Shown piece after piece: positions 1 to 64,000 of a stretch of DNA of 64,000 bases. The stretch's first letter is position 1, and each line of letters starts with the position of its first letter. Source of the stretch: an uncultured Pseudomonadales bacterium (GTDB taxonomy: Bacteria; Pseudomonadota; Gammaproteobacteria; Pseudomonadales; JAUIET01); assembly GCA_964544755.1 (NCBI GenBank), contig CAZJDL010000002.1, positions 2,470-66,469 on the forward strand, given 5' to 3'. The notes under the pieces are model-generated. The model was given only the letters and a program-made list of their open reading frames with translations, searched no databases and had not been told where the DNA came from. Both the position numbers and the translations under genes were made by a program.

Positions 1-431
1 AAACCTTCGCGCAGCACTTTGATAATGGGGAGCCCCCCCGCTACCGCCGCTTCGAAAACCACTTGTACGCGCTGCTCCTCCGCCGCCGCAAAGAGTTCGT
101 TGCCATGCTCGGCAATCAAGGCTTTGTTCGCGGTAATCACGTGCTTGCCGTTGGCAATAGCCTGCAACACCAATTCTTTCGCCGGTTGCAACCCGCCGAT
201 CAACTCAACAACTATATCAACTTCGGGGTCGTTAACGACGGCAAATATATCACGGCTAACTTTAGTTGCTCCCACGTTGCAAGCCGGGTTGTCGCGCCGC
301 GCGCCAATATGGGTAATGTTGATTGCATGTCTGGCACGGGCCGCAAGTGTCGCCTGATTGCGCTCGATAACATTGAACACACCGCTACCTACGGTGCCCA
401 GACCACAAATACCAACATTGACAGCACGCAA
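1..431 (-). CDS. hom: homoserine dehydrogenase, N-terminal part (gene runs off window start)
   Basis: My reverse-strand translation from TTG at 431 reads (M)RAVNVGICGLGTVGSGVFNVIERN...DIVVELIGG...HVITANKALIAEHGNELF...VVFEAAVAGGLPIIKVLREG. This is the GxGxVG NAD-binding N-terminus typical of Hom. It is absent from the ORF track because it is truncated. The hom-dsbC-xerD order matches Pseudomonas. Confidence 0.85.
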   Translation of the reverse strand, partial: MRAVNVGICGLGTVGSGVFNVIERNQATLAARARHAINITHIGARRDNPACNVGATKVSRDIFAVVNDPEVDIVVELIGGLQPAKELVLQAIANGKHVITANKALIAEHGNELFAAAEEQRVQVVFEAAVAGGLPIIKVLREG

Positions 432-574
432 AACCGTTCTCCAAAAAATTCTTTAAACTTCCAAGCAGCCAAGCATACTATAGCGTTTCAACACGATAGG
501 AAACCGGAAGTCTACGACTTTTGCGTTTGCACTGTTATCCCAGGTATACGAAAGACTGCCGTTATATTGTAGTG

Positions 575-770
575 ACTAGTGTGGTGCCTCGGATGGAGTC
601 AGGATGGACTCATGCACGATGGATGCACAGGATGTGCAAGTGTCGCGGGAGACACGACTGCATGGACACGGGAGGTAGAGCAGTGCCGGGAGCAATTGCC
701 GAGGAAGCCGCTAGCGACCGAACTCAGGAGCGCAAAAACAGTACGCGACCTGTGCGGCTAACCACTGAAA
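575..770 (+). ncRNA. candidate CsrA/RsmA-sequestering sRNA (CsrB/RsmY/RsmZ-like); ends uncertain
   Basis: 12 GGA triplets lie in 591-729 (139 nt; about 2 expected by chance). Several sit in hairpin loops: GAGTC-AGGATG-GACTC (596-611), TGCAC-AGGAT-GTGCA (624-638), GTGTC-GCGGGA-GACAC (640-655), and ACTGC...GCAGT (657-684) with two GGA in its loop. The motif CACAGGATGTG matches the CsrA SELEX consensus ACARGGAUGU. A TATATT -10 lies at 563-568. There is no convincing ORF. A 7-bp hairpin at 744-770 is a possible 3' end. Confidence 0.45.
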
Positions 771-774
771 ACGC

Positions 775-1512
775 TTAGCCGGGAGTGACTCCCAGCGCTT
801 TCGCCAGCTCAGCCGCCGGCAGATAACCTGGCAACATTTTACCGTCACCGGTAATCAAAGCCGGGGTGCCATTAACGCCCAGTTGTTGCCCCAATTCATA
901 TTGGGCGGCAACCGCGTTGTTTCCGCAGGTTTGCATGGCCACTTGCTCACGGTTCTTCAGCTGTGTTAGCACGCTGCTGGAATCATCGGCGCACCAGGCT
1001 GTGACCAATTTATCGTATGCGGGCGAATCCACGCCCGCGCGGGGAAAGGCCAGATATCTGACTTCGATACCCATCTTATTCAACGCGGGTACTTCCTGAT
1101 GCAGTTTCTGACAGTAACCACAATCGATATCGGTGAATACGGTGACAACGGCTTTGGTGGTTTCCGGCTTGAAGATAATCATATCGCTGGGCTTCACCTT
1201 GGCGAGTTCAACCAGGCGATCTTTTTCACGCTGTTCCTCGGCCAGATTGACGATACCGTCGGCGCGCACCGCAAATAAATCACCGGCGATGAAAAAAGTG
1301 CCATCGGCGGCGGAATACAGCGTGGGCCCATTCAGAATTTTGACTTCGTAAATACCCGGCATGCGGCTTTCTTGTACACTGCTGACGACTAAATCAGGGC
1401 GCGCGCCGGTAATGCTTTTCTTGATTGCCTGCGCAGGCGACGGCTCCGCGCTCGCTGTTGATATAACGAGCAACACACACAAGAAACTCAAACTTCGCAC
1501 TATAGCCTGCAT
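775..1512 (-). CDS. dsbC: thiol:disulfide interchange protein DsbC
   Basis: CGYC active site (DIDCGYCQKLH) and thioredoxin-fold C-terminus. Signal peptide MQAIVRSLSFLCVLLVISTASA. The start was moved to the internal ATG at 1512, which is preceded by GAGGG. The ORF-track start at 1575 is probably over-extended. Confidence 0.9.
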   Translation of the reverse strand: MQAIVRSLSFLCVLLVISTASAEPSPAQAIKKSITGARPDLVVSSVQESRMPGIYEVKILNGPTLYSAADGTFFIAGDLFAVRADGIVNLAEEQREKDRLVELAKVKPSDMIIFKPETTKAVVTVFTDIDCGYCQKLHQEVPALNKMGIEVRYLAFPRAGVDSPAYDKLVTAWCADDSSSVLTQLKNREQVAMQTCGNNAVAAQYELGQQLGVNGTPALITGDGKMLPGYLPAAELAKALGVTPG

Positions 1513-1596
1513 AACACCCTCTATATTTTTCATAATAATACTACTGTAGTCACCATTAGTGGCTTTTACTACCAATTGGTTCAGATCGTGTACTCA

Positions 1597-2484
1597 CTAA
1601 CCGCGCGGATGATGCACAGCATGCAGATCGTGCAAGCGCTGGTTGGCGATATGTGTGTATATCTGTGTGGTCGACAAGTCACTATGACCAAGCAACAGCT
1701 GCACAACCCGCAAGTCGGCGCCATGATTGAGCAAGTGTGTTGCAAATGCATGGCGCAAGGTATGCGGCGACAGCGCTGCTGCGATACCAGCCCGTGTGGC
1801 ATACAGCTTGATACGATGCCAAAACGTTTGCCGGGTCATGGCGCGACCTCGGCGGCTGGGAAATACCGCGTCGCACAACTTTCCATCGAGTAATTCGGCA
1901 CGCCCGCTGCGCAGAAACGACTCCAGCCAACGCTGCGCTTCAGCGTGCATCGGCACCAGCCGTTCCTTGCTGCCCTTGCCCATCACGCGCACCACGCCCT
2001 GGGTTAAACTCACTTGCGTTGTTCGTAATTCAACCAGCTCGCTAACACGTAAACCGCAGGCGTACAGCAACTCTAGCATTGCCTTATCGCGCAGTTCGAC
2101 CGCGCTTTCTGCGTGCTGTGGCGCTTGCAACAACGCCTCGACATCGGCTTCGGTTAAAGATTTGGGTAGCGGTCGCGGCAGGCGTGGACTGTCAATATTG
2201 AGCGTCGGGTCAATATTAATGCAGCCAGTACGCAGTTGGTAGCGATAAAAACCGCGCAAACATGACAGCTGGCGTGCGGACGAGCGTGCCGACTGGTTGT
2301 GCCGCGCGCAGTGAGCAAAAAAATCCATGATGTCTTGCTGGAGGGCTTCAAGTAAGGCGCTGTGACCTAGCTGCAACCATTTACCGAACGTCTGCAGGTC
2401 ACGCCGGTAGGCCTGTATGGTGTTCAGGCTCAGGCCTTTTTCGACCCACAGCGCGTCGAGATACCGGTCAATCGTCGCATGCAT
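1597..2484 (-). CDS. xerD: site-specific tyrosine recombinase XerD
   Basis: 295 aa. C-terminal catalytic motifs LRHAFATHLLNHGADLRVVQLLLGHSDLSTTQIYTH. Core-binding N-terminus with DRYLDALWVEKGLS. Confidence 0.92.
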   Translation of the reverse strand: MHATIDRYLDALWVEKGLSLNTIQAYRRDLQTFGKWLQLGHSALLEALQQDIMDFFAHCARHNQSARSSARQLSCLRGFYRYQLRTGCINIDPTLNIDSPRLPRPLPKSLTEADVEALLQAPQHAESAVELRDKAMLELLYACGLRVSELVELRTTQVSLTQGVVRVMGKGSKERLVPMHAEAQRWLESFLRSGRAELLDGKLCDAVFPSRRGRAMTRQTFWHRIKLYATRAGIAAALSPHTLRHAFATHLLNHGADLRVVQLLLGHSDLSTTQIYTHIANQRLHDLHAVHHPRG

Positions 2485-2591
2485 TAGGTGCTATTTCTAA
2501 CGTGAAGCGCCGCGGGAGCAGTTGTCGAGCAGCCTTTTTCTCCACCCGTACATCTGGTACATAAAAACGGGTGGCAAAAGCCAGCGTTAGA

Positions 2592-2951
2592 TTACTTCGT
2601 CAGCTTTTCTTTAATGCGGGCGGCTTTACCGCTTAAGCCTCGCAGGTAATACAATTTTGCCTGGCGCACATCGCCTCGGCGCTTGACCTTGATGCTTTCC
2701 AGCAATGGACTGTAGGTTTGGAAGGTACGCTCTACACCGACGCCATGCGAAATCTTGCGCACAATGAAGGCCGAATTAAGACCGCGATTGCGGCGCCCGA
2801 TGACGACACCTTCGAACGCCTGCAGGCGTTCGCGGCCGCCTTCTTTAACGCGCACTTGCACAACAACGTTATCGCCCGGCGCAAAATCTGGTATCTCCTT
2901 GCCTGTTTGTTCCGCTTCCAGTTCGGCAATAATTTTGTTGCTGTTCATCAT
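2592..2951 (-). CDS. rplS: 50S ribosomal protein L19
   Basis: 119 aa with [32 protein letters not shown]. Last gene of the rpsP-rimM-trmD-rplS operon. Confidence 0.97.
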
Positions 2952-2984
2952 GGGCTCCTCTTGCTCAATGTCTAATGGGGCTAA

Positions 2985-3743
2985 CTAACGTGTGTCTTGC
3001 TGCTCGCCGTGTTTTTCGCGCTGGTATTCAGCCAGCAATTCTTGTTGTTCCGGGTCAAGTTGCAATGCAGCCAGCAAATCCGGCCGCCGCTCCCATGTGC
3101 GACCCAGCGCTTGTTTCTGCCGCCAGCGCTGAATGGCTAAATGGTTGCCGCTGATTAGAACTGGCGGCACCGCTTGTCCTTCAAACTGTTGCGGCCGCGT
3201 GTAATGGGGGTAGTCCAGCAGGCCGTGCATAAAGGAATCCTGCTCAGCGGATTCCGCATCACCTAACGCTCCCGGCAATAAACGCGTGATCGCATCGATC
3301 ACCACCATGGCCGCCAGTTCGCCGCCGGACAAAACATAATCTCCCAGCGACCACTGCTCGTCAACTTCCTGTTCAATAATACGTTCGTCAATACCCTCGT
3401 AACGGCCCGCCAGCAAAATAAGCGGTTCACCGACGCTAAAGTCTCCCATCGCCTGCTGGCTCAGCCGTTTGCCCTGCGGTGACAAACACACCACTTTGGC
3501 ATCCACGCCGCTGTCGGCGCGTGCGCTTCGCAGTGCCCGCCGCAGCGGTTCCGGTTTGAGCACCATGCCAGGGCCGCCGCCGTAAGGTCGGTCATCGACC
3601 GTACGATGCCGATCTTCGGTAAACGACCGCAGATCGATCAAATTCAATGTCAGCAGGCCTTGTCGCAACGCCCTACCGCTAATGCCGTAGTCTGTTACCG
3701 CGGCAAACATCTCGGGGAAAAGCGTCACGACCGAGATATGCAT
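2985..3743 (-). CDS. trmD: tRNA (guanine37-N1)-methyltransferase
   Basis: 252 aa with [22 protein letters not shown] and [10 protein letters not shown] motifs. Confidence 0.97.
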
Positions 3744-3746
3744 GGC

Positions 3747-4262
3747 TTAAAATGCCGGATCCCAGTCGACCCGTAATTCCCCTGCGGCCAAGTCTACCGA
3801 TGTAACGACCTGACCGGGCAAGTACGGCAGCAAGCGTTCGCGGTCGTCAATACTGTTCTCGCAACTCACCACCACCAACACGTCGTTAGCGCCGGTCTCA
3901 AGCAGTTTGTCGACCCGGCCAAGTAACACACCGCCGCTGGTATAAACCTGCAGGCCCTGCAACTCGTGCCAGTAAAACTCGTCGGCCACGAGGTCGGGCA
4001 GTTCATCGCTGGCTATTCCAATATTATGTTGCGCCAGCGACTGTGCCTGGTCGCGGTCTTCGCAGCCTTTGACGTGCACCATGAGACGATCGCCGTGCCA
4101 TTTATGCTGATCGGCTTGCAGCGACCGCCAACCACTTGCGGTTTCGATATACCAGTGACGGTACTCGCTCAAGTTTTGTGGTGGCTCGGTAAACGATTGC
4201 ACCCGCAACCAACCTTGTACGCCAAACGCACCGACGATACGCCCTACCACCAGCTTTTCCAC
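3747..4262 (-). CDS. rimM: 16S rRNA processing protein RimM
   Basis: 171 aa with VVGRIVGAFGVQGWLRV (PRC barrel family). Operon position between rpsP and trmD. Confidence 0.93.
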   Translation of the reverse strand: MEKLVVGRIVGAFGVQGWLRVQSFTEPPQNLSEYRHWYIETASGWRSLQADQHKWHGDRLMVHVKGCEDRDQAQSLAQHNIGIASDELPDLVADEFYWHELQGLQVYTSGGVLLGRVDKLLETGANDVLVVVSCENSIDDRERLLPYLPGQVVTSVDLAAGELRVDWDPAF

Positions 4263-4307
4263 GTTAGACTTTGGGCAATGGCAAACCCGGCGTCACAGAA
4301 AACCCGT

Positions 4308-4592
4308 TTAGGCAGCCTGCTCCTGCGGGTCAGAATCTTGCGCTGGCTGTTGCTGCCCGGCGCCTTTGACCAGACTGGCGACGCGGGTCGAGAGCTGTGC
4401 GCCCTGGCCAACCCAATAATTGACGCGCTCCTGATCAAGACGCAGGCGTTCTTCATTACCGCGCGCAACAGGGTTAAAGAACCCAACGCGCTCAATGAAA
4501 CGACTGTCGCGCGCGCGGCGGCTGTCGGCCACAGTAATATGATAAAAAGGGCGTTTTTTCGCGCCGCCTCGGGACAGGCGTATTGTTACCAT
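4308..4592 (-). CDS. rpsP: 30S ribosomal protein S16
   Basis: [25 protein letters not shown] starts at the internal ATG at 4592. The 28 codons upstream in the ORF track are not S16-like. Confidence 0.95.
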
Positions 4593-4733
4593 GCTGATAC
4601 TCTGCTTGTGGGTCAAAGGGAGCGGTTTTTGAGCGAACCGCCCGCTGTAAAGGCGCAGCATTGTACGGCAATCCACCGAGCTTTAAAACCGCTTTATGCA
4701 GGTCTCGCGCGTGCGATCGATCACTTTGTACGC

Positions 4734-6104
4734 TTAACGGCCAGGGACGCCGCCACCGGGTGGAAACATGCCGCCCATGCCACGCATCAGATTCGCCACA
4801 CCACCCTTGCGGCCCATTTTTTTCATCATTTTCTGCATCTGCTTGTGTTGCTTGAGCAGGCGGTTAAGATCCTGTACTTTTGTGCCGGAGCCTCGCGTGA
4901 TGCGTCGTTTGCGCGAGCCGTTGAGCACCTCCGGGCGACGCCGCTCAGCCGGCGTCATCGAATTGATGATGGCCTCCATTTGGCTGAACATGTTACCGTC
5001 AATTTGCGTTTGCGCTGCCTGACTCAAGCCGCTCATGCCGGGCAGCTTGTCGAGCATGCTGCTAATGCCGCCCATATTCGTCATTTGCTGTAACTGGTCG
5101 CGAAAATCTTCCAGGTCGAAGCGTTTGCCTTTCTGGATTTTCTTTGCCAACTTGTCGGCTTTTTTCTTGTCGATCTTACGTTCAGCGTCTTCGATCAGCG
5201 ACATCACGTCGCCCATGCCGAGAATGCGCGATGCAATACGCTCCGGATGGAACGATTCCAGCGCCGCCACTTTCTCCCCGACACCCATAAACTTGATCGG
5301 TTTGCCGGTAATGCTGCGCACCGACAGAGCCGCGCCACCGCGGGTGTCAGCGTCGGCCTTGGTCAGGATCACACCGGTTAGCGGCAACGCTTCGCCAAAC
5401 GCTTTGGCCGCATTGGCCGCGTCCTGGCCGGTCATAGCATCAACCACAAACAGCGTCTCGGCGGGATTTATCGCACTCTGCACCGCTTGAATTTCAGCCA
5501 TCATGGCGGCATCGACATGCAAGCGGCCGGCCGTGTCGACGATGACCACATCGATAAACTTGAGCTTGGCGTGTTCGATGGCAGCCTTGGCGATTGCGGC
5601 CGGCTGCTGCTCGGTCTGGCTGGGGAAGAAATGAGCGCCGACTTCAGCCGCCAGTATTTCCAGCTGTTGAATGGCGGCAGGACGATACACGTCGGCGCTG
5701 ACCAGCAGCACCGATTTTTTCATCTCTTGCTGCAGCCAACGCGCCAGCTTGGCTGTCGATGTGGTTTTACCCGCGCCTTGCAGACCTGCAACCAAAATGA
5801 CCGCCGGCGGTTGTACGGCCAGATCCAACCCCGGATTGGCGCCACCCATGACCTGTTCCAGCTCGGCCTGGACGATTTTCAGAAAGGCCTGGCCGGGGCT
5901 GAGACTGCTGGCGACTTCTTGCCCGAGTGCGCGCTGTTTCACCGCCTCAACAAAAGTTTTGACCGCCGGCAACGCGACATCCGCCTCGAGCAACGCGAGC
6001 CGCACCTCACGCAGCGTGCCGCCGATGTTTTCTTCGGTCAAACGCGCCTGGCCGGAAATCTTTTTCAACGACTGGGTCAAGCGTTCGGTCAGATTTTCAA
6101 ACAT
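4734..6104 (-). CDS. ffh: signal recognition particle protein Ffh
   Basis: 456 aa. GTPase motifs GLQGAGKTT and DTAGR. Met-rich M domain at the C-terminus (KQMQKMMKKMGRKGG). Confidence 0.97.
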   Translation of the reverse strand: MFENLTERLTQSLKKISGQARLTEENIGGTLREVRLALLEADVALPAVKTFVEAVKQRALGQEVASSLSPGQAFLKIVQAELEQVMGGANPGLDLAVQPPAVILVAGLQGAGKTTSTAKLARWLQQEMKKSVLLVSADVYRPAAIQQLEILAAEVGAHFFPSQTEQQPAAIAKAAIEHAKLKFIDVVIVDTAGRLHVDAAMMAEIQAVQSAINPAETLFVVDAMTGQDAANAAKAFGEALPLTGVILTKADADTRGGAALSVRSITGKPIKFMGVGEKVAALESFHPERIASRILGMGDVMSLIEDAERKIDKKKADKLAKKIQKGKRFDLEDFRDQLQQMTNMGGISSMLDKLPGMSGLSQAAQTQIDGNMFSQMEAIINSMTPAERRRPEVLNGSRKRRITRGSGTKVQDLNRLLKQHKQMQKMMKKMGRKGGVANLMRGMGGMFPPGGGVPGR

Positions 6105-6166
6105 GGTGAAGAGTTCTCTGCAGGCTTAGGGCGACACTAGTATACCGAAGCGGCCCTGGCCTTGCA

Positions 6167-6195
6167 TTGCTGGCAATCAAGCGTGCCCGTATAAT
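6167..6195 (+). promoter_or_regulatory. sigma70-like promoter (TTGCTG-17 nt-TATAAT) immediately upstream of the ypjD-like gene
   Basis: -35 at 6167-6172 and a perfect -10 at 6190-6195. Only 6 nt separate the -10 from the ATG at 6202, and no SD is present. Confidence 0.4.
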
Positions 6196-6201
6196 CGTCG
6201 C

Positions 6202-7011
6202 ATGCTTATCACCGCCAGTGTCGTTGCAATTCTCGCCTATCTTGCGACGGCGGGCACGCTATTCAACTACGCGCGCAAAACGCCCGCAGTGGCCGCGCCG
6301 CGGCGCCTTATCAGCGCACTTATCGCCTGCGGCATTGTCGCGCACACCATCAGCACTTATCTCAATATTGCCACCGCGCGGGGTCTTGATTTCGGGTTTT
6401 ACCACGCCTCCTCGCTGGTGTTTTGCTTCATTTGCTGCCTCGCCCTGATCACCTATCTGCGCCGCAAGCCAATCGACCGACTGCTGTTGTTGCTGCTTCC
6501 GCTGGCGGCTTTGGCGGTCGCGGGTTCCATTTTGCTCAGCAGCGCGTACACACCGCAGGACGATATTGACGGCGGCATTGTCACCCACATCGTGCTATCA
6601 ATGCTTGCCTACAGCGTGCTCACCTTCGCCGCATTGCAAGCGCTGCTGCTCGGCTTGCAGGTGCGCGAACTCAAGCACAAGCGCACGCGTGGCTTGATTG
6701 ACGCTTTGCCTCCCCTGCAAACCATGGAACAACTACTGTTTGAGCTGATCGGGATCGGCTTCATTCTACTCAGCCTGTCGATTTTGTCGGGCGTCATTTT
6801 TCTGCAAGATATTTTTGCCCAGCATTTAGTGCACAAAACGACGTTTTCGATCTGTGCCTGGGTTATCTTCGCTATGCTGCTCTGCGGCCGCACCTATTTT
6901 GGCTGGCGCGGCAAGGCCGCGGTGCGCTGGACGTTGATCGGTTTTGCGCTGCTTATGGTCGGTTACTTTGGCAGCAAAGCGGTACTTGAACTGATATTGC
7001 AGCGCGTGTAA
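6202..7011 (+). CDS. inner-membrane CcsA/ResC-like cytochrome c assembly family protein (YpjD-like)
   Basis: 269 aa, polytopic and hydrophobic. Divergent from ffh as in E. coli (ffh/ypjD/yfjD). Confidence 0.7.
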   Translation: MLITASVVAILAYLATAGTLFNYARKTPAVAAPRRLISALIACGIVAHTISTYLNIATARGLDFGFYHASSLVFCFICCLALITYLRRKPIDRLLLLLLPLAALAVAGSILLSSAYTPQDDIDGGIVTHIVLSMLAYSVLTFAALQALLLGLQVRELKHKRTRGLIDALPPLQTMEQLLFELIGIGFILLSLSILSGVIFLQDIFAQHLVHKTTFSICAWVIFAMLLCGRTYFGWRGKAAVRWTLIGFALLMVGYFGSKAVLELILQRV

Positions 7012-7091
7012 TGTAGCGCCGCCCCCGCCTTGCTATGCGCCACAATTTTCTGCAAGATAACCTGCCCTGATAATAGGAGACCAACCCCTCT

Positions 7092-8363
7092 TTGAATGAT
7101 GCCCCCCTGAGCCTGTTATACGGCTTATTGATACTATTACTTGCGTTGTCAGCCTTTTTCTCAAGCTCGGAAACCGGCATGATGTCGCTCAACCGCTACC
7201 GGTTAAAGCACCTCAAACAAACCAACCATGCCGGTGCACGCCGCGCCAGCCGCCTGCTCAAACGCCCTGACCGATTGCTCAGCCTGATTCTCATCGGCAA
7301 CAATCTGGTGAACTTTACCGCGTCGGCTATCGTTACCGTGATCGGCTTTCGTCTGCTGGGTGACGCCGGCATTGCGATCGCAACACTGATTTTTACGCTA
7401 ACCGTGTTGATTTTCGCCGAAATAACGCCCAAGACCTATGCCGCTCTGCATCCGGAGAAAGTCGCCTTTCCGGCCAGTAGAGTGCTCAAGCCGCTGATGA
7501 AATTATTCCACCCGGTCATCTGGCTGATAAATATCTTCACCAATAAAATACTCAAAAGTTTCGGACTCGATCTCGATAAAAACCATGACGAGCAGCTAAG
7601 CACCGATGAACTGCGTACCATCGTTGGTGAAGCCGGCCCGCATATCCCCGCGCGACATCAAGCCATGCTGCTAAATATTCTCGACCTGGAACAGGTCAGC
7701 GTCGACCACATCATGATTCCGCGCAACGATATGTTTTGCCTGGACATGAACGAAGACGATGCCACGCTCATTGAAAAAGTTCGCAACTGCAATTTTACCC
7801 GCGTGCCGGTCATAGAAGGCGATCTGGACAAAATCGTTGGTATAGTCCATATGCGGCTGGCCAGTCGCTTTCTGGTGGACGGCACACTCAAGCGCGACGT
7901 AATGCTGGCCCATATGAGCGAACCATATTTCGTTCCAGAAGGCACCCCCCTGCACACGCAAATGTTTAATTTTCAGAAAAACAAACGTCGTATTGGGCTG
8001 GTGGTGGACGAGTACGGCGACATCCTGGGGCTGGTGACACTGGAAGACATACTGGAAGAAATTGTTGGCGAGTTCACCTCGAATATGCCCGAGCCGGCTG
8101 AAGAGATTTTTCCGCAGCACGACGGTTCTTATATGATCAACGCCACCATAACGGTTCGCGATATAAATAAAGCGTTAGACTGGGATTTGCCGGTAGACGG
8201 GCCGAAAACACTGAGTGGTTTAGTCATCGATCAGCTTGAAGCGTTTCCAGAAGCCAACGTGGGTATCAAGATTGACGGATACGCGATTGAAGTGCTAAAA
8301 ACCCGGGGTAAAATAATTCAGCGGGTACGCGTTACCGCGATGGCGACGGAGGAATTCGACTAA
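7092..8363 (+). CDS. HlyC/CorC (CNNM) family transporter, DUF21-CBS-CorC_HlyC (YfjD/CorB-like)
   Basis: 423 aa with a TTG start. TM N-terminus, CBS pair region, and C-terminal transporter-associated domain (GDILGLVTLEDILEEIVGEF). Confidence 0.85.
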   Translation: MNDAPLSLLYGLLILLLALSAFFSSSETGMMSLNRYRLKHLKQTNHAGARRASRLLKRPDRLLSLILIGNNLVNFTASAIVTVIGFRLLGDAGIAIATLIFTLTVLIFAEITPKTYAALHPEKVAFPASRVLKPLMKLFHPVIWLINIFTNKILKSFGLDLDKNHDEQLSTDELRTIVGEAGPHIPARHQAMLLNILDLEQVSVDHIMIPRNDMFCLDMNEDDATLIEKVRNCNFTRVPVIEGDLDKIVGIVHMRLASRFLVDGTLKRDVMLAHMSEPYFVPEGTPLHTQMFNFQKNKRRIGLVVDEYGDILGLVTLEDILEEIVGEFTSNMPEPAEEIFPQHDGSYMINATITVRDINKALDWDLPVDGPKTLSGLVIDQLEAFPEANVGIKIDGYAIEVLKTRGKIIQRVRVTAMATEEFD

Positions 8364-8538
8364 GCTGCATGCGCTCGCGGGTTAAACGTAAGATTTCGTA
8401 CTTTTTCGCGTTGCAAGCGCATGACCAGTTGCTGATTTCTTGCAGCGTACGATAACAACCCCTGCAAACGTCGTTCTGATCCAACGTGCACATGTTTACG
8501 CAGGGCGACGCAACTGTGCGGCTATTATTGGTCATCAA
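8332..8538 (-). CDS. DUF1289-type small Cys-rich protein
   Basis: 68 aa with SPCVNMCTLDQNDVCRGCYRTLQEISNW, the typical DUF1289 motif. Its 3' end overlaps the convergent transporter gene by 32 nt. Confidence 0.65.
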   Translation of the reverse strand: MMTNNSRTVASPCVNMCTLDQNDVCRGCYRTLQEISNWSCACNAKKYEILRLTRERMQLSRIPPSPSR

Positions 8539-9059
8539 GCGTCTTGCTGCAAATGCTGTAAAAACAACTGCGCATTTTGTATATAGTGATCGGCGCTATG
8601 CGTTAATGCCAGCTGCTGCTCGGCACTTAACTCGCGCTTAATCCGCGCCGGGGAACCAAGCGCCAGCGAACCGTCGGGCACTACCATGTTTTCCGGCACC
8701 AGGGCATTTGCTCCGATCAAGCAGTTTTTGCCAATCTTGGCGCCGTTCAGTACTACCGCACTGATGCCAATCAAGCTGTGATCACCGACGCTGCAACCAT
8801 GTAGCATCGCGTTGTGACCAACGGTAACCCCTTTACCAATGTGCAGCGGCGCACCAGGGTCAACATGCAAAATGGCGCCATCCTGAATATTGCTTCCGCT
8901 ATCGATATAGATCGTATCATGGTCGGCTCGCAACACAGCGTTAAACCAAATACTCACGTCGGCTTCCAAGGTGACGCTACCGATCAGCGCGGCATTGTGA
9001 GCAATGAAATGTGGGCCGCCATGCAACCGCACGCGCCGATCTTGCAGGCTGAAAATCAT
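8535..9059 (-). CDS. gamma-carbonic anhydrase family / hexapeptide-repeat protein (YrdA/PaaY-like)
   Basis: 174 aa with left-handed beta-helix repeats and His ligands (GDVTLEADVSIWFNAVLRAD..., HNAMLHGC). Confidence 0.85.
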   Translation of the reverse strand: MIFSLQDRRVRLHGGPHFIAHNAALIGSVTLEADVSIWFNAVLRADHDTIYIDSGSNIQDGAILHVDPGAPLHIGKGVTVGHNAMLHGCSVGDHSLIGISAVVLNGAKIGKNCLIGANALVPENMVVPDGSLALGSPARIKRELSAEQQLALTHSADHYIQNAQLFLQHLQQDA

Positions 9060-9419
9060 AGGTATTCCGTTTTGCTAATTGCGGCAAGGCACAAACAACC
9101 CCGGCCGGCGCTGCGTTAAGGTGATTTTACCATCGGTACCTGCCGTTTTGGCCTGTCACCGACGTTTTCGTGATCCAACTGCGGTTTCTAGGATAACCCT
9201 GTGCGTGCTTGGAACGTACCGCTAAGCGGGATGAACGAAGTATCGCCGTGCCGGTCAACAATAATATGGTGGCATATCAATTACCAGACCGGCGGTTTTT
9301 TTGTGAACCGGGTCACATGTAGTATAAAAATCGACCACATGTGAGCATTCAGTTATATGTGGCTGGTAGGCGCTGCGAGTCGATGCGTTTACACTGGCAC
9401 AGTAGTAAGGAGTAATCCA

Positions 9420-9827
9420 GTGCGAAGAACCTTACCCGACGTTGACACTCTGCGAAAAATGGCAATTGATAACCCGGCCAAGCTGGAGTTGCTGCGCCGC
9501 AACCTCGCGCAACAGATTATCGATCAGGCCGCCCCCCAGAACCGCGCACGCTTGCAAGGCTTGCAATTTGAAATCGACGCGCATTGCCAAACCGCGCCCA
9601 ATCCGGTAGCAGCGTGCATTAAAATATCCGCAATGATGCAAGAGTCGTTCGAGCGCCTGCATTCGACGCTGAACGCCGCACTCGAGACTGGCGCGCTGGA
9701 TCTGGAACCCATCAACGACACGCAGCACCACGCGCTGGCAAGCCGCGCCAGCTACACAAAGACCAGCAAAACAATCGCACCGCAACGGCGGTCGAGCGCC
9801 AAAATACTGCGGTTTACACCCCGCTAG
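9420..9827 (+). CDS. hypothetical protein (DUF3135-like by recollection)
   Basis: In-frame GTG at 9420 is preceded by AAGGAG (9407-9412). LPDVDTLRKMAIDNPAKLELLRRNL...RLQGLQFEID. The family name is from memory only. Confidence 0.5.
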   Translation: MRRTLPDVDTLRKMAIDNPAKLELLRRNLAQQIIDQAAPQNRARLQGLQFEIDAHCQTAPNPVAACIKISAMMQESFERLHSTLNAALETGALDLEPINDTQHHALASRASYTKTSKTIAPQRRSSAKILRFTPR

Positions 9828-9828
9828 G

Positions 9829-12327
<2,499 letters not shown>

Positions 12328-12396
12328 GCTGGATAAGCGAACGCACTAGTGTAGTACATTGAATAAAGCGCGAATGTTAAGCGTTGCGGGATTCGT

Positions 12397-12424
12397 TTGC
12401 ACGCACTGCGGCGCTTGCTATAAT
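12397..12424 (+). promoter_or_regulatory. sigma70 promoter for tRNA-Leu (TTGCAC-16 nt-TATAAT, GC-rich discriminator)
   Basis: -35 at 12397-12402 and a perfect -10 at 12419-12424. A GCCGCGC follows the -10. The tRNA starts 21 nt downstream of the -10. Confidence 0.65.
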
Positions 12425-12444
12425 GCCGCGCTTCGCATGCCCAT

Positions 12445-12509
<65 letters not shown>

Positions 12510-12531
<22 letters not shown>

Positions 12532-13874
12532 TTTTTTATACCACCCGTTGTTGCCGCCACGTCCCGCAGTTCAATTTGGATTGTCATTGCCCGCTGCGTT
12601 GTGCGATGCGCCTCTGCCACCCACAAATCACCAATCGCCACCAATTCCTCACCTTTATAGACCAATGGCGTACGCTCGCGCAGCCACGGCGGTACGCCGG
12701 CTTCCTGCAACCATTTCTTCAGCGACTTGCTGCCGCCATGACTTCGAGGTTGGAACGTTTCGCCGCCGCGCCGCAATCTGACGTCATATTGCCCGCCGCG
12801 CGCCAGCCCGGGTTCGTTAGATGCCACCGCGCGCAGTATGCCTACGCCTCGGATCAACAAGTCTTCGCCCGACCATCGATATTCGACGCTGTTATCGACG
12901 GTCGACAAACGTGGTAGCAAAAATAGACGCCCGACGAAACGGCGCGCTTCGCTTCGCGCCCAGGTGATTTGAGGCTGTGCATCGGCTTTGGCGTTGGAGA
13001 GTTCGGTCAATAATTTGCGCAGCTGTTGTTGCGGCGGCGGCGACAGCTCGAGCAAGGCGCAAGCACGACGCAGCGCGTTTTTGGCGCGCGCCTGCGATAG
13101 CTTGCGCAGCGCTGCGATGCATAAACTGCCGCCGAGGGTATCCACCCGCCAGTCCAGCGCCGTTAGATCCTGCGTGCCCAGTGCCACCTCTATTTCCGCA
13201 CTTTCTCGCAACCACGCGACGGACTGAAGCCACGACTCTCTATAGTGCGGCCAGCGTTGCCGGATACGGGGCAATACTTCCTGGCGCAAATAATTGCGAT
13301 CGAATGCTGTGTCGAAATTACTGCTGTCGTTGACGAAGCTCAACGAATGCCGCTCGGCGTAGCAGCGTAAGCCTTCTTTGCTGAATGCCAACAACGGCCG
13401 CAACAAACGACCATTGCCAAGCGACCGGGTTACCGGCATACCGGCGAGGCCACGCGTACCCGCGCCGCGCAGCAGGCGCAACAAGATAGTTTCAGCCTGA
13501 TCGTCGGCGTGGTGCGCGAGCAGCAGTAAATCGCCTTCCTGCAACTGTGACTCGAATGCCCGGTAGCGGGCGCGCCGCGCCGCATCTTCCGGGCCGCGCC
13601 GGTTGCCGGTCATAACTTCGACAGCGCGAGCATGGAAAGGTACTTTCAGCTCCTTGCAAACCTGCGCGCAGTGCGCCTGCCAGTCGTTTGCTTCTGAATG
13701 CAAGCCGTGGTTGATATGCAAAGCCAGCAGCGGCGGCGCCGAACCTGACTGCGCAACAGTGTGCAGCAACACGTGCGAGTCGAGACCACCGCTGTAGGCG
13801 ATTACCCAGCGCCGGCATGTTGTAAAGGGGGCTAACAGTGGCGCAATGGTTTGCGCGTTGAAGTGCGGCAACAC
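12510..13874 (-). CDS. tilS: tRNA(Ile)-lysidine synthase
   Basis: 454 aa with PP-loop SGGLDS (AYSGGLDSHVLLH). Lies downstream of accA as in Pseudomonas. The last 22 nt overlap the convergent tRNA-Leu. Confidence 0.9.
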
Positions 13875-13879
13875 GGCAT

Positions 13880-14830
13880 TTACGGCCTGCCATAAGCCAT
13901 CAGGCGCGCGTAGCGTTGTTCCAGCAGCGCGTCCGCCGGAATGACTTTCAGCCGCTCCAACTGTTTCGCCAAATGGTCCTGAATGCGGTTGGCCATCAAA
14001 TCGATATCGCGGTGCGCACCACCCAGCGGCTCTTCAATCGTCGCATCGACGATGCCCAGCTCCAGCAAAACATCCGAGGTCAAGCCCATTGCCTCAGCCG
14101 CTTCTGGCGCTTTTTCGGACGTCTTCCAAATAATATTGGCGCAACCCTCCGGCGAAATGACAAAGTACGTGGCGTATTGCAGCATACAAAGATGATCACC
14201 AACGCCGATACCCAATGCACCGCCGGAGCTACCCTCACCGATCACCGTACATATAATAGGCGTACGTAAATGCGACATCACCGCCAGGTTTTGCGCGATC
14301 GCTTCGCTGATATTGCGCTCTTCCGAGTCTATGCCAGGGTACGCACCGGGCGTATCGATCAGCGTCAAAACGGGTAGTCTGAAACGCTCGCCGAGCTCCA
14401 TCAACCGCTTCGCCTTGCGATAGCCTTCCGGTCGCGGCATGCCAAAATTGCGCGCGACCTTTTCCTTCACGCCGCGGCCCTTTTCCTGCCCGATCACCAC
14501 CACGGGTTCGCCGCGTAGCCGCGCAATACCCCCGATAATAGCTTTATCGTCACCGAAATGGCGATCGCCGTGCAATTCGTCAAACTCGGTAAATATGCGC
14601 TCGATATAGTCTTGTGTGTACGGCCGTTGCGGATGGCGCGCGACTTTGACAATATCCCAAGGTGTTAAGCCGGAATAAATTTTCTCGGTGAGCTTATTGC
14701 TCTTCTCCTTGAGTTTGGCAACTTCCTCGGTGATATTGATCTCCGAGTCGTTACCGACCAGGCTCAACTCGTCTATTTTTACTTCGAGTTCAGCGATGGG
14801 TTGTTCAAAATCGAGAAAATTAGGATTCAT
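13880..14830 (-). CDS. accA: acetyl-CoA carboxylase carboxyltransferase subunit alpha
   Basis: 316 aa with [24 protein letters not shown] and TPGAYPG. Confidence 0.97.
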
Positions 14831-14896
14831 AGACCGAGTTAACGCCCAAAAAAGCCGCCTATTCTACATGACAAAACAGCCAATTGGACGCAAAAG

Positions 14897-17800
14897 TCAG
14901 GAAGAACCATCAAATTGCAGCTGTACGTTTTCCGTTCCGTAACGCGACCGCAGACGCTGGATAAATTCATCGCTGGGATTCACGCGCCATTGTTCTCCCA
15001 GCGCTAACTGCGCGCTCGCCCCCGCGGCTTGGTAGCTAATCACCACCGGCACCGTTCCGTGCACGCTCGTTTCCAGCGCCTGGCCGAGTTCTTGCATCGC
15101 GCCAGCGTCGAGTGCATCGGCGCGCAGTTTGATCTGTAGCGACCGGGCGTGTGCATGGCGTGACTCCAATAGCGTTTGCAGGCTTTTCGCGCGCATCTTA
15201 TAACTGCCGCTGTAATCGTCGACGCTAACAAAGCCCTCGATGCTGATCAAGGTATCCTTGATCAGTTTATCGCGTGCTTGCTGGTATAGATCGGCGAAAA
15301 CGGCGATTTCCAGCCGTGCCGAGCGGTCATCCAGCGTGACAAAAGCGATGGTATCGCCTTTTTTGCTTTTCATCGTGCGCAAACCGACAATCAGGCCCAC
15401 CACCAGTTGCGCATTATTTCCAGGGCGCACATCGACCAGCCGCACGGCATTAAATTGCGCCACTTCGGCCGCGTACTCGTCGATGGGGTGGCCGCTTAAG
15501 TACAAGCCCAGCGTCTCTTTTTCGCCGGCCAGCGTTGCCCTTGAACTCCAGTCTGGAACCTGCCGGTAGGCGGCGTAAACGTCTTCGACGCCGCCGTGCA
15601 TTTCACCAAATAAGTCCACCATACCGCTGCTGCGGTTTTTCGCCACTTGATCGGCGGCCTTCAACGCGTCGTTCAGGCTCGCCATCAGCACGGCGCGCGC
15701 CGTACTTAACGAGTCAAACGCGCCCGCGCGAATCAAGGCTTCGATGGCGCGCCGGTTGACTTTGCGCGCGTGGGTGCGGCGGCAAAAATCAAACAAGTCG
15801 GTCACCGCACCATCGCGCTCGCGGGAGGCGAGTACGCTGCCTACCGGCCCCTCGCCCAAACCTTTGATAGCGCCCAGGCCATAAACAATATTTTGCTGGC
15901 CATCAACGCTAAACGCGTATTCGCCGCGGTTGACATCCGGCATGACGATGTTCAAACCCATGGCGCGGCATTCTTCGATCAACAGCACGACTTTGTCGGT
16001 GTTTTGCATGTCAGCCGACAATACCGCGGCCATAAACGGCGCCGGGTATTGCGTTTTTAACCAGGCTGTTTGATACGACACCAGCGCATAAGCGGCCGAA
16101 TGCGATTTATTAAACCCGTAACCGGCGAATTTTTCCATCAAGTCAAACACGCCTAAAGCGACTTGCTTATCGATTCCGTTAGCCTCGGCGCCAGCGCAGA
16201 AGAACTGCTTCTGCTTGGCCATTTCTTCGGGTTTTTTCTTGCCCATGGCGCGCCGCAGCAGGTCGGCCTCACCCAGCGTATAGCTGGCCATGACCTGCGC
16301 GATTTGCATAACCTGTTCCTGGTACAAAATCACGCCGTAGGTGTTTTTGAGAATCGGCTCCAGCGATGCGTGGTCGTAACTGACGGCTGCGCGGCCATGC
16401 TTGCGATTGATGAAATCGTCGACCATGCCGGACTGCAAGGGGCCGGGGCGAAACAAGGCCACCAGCGCGACAATGTCTTCAAAACAACTGGGCAACAACC
16501 GTTTGATGAGGTCTTTCATGCCGCGGGATTCAAGCTGAAATACCGCAGTGGTGTTGGCTTGTTGCAAATTTTTGAACGTCGCTTGATCATCCAGCGGCAG
16601 GCTAATGATGTCGAGCGCGTCGCCACCTTGCGCGCTACGCTGTTTGTTAATAGTTTTCAGCGCACAATCGATAATCGTAAGCGTGCGCAGGCCAAGGAAG
16701 TCAAACTTGACCAGCCCGACCTGTTCAACATCGTCTTTGTCGAATTGCGTGACCAGTCCGGCACCGGTCTCGTCGCAGTACAAGGGCGCAAAATCAGTCA
16801 GCCGGGTCGGCGCGATCACAACACCGCCAGCGTGCTTGCCGACATTCCGTGCGACGCCTTCTAACTGATAGGCCATGTCCATGATTTCCGCTGCTTCGTC
16901 GTTTTGCTCAACGAATTCGCGCAGATTGGCATCCTGCTGCATACCTTTGCTCAGCGTCATGCCAACTTCGAAAGGAATAAGCTTCGACAATTTGTCGGCC
17001 AGGCCGTAGGCCTTACCCTGCACGCGTGCCACGTCACGCACCACGGCCTTGGCCGCCATGGTGCCAAAGGTGATGATTTGCGCGACCGCATCGCGACCGT
17101 AGCGGTCAGCCACGTAAGCAATCACGTCGTCGCGGCCTTCCATGCAGAAATCGACGTCAAAGTCGGGTAATGATACGCGCTCCGGATTGAGGAAGCGCTC
17201 AAACAGCAAGTCGTATTCCAGCGGGTCCAAATCTGTGATTTGCAAGGCATAGGCAACCAGCGAGCCGGCGCCAGACCCCCGACCCGGCCCCACCGGTATG
17301 CCTTCCTGTTTGGCCCAGCGGATAAAGTCCATCACGATCAGGAAGTAACCTGGAAAGCCCATCTGATTGATGATATCCAGTTCAAATTTCAGCCGCTCAC
17401 CGTATTCCGCGCGACGACGGGCGATTTTTTCCGGCTGTAGCCGCGCCAATTGCTGCAAGCGCCGCTCCAGCCCCTGTTCGGCCTCGCCGCGAAAAAACGC
17501 TTCCACCGTAAGCCCGGCCGGAATCGGGTAATCCGGCAAATAGTAGTCGCCCAGACGCAACTGTAGGTTGCAGCGTTTGGCGATTTCCACACTGTTTTCC
17601 AGCGCTTCGGGCAAATCGGCAAACAGTTCGGCCATTTCTCTGGCGCTGCGAAAATATTGCTGGTCACTGTAAATACGCGGTCGGCGCGGGTCGTCCAACG
17701 TGCGCCCCTCGGCGATACAAACACGCGCCTCGTGGGCTTCAAACTGCTTGCTGTCGAGAAACCTGACATCATTGGTTGCTACCACTGCACAAGCAGACCG

Positions 17801-18373
17801 CCCCGCAAGCGTCACGGCAGCGTGTGTATAGGCTTCTTCGTGGGCGCGCCCGGTACGCTGCAATTCGATATAGAACCGATCGCCAAATAAGGATTGCCAG
17901 TGCGCCAGGCGCTGCTCGGCGAGTTCGGTTTTACCCGCCAGCAACGCCCAGCCAATATCACCCTCACGCGCACCGGATAACGCCAGCAAGCCATCGACCT
18001 GAGCGCCGGTTAACCAGCTTTTGCGCACCGTTGCCTGGCCGCGCCGTTGCCCTTCCTGATAAGCGCGGGAAATGAGCCGGGTCAGGTTGCGATAGCCATT
18101 GTCGTTTTGCACCAGGAAAGTCAGTAACGTCACGCTGTCGGCACCGTCGTCGACTACCCACAGATCGACGCCGCACAGTGGTTTTATTCCGTGCCGCCGG
18201 CAAGCCGTGTAGAACTTTACCAGCGCGTACAGATTGGCGTGGTCGGTCAACGCGACGGCTGGCATTTGGTACTCAGCGGCTTTCACCGCCAGTTCGGGGA
18301 TGCGCGTTAAGCCATCGATCAGAGAAAATTCGGAATGTATTCGCAGGTGAACAAACATTACGGTTTTTGGCAA
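14897..18373 (-). CDS. dnaE: DNA polymerase III subunit alpha
   Basis: 1158 aa. PHP domain N-terminus [15 protein letters not shown]. Contains PDFDVDF and an OB-fold C-terminus. The start may instead be the ATG at 18358. Confidence 0.97.
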
Positions 18374-18969
18374 TTCTCGGTGCTGTCGGCAAGTAGCTGC
18401 CGCACCGGACTAAACGAGCGGCGGTGGATGGGACTCGGCCCTAGCGCGCGCAAGCGTTCAAGGTGCAGTTTAGTCGGGTAGCCCTTATGCCTGTCAAGGC
18501 CGTAGCCGGGATACTGTGCATGTAAGGTGCGCATTGCCGCGTCGCGGCTGACTTTTGCGACAATCGACGCGGCCGCGATGGCGGCTACCCGCGCATCGCC
18601 GCCAACGATGGCGCGCGAAGGGTATTCCCACCGCGGCAGGCGATTACCGTCCACAAGCACCAACGCCGGGGCCACGGCCAAACCATCGACGGCGCGCCGC
18701 ATGGCCAGCAGGCTGGCGTGCAGAATGTTAATGGTGTCGATTTCCAGCACGCTGGCCGTGGCCACCGAACACGCTAAAGCCTGGCTGGTTATCGCGGAAA
18801 ACAGCGTCTCGCGCTGCCTGGCGCTAAGTTTTTTTGAATCGTTCAGGCCGGGTAAGTCAGTCGCCGCTGGCAAAATAACGGCGGCGGCATAAACATCGCC
18901 GGCGAGGGGGCCGCGGCCAGCTTCGTCAACTCCGGCCACCAATTGCGCATCCTCCCCGCTCAACATCAT
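18358..18969 (-). CDS. rnhB: ribonuclease HII
   Basis: 203 aa with [16 protein letters not shown] and DSKKLS motifs. Confidence 0.95.
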
Positions 18970-20147
18970 GGCGTCAGTCCTCCTTCAAGTAATTCCAATA
19001 TCGCGCTGCTAGCCTGCTCGCTCGCCCCCTGGCGCAGCTGCACATGGACATCGGTAAAAATGCGTTGCAATTCGGCGCGCCGCTCGTTGTCTTCCAGTTG
19101 CCGCACCACGGCCGGGCCAAGCTGCTCGGCGCAGACTTGCTGTTGAATAAACTCCGGCACCAACGCTTTGTCGGCTAACAGATTGGGCAGGGAGAAGTAC
19201 GGCAGTTTTATCATTCTGCTCACGATGGCATGGGTCAGACCGCTGAGCCGATAGGCGACCACCATTGGCCGCTTGAGCAACATGGCTTCCAGCGTGCTGG
19301 TGCCGGACGCCAGCAACACCGCATCGGCCGCACCCATGGCCTGCTGCGCCGCGCCATTCAGCAGCTGAATACGGTCTAAATAAGGTGTGCAGTCGACACA
19401 ATTTCGTAGCTCGGTTTGCAAATAAGCGTACAGCTTGTCGTTGGCGGCAGGGATCACAAATTTGAGGTCGTCAAGCCGCTGCGCGCACCAGGCGATAGTC
19501 TGCAAAAAGGCCGGTGCGAGATAGCGCGCTTCGGCCATGCGGCTGCCGGGTAATACCGCCAGCCAACGCGCCTCCATGTCAAGATCCAACTGCCGGCGAT
19601 AGTCGGCTTGCCGCGCTTGCAGCGGGATCGCGTCAGCCAGTGGATGGCCAACAAATTTCACCGGCACCGCATGCTCGGCATAAAACCTCGCCTCGAACGG
19701 AAATAGCGCCAGCATCAGATCGACCGACTGTTTGATTTTTACGACGCGTTTTTGACGCCACGCCCAGACACTGGGGCTGACATAATGTACAGTTTTGATG
19801 CCGGCAGCGCGCAGCTTGCGTTCTATTGCTAAGTTGAAGTCCGGCGAGTCGATGCCGATAAACACATCCGGTCGTGTCGCCAGGCAAAACTCGGTAATGT
19901 CACGCCGAATGCGCAGCAGTTCCGGCAGGCGCTTGAGGGGTTCGAACAAACCCATGACTGATAAGCGCTCCAGCGGCGTGCGGCTGTTTAACCCCTCTTG
20001 CTGCATGTGCGCGCCACCGATGCCGCTAAAAGATACGGCGCAATGCCTGGCACGCAGTGCGGTCATCAACGCGCCACCCAGCAGATCACCGGAGGCTTCA
20101 CCCGCTAGCAGCGTGATGTTAAGACTGGATTGTGCTGGAAGTTGCAC
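18966..20147 (-). CDS. lpxB: lipid-A-disaccharide synthase
   Basis: 393 aa with [12 protein letters not shown] and IDSPDFN. Sits in the lpxD-fabZ-lpxA-lpxB cluster. Confidence 0.95.
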
Positions 20148-20233
20148 TTACACGACGGTCGAACGAGGGGCAAGATAGCGGTCGTAGCTGGTGAAAACTT
20201 GTGCCAACACGCTGCGCAGCCGCTGCACGCGCA

Positions 20234-21004
20234 TCAGTTCAAAATACCACGCTCGGTCGATTCGATGGAGTCGATCAATACTTGCAAAGCCGGTTCATCC
20301 TCACTCATGCTTTTGATTTCCTGCACGGCCTGGTCGAGCTTCAAACCGCGCCGGTAAAGCATGCGGTAGGCTTTTTTGATGGCCGCAATCGCCTCCCTGC
20401 TAAAGTCGCGGCGCCGCAGGCCTTCGACATTAAACGTTCGGACGACGGCCGGCTGGCCCAAGGCAAACATATAAGCCGGCAGGTCTTTGACGATATGCGA
20501 AGCCATGCCCGCATAGGCGTGCGCGCCTATGCGGCAATATTGATGCACCAGCACGTAACCGCTCAAAATGGCCCAGTCGCCGACCAGCACATGGCCGGCC
20601 AGCGACGCGTGGTTCACCATGGTCACATGATCCCCAACCATGCAGTCGTGGCCCACATGACTGTAAGCCATCAATAGGTTGTGGCTACCAATGCGGGTCA
20701 GGGACTCGTCTTGCACGGTACCACGATGCACCGTGACGCCTTCGCGGATGATATTGTGATCGCCAATCTCCAGCCGTGTTGGCTCGCCCTTGTATTTAAT
20801 ATCAGGCGTATCTTCGCCGACGGTAGAAAATTGATAAATCTGATTGTACTCACCGATGCTGGTGGGACCTTTGACGACAACATGTGAGGCAATTTTGCTG
20901 CCCGTGCCAATTTCCACGTCTGCGCCAACAATGCTCCACGGGCCGATTTCTACGTCGTCGGCGATCGAGGCGGACGGGTCGATGATGGCTCTAGGGTCAA
21001 TCAA
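20234..21004 (-). CDS. lpxA: acyl-ACP--UDP-N-acetylglucosamine O-acyltransferase
   Basis: The homologous N-terminus (M)[26 protein letters not shown] begins at TTG 21004, which forms a TTGA overlap with the fabZ stop. Hexapeptide repeats are present. The ORF-track start at 21088 runs into fabZ. Confidence 0.93.
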
Positions 21005-21447
21005 GGTTCGCTCTTCCTGTCGGCACAAATTATGGTGGCAGAGCAAACAAACTTTTCGTCTACACTGGCTTTGCAGGCAAACTTCCAAATACCACGTTTC
21101 TCGGCCACCAATTCGGCCTCCAGGCGGAGTTGATCGCCCGGCATGACTTTGCGTTTGAAGCGGGCGTTATCACAGCCGACAAAATAGTAAATGGAGCCAT
21201 CCACCGGCTTCTTGCCGGACGTTTTAAAGCCCAGAATGCCCGCCGCCTGCGCCATCGCCTCGAGTATTAAAACTCCCGGCAAAATGGGCAGCTCTGGAAA
21301 GTGACCATTGAAATACGGCTCGTTAATGCTCACATTTTTCAGCGCCACAATCGACTTCCCCGGCTCCAGCTCTAGGACGCGGTCGACCAATAAAAATGGG
21401 TACCTATGCGGTAAGTATTCTTTTATTTCAGTAACATCCATAAGCAT
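21001..21447 (-). CDS. fabZ: 3-hydroxyacyl-ACP dehydratase FabZ
   Basis: 148 aa with [13 protein letters not shown] and [10 protein letters not shown]. Confidence 0.96.
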
Positions 21448-21507
21448 GTTGGTAGCCTTGATGAAGAGTGAATGTATCGCACTTTGCCGCTGCGTGCTGC
21501 GAAGTTT

Positions 21508-22533
21508 TTATTCGACCTCACGGCTGAGTTTTTTTTCCAGCGCGACAAGGCGTTTATGTAATTTGTCTAACTGCAGAAAGCGCACCGCATTTTTTTGCCA
21601 GGCCGCATGCTTCGACAATGCAGTGCCCGACGAATAGACGCCGGCGTCGGTGATCGACTTGCTCACCAGCGTCATGCCGGTGACGGTGACGTTGTCGGCA
21701 ATGCTAAGGTGGCCGGCCACACCAACGCCGCCACCGAGCGAACAGTTCGCGCCAATTTTAGCGCTGCCGGCAATGCCCACACAGCCAGCCACTGCGGTAT
21801 CTTCTCCAATTTCGACATTGTGCGCGATTTGCACCTGATTATCGATGATTACCCGCTTACCGATGACAGTATTTTGCAAAGCACCACGGTCAATGCTAGT
21901 GCAAGCGCCGATTTCCACGTCGTCACCGATAATCACCGAACCCAACTGGTGTATTTTGACCCACCCCTCGGGCGATGGCGCAAAACCAAAGCCGTCGGCG
22001 CCGATAACCGTGCCACTGTGAATGCGCACCCGCGCGCCGATACAAACAGCATGATAAATCGTCACGTTAGCGGCAATATCACTGCCACTACCGATCTGCG
22101 TGCCGGCGCCAATAAATGCGCCGGCGCCAATGGCAACACCGTCAGCCAGACTCACGCCGGCTGCTACGCAACAATGCGGACCCAGGCTAACACCTTCCCC
22201 CAGGCTTGCGCTCGGGTCAACGGCGGCGCTGGGATGAATACCGGGCGTTGCTACCGGCGCACAATCGAACAAGCGCGAGATTTTTGCGTACGCCAGATAC
22301 GGGTCTTCAACCAACAGGCAGTCGATCGTGCACTCGGGCGCCAGTCGCGCCGGCAGTATGACGGCCGAAGCCGCGCTGGCAGACAAGTATTTAGCATGCT
22401 GTTTGTCGGCGACAAAACTGATATCGCCCGCCACGGCCACATGCAACGCGGCAAGCCCGTTGATTTTACGTGCGGGATCACCACGTAATTCAGCGCCGGC
22501 AACGGCAGCCAAGTGTGCAAGGGTATGGGGCAC
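21508..22533 (-). CDS. lpxD: UDP-3-O-acylglucosamine N-acyltransferase
   Basis: 341 aa with extensive hexapeptide repeats and a C-terminal coiled helix. Confidence 0.95.
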   Translation of the reverse strand: MPHTLAHLAAVAGAELRGDPARKINGLAALHVAVAGDISFVADKQHAKYLSASAASAVILPARLAPECTIDCLLVEDPYLAYAKISRLFDCAPVATPGIHPSAAVDPSASLGEGVSLGPHCCVAAGVSLADGVAIGAGAFIGAGTQIGSGSDIAANVTIYHAVCIGARVRIHSGTVIGADGFGFAPSPEGWVKIHQLGSVIIGDDVEIGACTSIDRGALQNTVIGKRVIIDNQVQIAHNVEIGEDTAVAGCVGIAGSAKIGANCSLGGGVGVAGHLSIADNVTVTGMTLVSKSITDAGVYSSGTALSKHAAWQKNAVRFLQLDKLHKRLVALEKKLSREVE

Positions 22534-22560
22534 AGGTAATGCCTTACACCGTGCTAGCGA

Positions 22561-23073
22561 TTATTTGCTCTGGTTCAAGCGGTCGGTCACCTTCGCAGTA
22601 ATGCTATAGTCAGTATCGGCATGCATCGCGACCTGGCGATCCAGAATAAGACCAATTTTCTCTGCTTCTATCAAGTCGGAAACGATTTCTTTCACTTTAG
22701 GTGACATCTCAACCAGCAGCTCCTGCAATACATCTTTCTCCGAAGTCTGCAACCGTTTCGCCATGTGCTCAAGATCGGCACGATTGGCAGTGATCTTTTT
22801 TTGCTGTGTCGCTTTCTTGGCGGCGCTCATGACGGCAGCATCTTTCTGCAGCGCTTCTATCTGCCCCGTGACTTTTTTCTTTAATGCTTCGAATTCTTTT
22901 TTGCTATTCGCGTAGTCATCGTCTTTTTGCAATTTTTTCAAGCGCTGTTTGGCGACCTCGGTGTTAAACACCGCCTCTTGAACACTGAGCACCACGATTT
23001 TCCCCTGCGCCATAACAGCGCTGCTAGCGAGCACCATCAGTACAACAACAAAAGCCTGAATTCGTCTTATCAC
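22561..23073 (-). CDS. skp: periplasmic chaperone Skp (OmpH family)
   Basis: 170 aa with a signal peptide and a Lys/Glu/Gln-rich helical body. Located between bamA and lpxD. Confidence 0.9.
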   Translation of the reverse strand: MIRRIQAFVVVLMVLASSAVMAQGKIVVLSVQEAVFNTEVAKQRLKKLQKDDDYANSKKEFEALKKKVTGQIEALQKDAAVMSAAKKATQQKKITANRADLEHMAKRLQTSEKDVLQELLVEMSPKVKEIVSDLIEAEKIGLILDRQVAMHADTDYSITAKVTDRLNQSK

Positions 23074-23096
23074 AATAAACCTCCTCTCGATAAATG

Positions 23097-25715
23097 TTAG
23101 AAACCACGACCCAGCGAAAACTGGAACACTTGAGTTTTGTCTTCCCGGCTGTCATTCAGCGGCTTGGCCACGCTAAACGACAGCGGGCCAAAGCCGGTAA
23201 TCCACGTTAGCCCCACTCCTACCGAATAGCGCAGTTCGTCGGCGTCAATGTCGAAGCAGTTGATTTGCGTCACGCCACACTCGGTGTTAAACACGTTACC
23301 GGTGTCGACGAAAAACGCCGACCGCAACGATCGCTGATCTTTAACGAACGGCAGCGGGAACAGTAGCTCGATACCCGCCTCAAGCGACACATTGCCGCCA
23401 AACGGATCCGGATCGTCGGGTACGTCTTGCACAAGCAGCTTTCCAGTTGCAGCATCAAACTGGTAAGCCGCATCCTCGAATGACTGGATAAAGGCGGCCC
23501 CCCGAATGGACGACAGTGGATAATTTCTGGCGGCTGTGCTGCGCGGGCCGAGCGTATTGCTTTTGAAACCCCTTACCGAGCCAAACCCGCCCGAATAAAA
23601 ATTCTTGAAAAACGGTAGTCCTTCAGTGTCGCCATAACCGTCACCGTAGCCCAACTCGGTACGAAAGCGCAAAGTCAACGAACGCCACAGCGGTACAAAG
23701 TATTGCCCATTATAAGTGAGTTTGTAGTACTCAAGATCACTGCCCGGCAGTGAAAATTCCGCTGCAAGGCTCTGGGAAGCGCCGCGGGTCGCCAATTGAC
23801 CGCGGTTCAGGGTTGATTGTGTCCAACTGGCGGTAAGCGGGAACAGGTTGAACTCATCACCTTCACGGTCAAGAAATCCGTTCTGCACGGTGCTGTCTAA
23901 CAAATCTGGCGTGACTGGCGCCGTAACCGCCGGAACTTCGGCTGTTATCACATTGCCGTCATCGTCAAGCTCCGGCGGAATGCGCGGTTCGACGATGTAG
24001 ACATTCACGTTGTCATTCAGCCGCGGACTGCCAATAATCTCCTGCACGGCGAATTGGCCAGTCGAGATCTTGGTGTTGTTGTAACCAAGGCTGAAACCCA
24101 GCCGTTGCGTTTCCTTGATCGGGTAACCAAAACTCACGGTGCCGCCGTAGGTGTCGGTGGAAAACCGCGAGATATTCACTTCGTCCAGATCAGTCGAGCG
24201 AAAGAACAGGCTAAAGCCACGGCTGACGCCGTCTTCGGTGTAATACGGGTTGACGTAGTTGAGGCTGTAATTGGTTTGAAATCTGCTGGTATTGATGCCG
24301 ATACCAACGCGTTTGCCGCTACCCAGAAAGTTGTTCTGTTGAATGTTGGCGCCAATGATAAGTCCCGCATCCTGGGCGAAGCCGATACTGGCGCCAATGC
24401 TGCCCGAAGGCTGTTCCTCTACCGAGTATTCGACATCAACCAAATCGTCGCTGCCCGCCACTTCCGGGGTCTCGACCTCGACCTCTTTAAAAAACCCAAG
24501 CCGTTCGAGGCGCACGCGCGATTGTTCTATTTTCTGCCGCGAAGCCGGCGCCGATTCCATCTGCCGCATTTCGCGGCGCAATACTTCATCGGCGGTTTTG
24601 GTATTACCGCGGTAATCGATACGGCGCACATAGGTGCGCTTACCCGGGTCGACAAAAAACTTGATCGCGACGCTATTGCCTTTATCTTTAATTTCCGGGA
24701 CACCCTTCACTTCCGCGAAAGTATAGCCCTCGTCGCCGAGTCGATTGGTGATGAACTCTTCGGTTCTGGTGACGCGTATCTGCGAGAAACTCTGTTCCGG
24801 CTGGATCAGCAAGTATTTGCGCAGCTCATCTTCCGCGAGAATGATGTCGCCGGAAAGACTGACGTCGTCGACCGTGTATTTCTCACCCTCGGTAATATTC
24901 ACGGTAATGTACACGGCGTCGCGGTCCGGAGTAATCGACACCTGGGTTGACTCAAGATTAAAACGGACGTAGCCGCGATCGCGATAATACGACTCCAGTG
25001 TTTCCAGGTCGCCCGCTAATTTTTCCTTCGAATACTTATCATTACCGGTAATGAAAGACAACCAACCGGTGGTGTTCAATTCCAGTAAATCGGTCAATTC
25101 TTCATCGTCGTACACGGTGTTGCCGACAATATTGATGTGTTTGATCTTCGCGACCGAGCCTTCGTTCACGTTGATATTCACCGCCACCCGGTTACGCGGT
25201 TGCTCATCGATCTCGGATTCAATTTTTGCGTCGTAACGGCCCTGGCTGACATACTGACGCTGCAGTTCCAGTTGCATGCCTTCCAGCGTGGAGCGTTTAA
25301 ACACTCGGCCCACCGCCAGGCCTGAATCTTTTAACCCGTCAAGCAAGGCGTCGGTTTCAATCGCTTTATTGCCTTCAATATTGATTTCACTGATCGATGG
25401 CCTTTCCTTGACGCGCACGACTAACACGTCGCCATCACGCGCCAACTGCAAGTCGTCGAAATTACCGGTCTTGAACAACACCTTCGCACCACTGACCAGG
25501 TCGGCCTGGTCGATCTTTGTGCCGACCGCGATCGGCATGGCATTGAACACGCTGCCCGCCGATATGCGTTGCAAACCTTCAACCCGAATGTCTGACACGG
25601 TAAACGACGTTTGCTTCGGCAATTGAAAAGGCGCCGTTGCCTGCTTGCTCGAGGGCGCTTGTGCGGCTTCCTGTGCCTGCGCCACGCTGGCGAGTAGCAG
25701 CAAAAATACCATCAT
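23097..25715 (-). CDS. bamA: outer membrane protein assembly factor BamA
   Basis: POTRA start FTVSDIRVEGLQRISAGSVF and a C-terminal beta-barrel ending FQFSLGRGF. The start was placed at the internal MMVFLLLLASVAQA signal peptide, but the exact start is uncertain (ORF track: 25799). Confidence 0.93.
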   Translation of the reverse strand: MMVFLLLLASVAQAQEAAQAPSSKQATAPFQLPKQTSFTVSDIRVEGLQRISAGSVFNAMPIAVGTKIDQADLVSGAKVLFKTGNFDDLQLARDGDVLVVRVKERPSISEINIEGNKAIETDALLDGLKDSGLAVGRVFKRSTLEGMQLELQRQYVSQGRYDAKIESEIDEQPRNRVAVNINVNEGSVAKIKHINIVGNTVYDDEELTDLLELNTTGWLSFITGNDKYSKEKLAGDLETLESYYRDRGYVRFNLESTQVSITPDRDAVYITVNITEGEKYTVDDVSLSGDIILAEDELRKYLLIQPEQSFSQIRVTRTEEFITNRLGDEGYTFAEVKGVPEIKDKGNSVAIKFFVDPGKRTYVRRIDYRGNTKTADEVLRREMRQMESAPASRQKIEQSRVRLERLGFFKEVEVETPEVAGSDDLVDVEYSVEEQPSGSIGASIGFAQDAGLIIGANIQQNNFLGSGKRVGIGINTSRFQTNYSLNYVNPYYTEDGVSRGFSLFFRSTDLDEVNISRFSTDTYGGTVSFGYPIKETQRLGFSLGYNNTKISTGQFAVQEIIGSPRLNDNVNVYIVEPRIPPELDDDGNVITAEVPAVTAPVTPDLLDSTVQNGFLDREGDEFNLFPLTASWTQSTLNRGQLATRGASQSLAAEFSLPGSDLEYYKLTYNGQYFVPLWRSLTLRFRTELGYGDGYGDTEGLPFFKNFYSGGFGSVRGFKSNTLGPRSTAARNYPLSSIRGAAFIQSFEDAAYQFDAATGKLLVQDVPDDPDPFGGNVSLEAGIELLFPLPFVKDQRSLRSAFFVDTGNVFNTECGVTQINCFDIDADELRYSVGVGLTWITGFGPLSFSVAKPLNDSREDKTQVFQFSLGRGF

Positions 25716-25829
25716 GCGTCGATAATCTATAACCAATACCACTACCTTAAATTTGCTGACTAAAACCAAATCATCGCCGCGGCCGCTGCGGCGGCGCAAC
25801 TGTTCGATGTCCGGCGGATTTATTACTCG

Positions 25830-27185
25830 TTAAAGACGGGAAAAGTCATTGAAGAACGCTAATAGCATAACGCCAACTATCATCAGCATACCCACCTGCT
25901 GCCCCGCTATTTGTATGCGATCCGACAATGGACTGCCTTTTACCCATTCGATCAGATAAAACAGCAAATGGCCGCCATCAAGGACCGGAATCGGCAGTAA
26001 ATTCAGCACCCCCAGGCTAACGCTCAGCAATGCCAGAAAACCAAGATATGATTGCCAGCCCGACTGTGCCGAATCGCCGGCCACCTTAGCAATGGTTATC
26101 GGGCCACTCAAGTTTTTTGCCGAAATTTGTCCGAGCAGCATTTTCTTGATCGACAACAAGGTAAATTTTGACAACTGCCAGGTGCGCGCAACAGCCGCTT
26201 TAGCGGCACCGAATATCGAATAGTTGTAGTCGCGCAACATATATTCCGGCCACTCGCCTACCTTCGGCGCCACGCCGACACGGCCAATCTCGCGGCCGTC
26301 TTCACCGACCACACGCCGCGGCGTCAGACTAACATTGAGCGATTCGCCGTCGCGCATGATTTGCAAGTCAATGCCCTGTTCGGGGTGCTGCTGCACATAA
26401 TCCACCCATTGATCCCAGCTCTCCATCAGCTGCCCATTGGACCTCACTATTTTATCACCGCGCTTCAAGCCCGCCTGCTCCGCCGCGCTGTTGGGCACGA
26501 TTTCGGCAACCGTTAATTCGACTTTTGGTCTAAACAGCGTCACCCCAAGACCCGCAAACAGGTCGGGTTGCTCCTGCCCTTGCAACCAGTCATTCAGCTC
26601 AGCATCGGCGTCGTAGATCAAATCAGAATCGGGAAATTTTGCACTGATGCTTAGCGTGCCGCTTTCACCGAGGCGCTCCAGCAGACGCAATGACAGCGCC
26701 CGCCGGGTTGGTGTTTCGTGGCCATCGATAGCGACAATTTCCTGCCCGGGTGAAAGGCCCGCCTGGGCAGCCAACGAATCAGGTGCTACCGTGTCAATGA
26801 CCGGCGCTACGCCGCGCTCGCCGGCCAAAAAGACTAACCAGAGCGCGAAAGCCGCAAATATCAGATTTGCCACCGGCCCTGCCAGCACAATTGCAATGCG
26901 CGCATACACCGATTTCTGCGTGAACGCCTGTTCCAGTTCGGCAGCCGCCACTTCACCTTCGCGCTCGTCCAGCATTTTGACGTAACCGCCCAGCGGCAGG
27001 GCGGCGATCACAAACTCAGTGCCTTGCTTGTCGTACCAGCGATACAGCGGCGAACCGAAGCCGATGGAGAAGCGCAAGACTTTGACACCGTTACGCCGCG
27101 CCACCCAAAAATGCCCGTATTCGTGAAACGTGACGAGAATCCCCAGGGTAAAAATGGTGACGACTATGGTTTGCACTATTTCCAA
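25830..27185 (-). CDS. rseP: RIP zinc metalloprotease RseP
   Basis: 451 aa with the HEYGH zinc motif, two PDZ-like regions, and NLLPIPVLDGGH. Confidence 0.95.
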   Translation of the reverse strand: MEIVQTIVVTIFTLGILVTFHEYGHFWVARRNGVKVLRFSIGFGSPLYRWYDKQGTEFVIAALPLGGYVKMLDEREGEVAAAELEQAFTQKSVYARIAIVLAGPVANLIFAAFALWLVFLAGERGVAPVIDTVAPDSLAAQAGLSPGQEIVAIDGHETPTRRALSLRLLERLGESGTLSISAKFPDSDLIYDADAELNDWLQGQEQPDLFAGLGVTLFRPKVELTVAEIVPNSAAEQAGLKRGDKIVRSNGQLMESWDQWVDYVQQHPEQGIDLQIMRDGESLNVSLTPRRVVGEDGREIGRVGVAPKVGEWPEYMLRDYNYSIFGAAKAAVARTWQLSKFTLLSIKKMLLGQISAKNLSGPITIAKVAGDSAQSGWQSYLGFLALLSVSLGVLNLLPIPVLDGGHLLFYLIEWVKGSPLSDRIQIAGQQVGMLMIVGVMLLAFFNDFSRL

Positions 27186-27213
27186 ACGTTCACTCTCCTA
27201 TTAAATCGTCCCG

Positions 27214-28407
27214 TCAAAGCGCTAACGCGGCGGCGTGCTCGATGGCGACCCGTCGAGCGGTTTGATCCTGCTGTTTGACCACTTCCAGGGTTTCCAGTTC
27301 ATAGCTTTCTGTATACGCCAGCGCGTGTTCGATCACCGCTGCAATTGCCGTGAATTTGATTTGTTCACTCAAAAACGCCTGCACCGCGATTTCATTGGCG
27401 GCGTTTAGTATAACAGCGCTGGCCCCACCGGCCGTGGCCGCTTCCCTGGCCAACGCCAGGCAAGGGAAACGTGCATAGTCGGGCACTTCAAAATCCAGTT
27501 GGCCGATGGCAATCAGATCCAGCGGCTCAACACCGGCGTTAACGCGATCTGGCCAGGCCAGGCCGTGGGCGATCGGGGTACGCATATCCGGATTACCCAA
27601 TTGCGCCAGCACCGAGCCGTCGACATATTGCACCAGAGAATGAATGATGCTCTGCGGGTGCAACACAATGTCGATATCAACCGGCTTGGCATTGAATAAC
27701 CAGCAGGCTTCGATCAGTTCAAGCCCTTTGTTCATCATGGTTGCGGAGTCAACCGAGATCTTGCGGCCCATTTGCCAGTTCGGATGGGCAACGGCCTGCT
27801 CGACGCTCATGTGCTGCAGCTCAGGCAGCGGTGTATGACGAAACGGTCCGCCCGACGCGGTGAGAATAATACGTTGTACTTCGGCGGGAAAGCCGCCCGC
27901 CTGATAGGCACCGGGCATACACTGAAAAATGGCGTTATGTTCGCTGTCGATCGGTAGCAAGGTAGCATCGGCGGCACGCACTGCTTGCATAAATTGCCGG
28001 CCGGCCATAACGAGGCTTTCCTTGTTTGCCAACAACACTTTTTTGCCGGCGTGCACTGCCGCCAGCGTCGACTCCAAACCCGCGCTACCCACAATCGCCG
28101 CCATGACCGCGTCGACCTCGCTATGCGCGGCCACGCTGACCAAGCCTTCTTCGCCCGCCAGCACCTCGGTCGGCAGGCCCTGGCTGCGTATTTGCTGTTG
28201 CAGATCGGCTGCCGCCGCTGTGTCGCGCAGCACTGCGTAGCGTGGCTTAAATTCTATGCATTGGCGCAACAGCGCCGCCACGCTGCTGTTGGCAGCCAGC
28301 GCAAACACCCGCCAGCGGTGCGCATGGCGGCGCATCACGGCGAGCGTGTTCTCGCCAATTGAGCCAGTAGACCCCAGAATTGCAACGTTTTGTTGTATTT
28401 CAGTCAC
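27214..28407 (-). CDS. dxr: 1-deoxy-D-xylulose 5-phosphate reductoisomerase
   Basis: 397 aa with [21 protein letters not shown] and [23 protein letters not shown]. Confidence 0.97.
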
Positions 28408-28413
28408 GTACTA

Positions 28414-29244
28414 TCACCAATCCGTTAAAATTGCACAGAGGGCAAATATTGGCGCGGCGGCGGTCAGGCTGTCGAGCCGGTCGAGCACACCCCCGTGACC
28501 CGGTAGCGCCGTACCGCTGTCTTTTACACCACGATGGCGCTTGAGCATGCTTTCCAGCAGATCACCCAGTACCGATGCCAGCGCGGTAAGCACGCTAATG
28601 ACCGCCAGCGTCAGCATCGACATCGCCGCCCAAGGCTGAAAACTGCCGACCACCGTCGCCAACAGCAAGGCGCTGACCAGCCCGCCGGCAAGGCCTGCCC
28701 AGGACTTTCCCGGACTGACCCGCGCCGCCAGCTTGCGTTTACCAAACGCACGGCCGGCAAAGTAGGCGCCAATGTCAGCTGCAGCGACCACCGCCGCCAG
28801 ATAGATAATCAACCAGATCTCGTAGCCGATCCCGCGCAAGTAGGCCACGGCAAGCCAGGCCGGCGCCAGCACCAACACACCCATCAATGCCCGCACAGCT
28901 TGCGATCCCCACAACTGCGCACTGGCCGGATAACTCTGAACCCACAGCAGTGCAACGGCCCACCAGACACAGGCGGCACCCAACATCTGCCGGGTACGCG
29001 CCGCATCCCACACGCCGAACGTGCCACAGTACAGCCCCAACAGGACGAGCAGCAGTGCAAACAAAGCAAGATAAGCAAGCTTGGCGGGTAACTCAGTGAA
29101 ACCGCACAAATTCGCCCACTCCCAGCTGGCTAACAGGAATATGGCGGCAGCCATAACATTAAACGGCCCGGCGGGCAAGAGTAAGGCGCTACCCCCCAGT
29201 ATGAATAGCAGTAACAAACCGGTGATAACACGTTGTTTAAGCAA
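28414..29244 (-). CDS. cdsA: phosphatidate cytidylyltransferase
   Basis: (M)LKQRVITGLLLL starts at TTG 29244, overlapping the uppS stop by 8 nt. C-terminal CTP-transferase signature SMLKRHRGVKDSGTALPGHGGVLDRLDS. The 384-aa ORF-track version overlaps most of uppS out of frame. Confidence 0.9.
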   Translation of the reverse strand: MLKQRVITGLLLLFILGGSALLLPAGPFNVMAAAIFLLASWEWANLCGFTELPAKLAYLALFALLLVLLGLYCGTFGVWDAARTRQMLGAACVWWAVALLWVQSYPASAQLWGSQAVRALMGVLVLAPAWLAVAYLRGIGYEIWLIIYLAAVVAAADIGAYFAGRAFGKRKLAARVSPGKSWAGLAGGLVSALLLATVVGSFQPWAAMSMLTLAVISVLTALASVLGDLLESMLKRHRGVKDSGTALPGHGGVLDRLDSLTAAAPIFALCAILTDW

Positions 29245-29995
29245 GGTTTTGCACTTGCTCGCCTGAGCGGCCAAAGCGGCGTTGGCGACCGGCATAGTCA
29301 CGCAGGGCTGTGTCGAAATCCTGGGTGCTGAAATCGGGCCAGTAGGCCTCGGTAAAATACAGCTCACTATAGGCAAACTGCCACAGTAAAAAATTGCTGA
29401 TGCGATGATCGCCCCCGGTACGAATGCACAAATCAGGCTTGGGCAGATCATGCAAACAGGTATGCTGATCAACGAGTTCGGGGGTGATCTCATCCAATGC
29501 CAGCTGTCCGTGCATTGCTTTAGCGGCAATTTGTTTGGCGGCTTCGACGATATCCCATTGCCCGCCATAGTCGGCGGCGATCACCAGCGTTCGCGCATGG
29601 AACTGCGCCGTTCTCTGTTCCGCGCCTTCGATCAAGCGCAGTAGTTTGTTGCTGAAGCGGCGACGGTCACCGATCACCCGTAGCCTTACTTCCTTGTCGA
29701 CAAGCTTGTCAATTTCTTGCTTAAGGTAGGTTTGAAACAGAAGCATCAGGGCGTCGACTTCGAGCTTCGGGCGCCGCCAGTTTTCGCTGCTGAAGGCAAA
29801 CAAGGTCAGCACTTCAATACCGTAATCGCCGCAGGCCTCGAGCACGCTGCGCACTCTTTCGACGCCGGCCTTGTGGCCGGCCGAACCCGGCAACCGGCGC
29901 TGCCTGGCCCAGCGGTTATTGCCGTCCATGATAATTGCGACGTGGCGCGGCATATTGTGCGGTTCCACGGCGGAATTGCTGTCTAATGCTGACAT
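29237..29995 (-). CDS. uppS: di-trans,poly-cis-undecaprenyl-diphosphate synthase
   Basis: 252 aa with HVAIIMDGNNRWA and FSSENWRRP. Confidence 0.96.
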   Translation of the reverse strand: MSALDSNSAVEPHNMPRHVAIIMDGNNRWARQRRLPGSAGHKAGVERVRSVLEACGDYGIEVLTLFAFSSENWRRPKLEVDALMLLFQTYLKQEIDKLVDKEVRLRVIGDRRRFSNKLLRLIEGAEQRTAQFHARTLVIAADYGGQWDIVEAAKQIAAKAMHGQLALDEITPELVDQHTCLHDLPKPDLCIRTGGDHRISNFLLWQFAYSELYFTEAYWPDFSTQDFDTALRDYAGRQRRFGRSGEQVQNLA

Positions 29996-30039
29996 GCGCG
30001 TTCAACCAGAAGTGCGTACTGCCGAACGGAAATGCGGCG

Positions 30040-30597
30040 TTATATCTCGATTAAGTCTTCTTCTTTGGCTGCCAGGGCTTTTTCCACCTCGGCAACAAAC
30101 CGATCCGTCAGCTTTTGAATCGAATCTTCCGCGCGGTGTTCTTCGTCTTCGCCGATTTCTTTGTCTTTCAGCAGGCCTTTGACATCGCCCATCGCGTCGC
30201 GGCGTATATTGCGAATCGAAACGCGCGTATTCTCCGCCTCCTGCTTGGCCTGGCGAATAAAAACCTTGCGCGTTTCTTCGGTCAGCGCGGGCATCGGAAT
30301 ACGAATCAAATTACCGCTGGTAGCCGGATTCAAACCCAAATCGGATTTTAGTATGGCTTTTTCAATATCCGGCACCAGCTGCTTCTCCCAGGGCGAAAGC
30401 GCCAGCGTGCGCGCGTCTTCAACGTTGATGTTGGCGACCTGATTGAGCGGCGTCTCGGTACCGTAATAATCGATTTTGATACCGTCCAAAATGCTCGGGT
30501 GCGCCCTGCCCGTGCGAATGCGGTTAAAAGCGGCAGACAGCGCATCCAAACTTTTTTGCATGCGCTGTCGCGCATCGCTTGAAATTTCATTGATCAC
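30040..30597 (-). CDS. frr: ribosome recycling factor
   Basis: The GTG at 30597 is preceded by GGAG. (M)INEISSDARQRMQKSLDALSAAFNRIRTGRAHPSILD gives 185 aa. Confidence 0.95.
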   Translation of the reverse strand: MINEISSDARQRMQKSLDALSAAFNRIRTGRAHPSILDGIKIDYYGTETPLNQVANINVEDARTLALSPWEKQLVPDIEKAILKSDLGLNPATSGNLIRIPMPALTEETRKVFIRQAKQEAENTRVSIRNIRRDAMGDVKGLLKDKEIGEDEEHRAEDSIQKLTDRFVAEVEKALAAKEEDLIEI

Positions 30598-30614
30598 AAT
30601 TGTTCTCCATAGCT

Positions 30615-31346
30615 TTATTCTATGACGGTGCCTTCTGATCCACCCATCACGATGCTCAACAATGCGCCTGCCTTGGCCATTTTGAATACACGCACCAGCA
30701 TATTGTGGTCGCGACAGAGGCAAATCGCGGTAAGATCCATGACCCCCAGTTTTTGCTCCAACACTTGATCGTAACTAAGCCGTTCGTAGCGGCTAGCGCT
30801 TGGGTCCTGAATAGGATCGGCCGAATAGACGCCGTCAACCTTGGTGGCTTTTAGCACCAGTTCGGCTTCTATTTCGATGGCACGCAAACAGGCGGCGGAG
30901 TCGGTGGTGAAAAACGGGTTACCGGTGCCAGCACAGAAAACAACAACGTCGCCCGTCTCCAGATAACGCATGGCCTGGCGGCGGTCGTAATGGTCGACCA
31001 CACCACTCATGGGAATGGCCGACAGTATACGGCTGGCAATGTTGGAGCGCTCGAGCGCATCGCGCATCGCCAGCCCGTTCATCACAGTCGCCAGCATACC
31101 CATATGATCGCCGGTGACACGATCCATGCCAGCCGCTTGCAAGGCCGCGCCGCGAAACAAATTGCCACCGCCAATCACGAGACCAACTTGCACGCCAATG
31201 CCGACTAACTGGCCGATTTCCAGCGCCATGCGGTCGAGCACTTTCGGATCTATGCCGAAGTTCTCGTCACCCATCAGCGCCTCGCCACTCAACTTGAGCA
31301 GGATGCGCTTGTATTTCCGATCTTTGCCTGGCTGGGTCATGGTCAC
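30615..31346 (-). CDS. pyrH: UMP kinase
   Basis: 243 aa with [13 protein letters not shown] and IGGGNLFRG. Confidence 0.97.
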
Positions 31347-31357
31347 TACTTTGCTAA

Positions 31358-32227
31358 CTACTCGGTTTTGAGCTGCGCGGCAACTTCTTCGGCGAAATCC
31401 ACCTCTTCCTTTTCGATGCCTTCACCCACTTCAAAGCGCTGGAAGCTCAACACCTTCGCACCGGCCTTTTCTACCAGCTTGCCCACTTTGACGTCGGGAT
31501 CCTTGACAAACGGCTGTTCAGTGAGGCTGGCCTCGGCCAGAAACTTGCGCACCCGACCCTCAACCATTTTTTCGACGATCTCTGCCGGTTTGCCGCTGTT
31601 TTGCGCTTGCACAGTATAAATTTCACGCTCTTTGGCAATCAGGTCCTGCGCTACTTCATCCGGACTCACAAACTGGCTGTTCATCGCCGCTATATGCATA
31701 GCGACATCACGCGCCAGTTCAGGGTTGCCGCCTTGCAGGACGGTGACAACCGCAATTCTTTTGTTACCGTGGACATAGCTGCCGACCACACCGTTGTCAG
31801 CGGTCGCGCGATGCAAGCGGCGCACCGAAATATTTTCCCCGATTTTTTGTACCAACGCTTCGCGTTTGGATTCGAGCCCGGCGTCCATCAGCGCGCCGAT
31901 CGTTGTGGCAGTGCCGTCGAATGCGGCGTCCAGTACGGCGTTAACGAAACCCAAAAAATTGTCGTCGCGGGCAACGAAGTCGGTTTCGCTATTGACCTCG
32001 AGCAAGACTGCTTTGCTATTGTCATCGGCAATTTTAATCGCAACGACGCCGTCGGCCGCCGTGCGACCCGATTTTTTAGCGGCCTTCATACCGCTGGACT
32101 TGCGCAAATCTTCAATCGCCTGCTCGATGTCGCCACCGGCGGCTGCTAGTGCATTTTTGCAGTCCATCATCGGCAGACCGGTGCGCTCACGCAGTTCCTT
32201 TACAAGTGCTGGTTTCACCTTGGTCAT
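31358..32227 (-). CDS. tsf: translation elongation factor Ts
   Basis: 289 aa with [19 protein letters not shown]. Confidence 0.97.
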
Positions 32228-32316
32228 TCTTTAATCGTCCTCCACTTGTGACGAGCAATGGATGCTTTGTGGGCAACCTGGATATGTTTCGCCGCGACCG
32301 GCGGGCTTTATATAGG

Positions 32317-32340
32317 AAAAGGGGGCCACGCCCCCTTTCT
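32317..32340 (-). terminator. GC-rich hairpin plus U-tract between rpsB and tsf (intrinsic terminator/attenuator)
   Basis: On the minus strand the sequence reads AGAAA-GGGGGC-GUG-GCCCCC-UUUUCC (stem 32321-32326 / 32330-32335). An rpsB-tsf attenuator is known in E. coli. Confidence 0.55.
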
Positions 32341-32360
32341 TATTGTGAAGAGCTGGCTGA

Positions 32361-33119
32361 CTATTGCTCCACGGCTTGTTCTTCCGCGCTGCTGTCAACC
32401 TCAACAAATTCGTCTTTGCTGCTAACACCCATCGTTTCGCCTTTGCCTTCGACACAAGCATCCGCAACCGCGGTGACGAACAATTTGACCGAGCGAATCG
32501 CGTCGTCATTGCCCGGAATCACGTAATCGATTCCGTCCGGGTTACTGTTGCTGTCAACGATGCCAATAACGGGAATGCCCAACTTGTTCGCTTCGGTGAC
32601 CGCAATGCGCTCATGGTCAACGTCAACCACAAACAAGGCGTCGGGCAAGCCGCCCATATCCTTGATGCCGCCGATACTGCGTTCCAGTTTTTCCTTGGCG
32701 CGTAAACGCATCAAAGCTTCTTTTTTGGTGATTTTTTCAAAGGTGCCGTCGGCTTCCTGCGCTTCCAGCTCGCGATAGCGTTTGATCGACGCGCGGATCG
32801 TCTTGTAGTTGGTCAGCATGCCGCCAAGCCAGCGATGGCTAACGTAAGGCATGCTTACCCGTTCGGCCTCTTCTTTGATGATTTTCCCGGCCGCGCGCTT
32901 GGTGCCAACAAACAGTATTTTGTTGTTGTTTTGCGCCAGTTGTTTGACGAAGGCAAAGGCCTCGTTGGCAGCCGGAACCGTGTGTTCCAGATTGATGATG
33001 TGGATCTTGTTGCGCGCGCCGAAGATGTATTGCGCCATCTTCGGGTTCCAATAGCGCGTTTGGTGTCCAAAATGAACGCCAGCTTGCAACATGTCGCGCA
33101 TGCTGATAATAGTAGTCAT
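32361..33119 (-). CDS. rpsB: 30S ribosomal protein S2
   Basis: 252 aa with [22 protein letters not shown]. Confidence 0.97.
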
Positions 33120-33248
33120 GTAAAATTCCTGTAGGGTTATGCCTCCACATATCCCATACGCCTACCCGGCTGCAGTTATACTGCGCCCAGGCACCCAAGC
33201 CCATGTGACGATATGTGTGTGTCGTTGCGGTTGAATAAGTGCGCGCGC

Positions 33249-33257
33249 TTTATACCA
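33249..33257 (-). promoter_or_regulatory. extended -10 promoter element TGGTATAAA for rpsB-tsf
   Basis: The reverse complement of 33249-33257 is TGGTATAAA (TGnTATAAa). It lies about 130 nt upstream of the rpsB ATG and resembles the conserved gammaproteobacterial rpsB extended -10 promoter (recalled). Confidence 0.45.
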
Positions 33258-33400
33258 TAAGCCAGTGGCGACTTAAAGGTTTGCGCGTTGAAAGCCCGCA
33301 ATATTGTAAAAACCCGGTTATAATGTCACCGTTAGTTACAGTGGTGGTTGTCGATATGATACTCCCGCCAATTCAAGGTCATTGTTTAGAGTTCCCCTTC

Positions 33401-34174
33401 ATGCAAGCAGGCATTAAATCGCCGGAAGAAGTTAATAAGATGCGCGTGGCTGGCCGGCTGGCCGCTGACGTGCTGGAAATGATCACGCCGCATGTTGTGC
33501 CAGGTATTAGCACCGGCGAGCTGGATCGTATTTGTCATGCTTATATCGTCGACGAACTAGATGCTATTCCCGCGCCGCTTAACTATAAGGGCTTTCCGAA
33601 GTCAATTTGCACGTCGGTCAACCAGGTGATCTGCCATGGTATTCCGGCCGATAAAAAACACCTGCGTGACGGCGATATTATCAACATTGATATTACCGTT
33701 ATCAAGGACAGTTACCATGGCGATACCAGCAAGATGTTTGCGGTCGGCAAGGTGGCCAGCCATGCAAAGCGGCTGATGCGTATTACGCAGGAAAGCCTGT
33801 ATAAGGCCATCGAGCTGGTTCGCCCAGGCACTCATCTGGGCGATGTCGGCCATGTTATTCAAACCTACGCTGAAGCTAATTACTACTCGGTTGTGCGCGA
33901 ATACTGCGGCCACGGCATCGGCCGCGCGTTTCATGAAGAGCCTCAGGTGCTGCACTATGGCCGCCCGGGCACCGGCCTGGAATTGCGTGAAGGCATGACC
34001 TTTACCATAGAACCCATGCTGAACGCCGGTAAACGGCACACCAAGCTGTCGAAGAAAGACGGCTGGACCGTTGAGACCAAAGACGGACGCCTCTCGGCGC
34101 AGTGGGAACATACGCTTGTAGTGACCGCGACTGGCTGCGATGTGCTTACTGCACGTCGCGACGAACCGTTCTAG
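33401..34174 (+). CDS. map: type I methionine aminopeptidase
   Basis: Starts at the internal ATG 33401: MQAGIKSPEEVNKMRVAGRLAADVLE. Metal ligands lie in DIINIDIT..., HGIG and EPM contexts. 257 aa. Confidence 0.95.
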   Translation: MQAGIKSPEEVNKMRVAGRLAADVLEMITPHVVPGISTGELDRICHAYIVDELDAIPAPLNYKGFPKSICTSVNQVICHGIPADKKHLRDGDIINIDITVIKDSYHGDTSKMFAVGKVASHAKRLMRITQESLYKAIELVRPGTHLGDVGHVIQTYAEANYYSVVREYCGHGIGRAFHEEPQVLHYGRPGTGLELREGMTFTIEPMLNAGKRHTKLSKKDGWTVETKDGRLSAQWEHTLVVTATGCDVLTARRDEPF

Positions 34175-34176
34175 CA

Positions 34177-36876
34177 ATGTTGGCTCCAGCACGGGTGCAA
34201 GAACCCATTGATGCAGCACAACTCGACACGCTCAACGCTGCGCCCGACGCCAATGCCTACAAAGACATTCTGGCCCACGCCCAGCACCAGTTCGATGCCG
34301 CGTTCCTCGCCAACGAAGATATCCGCCAGCTGATTAACCGCCGCGCCGCGTTGGTCGACACTGTTCTACGCGCTGCCTGGTCGCACTTCGCGCCAGCCAA
34401 GCAAAGCTTTGCCTGCCTGGTGGCCGTCGGTGGCTACGGTCGCGGCGAACTGCACCCGCATTCTGATATCGACCTGTTGATCCTGTTACGGCGCACGCGC
34501 GACGCGCCGCCCAAACTGAACATTACCGGTTTCGTCACGTTTTTGTGGGATATCGGCTTAAAGATTGGCCACAGCGTACGCTCGATTCGACAGTGCCGGG
34601 AAAAAGCGCGCGCAGAGATCAGCGTTGCAACCAACCTGATGGAAGCGCGCCTGATTGCCGGCCCACAACACGTTTTCCACTCCATGTGCGCGCAAATCGG
34701 CCCGGATAAAATCTGGCCTGACCAGGCGTTCTTCAAAGCCAAGTGGGATGAGCAAAAAAACCGCCACGACAAATACGCCGACAGCGAGTACAACCTCGAA
34801 CCCAATGTAAAGAGTTCGCCCGGGGGGTTGCGCGACATTCAAACCATTGGCTGGGTCACAAAGCGCCATTTCTACGCCAGCGATATTAACGCGCTGGTCG
34901 AGCGGGGTTTTGTCCATCGCGAAGAGTTTGAACAGTTGCGCGCAGGCGAGAGCTTTTTATGGAAAGTACGTTATGGGCTGCATATGCTCAGCCAACGCTG
35001 CGAAGACCGTCTTTTATTCGACTACCAACGCCAGTTGGCGCCCATATTTGGTTTTGAAGATGACACGCGAGGCTTGGCGGTCGAACAGTTTATGCAAGTG
35101 TATTATCGCTGGGCAATGCAGTTGAGTTTGTTAAATGAAATTCTCATGCAGCATTTTGACGATGCAATTCTGCAAGCCTGCAAACCGGAAACCGTGCTCA
35201 ACATCAACACGCGGTTTCGAGTACGCAACGGTTATATCGAAGCGGCCAACGCCAAGGTATTTGAAAAAAAGCCCTCGGCATTGCTGGAAATTTTCGCCAT
35301 CCTCGGGCGGCGCGAAGCGATCAGCGGCGTACGCGCTTCCACTATCCGCCTAATCCGCCAGAACGTGCATTTGATCGATGACAAATTTCGCACCGCGGCG
35401 CGCAACAATGCGTTGTTCATGCAACTTTTGCGCTCGCAAAATAAAGTGGCGCGGCAACTGCGCCGCATGAATCGCTACGGTGTGCTGGGTGCCTACTTAC
35501 CTGAGTTTGGCCACATCGTCGGGCAAATGCAGCACGATCTGTTTCACATCTACACGGTTGACGCCCACACGCTGAAAGTGATCAAAAACATGCGCCGCTT
35601 CGGCTACCCGGAGGCCGCCGAGCGCTTTCCGGTGGCGGCCAAGGTTGTGAATCGCCTGCCGAAAATAGAACTGCTATACGTCGCCGGCTTGTATCACGAT
35701 ATTGCCAAGGGTCGAGGCGGCAACCACTCCGAATTGGGTGCAGTGGATGTGCGCCGGTTCTGCGAGCAGCACGGGTGCTCCGAAACAGATACCGATTTGG
35801 TAGTTTGGCTGGTCGAAAACCACCTGGTAATGTCGTCCGTGGCGCAACGCCAGGATATTCTCGACCCGGATGTGATTCACAGATTTGCCCACCGGGTCGG
35901 CAACCAGACGACGCTGGACTATCTGTACGCGCTGACGGTCGCGGATATTAATGCGACCAATCCCACGCTATGGAACTCGTGGCGCGCATCACTGCTGCGG
36001 CAGCTTTATTTTGCGGTCAAGCGAGCACTGCGGCGCGGTCTAGAAAATCAGGTCGATCTGCAACAAAGCGTTACGGCAACGCGACAGGCCGCCATCGCAA
36101 AACTGGCAACCAAAGGACACAATAGTGAGCAGGTGTTGGCGCTATGGGCCGACCTGGGCGACGATTATTTTCTACGCGAAAGCTCAAACGATATCGCCTG
36201 GCACGCCGAATTGATTGCCGCACAACAAGGCCGCAATACACCGTTGGTAGCGATCAAGGAATCAACCCTTGCAAAGTCTGAGGGTGCTACGCAAATCTTT
36301 GTTTATACCCGTAATCAGGGTTATATATTTGCCCTCTGCGCCGCCACACTGGAACATCTGGATTTGAATGTTCAGGACGCGCGTATTTTTGTGTCACGTA
36401 ATGACTTCACGCTGAACACTTTTTTTGTACTCGACAGAGAAGGTATGCCGATCGGTAATAATCCCGAGCGCGTGCAGCAAATTCAGCGTGTGCTGACCAA
36501 CGAATTGCAAAACAGCACACCCGTTGCAGACACAGTCCAGCGGCGCACGCGCCGGCAGTTAAAGCTGTTTGCCATACCTACCGTGGTCAATATTCATCAC
36601 GATCATGCCAGGGGTCATACTGTATTGGAAGTGTTGACCCCGGACCGGCCTGGGTTGCTGGCGCGGCTGGGGCAGATATTTTTGAGCTTCGGCGTCAAGC
36701 TGGTAAACGCCAAAATCACCACCCTCGGCGAACGGGTTGAAGACGTTTTCTTTATCACCGACGCGCATGATCAACCGATCAACGACCCGGAGAGTTGCGA
36801 ACGCATCCGCGTTGAAATCTGCAGGCAGCTTGACGCCGAGGCCAACAAGCACGACGCAGTTGCGCAAAACCGTTAG
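34177..36876 (+). CDS. glnD: bifunctional [protein-PII] uridylyltransferase / uridylyl-removing enzyme
   Basis: Nucleotidyltransferase GGYGRGELHPHSDIDL, an HD domain (LYHDIAKGRGGNHS), and two C-terminal ACT domains. The start is placed at ATG 34177, just after the map stop. Confidence 0.95.
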   Translation: MLAPARVQEPIDAAQLDTLNAAPDANAYKDILAHAQHQFDAAFLANEDIRQLINRRAALVDTVLRAAWSHFAPAKQSFACLVAVGGYGRGELHPHSDIDLLILLRRTRDAPPKLNITGFVTFLWDIGLKIGHSVRSIRQCREKARAEISVATNLMEARLIAGPQHVFHSMCAQIGPDKIWPDQAFFKAKWDEQKNRHDKYADSEYNLEPNVKSSPGGLRDIQTIGWVTKRHFYASDINALVERGFVHREEFEQLRAGESFLWKVRYGLHMLSQRCEDRLLFDYQRQLAPIFGFEDDTRGLAVEQFMQVYYRWAMQLSLLNEILMQHFDDAILQACKPETVLNINTRFRVRNGYIEAANAKVFEKKPSALLEIFAILGRREAISGVRASTIRLIRQNVHLIDDKFRTAARNNALFMQLLRSQNKVARQLRRMNRYGVLGAYLPEFGHIVGQMQHDLFHIYTVDAHTLKVIKNMRRFGYPEAAERFPVAAKVVNRLPKIELLYVAGLYHDIAKGRGGNHSELGAVDVRRFCEQHGCSETDTDLVVWLVENHLVMSSVAQRQDILDPDVIHRFAHRVGNQTTLDYLYALTVADINATNPTLWNSWRASLLRQLYFAVKRALRRGLENQVDLQQSVTATRQAAIAKLATKGHNSEQVLALWADLGDDYFLRESSNDIAWHAELIAAQQGRNTPLVAIKESTLAKSEGATQIFVYTRNQGYIFALCAATLEHLDLNVQDARIFVSRNDFTLNTFFVLDREGMPIGNNPERVQQIQRVLTNELQNSTPVADTVQRRTRRQLKLFAIPTVVNIHHDHARGHTVLEVLTPDRPGLLARLGQIFLSFGVKLVNAKITTLGERVEDVFFITDAHDQPINDPESCERIRVEICRQLDAEANKHDAVAQNR

Positions 36877-36884
36877 TTAAACCA

Positions 36885-38093
36885 ATGAACCCCGATCTTG
36901 CGAAACTGCAGCCCTACCCGTTCGAAAAGCTCGCGGCACTCAAAAATGATTGCGCCCCACCCGCAAACCTGCCGCACATCTCCCTCTCCATCGGCGAGCC
37001 GAAACATGCCGCCCCGGCTTTTGTCGCCGAACGCCTGCTGCAACACAGCGACTGCCTGGCGTGTTACCCAACCACGCGCGGTCTCGATAGCCTACGACAG
37101 GCGATACAACAATGGCTGCTGCGGCGCTTCGATCTCGGCGCTACCGAACTAAGCCATGAACAACACATCTTGCCGCTGAACGGCACGCGCGAAGGCCTGT
37201 TCGCCATCGCCCAGTGCGTAATCGATAGCAGCACAGAGGCACGTGTGTTAATGCCCAATCCGTTCTACCAGATTTACGAAGGCGCGACGCTGCTGGCGGG
37301 TGCCGAACCGTACTACATGAACTGCGTGCAGGAAAATGCCTTTCTGCCCGATCTAAATGCCGTGCCAGCAGAAGTGTGGCAAGACTGCCAGTTAATTTAC
37401 ATTTGCTCACCCGGCAACCCGGCCGGTGCAGTGACGGGAAACGATTGTCTGCAGCAGCTTATTGCCCTTGCCGATACCTGGGACTTCAGCATCGTAGCCG
37501 ACGAGTGTTATGCCGACATCTATACCTCGGGTACACCACCGGTTGGCTTGTTGCAAGCGTGCGCGGCGCTGGGCCGCAACGACTTCAAGCGCTGCCTGGT
37601 CATGCACAGCCTGTCGAAACGCTCTAACCTGCCAGGCCTGCGCTCTGGTTTCGTCGCTGGCGATGCGCAATTGATCGACGTTTTTTACCGCTATAGAACC
37701 TATCACGGCTGCGCCATGCCGCTGCAAACCCAATATGCCAGCATCGCGGCCTGGCAGGATGAACAGCATGTAGTGCTCAATCGCGCCCTGTACAAGCAAA
37801 AGTTTGATGCCGTGCTGGAAATTCTCACGCCGGTGATGGACGTACAAGCACCGGCTGCAAGTTTTTACTTATGGCCACGTACCCCCATTGATGAAGTAGA
37901 GTTTACCCGCGGCCTGTTCGCGCAAGAACACGTTACGGTGTTGCCAGGTAGTTTTTTGTCACGTAAGTCGGGTAACGTAAACCCCGGGGGAAACCGGGTG
38001 CGCATCGCCCTTGTCGCCGATCTGGAAGAGTGCTTGGAAGCAGCGCGGCGGATCAAGCGATTTGTAGAACGGCTAGGCTTTGGTACAAAGTAA
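36885..38093 (+). CDS. dapC: succinyldiaminopimelate transaminase (class I aminotransferase)
   Basis: 402 aa with MNPDLAKLQPYPFEKLAALK and the PLP Lys context SLSKRSNLPGLRSG. The glnD-dapC order matches Pseudomonas and Bordetella. Confidence 0.85.
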   Translation: MNPDLAKLQPYPFEKLAALKNDCAPPANLPHISLSIGEPKHAAPAFVAERLLQHSDCLACYPTTRGLDSLRQAIQQWLLRRFDLGATELSHEQHILPLNGTREGLFAIAQCVIDSSTEARVLMPNPFYQIYEGATLLAGAEPYYMNCVQENAFLPDLNAVPAEVWQDCQLIYICSPGNPAGAVTGNDCLQQLIALADTWDFSIVADECYADIYTSGTPPVGLLQACAALGRNDFKRCLVMHSLSKRSNLPGLRSGFVAGDAQLIDVFYRYRTYHGCAMPLQTQYASIAAWQDEQHVVLNRALYKQKFDAVLEILTPVMDVQAPAASFYLWPRTPIDEVEFTRGLFAQEHVTVLPGSFLSRKSGNVNPGGNRVRIALVADLEECLEAARRIKRFVERLGFGTK

Positions 38094-38094
38094 A

Positions 38095-38439
38095 ATGGTT
38101 TTTTTGTACGGTATTAAAAACTGCGACACGGTCAAAAAGGCGAAACGTTGGCTCGACAGTCATAACGTGAATTATCACTTTCATGATTTCCGCGTTGACG
38201 GTCTGCAGCAGCACCTGCTTGATGACTGGCTGCAGCGAGTAGAATATACTCAGCTCTTGAATCGGCGCAGTCGGACGTGGCAACAACTCGCAGCGGACGA
38301 ACGCGACAATATGCAACAGGAAAAGGCGCTGCAGCTAATGCGGCAGCATCCCACGCTGATTAAACGCCCGGTGCTGGACGAAGGTAAAGTGCTGCTGGTG
38401 GGTTTTTCCGAGAAAGACTACAACAGCCTTTTTTACTGA
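38095..38439 (+). CDS. ArsC/Spx-family reductase-like protein (YffB-like)
   Basis: MVFLYGIKNCDTVKKAKRWLDSHNV, from the ATG just after the dapC stop. Confidence 0.85.
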   Translation: MVFLYGIKNCDTVKKAKRWLDSHNVNYHFHDFRVDGLQQHLLDDWLQRVEYTQLLNRRSRTWQQLAADERDNMQQEKALQLMRQHPTLIKRPVLDEGKVLLVGFSEKDYNSLFY

Positions 38440-38464
38440 AACTAATTTTTCTAACGGTTTTAAT

Positions 38465-39505
38465 ATGAGCAAAGATCAATATTTCTGTTTCGCGGTCGGC
38501 GTTGGCTCGCAGAGCAAAGGGGGCGAATGGCTTGAAGTCTTCTACCCCATGCCGCTGCACCAACCAGGAGAAGCGCTAGTGACCGGCCTGTGCGCCGCAT
38601 TTGATCTCGACGCCGGCAACCATGCGCTGCAACTGCAAAGCGAACAGCTAGCCGGCCTGGCAACGGTGTTGCGTGATGCGGGCTATGCCGAGCAGGCCGA
38701 ACTTACAGAAAGCCTGGCAGACAGCACACAACCACTTGCCATGGTATTGTTGGCCAGTGATTCCGACCCGCAAAGCGTTCCCGAAGCTTATCTGAAACTG
38801 CATTTGATTTCGCAGCGGCTGTGCAAACCACACGGTGTTAACCTGAACGGTATATTCGGCCTGCTGCCCAACAACGCCTGGACCAATCAAGGAGCTATCG
38901 ATCTGCGCGAACTACCAACAAAACAATTGCAGGCACGCTGCAAGGGCGAGGTGATCAGCGTATTTTCAGTCGACAAGTTCCCCCGTTTAACGGATTACGT
39001 TGTACCGAAGGGGGTACGCATTGCCGACACGGCAAGAGTGAGACTCGGCGCCTACCTGGGCGCCGGCACTACTATCATGCATGAGGGTTTTGTTAATTTT
39101 AATGCCGGAACGATTGGGCCGGGCATGATCGAAGGGCGCATTTCGTCTGGCGTTGTGGTGGGAGCAGGCAGTGACCTGGGGGGCGGCTGTAGCACGATGG
39201 GCACCTTGTCCGGCGGCAACCAGGTCGTCATCTCCATTGGCGAGGAATGCCTGATTGGCGCTAACGCCGGGGTTAACATTTCGCTCGGTGACCGCTGCAC
39301 CATCGAAGCCGGTCTTTACCTGACGGCCGGCTCTGTTGTCACGGTATTGGACGACCACGGCAATAGCGTTAGCAAGTGCAAGGCACGCGACCTCTCCGGC
39401 AAGTCTGACTTGCTGTTCTTACGCAATTCGCTTAGCGGCCGCGTAGAGTGTAGAACCAATCGCTCGGCCATCGAACTAAATACAGAATTGCATGCCCACA
39501 ACTAA
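38465..39505 (+). CDS. dapD: 2,3,4,5-tetrahydropyridine-2,6-dicarboxylate N-succinyltransferase (long form)
   Basis: 346 aa with [23 protein letters not shown], as in the Pseudomonas long DapD. Hexapeptide repeats in the C-terminal half. Confidence 0.9.
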
Positions 39506-40640
39506 CCATGCCAGTACTACGCTGGCGCTCAGCCAGGAGTTAATCTCGCGACCATCGGTAACGCCCGAGGACGCGGGCTGCCAACGAATTATTGCGCAAC
39601 GTCTTGCGGCGTACGGTTTCGTGGTCGAACACTTGCGCTATGGTGAGGTTGACAATCTGTGGGCTGTATTCGGCACCAGCGGGCCACTGCTGGTGTTCGC
39701 CGGCCACACCGATGTAGTCCCCACTGGACCGCTAGAAGACTGGCACAGCCCGCCGTTTGAACCGACCGTGCGCAATGCCGTGCTGTATGGGCGTGGCGCG
39801 GCTGACATGAAGGGCAGCATCGCCGCTATGGTAGTGGCCTGCGAAAAGTTTATCGGCGCCGAACCTGCTTTCAACGGCCGTGTCGCCTTTCTCATTACCA
39901 GCGACGAAGAAGGACCCGCGGTTAACGGCACGGTGCAAGTGGTCGACCGTCTGCAACAGCAAGGCACCTCGATTGACTGGTGTATTGTTGGCGAACCCTC
40001 GAGCGCGGAACGAGTTGGTGACGTGGTCAAGAATGGCCGTCGCGGCTCACTGAATGCACGTTTGCATGTGCATGGCACACAGGGTCATGTCGCTTACCCA
40101 CAGCTTGCCGACAACCCTATTCATCGCGTGTTGCCCGCCTTGCACGATCTAACGAGTCAGCAATGGGACGCCGGTAATGATTTTTTCCCGCCAACCAGCC
40201 TGCAAATTTCCAATATCAATGCCGGTACAGGTGCGGGTAACGTGATTCCGGGTACGCTGACATGTGATTTTAATTTTCGCTTTTCGACCGCAGTGACTGC
40301 CGCACAGCTACAACAGACGGTACAGTCTATCCTTGACCGTCATGCCATCGAATACACAATCGACTGGAACTTGAGCGGGCAGCCGTTTCTTACCGCGGAG
40401 GGCGAGTTACTGCGCGCAACCCGAGCCGCGATCCAACGCGTAACCGGCGCCAGTACGACGCTGTCAACCGACGGTGGCACCTCGGACGGCCGTTTTATTG
40501 CGCCTACCGGAACCCAGGTGGTAGAGCTAGGCCCTTGCAATGCGTCTATTCACAAAGTGAACGAGCATGTTAACTGCGCCGACCTGGATACCTTGAGCGC
40601 GATCTATGAACAGATATTGCATGAGCTTTTTGCTGTCTGA
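39492..40640 (+). CDS. dapE: succinyl-diaminopimelate desuccinylase
   Basis: 382 aa in the M20 family, with [17 protein letters not shown] and SDEEG. Confidence 0.93.
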
Positions 40641-40657
40641 CTCGCGACCGAAGTCAC

Positions 40658-41341
40658 TTAAGCCATCTTACGCAGGGCATAAACGTCATAACGAATCTGT
40701 TTGCCCGCCAGGTAATACGTTGGTTCGACACCGTCGATAGCTTTAGCTTTACGGTGGCGCTTGACCACCACCCGGAAACGGGCGCTGTGCAGGGCAACAT
40801 CTAGCAGTTGCGCTTGATCGCGGTCGTCACCTACCAGCGCTTGCAGGCTTTGCATGGCTTTTTTCGGTAAGGCCGACTTCTTGTGCGGCGGAAACATCGG
40901 GTCCAAATAGATCATATCCGGTTGTTGTTCGCGTGCCAGCCCGGCGAGCAGCGTAATGGCGTCGCCCTGCCTAAGACGCATACGCGCCGCGATACGACCA
41001 ATAGCTGACGCCTGCCGGGCGCGCGCCAGACCATCTTCTAACAAGGCAGCGATCAGCGGTGCGCGCTCGATCAGTGTCACCCGACAGCCCGCTTGCGCGA
41101 GCAGGAAGGCGTCTACACCCATGCCGGCGGTCGCGTCGACGACGTAGCGCGGCACGTGTTTCTGCACGCCCAACGCCTTGAACAAAAGTTCTTTTTGTCC
41201 GCGTCGTCGTAATCGAAGCTTGCTAAAATCGACGCGGATATTTTGGGGGCCGTCAGCTTGACGCTGACTCAAGCTCAGGCCACTGTCGCTACGTACTAAA
41301 TGCCAATGGTTATTGTCTAACTGCTGTGCATCGTCAATCAC
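40658..41341 (-). CDS. rsmJ: 16S rRNA (guanine1516-N2)-methyltransferase RsmJ-like SAM methyltransferase
   Basis: 227 aa with VVDATAGMGVDAFLLAQAGCRVTLIERAPLIAALLEDGLARA and YLDPMFP. Confidence 0.8.
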   Translation of the reverse strand: MIDDAQQLDNNHWHLVRSDSGLSLSQRQADGPQNIRVDFSKLRLRRRGQKELLFKALGVQKHVPRYVVDATAGMGVDAFLLAQAGCRVTLIERAPLIAALLEDGLARARQASAIGRIAARMRLRQGDAITLLAGLAREQQPDMIYLDPMFPPHKKSALPKKAMQSLQALVGDDRDQAQLLDVALHSARFRVVVKRHRKAKAIDGVEPTYYLAGKQIRYDVYALRKMA

Positions 41342-41356
41342 GATCGACAGCTACGC

Positions 41357-42001
41357 TTACAGCGGCAACAGCTCCATTTCTACCCGGCGATTCGCCTGCC
41401 GCCCGCTGGAATCGGCATTGCTGGCAATCGGGTAGCGCGGTCCGTAGCCAGACGTCTGAATACGACCGGTTTTAATTCCCTGCTGCGCCAGGTAACTACC
41501 CACCGAGTCAGCCCGCTGCTCGCTTAGCGTCTGGTTCAACTGCGCGCCACCGGTGGAGTCTGTATGGCCACCGATCTTGATTGCCGTTTTTTTAAACTCG
41601 TTGAGAACCTGCGTGATGGAGTCCAGTACTGAGTAAAAGTCGGAGCGAACATCGTAACGGCCGGTATCAAAAGTGATATTGCCCGGCATGATCAACTTGA
41701 TATTGTCGCCTTCGCGCTGGACACGCACGCCGCTCCCTTCAAGTTGCGCGCGCAGCTTAGCTTCCTGACGATCCATGTAATAACCCGCGCCAGCACCTAT
41801 CGCACCGCCGGCAACGGCACCGGTCAACGCGCCTTTTTTTCGGTCTTTTTTGCTGGCGGTGGCAACTCCTATCAGGGCTCCGGTTACCGCACCGATACCT
41901 GCGCCTTTGGCAGTGTTACTGGTTTTCTTTTCACCAGTGTACGGGTCAATTGAGCAGGCCGTAACCAATACGGCGACGAGCAAGAGAGGTACTTTTTTCA
42001 T
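41357..42001 (-). CDS. OmpA-family lipoprotein (glycine-zipper plus OmpA C-terminal domain, YiaD-like)
   Basis: Lipobox MKKVPLLLVAVLVTAC, a Gly-zipper GAGIGAVTGALIG, and the OmpA-C motif GHTDSTGGAQLNQTLSEQRA...NRRVE. Confidence 0.88.
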   Translation of the reverse strand: MKKVPLLLVAVLVTACSIDPYTGEKKTSNTAKGAGIGAVTGALIGVATASKKDRKKGALTGAVAGGAIGAGAGYYMDRQEAKLRAQLEGSGVRVQREGDNIKLIMPGNITFDTGRYDVRSDFYSVLDSITQVLNEFKKTAIKIGGHTDSTGGAQLNQTLSEQRADSVGSYLAQQGIKTGRIQTSGYGPRYPIASNADSSGRQANRRVEMELLPL

Positions 42002-42148
42002 AGCTTTACCCATTGGTGGAGTGTCATAAAATAGATTGTGAACCGACTTAAGAGTTTAGCTAACCCTTGGCATGTATTCACAGCAAAAAAATTACAAAAA
42101 GTGTGGTGTCGTCGTCACGGCTTAAAGTTGGCGCACCTGCAAGGAGCA

Positions 42149-43090
42149 CTAAGCGACTTTGGCAAGCGCAAGCGCAAAGTCAGTTTCTGAGTTTGCGGCT
42201 GTGCGAATAATTTGGCGCAGCGCCTGGCGATTTTTCAATAGTGCTTTCATATACAGGTTATCACCACCAAAATGAACACCCGCATAACGATAGCGGCCAT
42301 CGAAACAGCCATCCAGTCGATCGTTGACGATTTGTTGCATAAAGCCCGGTGTCTTTTGCAGTAGTTCGTGCGCCGATGAATAGACCACAGTGGTACTACC
42401 ATCTGAATTTTGCTGGCGTGCAATGCCGCCAATTTCGAATTCATTGTATAGATTTTTGTAGCACTTCTGCAAATATTGCGCATCTGCCATTTGCGCCAAC
42501 ACATCGGCCGTGCCAACGAGCGCGCCAATCACGCTGTGCTTGTAGGCGGTAAGTGCCAGTTTATCCGGGCTCACTTCGTAACCGGTAAAATGCACCAGCG
42601 TGCCGGCCATGGAAGCAAACTTTTTCATGCCAACGGTCGGTAGATATTCGCGCATAAATCGCGCACTGCGACCAACGTGCACGCGCGTGTATTCAGCGCC
42701 ATGTTTATGCTTGCGGTCGGCCGTGCGACGAATGTAACCGGAGTCGTGAAACATGGCAACGATGACGGCCAGCAAGGCCAGGTCCGGGCCTAACTGATCC
42801 TCCTGCGAATGCGCCGCTTCGTACCCGTCTAACAGTCTTGCTGTGGCGAGAGTAACGTCGAGCACATGTTGCAAGTCGTGGTAGGCGGTCTCACAGGCGT
42901 GAAAACCCGGATATTCACCGCGGTACAAACGCGCCAAATCGCTAAATAATATCTTGAGCTTGGCAAATGAAGTAGCAGGATAACGCCGGGTCAATATGTG
43001 ATGGACAGCGCCATGAACACTTGCCGGGTCATCGATATAAACTGATTTTGTAACATCAGTCGCATTTCTTCGCAATATCGTAGTTTGCAA
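42149..43090 (-). CDS. HD-domain metal-dependent phosphohydrolase, function unknown
   Basis: 313 aa. The H...HD signature is built from YHDLQHVLDV and AMFHDSGYIRR. No signal peptide. GC looks lower than the core genes by eye. Confidence 0.75.
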   Translation of the reverse strand: MQTTILRRNATDVTKSVYIDDPASVHGAVHHILTRRYPATSFAKLKILFSDLARLYRGEYPGFHACETAYHDLQHVLDVTLATARLLDGYEAAHSQEDQLGPDLALLAVIVAMFHDSGYIRRTADRKHKHGAEYTRVHVGRSARFMREYLPTVGMKKFASMAGTLVHFTGYEVSPDKLALTAYKHSVIGALVGTADVLAQMADAQYLQKCYKNLYNEFEIGGIARQQNSDGSTTVVYSSAHELLQKTPGFMQQIVNDRLDGCFDGRYRYAGVHFGGDNLYMKALLKNRQALRQIIRTAANSETDFALALAKVA

Positions 43091-43274
43091 CTCGAGCCAT
43101 CCTCTTTACTGGTGTGCAGCTGGAAACGAGGGTTTTTCTTCGAGGTCAAGGCCCGCGAAAAATCCGCAGCGCAGCGTACCCGCTAGCACGTGAGCAGCGG
43201 TAGCTTTCGCGCACCAACAGTAGGTGCTTTAAGCGACGCAGAGAGCGGAGAAAAAGACCGTTTCCAGACCTGCG

Positions 43275-44588
43275 CTAGCTGTCTTCCGTGATGCCGGGTA
43301 CGACGCGCTTCCTTCCATAAATTGTAGACGTCGCTCGAGCTGCAGCAAGATGGTCACCCGCAGAACGTGACCGCTTTGGCAAATAGTAATCCTGTAACCC
43401 CAGAATGACGGGTTTCTTGTTTTTAATGTGAATGTTGCTACGCAAGTTGTACGCGTAGCGCGAGCGCCCATGTTTGTCGGTGATTTTAAAGCGGCGCAGC
43501 ACTTGCCCCGCTGAGACGCCGGTCTCGCCGGTCAGGTAACTGTGAATCGACACAATCTCCTCACCCGACAGCTCAACACCCTTTAACTGGGCCAGGCTTT
43601 TGCCCGCGCGCTCGACAAATTTTTGCGCATCGACTTTAATCAAATAGGCCCCTTCCCGACTGGAAGTGGGTATTTCGACAGTAAAGTCGCCAACAAAAAT
43701 TTGCCCGGGCTGCGCCATGTCCAGCATGCGCGCCAGTTCAATCGTCACTTCGCCAACAATGTAACTGTACATGGTTGGGTTCAAGCCCTCGGCCTGAAAA
43801 AATTCGTAGTGACTGCCAGCGTGAAAACCCGTCCGAATGATGGGTACCGTGTTGCCACGCGACCTGCGTTTTGCTATCGCGTTGTCGGCCACCACCAACA
43901 GCATGAATTGATACAACTGCATGCTGTTTTGCGCGCCCGCGTCTCGGCTCCACACGTAAAAACCGTCGCCGGTGGAACTGCGCGCGAAATTAATATCGAC
44001 GTTTTTTTTCAGCATCTTGTTATGCGCTGAATTAAGCGAGTATGACAAACTCGTGAGCTGACTGGTTTGTTCAAACGCCGTGTATAAGCCAAAATCGACA
44101 ATATCAAACAGCAGCACGGCGCGCTTTTGGACAAAACTGATGCTGTGGCGCTTGACCATATTGTCTATTTGATCGATGACGTAAGGATCGTCAGCGAGCG
44201 GAATCGGCAGCTTAACAACGGTTTTCTCCACCCTTAGCCGATTAGCAGCCGCCGTAAATTCGTTCTCTGCCATGACCCGGCGGTTGGATATCAACTTGCG
44301 GATAAAGCGGCCGTTGGCCTCGCTAAAACTGCCGGCTACATTTTCATCGTCGAGACTAGCGGAAAAATTGGCCAGGAAGTAATGCGGTACGACTAATAGC
44401 TCCACCCCGGCTGCTGTGGGTGTCCAGCACAAAATTATGTTCTGCCCCAAACCCCAGTGCTTTTTCAGCGCCTGCTCGAGGAACCGAAGATTGCCGTTCT
44501 GCGCCGTGGTTTGCGTGGCAGCGGCGGAGAATACGCTTTGTAACAGCGCCAGTTCTGTGTCGGGCGATTTATCTTTCATAAGCGTCAC
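43275..44588 (-). CDS. divergent class III nucleotidyl-cyclase-like domain protein with unknown N- and C-terminal regions
   Basis: 437 aa. Its central region aligns by eye to adenylate/guanylate cyclase catalytic blocks: VLLFDIVDFG (FxDIxGF), STGDGFYVW (GDG metal Asp), IRTGFHAGSHY (RIGxHxG), and IVGEVTIELARMLDMAQPGQIFV (GxxVNxAARl...pgqIlv). Confidence 0.55.
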   Translation of the reverse strand: MTLMKDKSPDTELALLQSVFSAAATQTTAQNGNLRFLEQALKKHWGLGQNIILCWTPTAAGVELLVVPHYFLANFSASLDDENVAGSFSEANGRFIRKLISNRRVMAENEFTAAANRLRVEKTVVKLPIPLADDPYVIDQIDNMVKRHSISFVQKRAVLLFDIVDFGLYTAFEQTSQLTSLSYSLNSAHNKMLKKNVDINFARSSTGDGFYVWSRDAGAQNSMQLYQFMLLVVADNAIAKRRSRGNTVPIIRTGFHAGSHYEFFQAEGLNPTMYSYIVGEVTIELARMLDMAQPGQIFVGDFTVEIPTSSREGAYLIKVDAQKFVERAGKSLAQLKGVELSGEEIVSIHSYLTGETGVSAGQVLRRFKITDKHGRSRYAYNLRSNIHIKNKKPVILGLQDYYLPKRSRSAGDHLAAARATSTIYGRKRVVPGITEDS

Positions 44589-44677
44589 TTCGGGAGCGTA
44601 TACAATCTAACTTCATAAACCGTTCTCAGCTAACAGAAAGATGGCGTATTAATACCGCTAAGCTCGCAATCTGCGTT

Positions 44678-53273: not shown

Positions 53274-54404
53274 TCATTCAATGAATCGCTTGAGTATCGT
53301 AGCAACAAAAGCTCTGCCGGTCGCCGAATCGTATTTCTCTTGGTCGTCAAGATTGTCGGCGTATTTGAACAGCATATCGAACATCCGCTTGTCATCAACG
53401 GTCTGCTTTAGCGTGAAGGTTTCACGACGCTCAAAAACACTTTGCCATGCGTGTCGAACATCGGCCCAGAAAGGTGCTGTTTTGTCCCAATATTTGTCAC
53501 CAGCCGAGAAATCATGATCGACTATGCGCTCATAGCGATTGAGCCCCGCTTCGCGAGCTAAGTACGGTGAATTTGCAAGCGGCTTGCCATCATCGTTCAA
53601 CACCAGTTTGAGATTATCTTCTTCCTGAACCCAGCCGGTGGGTGTAACGGTATGGCGGTTGGTGCCGGACAACACATGATAGTCGTTGCGCACGCTAAAC
53701 TCCCGCCGCGGTAAGGGTCGCCACGTGTTTTCGCTTTGCCAACTCGAATAATTGCCATCGTGGCGCCATTTGCCGATGGCTTCGTAACGCGGCGAATCAT
53801 CTACTTGAAACACGGCTTGTGACCAGGTTCCTTTCGCCGCTTTGCGGGACCGTCGCTCATACCTCCAGGTGTTGTGCCCGGCGTACACATACAAGTCACG
53901 GTCTTCGTAACGCCAATCTTGCCGCCAGTGTTTAACCACGACCGGCTCGGAAATCTCTCCATCAGCAGTTTCAAAGAACATTACAATAATGTGCTGCAAG
54001 CTAATGAATTTCGGTTCATCGCTGACGACGTAGACGTACTCCGTACCCCAGGATTGATAAGGCCGATCAGGTGCATAGGCGGCGATAAAACCGATTGTCT
54101 CGATGAAGTCGAAGCTGGTTCGGTACGGGCCAGCCATCGCGAGAATTGCGTGCCGATCCCGTTCGAAAGTAGAAATTCCGGAGTCCCGTAACGCTTCCCA
54201 CGCCGGACTCGGCTTTGTGTCCAATACGACTGCCGGGCCCTTTGTGGTGCCGCCACGTGGCTGCATCGTGTCCTGCTCGGAAAACGGCCAAGCGTACGTG
54301 AACTGATGCGAGGTCTCACCCTTGGCCGCAGTATCGCCAATGGCCGCCGTCGTCACCAGCAGCGAAATAGCCGCGGCGACGAAACCAGCTTTTCGAATTC
54401 TCAT
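53274..54404 (-). CDS. secreted protein of unknown function, divergent from the heme receptor
   Basis: 376 aa with signal peptide MRIRKAGFVAAAISLLVTTAAIG. Trp/Tyr/Arg-rich mature part. Shares the Fur-box region with the TonB-dependent receptor gene. Confidence 0.75.
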   Translation of the reverse strand: MRIRKAGFVAAAISLLVTTAAIGDTAAKGETSHQFTYAWPFSEQDTMQPRGGTTKGPAVVLDTKPSPAWEALRDSGISTFERDRHAILAMAGPYRTSFDFIETIGFIAAYAPDRPYQSWGTEYVYVVSDEPKFISLQHIIVMFFETADGEISEPVVVKHWRQDWRYEDRDLYVYAGHNTWRYERRSRKAAKGTWSQAVFQVDDSPRYEAIGKWRHDGNYSSWQSENTWRPLPRREFSVRNDYHVLSGTNRHTVTPTGWVQEEDNLKLVLNDDGKPLANSPYLAREAGLNRYERIVDHDFSAGDKYWDKTAPFWADVRHAWQSVFERRETFTLKQTVDDKRMFDMLFKYADNLDDQEKYDSATGRAFVATILKRFIE

Positions 54405-54469
54405 GTAAAAACCTCCCTTTGTATTATGTCATGACCGACGAATTAGCGCTTGTCAACCGTGAATGAATG

Positions 54470-54502
54470 CGCATATTATATGCGAATACGAATCATTATT
54501 AT
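54470..54502. promoter_or_regulatory. Fur-box region in divergent promoter
   Basis: GCATATTATATGC is a perfect 13-bp palindrome (54470-54482). It is followed by GAATACGAATCATTATTAT (54484-54502), which contains AATCATTAT of the Fur consensus GATAATGATAATCATTATC. The region forms an array of NATWAT hexamers about 25 nt upstream of the receptor ATG. Confidence 0.65.
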
Positions 54503-54526
54503 AAGTATTTAAAACGGAAGAACATC

Positions 54527-56773
54527 ATGACTCGCTTTGCGCTGCTTGCCTGCCTATTTGTCCCCATGCTCGGTCACGCACAAAACACTGAATCAGAAAA
54601 GGGATCCGTCACCGAGGAGATGGTAAAGCCGCTCGAGAGGATTACAGTTGTAGGCACCCGCACAGAGCGTGCGATCAGCGAAGTGGCAGCGACCGTTTCG
54701 CTCAAAACCACGGCAGACCTGGAGCGTGAATTGACTCGGGATATTGCGGATTTGGTGCGTTTTGAGCCTGGGGTTTCGGTCGCCGGCACCGGCAGCCGGT
54801 TTGGCCTCAGCGGCTTCAACATCCGTGGTATCGGCGGCAACCGGGTATTGACGCTGGTCGATGGGGTACGGGTCCCCGAAGAGTTTTCCTTTGGGCCTTA
54901 CCTGAGCGCACGACGCGACTTTGTCGATATAGACAGCCTCGATCGTGTCGAAATCGCGCGCGGCCCGATCTCATCGTTATACGGCAGTGACGCGCTCGGC
55001 GGCGTGGTGGTCTTCACTACCAAGGGACCGCGCGACTACCTGGACGACGGCAGCCGGTTTTACACCGGCTTCAAAGGCGGTTACTCCGGCGCCGATGACA
55101 GCACGGTGGGTACCGTGACTCTGGCGACGGGTAATGAGAAAATTGCGGGATTGGTGCTTTACACGCGCCGTGATGGGCACGAGACCGAGAATGGTGGCGC
55201 GGTGGGTGGCACCGGCCAAACCCGCGAGCGACCCAATCCGCAATCGCTTGACTCCGACAATCTCATCGCAAAACTCTCCTTCAACCCGAGCGAACACCAC
55301 CAGTTCACCTTCGGCGTTGATCACTTCGAGAGCAACTCTGACACGCGGATTCTGTCGGACTATGGCAACGTCAGTCGTGGCACCACGATCGACCGTCGAG
55401 ATGCCGAAGACGAGCGTACCCGTACGCGGCTCTCCCTCGCATACAGCTATAACGGCGATCTGGGCATCGCTGACAGCGTGCAAGCCACCGTGTATCAGCA
55501 ACGCTCAGAAACGCAACAAGTGACCGCCGAAGATCGAACCACGCCGACCGGTGCGCAAGAGATACGGAGTCGCGTTTCGTCGTTCGATCAGGATATCGAC
55601 GGCGCGTATATTCAGCTGGGCAAATCATTGCAGCTTCTCGGGTTCGAACACTTGCTTACCTACGGCGCCGAATACTACAAGACCAGCAACGAAGGCTTGC
55701 GTAATGGTGGAACCGTTGACCCCTCCGGAGCAACCGTTGCCGAGTTCTTTCCGTTTCCGACTCGCGATTTTCCACCGACGGAAGTGGAACAGGCTGCACT
55801 GTTCCTGCAGGACGAAATAGCGTTGTTCGAGGGGCGGCTGCTCCTGTCGCCGGGCATCCGCTACGACAGTTTTGAAGCTGATCCGACAGCCGATCCCATT
55901 TATCTCAACGGCAATCCAGGTTCACCCTTGCCTGAAGACTATGACGACGCCGAAGTAACAGCAAAAATTGGGGCTGTTTACGCATTCTCCGACAACGTCT
56001 CCGCCTACGCCCGTTACAGTGAGGGTTTCCGGGCACCCCCCTACGACGATGTCAATGTTGGCTTCAGCAATTTCATTGGCGGTTACAAAACCATCTCCAA
56101 CCCGAATCTTCAATCGGAGCGGAGCACCGGCGTTGAGCTAGGCATTCGGCTGCAGGGACTCACCGGGAATGTCAGCCTTGCCGCGTTTCAAAACAATTAC
56201 GACAATTTTATTGAATCGTTTGCAATCGCACCGGAATTCCTCGCCTCAGGCGGCACCGACCCGGTCGATGGTTTGCTCACTTTTCAGTCGATCAATCGCG
56301 ACGAGGTGGACATCAATGGTGCAGAGCTGAGCGGCACCCTTGAGCTGAGTGCTTTCAACGAAGCGTTTGCTGGCCTCTCTTTGCAAGCGGCCGTTGCGTA
56401 TGCCGATGGTGAAGACAAAGACTCCGGCGAACCCATCAACAGCATTGAACCACTGACGGGTGTGTTAGGCTTACGTTATACGGCACCGAGCAAGCGCTGG
56501 GGTACCGACCTGATCTGGACGCTGGTCAACGGCAAAAACGAGTCCGACATCGATGCTAACAATCCACGTATGGCAACCGATGACTATGGCATCGTCGATC
56601 TGCTCGCACACGTGAACCTCGGCGATCGAGTGCGGGTGAATGTAGGATTCTTTAACCTGGGCGACAAATCCTATATTCGCTGGGCCGATACCGCGGCAAT
56701 CGGTGACGACGCGCCGGGCCGTTTCACGCAGCCCGGCTTCAATGCCGGCGCGGACATTCGCGTCGAGTTCTAG
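54527..56773 (+). CDS. TonB-dependent heme/hemoglobin outer-membrane receptor
   Basis: Start at the internal ATG: MTRFALLACLFVPMLGHAQ. TonB-box/plug region ERITVVGTR. Heme-receptor FRAP (GFRAPPYDD) and NPNL (ISNPNLQSE) boxes. Terminal aromatic residue ...ADIRVEF. Confidence 0.9.
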   Translation: MTRFALLACLFVPMLGHAQNTESEKGSVTEEMVKPLERITVVGTRTERAISEVAATVSLKTTADLERELTRDIADLVRFEPGVSVAGTGSRFGLSGFNIRGIGGNRVLTLVDGVRVPEEFSFGPYLSARRDFVDIDSLDRVEIARGPISSLYGSDALGGVVVFTTKGPRDYLDDGSRFYTGFKGGYSGADDSTVGTVTLATGNEKIAGLVLYTRRDGHETENGGAVGGTGQTRERPNPQSLDSDNLIAKLSFNPSEHHQFTFGVDHFESNSDTRILSDYGNVSRGTTIDRRDAEDERTRTRLSLAYSYNGDLGIADSVQATVYQQRSETQQVTAEDRTTPTGAQEIRSRVSSFDQDIDGAYIQLGKSLQLLGFEHLLTYGAEYYKTSNEGLRNGGTVDPSGATVAEFFPFPTRDFPPTEVEQAALFLQDEIALFEGRLLLSPGIRYDSFEADPTADPIYLNGNPGSPLPEDYDDAEVTAKIGAVYAFSDNVSAYARYSEGFRAPPYDDVNVGFSNFIGGYKTISNPNLQSERSTGVELGIRLQGLTGNVSLAAFQNNYDNFIESFAIAPEFLASGGTDPVDGLLTFQSINRDEVDINGAELSGTLELSAFNEAFAGLSLQAAVAYADGEDKDSGEPINSIEPLTGVLGLRYTAPSKRWGTDLIWTLVNGKNESDIDANNPRMATDDYGIVDLLAHVNLGDRVRVNVGFFNLGDKSYIRWADTAAIGDDAPGRFTQPGFNAGADIRVEF

Positions 56774-56775
56774 TC

Positions 56776-57666
56776 ATGCGCTGGCTTGCTGCGTTCTTAT
56801 TGGTGGCGAGCAGCGAGGCTCTTACCTGCGACTCGCCCGCTGCTGACAGCTCTCGCATAGCCGTTGCCGGTGGGTCCGTGACCGAAATCCTCTACTTTCT
56901 GGGTGCGGACAACCGCATCGTCGCCACCGACACCACTTCGAACTTCCCAGCGGCGGCGAGCGCCTTTCCCTCAGTCGGTTATGTGCGCAACTTGTCGACG
57001 GAGGGACTGCTGTCGCTCGATCCGACACTCATTCTTGGTGAGCACGACATGGGGCCGCCTGAAGTACTGTCACAGGTTGACCGAACGGGCATTGAGGTCG
57101 TGCGCGTGCCGGAACAGCACACAGCCAAGGGCATTGTTGAGAAAGTGCGCTGCATAGCGCGGGTGTTAAATCTCGAATTGGTTGCCGAAAAGCGTATTGA
57201 GGAACAGCTGGCTCCACAGCTCGCTGCCATCGGCGAAGTTGCCAGCAACACGAGTCGAACACCACCCAAAGTCGCCATGCTATTGGGCTTGCGCGACGGT
57301 GTGCCGATCGCCGCCGGTCACAACACGTCCGGGGACGGCGTCTTGCAAATGGCGGGTGCGGCGAACGTATTTGCCGATATTGACGGATGGAAACCCGTGT
57401 CGATGGAAAGCATGGCCGCTGCGAATCCTGATGCCATCGTGATTCCGCGCCGCGGTGTAGACGCGGCGGGTGGCATCGACGCCATCCTCACCCACCCTGC
57501 AATTCGGTTAACGACCGCCGGCCAGAGCCGGCGCATTGTTTCCCTGGACGGAATGGCGATGCTCGGCTTTGGCCCGCGAACCCTGGAAGCGGCTCTTCAA
57601 CTGGCAGAGGCATTGCGGCCCGATCCCTCGTCCAGCGCCGATTCTGCCATCAGGACGGGAAAATGA
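56776..57666 (+). CDS. hmuT: hemin ABC transporter periplasmic binding protein (HmuT/PhuT-like)
   Basis: 296 aa with a signal peptide and a class III SBP pattern (RIVATDTTSNF..., DAIVIP). Confidence 0.85.
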   Translation: MRWLAAFLLVASSEALTCDSPAADSSRIAVAGGSVTEILYFLGADNRIVATDTTSNFPAAASAFPSVGYVRNLSTEGLLSLDPTLILGEHDMGPPEVLSQVDRTGIEVVRVPEQHTAKGIVEKVRCIARVLNLELVAEKRIEEQLAPQLAAIGEVASNTSRTPPKVAMLLGLRDGVPIAAGHNTSGDGVLQMAGAANVFADIDGWKPVSMESMAAANPDAIVIPRRGVDAAGGIDAILTHPAIRLTTAGQSRRIVSLDGMAMLGFGPRTLEAALQLAEALRPDPSSSADSAIRTGK

Positions 57667-58709
57667 ACACCGCGGCAGCGGCACTCGACTCACAACCGGC
57701 ACGGGTAGTACAAAGCCGGCGACGGCAGCGCATCCTTTGGGTGTTGGCGACGACACTCTTCGGTGTCGTCGCCGTTGCACTCATGACCGGCGCCATACCG
57801 ATTTCCTTAATTGACCTGATGAGTCATTCGGCAACACCCCTTGAACGTACGGTCTTACTCGAGATTCGAGGTCCGCGCGTCGTACTGGCTGGTTTTGTCG
57901 GCGCCGCATTGGCGCTGTCGGGTGCGGCGCTACAAGGCCTTTTTCGCAATCCCCTGGCCGACCCGGGATTGATTGGTGTATCGAGCGGTGCCGCACTCGG
58001 CGCCATTTCGATGATCGTATTGGGCTCATCGCTGACCATGGCGACTTGGCTCACACCCTACCTGTTGCCACTGTCTGCAGTGCTTGGTGCAGGATTGGTA
58101 ACGCTCTTTTTGTACGCATTCGCCAGCCGCTACGGTCAGTTCAGCATCGTGACCATGCTGTTGGTGGGCATCGCAATTAACGCCTTGGCGACGGTCGGGA
58201 TCGGCGCCTTCGAATACTTGAGCGATGATACGCAACTCAGAACGCTGATTTTCTGGATGATGGGCAGCTTCGGCCGGGCCACCTGGCCAACTGTAATTCC
58301 GGCCGTGGTCTTGATGGTCATTGCCGCGGGCATCCTGTTGCGCGAAACTCATCGCCTGGACCTCCTGCAACTGGGTGAGGCGGAAGCCCGCCACCTGGGA
58401 ATAGATGTTCGAAGCCTGAAACGAAGACTCATCCTGGCAGCAGCGGCTGCAGTTGGCGCTGGTGTTGCACTGGCCGGCATTATCGGGTTTGTCGGCCTGG
58501 TCGTACCCCACCTCGTGCGCTTGCTCGGTGGCGCCAGCCACCGCTTCGTATTGCCCGGCTCGGCGCTCCTCGGCGCCACGCTCACGGTTCTCGCCGATTT
58601 GGTCGCGCGAACAATCATCATACCGGCAGAAATTCCAGTAGGTCTTGTCACCAGTGCACTGGGGGCGCCGTTTTTTCTATGGCTCATTACGCGGGTGCGG
58701 CCGCGATGA
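57663..58709 (+). CDS. hmuU: hemin ABC transporter permease (FecCD family, HmuU-like)
   Basis: 348 aa, polytopic, with RNPLADPGLIGVSSGAALGA and a 4-nt overlap with hmuT. Confidence 0.9.
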   Translation: MNTAAAALDSQPARVVQSRRRQRILWVLATTLFGVVAVALMTGAIPISLIDLMSHSATPLERTVLLEIRGPRVVLAGFVGAALALSGAALQGLFRNPLADPGLIGVSSGAALGAISMIVLGSSLTMATWLTPYLLPLSAVLGAGLVTLFLYAFASRYGQFSIVTMLLVGIAINALATVGIGAFEYLSDDTQLRTLIFWMMGSFGRATWPTVIPAVVLMVIAAGILLRETHRLDLLQLGEAEARHLGIDVRSLKRRLILAAAAAVGAGVALAGIIGFVGLVVPHLVRLLGGASHRFVLPGSALLGATLTVLADLVARTIIIPAEIPVGLVTSALGAPFFLWLITRVRPR

Positions 58710-59485
58710 GTCTGCGGGCGAAAAACGTTAGTCTTCGCCGCGGCAAGACCGACGCGCTAATGGATGTTTCCGCTGAAGTGCGTCCTGGCTCGATAACCGC
58801 ACTGGTTGGGCCAAACGGTGCCGGTAAGTCGAGTTTGTTACGCGTCTTGAGTGGCGAGCTCACCGCGAACGACGGTGCCGTCTATCTCGACGATTCTCGT
58901 TTGAGCCACATATCTGTGCAAAAACAGGCCCGCCTGCGCGGGGTTATGAGCCAGTCGGCGCCTGTCGTTTTCGATTTCCTTGTTGAAGAAGTCCTGCAAA
59001 TGGGCTGGGTACAGGGTGACCGCTGGGGTCCCGGGGCAAAAAGGGATGCGCTACGTTCAGTGATCGCGCAGTGCGACATCGCGCCGCTTATCGGCAGAAC
59101 ATTTAATACGCTTTCCGGCGGCGAACAGCAGCAGACCCAGTTTGCCCGCGCGCTCCTGCAAATCTGGCAGCCAGACGACGACCACGAGCCTCGCTATCTG
59201 CTACTCGACGAACCAACGTCGAGTCTCGACCTGGCGCACGAATTGTTGGTACTGCGTCTCGCGCGTCGGTCGGTTGATCAGGGGGTCGGTGTGCTGGTCG
59301 TATTGCACGACCTGAACCTGGCGGCGCGTTTCGCAGATGCAGTCGTGTTATTGGCTAACGGCTCTGTGGTGTCGGTCGGCCCACCAAGCGAAGTTCTGCG
59401 GGCTGACGTGTTGACGAAGGTATATCGTACGCCGGTTCACGTCGAGCGGCATACATCACTCGACCGGCTCGTCGTTTATACCTAG
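58706..59485 (+). CDS. hmuV: hemin import ATP-binding protein (HmuV-like)
   Basis: The ATG at 58706 forms an ATGA overlap with the permease stop. Walker A GPNGAGKSS, signature LSGGEQQ, Walker B LLLDEPTSSLD. Confidence 0.92.
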   Translation: MSLRAKNVSLRRGKTDALMDVSAEVRPGSITALVGPNGAGKSSLLRVLSGELTANDGAVYLDDSRLSHISVQKQARLRGVMSQSAPVVFDFLVEEVLQMGWVQGDRWGPGAKRDALRSVIAQCDIAPLIGRTFNTLSGGEQQQTQFARALLQIWQPDDDHEPRYLLLDEPTSSLDLAHELLVLRLARRSVDQGVGVLVVLHDLNLAARFADAVVLLANGSVVSVGPPSEVLRADVLTKVYRTPVHVERHTSLDRLVVYT

Positions 59486-59501
59486 GATCAGGAGACACAA
59501 C

Positions 59502-59693
59502 ATGTTCGGCATACTGAATCGGTTTAAGGTCACCGCTAGCACTATCGAAAACGGGTTTGGTGCCACCCTTCAGGAGCGGTTTTGGCAAGTCATGCGGAAG
59601 CAGAACTTGCTTGAGCGACTCGATCAGAGAGTTAACGACAACACCGGAATTGTGTGCTCACTTGCGGCGAAATGGCAACGAGGAAAACCATGA
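59502..59693 (+). CDS. hypothetical 63-aa protein, translationally coupled to hutX
   Basis: AGGAGA lies 6 nt upstream of the ATG. Its stop overlaps the hutX ATG (ATGA). I recognise no family. Confidence 0.4.
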   Translation: MFGILNRFKVTASTIENGFGATLQERFWQVMRKQNLLERLDQRVNDNTGIVCSLAAKWQRGKP

Positions 59694-60202
59694 ATTTGAG
59701 TGTGGAGACACGTGAAGCAGTCGTTGCATCGTTGAATGCGAACCCCGGCGTGGTGCTCGAGCAGATCGCCAAACAATACGAAGTCACGACTGCCGATGTG
59801 GTAGCCTGCCTGCCGGAAAACGAAGTCTCGACTATCGACGGTGGCGCGTTTGTACAGGTGATGCTTGAGATCGCAACGTGGGGCGAGGTCACTTTTCTTG
59901 TTAACACAGGCGACCTCATCCTGGAGATCAAGGGCATCGTGCCCAAGGGCGAGATGGCCCGTGGCTATTACAATCTGCACGGCAAGCCCCTCGGCGGTCA
60001 CTTGAAGCCGGACAACTGTGTCTCCATCAGCTTCGTCTCCAGAAAATTGTTTTCGAACGATACCCACTCGGTTCAGTTCTACAGCAAAGACGGCAGTTGC
60101 ATGTTCAAAATTTACCTCGGCCGCGACGAGAAACGGCAATTGATTGCCGAACAAGTGGAGAAATTTGTCGTCTTTCGCGACCGGATGATCACCAACGGAT
60201 AA
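59690..60202 (+). CDS. hutX: heme utilization cytosolic carrier protein HutX/ChuX family
   Basis: Start at the internal ATG after GAGGAA. WGEVTFLVNTGDLILEIKG..PKGEMARGYYNLHG...GGHL and MFKIYLGRDEKRQL are typical of HutX. Confidence 0.85.
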   Translation: MNLSVETREAVVASLNANPGVVLEQIAKQYEVTTADVVACLPENEVSTIDGGAFVQVMLEIATWGEVTFLVNTGDLILEIKGIVPKGEMARGYYNLHGKPLGGHLKPDNCVSISFVSRKLFSNDTHSVQFYSKDGSCMFKIYLGRDEKRQLIAEQVEKFVVFRDRMITNG

Positions 60203-60231
60203 TTCACAACCAAAGTAATGAAGGAGAACCC

Positions 60232-60570
60232 ATGTATCTTGCTATGAACCGATTTCAGGTGAAAAAAGACCGCGCAGCGGACTTCGAAGCGATGTGGCTC
60301 GGCCGTGACAGTGACTTACCCGGCATGGAGGGCTTCGTCGAGTTTCGCCTCCTTAAAGGGCCGGAGCACGACGACTACATGCTCTATTCGTCGCACACAT
60401 TCTGGGACAGTGAAGAGAATTTCACGGCCTGGACCAAGTCCGACGCCTTTCGAAAAGCGCATGCACGACCGCGAAGCGGCAAGGTGGAACCCATGACACT
60501 GGGCCATCCACACTTCGAGGGCTTTACGACCTTACAGACCATCAACAAATCAGGTGAGAAAGCCGCCTGA
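60232..60570 (+). CDS. IsdG/IsdI-type heme-degrading monooxygenase (ABM domain)
   Basis: Start MYLAMNRF after GAAGGAGA. Asn6 aligns with the IsdG catalytic Asn. FWDSEENFTAWTKSDAFRKAH parallels S. aureus IsdG [21 protein letters not shown], which holds the Trp/His of the N-W-H triad. Confidence 0.75.
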   Translation: MYLAMNRFQVKKDRAADFEAMWLGRDSDLPGMEGFVEFRLLKGPEHDDYMLYSSHTFWDSEENFTAWTKSDAFRKAHARPRSGKVEPMTLGHPHFEGFTTLQTINKSGEKAA

Positions 60571-60767
60571 GGTCGCCACCAGAAGTTGCGTCACTCGCCG
60601 CCGCAATGGAGTGTGCGGCAGACTTGCAACATGGTTACGTTGAGCGTGACATCTGACGAGAAAACGGATCAGCCTTATATGTGTAGAGCTGGTTGCCCGA
60701 TGATATTTGCAGCAGCAACGATCTTGGCTCGGCGTAACTTTTCGTACTGTTGGGCTTCAAACGCCGT

Positions 60768-61481
60768 TTATCGTAAGCGTTTCTGCGTCCGAAAATACGC
60801 CGGGCTACGTAACGGCCGACCCTGCAGTTGCGCGCTTAGCGCGCATTGAGTAATTATTCTTAAACCATGCAACACTGTGGGCGCCTGCCAATCACCGGCT
60901 GCAATGGCGCGCATCGTCGCGCCGGCAATGCTGTTTGGGCCGGTGTTGGCCTGCCGGTGGAAGCCTTCACCGGCTACGAAGCAGTAATTGTGCTCGGCGC
61001 TAATGGGGCTTTCGCCATCGGCTTCAATATCGAATGAAACGCCATAGCCCAACGCGGCAAGCAGGTTCAGCTCAAAATAGCGCAGCTGCGCCGTAACATT
61101 ATGACCCAGGCGCAGCGCATTTAGCACTTGCTGGTAATCTGCAAAGATTTTTTCGTGTATGTCATACGGCGCCAACAGCCGATACAACAATTCGTTCACG
61201 TACAAGCCCGTGTACAGGTTTTTACCGGTCAATAAGCTGGCGGGCGCGATCCCGGCTTCGATCCGCGTCAAAGTTTTCAACTCCTTGCGGCCAATGCAAC
61301 TGATGTGCATGGCATGGAACGGCTCTGAACTGACGCGCCGTTTCGCGCTGCGCGCCGCGCGCCAGATAGCGCTGATGCGACCGTGCTCCAGGCTAAAAAA
61401 ATCGACCAGCAAACTGGATTCACGATACGGTCTTTTGTGGAGAATGTAAGCCGAGTCGGAACTAAGAGACCTTTGCATCAA
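60768..61481 (-). CDS. recO: DNA repair protein RecO
   Basis: 237 aa with AYILHKRPYRESSLLVDFFSLEHGR. The era-recO order is conserved. Confidence 0.92.
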   Translation of the reverse strand: MMQRSLSSDSAYILHKRPYRESSLLVDFFSLEHGRISAIWRAARSAKRRVSSEPFHAMHISCIGRKELKTLTRIEAGIAPASLLTGKNLYTGLYVNELLYRLLAPYDIHEKIFADYQQVLNALRLGHNVTAQLRYFELNLLAALGYGVSFDIEADGESPISAEHNYCFVAGEGFHRQANTGPNSIAGATMRAIAAGDWQAPTVLHGLRIITQCALSAQLQGRPLRSPAYFRTQKRLR

Positions 61482-62413
61482 ATCGAGTCAGTTAAACCCA
61501 GGCTTCGCAGAGCGCGCTCATCGTCAGACCAGCCCTGCTTTACCTTGACCCACAGACGCAGCATGATTTTTTGCTCGAACAGCTTTTCCATGTCGGCGCG
61601 CGCGTCGCTGCCGATTTGACGCAGGCGCTGGCCACCGCGGCCAATAACGATCGCCTTTTGCCCAGGCCGCTCAACAAATACGATAGCCGCAATGGTCAAC
61701 AGCTTGCCGCTGCGGCTAAACTCCTCGACTTCAACCGCCACCTCATAGGGTATTTCATGCCCCAGCTGACGCATGAGTTTTTCACGAATAATCTCGCTGG
61801 CAAGAAAGCGTTCGCTGCGGTCGGTGAGCTGATCGGGCGGGAAGAAAAAATCGCCCGCCGGCAGGTACTGCTCAATGACGAACTCAAGCCTATCCACATT
61901 GGCGCCGCTTAGCGCCGCCAATGGCACAATATCGGCAACCTCGAGATGCTCGCGCACGCCGTCTATAAAGGGTAATAGCTGCTTTTTGTCGGCCAGTTGA
62001 TCGATTTTATTGATGGCCAGCAGCACCGGCACGGACAGTTGCGCCAGCGTTTTCGCAATCCACCGATCTTGCTCTTGCCATTGCAGGCGATCCAATACAA
62101 ACACTATGCAATCCACATCGTGCAGTACTGCGTTGGCAGCACGGTTCATGTGGCGGTTCATCGCCTTCGGTGCTTCCCGCTGCAGGCCGGGCGTGTCGAC
62201 GTACACCACCTGCTCCGTCGCCGTGGTCTTGATGCCCAAAATAGCGTGCCGGGTGGTTTGTGGTTTGCGCGAGGTGATGCTGAGTTTTTGCCCCAGCAAT
62301 CGGTTCAGCAGCGTCGATTTGCCAACGTTAGGCCGGCCAACAATGGCGACATAGCCGCAGCGCTTTGACGGCTTAACGCTGGCCAAGCCGTTCAAGCGCC
62401 GTGCGCGCCGCAT
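61478..62413 (-). CDS. era: GTPase Era
   Basis: CGYVAIVGRPNVGKSTLLN (G1), DTPG, NKID, and a KH domain at the C-terminus. The start is uncertain: ATG 62413 (GAGG upstream) or TTG 62386. The ORF-track start at 62677 lies deep inside rnc. Confidence 0.9.
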   Translation of the reverse strand: MRRARRLNGLASVKPSKRCGYVAIVGRPNVGKSTLLNRLLGQKLSITSRKPQTTRHAILGIKTTATEQVVYVDTPGLQREAPKAMNRHMNRAANAVLHDVDCIVFVLDRLQWQEQDRWIAKTLAQLSVPVLLAINKIDQLADKKQLLPFIDGVREHLEVADIVPLAALSGANVDRLEFVIEQYLPAGDFFFPPDQLTDRSERFLASEIIREKLMRQLGHEIPYEVAVEVEEFSRSGKLLTIAAIVFVERPGQKAIVIGRGGQRLRQIGSDARADMEKLFEQKIMLRLWVKVKQGWSDDERALRSLGLTDSI

Positions 62414-63059
62414 TTTGCTCTGCCTCGCGCCGGCTGCTGCCTTCGCCCTGCACGGCGTTCGCCAGCAGGCTGATTTCGCACGCCACCACAAACCGCACCG
62501 CGTGGGCCGCGCCGCTTGTAGCGGCGACGCGGTACGCCGGTAGCGATTGTTGGCGGCCTTGCAATAGTTCCTGCAACTGAGTCTTGGGGTCTTTCTCCAC
62601 CGTCTGCGAGTCCAGTTTGGCCAGCCGACGGGCATATACACGCAGCAGAAAAGCTTCGGTCGCTGCATAGCCGGCATCGATATACAGCGCGCCGACCAGC
62701 GCTTCGAAGGCGTCGGCCAGGATGGAATCTCTTTTTCTGCCGCCGCTTTTCAACTCGCCCGAACCGAGGCGCAAATGCTCGGCCAGCCCCAGCTCGCGCG
62801 CCAGCTCCGCCAGCGTCACACCCTTGACCAGGCTGGCGCGCACGCGGCTTAGCTCGCCCTCGCGTAGCTCGGGAAACTGCTCGAACAGTTGTTGAGTGAT
62901 GATACAGTTGAGAATGGAGTCGCCAAGAAACTCCAAACGTTCGTTATGATTACCGCCAAAGCTACGGTGCGTGAGGGATTGCTGCAATAGCGCGCTGTCG
63001 TTAAAAGTATGACCGACGCGCGCAAGCAATGCCGCGCGCCGTGCGGAACCATCACTCAC
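62373..63059 (-). CDS. rnc: ribonuclease III
   Basis: 228 aa with the signature NERLEFLGDSIL and a dsRBD at the C-terminus. Confidence 0.96.
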   Translation of the reverse strand: MSDGSARRAALLARVGHTFNDSALLQQSLTHRSFGGNHNERLEFLGDSILNCIITQQLFEQFPELREGELSRVRASLVKGVTLAELARELGLAEHLRLGSGELKSGGRKRDSILADAFEALVGALYIDAGYAATEAFLLRVYARRLAKLDSQTVEKDPKTQLQELLQGRQQSLPAYRVAATSGAAHAVRFVVACEISLLANAVQGEGSSRREAEQNAARTALERLGQR

Positions 63060-63444
63060 CGGTTAGCGGCACCTCGAAACCAGTGTTAGGAAATTTAAGG
63101 ATGGTGTCGATATTAAACAACAAGGGCACTCGCACTTCATAGGGCGCACTAACCAGCAAGCGGCTTTTCTCACGCACAAACAGTACATCCTTGGGTTTTA
63201 TTTGATCGATTCGGTTCACCGTAAAGCGCCGATCCAACATGGCGCGAATGTGTCTTTTGTTCGCTTTGTTCGGCTCAAGTTCTTCCTTCACGCCCTGAAA
63301 GGCCTCGCGTATGGTCCAGTGATCGATATATACCGGCGCCAGTTTAATAAGGCAAATAATGACAAAAGCGCCCATGAATACCGCAAAGAGTAAGAGTAAA
63401 TCCAACGCGCCAGTTTGTCTTGTAAGTCTGTTCATCGCCAACAC
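63052..63444 (-). CDS. DUF4845-like small membrane-anchored protein
   Basis: 130 aa with a single N-terminal TM (ALDLLLLFAVFMGAFVIICLI). The conserved position between lepB and rnc matches Pseudomonas. Confidence 0.7.
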   Translation of the reverse strand: MLAMNRLTRQTGALDLLLLFAVFMGAFVIICLIKLAPVYIDHWTIREAFQGVKEELEPNKANKRHIRAMLDRRFTVNRIDQIKPKDVLFVREKSRLLVSAPYEVRVPLLFNIDTILKFPNTGFEVPLTGE

Positions 63445-63542
63445 CTGATTGCTTTATGCACAGCCGTAGACTGTGTTCATCTGTCAAAGTGTAGCTGAAT
63501 GTGGTGCGCCTTCCAGGTTTTGCTTCTGTAAAGGCTGCTCAT

Positions 63543-64000
63543 TCACTGAATCACGCCCACTCTTTTGAAGCTCGGCAGACTGGCAAACTTCTCCCAGTGC
63601 ATCCAGATGGCGAACGCTTTACCGACGATGTTCTGTTCCGGCACCTGGCCCCAGACTCGTGAATCCTGGCTGTTATCGCGGTTGTCGCCCATCATAAAAT
63701 AGTGATTTGGCCTGACTTTTACGGAAAAATTATCAGCATTTAAACGCTGCAAATGCTGCTGGACGCTATGCTCGATAGCACCGATTTGTTCCGTTGTTAA
63801 CCGCATTGTTGGCTGCCCGGGCGGCAATTCAGCCACCACGCTTTGCCGCATTTCCTCGCCATTGATAAACAGCGTTTTGTCGCGATACTCGATGTAATCG
63901 CCCGGCAGGCCAATCACCCGCTTGATAAAGTACTGTTTTTTATGTGGTGGAAAAAACACCATCACGTCGCCGCGCTGCGGGTCATTATTGTCCCATACTT
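63543..64000 (-). CDS. lepB: signal peptidase I, C-terminal part (gene continues beyond window end)
   Basis: YIKRVIGLPGD, YFMMGDNRDNSQDSRVWG and the C-terminal FKRVGVIQ. The reading frame stays open to the window edge. Confidence 0.92.
   Translation of the reverse strand, partial: VWDNNDPQRGDVMVFFPPHKKQYFIKRVIGLPGDYIEYRDKTLFINGEEMRQSVVAELPPGQPTMRLTTEQIGAIEHSVQQHLQRLNADNFSVKVRPNHYFMMGDNRDNSQDSRVWGQVPEQNIVGKAFAIWMHWEKFASLPSFKRVGVIQ

Follow-up and report, generated by a model that had tools for sequence, protein, structure and literature searches.

CsrB and CsrC of Enterobacteria and Vibrio, and RsmX, RsmY and RsmZ of Pseudomonas, are small RNAs that titrate CsrA/RsmA and are grouped in Rfam as clan CL00106. 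Five sequence features that define CsrA-regulating sRNAs were set out by Kulkarni et al. (2006): an intergenic location, a high density of the binding motif, the placement of GGA triplets in loops, a rho-independent terminator and a conserved upstream UvrY/GacA site (PMC1488887). Later prediction pipelines also demand a terminator (PMC5568370). RsmW of Pseudomonas aeruginosa is a sponge with a moderate number of GGA triplets (7), and it has neither a terminator of its own before the neighbouring gene nor a canonical promoter that depends strongly on GacA (PMC4950607). Among the cultured Cellvibrionales, Teredinibacter, Saccharophagus and Cellvibrio encode CsrA and GacS/GacA (PMC2699552).

The DNA analysed here is a 64,000-nucleotide stretch, referred to below as the window, from an uncultured group filed under Pseudomonadales. 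Homologues of its DsbC and Hom proteins identify Spongiibacteraceae, Halieaceae and Cellvibrionaceae as its closest named kin, and we describe the host as an uncultured marine gammaproteobacterium belonging to a group related to Cellvibrionales. The local gene order is rimM-trmD-rplS-xerD-dsbC-hom-thrC, and a spacer of 343 bp (432–774) separates the start of hom, at about 431 on the minus strand, from the stop codon of dsbC (775–777, minus strand). The gene boundaries called on L161, a near-identical contig, agree with this gap, and no conserved open reading frame lies within it, in keeping with the initial annotation, which had described the spacer as lacking a credible ORF. A tblastn search of the 64-kb window found no csrA, so the host is assumed to carry it elsewhere in its genome. 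At Rfam gathering scores, the only catalogued RNAs in the window are a t44 RNA (33136–33239, minus strand, 73 bits) and a tRNA of 84 nt (12445–12528, + strand). In our estimate, there is about an even chance that the + strand at ~570–740, within the spacer, is a candidate correctly identified as a CsrA/RsmA-decoy sRNA.

The GGA cluster and its hairpins

The + strand carries GGA triplets at positions 591, 595, 602, 606, 621, 630, 648, 664, 671, 689, 703 and 727. The count of 12 within 139 nt (591–729) given in the initial annotation was reproduced, as were its four AUGGA motifs, at 593, 604, 619 and 662. The mean for the window is 1.05 GGA per 139 nt; elsewhere, the + strand always has fewer than six in such a length and the maximum on the minus strand is seven. 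This one-strand cluster is unique within the 64 kb. The asymmetry between the strands is complete, with 12 GGA and no TCC in the + strand core. In 2000 dinucleotide-preserving shuffles of the segment 575–745, the mean number of GGA was 5.4 and the maximum 11, so that 12 was never attained. Eight of the 12 triplets occur as AGGA or A-N-GGA, a density of eight per 150 nt; over the rest of the window, both strands included, the maximum is four.

The four GGA-loop hairpins proposed in the initial annotation are all present as perfect 5-bp stems on the + strand. Three of them, GAGUC-AGGAUG-GACUC (596–611), UGCAC-AGGAU-GUGCA (624–638) and GUGUC-GCGGGA-GACAC (640–655), hold one GGA in the loop, and the fourth (657–684) pairs ACUGC with GCAGU around an 18-nt loop containing two. 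Overall, GGA lies in the loop in six of six perfect hairpin configurations; the shuffled sequences have a mean of 0.57 such configurations and only 0.15% of them reach six. The heptamer CAGGAUG occurs exactly twice, at 600–606 and 628–634, in each case within a hairpin loop. The hairpin at 624–638 had been likened to the core of the CsrA high-affinity consensus. Its sequence, ACA-GGAUGU, falls one base short of ACARGGAUGU, the consensus reportedly derived by SELEX by Dubey and co-workers in 2005, but it does contain an exact copy of CAGGAUG, which Liu and co-workers are said to have defined in 1997 as the repeat consensus of CsrB.

In the minimum-energy fold of the window sequence, the hairpin array (576–714, + strand) is closed by two helices, in which CUAGUG (576–581) pairs with CGCUAG (709–714) and CCUCGG (587–592) with CCGAGG (699–704). 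The counterpart of this closing helix in related lineages is formed by GCGCCAGGG paired with CCCUGGAGCGC. As an alternative to the local hairpin at 640–655, a long-range helix (642–718, + strand) may form between GUCGC (642–646) and GCGAC (714–718). In the consensus fold, each of the four lineages has either invariant or G·U pairs in this helix; without covariation, this is weak evidence of a conserved long-range interaction. The overall fold is no more stable than those of shuffled sequences on either strand (z +0.9 to +1.1), an unremarkable outcome for arrays of short hairpins.

Related lineages, family models and transcription signals

Syntenic loci were fetched via DsbC and Hom from genomes, metagenomes and read-set assemblies, and a covariance model, R1, was built from four lineages. 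In the window, R1 matches the conserved GGA-rich core, the body of the candidate sRNA, at 569–740 on the + strand with a score of 88 bits and E=4e-23. When R1 was run against 81 sources (the window and 80 loci, ~385 kb), its matches fell without exception in the dsbC–hom gap: in the window, L001, L081/L163/L166, L174, L161, L177 and L178. The element is therefore present in about five related uncultured lineages, in one gap and in one orientation. L161 and L177 are near-identical to the window; L178 is a variant form cut by a contig end; L001 is complete, and its type is also represented by the partial contig L162; L081, L163, L164 and L166 share a common form; and L174 represents one more lineage. 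Of the element, just the outer parts are present on the L170/171 and L175/176 contigs. Across the 81 sources, no member was found outside this small clade, and a repeat search found no second copy within the 64-kb window. GGA-dense sites in distant dsbC loci (L003–L005, L043, L046, L059–L062 and L079) were rejected as coding sequence.

Three sister lineages of 81–83% DsbC identity (L002/L168/L169, L082 and L105/L167/L172), whose divergence is similar to that among the carriers, have a different, GGA-poor spacer that lacks the element, and R1 finds no member in the L002, L082 and L105 spacers. On the minus strand of these loci (L002:3190–3400, L082:2740–2830 and L105:1040–1250), we observed repeats of units resembling GTGCG(G/C)ATTTTGTA, together with a handful of YGGAUUYUG motifs; in L002 there is also a GCTAGCG block similar to the 5′ start of the element. 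Such spacers may be distant or degenerate relatives of it.

Inspection of the hom–dsbC spacer in related genomes, suggested in the initial annotation as a check, thus located the GGA core at the same locus. The core is 78–87% identical among lineages, compared with 55–63% at the third-codon positions of dsbC; the dsbC DNA overall is 79–82% identical. The comparison indicates that the core is under purifying selection and that the element is a real and conserved non-coding unit. The asymmetry between the strands recurs in the cores of L001 and L081, each of which has seven GGA and no TCC. No fewer than four GGA triplets are invariant across lineages, as is the apical hairpin UGCACA-(N)GGA-UGUGCA. 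This hairpin is the homologue of 624–638 and forms the apical loop of the minimum-energy folds of L001 and L081; it reads UGCACA-UGGA-UGUGCA in L001, UGCACA-CGGA-UGUGCA in L081 and UGCAC-ACGGAG-GUGCA in L178. In L001 and L081, it takes the form CA-N-GGA-N-G, reportedly the RsmE-binding consensus described by Schubert and co-workers in 2007. The expectation that the GGA hairpins would be kept in relatives was borne out for the hairpin at 624–638, which is retained in four of five lineages and altered in L174 with its GGA still in a loop, but not for that at 596–611, whose pairing is lost in L001, L081, L178 and L161 and which is specific to the window lineage.

The window lineage has also gained material. 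An insertion of ~49 nt (657–705, + strand), occupying alignment columns absent from L001, L081 and L174, adds the hairpin at 657–684 and three more GGA, so that five extra triplets are introduced, and an 11-nt duplication adds one more. Module gain of this kind is known from Csr sRNAs.

Membership of the Csr/Rsm families was not supported by the Rfam covariance models. At gathering score, no Rfam 15 family matches the locus, CsrB, CsrC, RsmX, RsmY and PrrB_RsmZ included. With the threshold relaxed to E<=10, the sole match is a local one to CsrB, spanning two GGA hairpins at 591–638 and scoring 8.1 bits against the 71 needed, with E=5; the elements of L001, L081 and L174 gave no Rfam match at either the gathering or the permissive threshold. 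The element also bears a resemblance to the TwoAYGGAY RNA motif, which we take to be Rfam RF01731, in that AYGGAY sequences occur within or close to hairpin loops, as AUGGAU and AUGGAC in the window and as ACGGAC, AUGGAU and ACGGAU in relatives, but it matches no such model even at E<=10. The element belongs to no catalogued family.

Transcription signals are sparse. A simple scan of 400–900 identified no sigma-70-like promoter. The TATATT noted in the initial annotation is indeed at 563–568, but it is not a conserved −10 element, as it lies within the decayed homologue of a stem arm (see below); in the relatives this position is inside the 5′ arm itself, which appears to belong to the RNA. 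The remark that a GacA/UvrY box is lacking was upheld: the best match in the window scores 8/12 and overlaps the putative −10, and the best matches in L001 (9/12) and L081 (8/12) lie at different distances and are not mutually aligned. The scan used the Pseudomonas consensus (TGTAAG-N6-CTTACA) alone. A conserved block (A/T)T(N)CCAGG-(N)-TGAGC was observed immediately upstream of the 5′ arm in the window (539–543), L001, L081 and L174; promoters of the sigma-54, RpoE and FliA types were considered by eye near CCAGG 539–543 and none fitted. A −10-like TATAGT (477–482, minus strand) that we tentatively assign to hom precedes the start of that gene by 46 nt and lies within a block, GCATA-N-TATA, that is conserved in every lineage including the element-free L002, L082 and L105. 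Between this promoter-like block and the element, the window has a small perfect palindrome, AAGTC-TAC-GACTT (508–520).

At the 3′ end, the absence of a classical U-tract terminator was likewise confirmed, with no terminator-like site in 400–900 on either strand and no U run after the last + strand GGA. The 7-bp hairpin CGGCUAA...UUAGCCG reported at 744–770 does exist, but at 755–781, where its 3′ arm overlaps the dsbC stop codon; no U-tract follows it on either strand and the hairpin is not conserved in L001 or L081. A further hairpin, GGGAG-UGA-CUCCC (782–794), lies in the last codons of dsbC, with AGCGCUUUCG after it on the + strand. This hairpin, which L001 does not conserve, probably arises incidentally from the coding sequence.

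The closing stem and rival explanations

In L001 and L081, inverted repeats of 26 nt enclose exactly 109 nt of GGA-rich core (L001:3272–3432 and L081:1930–2090, on the minus strand of each locus). The repeats are 96% and 88% complementary, respectively, and each complete unit adopts a long rod-like fold (z −7 and −5). These two lineages have arms of unrelated sequence around a core that is 86% identical, and a third version of the arms, with further compensatory changes, is found in the L170/L176 lineage; in all three, 25–26 of the 26 positions pair. L174 retains 14 bp of the stem. For this comparison, the arms were scored directly for pairing; MAFFT puts the 3′ arm of L081 one column out of register. 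Pairing is thus kept either by selection or by concerted change of both arms, with the sequence itself drifting at approximately the neutral rate.

The window differs in that its arms pair at only 14 of 26 positions. The homologue of the 3′ arm, AAAACAGTACGCGACCTGTGCGGCTA (735–760, + strand), aligns with the 3′ arm of L001, AAAACAGTAGGCGATCTGTTCGGCGC, and no longer pairs with the degenerate homologue of the 5′ arm (545–570, + strand), in which the TATATT is found. The window lineage has lost the closing stem and gained extra GGA hairpins instead. The possibility that the arms act as local terminators was considered and rejected, as the local stems are just 3–4 bp and are not conserved in L081. 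Two other readings of the flanking repeats were also set aside: a retron msr-msd, which the inverted repeats had suggested together with a UAGC close to the 5′ end, has no adjacent reverse transcriptase gene, and 6S RNA and Y RNA, suggested by the rod and closing stem, give no Rfam match and have the wrong context.

L001 seems, from its sequence, to carry a second, inverted copy of the element. At the contig end (L001:3480–3511), 47 nt further upstream, there is an apparent start of a copy arranged head-to-head with the first and bearing an L081-type arm, CGCGAGAGGATGGGGTTATTTTT followed by GCAGTGACT. Midway between the two, at L001 3449–3466, lies AGTAATCCTAAGCTTCCA, which matches the GacA box at 9/12 positions. 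The rest of the second copy was not recovered, there being no further contig of this lineage among the Hom homologues. Seven short contigs from different samples (L162, L170, L171, L175, L176, L178 and L001) end in or beside the element, and such endings could reflect a repeat, strain-level variation or simply the short contigs that these sources yield.

These observations have to be weighed against the explanation of the element as a REP/ERIC/MITE-like palindromic repeat between genes, or the decayed remnant of one, in which case the GGA richness would be incidental and any function structural, for example in stabilising or ending the dsbC message. The unit of the relatives, ~160–175 nt in length and bounded by inverted repeats, has the size and rod-like fold of such repeats; its arms turn over around a constant core, it is present or absent between close and similarly diverged lineages, it possibly occurs twice in one gap, and several short contigs end in or beside it, although short contigs are the rule in these sources. 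A true palindrome would, however, place a TCC opposite each GGA, and the ratios observed are 12:0 in the window and 7:0 in L001 and L081. Unlike repeats of these classes, the element has a core that is constrained at the sequence level, and every instance lies in the dsbC–hom gap, with no other copy in the 64-kb window or the ~385 kb of related loci and no visible target-site duplication. In the window itself, 14 of 26 arm positions pair, the fold has z +1.1 and the core has no palindromic arrangement of GGA and TCC; the loss of the terminal inverted repeat together with the gain of GGA hairpins points to selection on the GGA array. We regard this explanation as unlikely.

The element might instead encode a structured non-coding RNA on the + strand that is unrelated to CsrA, acting either to titrate some other RNA-binding protein or as an antisense regulator running into the 3′ end of dsbC. 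The conserved helices and the compensatory changes in the closing stem speak for a structured RNA, and the element is convergent with dsbC with no terminator intervening. Furthermore, the most conserved blocks include sequence outside the GGA motifs, namely UGUGUCGCGG and GCCG-N-CAGCG-N-CCG. Against such an RNA, no Rfam family matches, the GGA triplets are the feature most consistently conserved and expanded, and they match the known forms of CsrA sites, CAGGAUG and CA-N-GGA-N-G. An RNA of this kind is, in our assessment, distinctly unlikely.

A third explanation assigns the function to the minus strand, where the element would form the 3′ untranslated region of dsbC or its terminator region, or else an upstream control region or leader of hom. 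The element directly follows the dsbC stop codon, hom is downstream, and a run of 5–7 U occurs after the first stem arm in all lineages; the hairpin preceding this run, however, is limited to 4 bp both in the window and in L001 and is missing from L081, and terminator-like sites are found on neither strand. The conserved −10-like block of hom lies between the element and hom and is kept in the lineages that have no element. The base-pairing evidence also bears on this point. Pairing of the 640–655 hairpin is maintained in L178 (GUGUU/GGCAC) and L001 (GUGUC/GGCAC) only via G·U pairs, which would become A·C mismatches on the minus strand, so that the + strand is favoured. The long stem arms of the relatives contain four G·U pairs and two mismatches when read as the + strand, compared with one G·U pair and five mismatches on the minus strand, and the consensus core folds at −19.2 kcal/mol with 24 pairs on the + strand and at −14.7 kcal/mol with 19 pairs on the minus strand. 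The G·U pairs and consensus folding together mildly favour the + strand as the predicted functional strand, and we consider a minus-strand function very unlikely.

The two + strand ORFs in the mechanical ORF list, 521–778 (85 aa) and 579–761 (60 aa), have a negligible chance of encoding a small protein, since they start with TTG or GTG and comparison with L001, L081 and L174 reveals indels of 5, 3 and 49 nt that break every reading frame and rule out a conserved ORF.

A candidate CsrA decoy

A decoy for CsrA/RsmA is, in our view, the best single explanation of the element; it draws on the sequence signature and its conservation, and we hold it with middling confidence. Three of the five features of Kulkarni et al. 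(PMC1488887) are found: the element is intergenic, within the 343-bp hom–dsbC gap; its motif density is high relative to a background consisting of the single 64-kb window; and GGA occupies the loops of four perfect hairpins, the apical one of which is conserved in relatives. Neither a rho-independent terminator nor a conserved upstream UvrY/GacA site was found. The GGA signature, which is statistically strong, and the conservation thus partly uphold the proposal of a sponge in the initial annotation, but with three of five published features present, its description as probable was too strong. Since later pipelines demand a terminator (PMC5568370), the candidate would be filtered out by them.

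We envisage that ~570–740 on the + strand encodes a small non-coding RNA whose 12 GGA triplets, several of them in short-hairpin loops that include two CsrB-type CAGGAUG loops, would bind several CsrA dimers at once and titrate them away from target mRNAs, in the manner of CsrB/CsrC and RsmX/Y/Z. The transcription of this segment, the ends of the transcript, its binding by CsrA and the control of its expression are inferred. If the closing stem of the relatives is formed in RNA, their transcript must start upstream of the 5′ arm, and this is probably the case. Expression may be controlled by something other than GacA, as with RsmW and RsmV. The 25–26-bp clamp of the relatives could stabilise the RNA or set its ends through processing.

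The element shares with CsrB/CsrC/RsmX/Y/Z an intergenic location, GGA triplets on one strand at intervals of ~12–15 nt, the positioning of GGA in the loops of short hairpins, two exact CAGGAUG repeats, an apparently fast evolution by gain and loss of hairpin modules, and a predicted action as a multivalent decoy. It is unlike them in having no covariance-model match, no rho-independent terminator and no recognisable GacA/UvrY box in the window, and in that its relatives possess a stem of 25–26 bp joining the 5′ and 3′ ends. To our knowledge, such an end-joining stem is not a feature of those families. RsmW provides a precedent for a sponge without two of the classical features (PMC4950607). 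RsmW, however, comes from the 3′ end of a same-strand upstream mRNA, whereas the element has no + strand gene upstream, and neither RsmW nor RsmV has sequence similarity to it.

A more speculative idea, which we think has only a small chance of being correct, is that the element represents a new architecture for a CsrA decoy, in which a GGA core of ~110 nt is clamped by a 5′–3′ stem of 25–26 bp whose sequence turns over while its pairing is kept. Units of this type would sometimes form a head-to-head pair, would evolve in one of two ways, with the clamp retained, as in relatives, or lost while GGA hairpins are added, as in the window, and might constitute a duplicating cassette that spreads CsrA-binding capacity.

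Should the element prove to be a palindromic repeat, it would serve as a warning that GGA density by itself is no proof. If instead the candidate decoy is real, standard pipelines that demand a terminator and a GacA box miss some sponges (PMC1488887, PMC5568370). The clamped core of the relatives and the expanded form in the window would provide a natural series for the gain and loss of binding modules in a decoy RNA. No such sRNA is catalogued in Rfam for this uncultured group related to Cellvibrionales, and a real decoy at this locus would give a first handle on the Csr/Rsm circuit in these marine bacteria.
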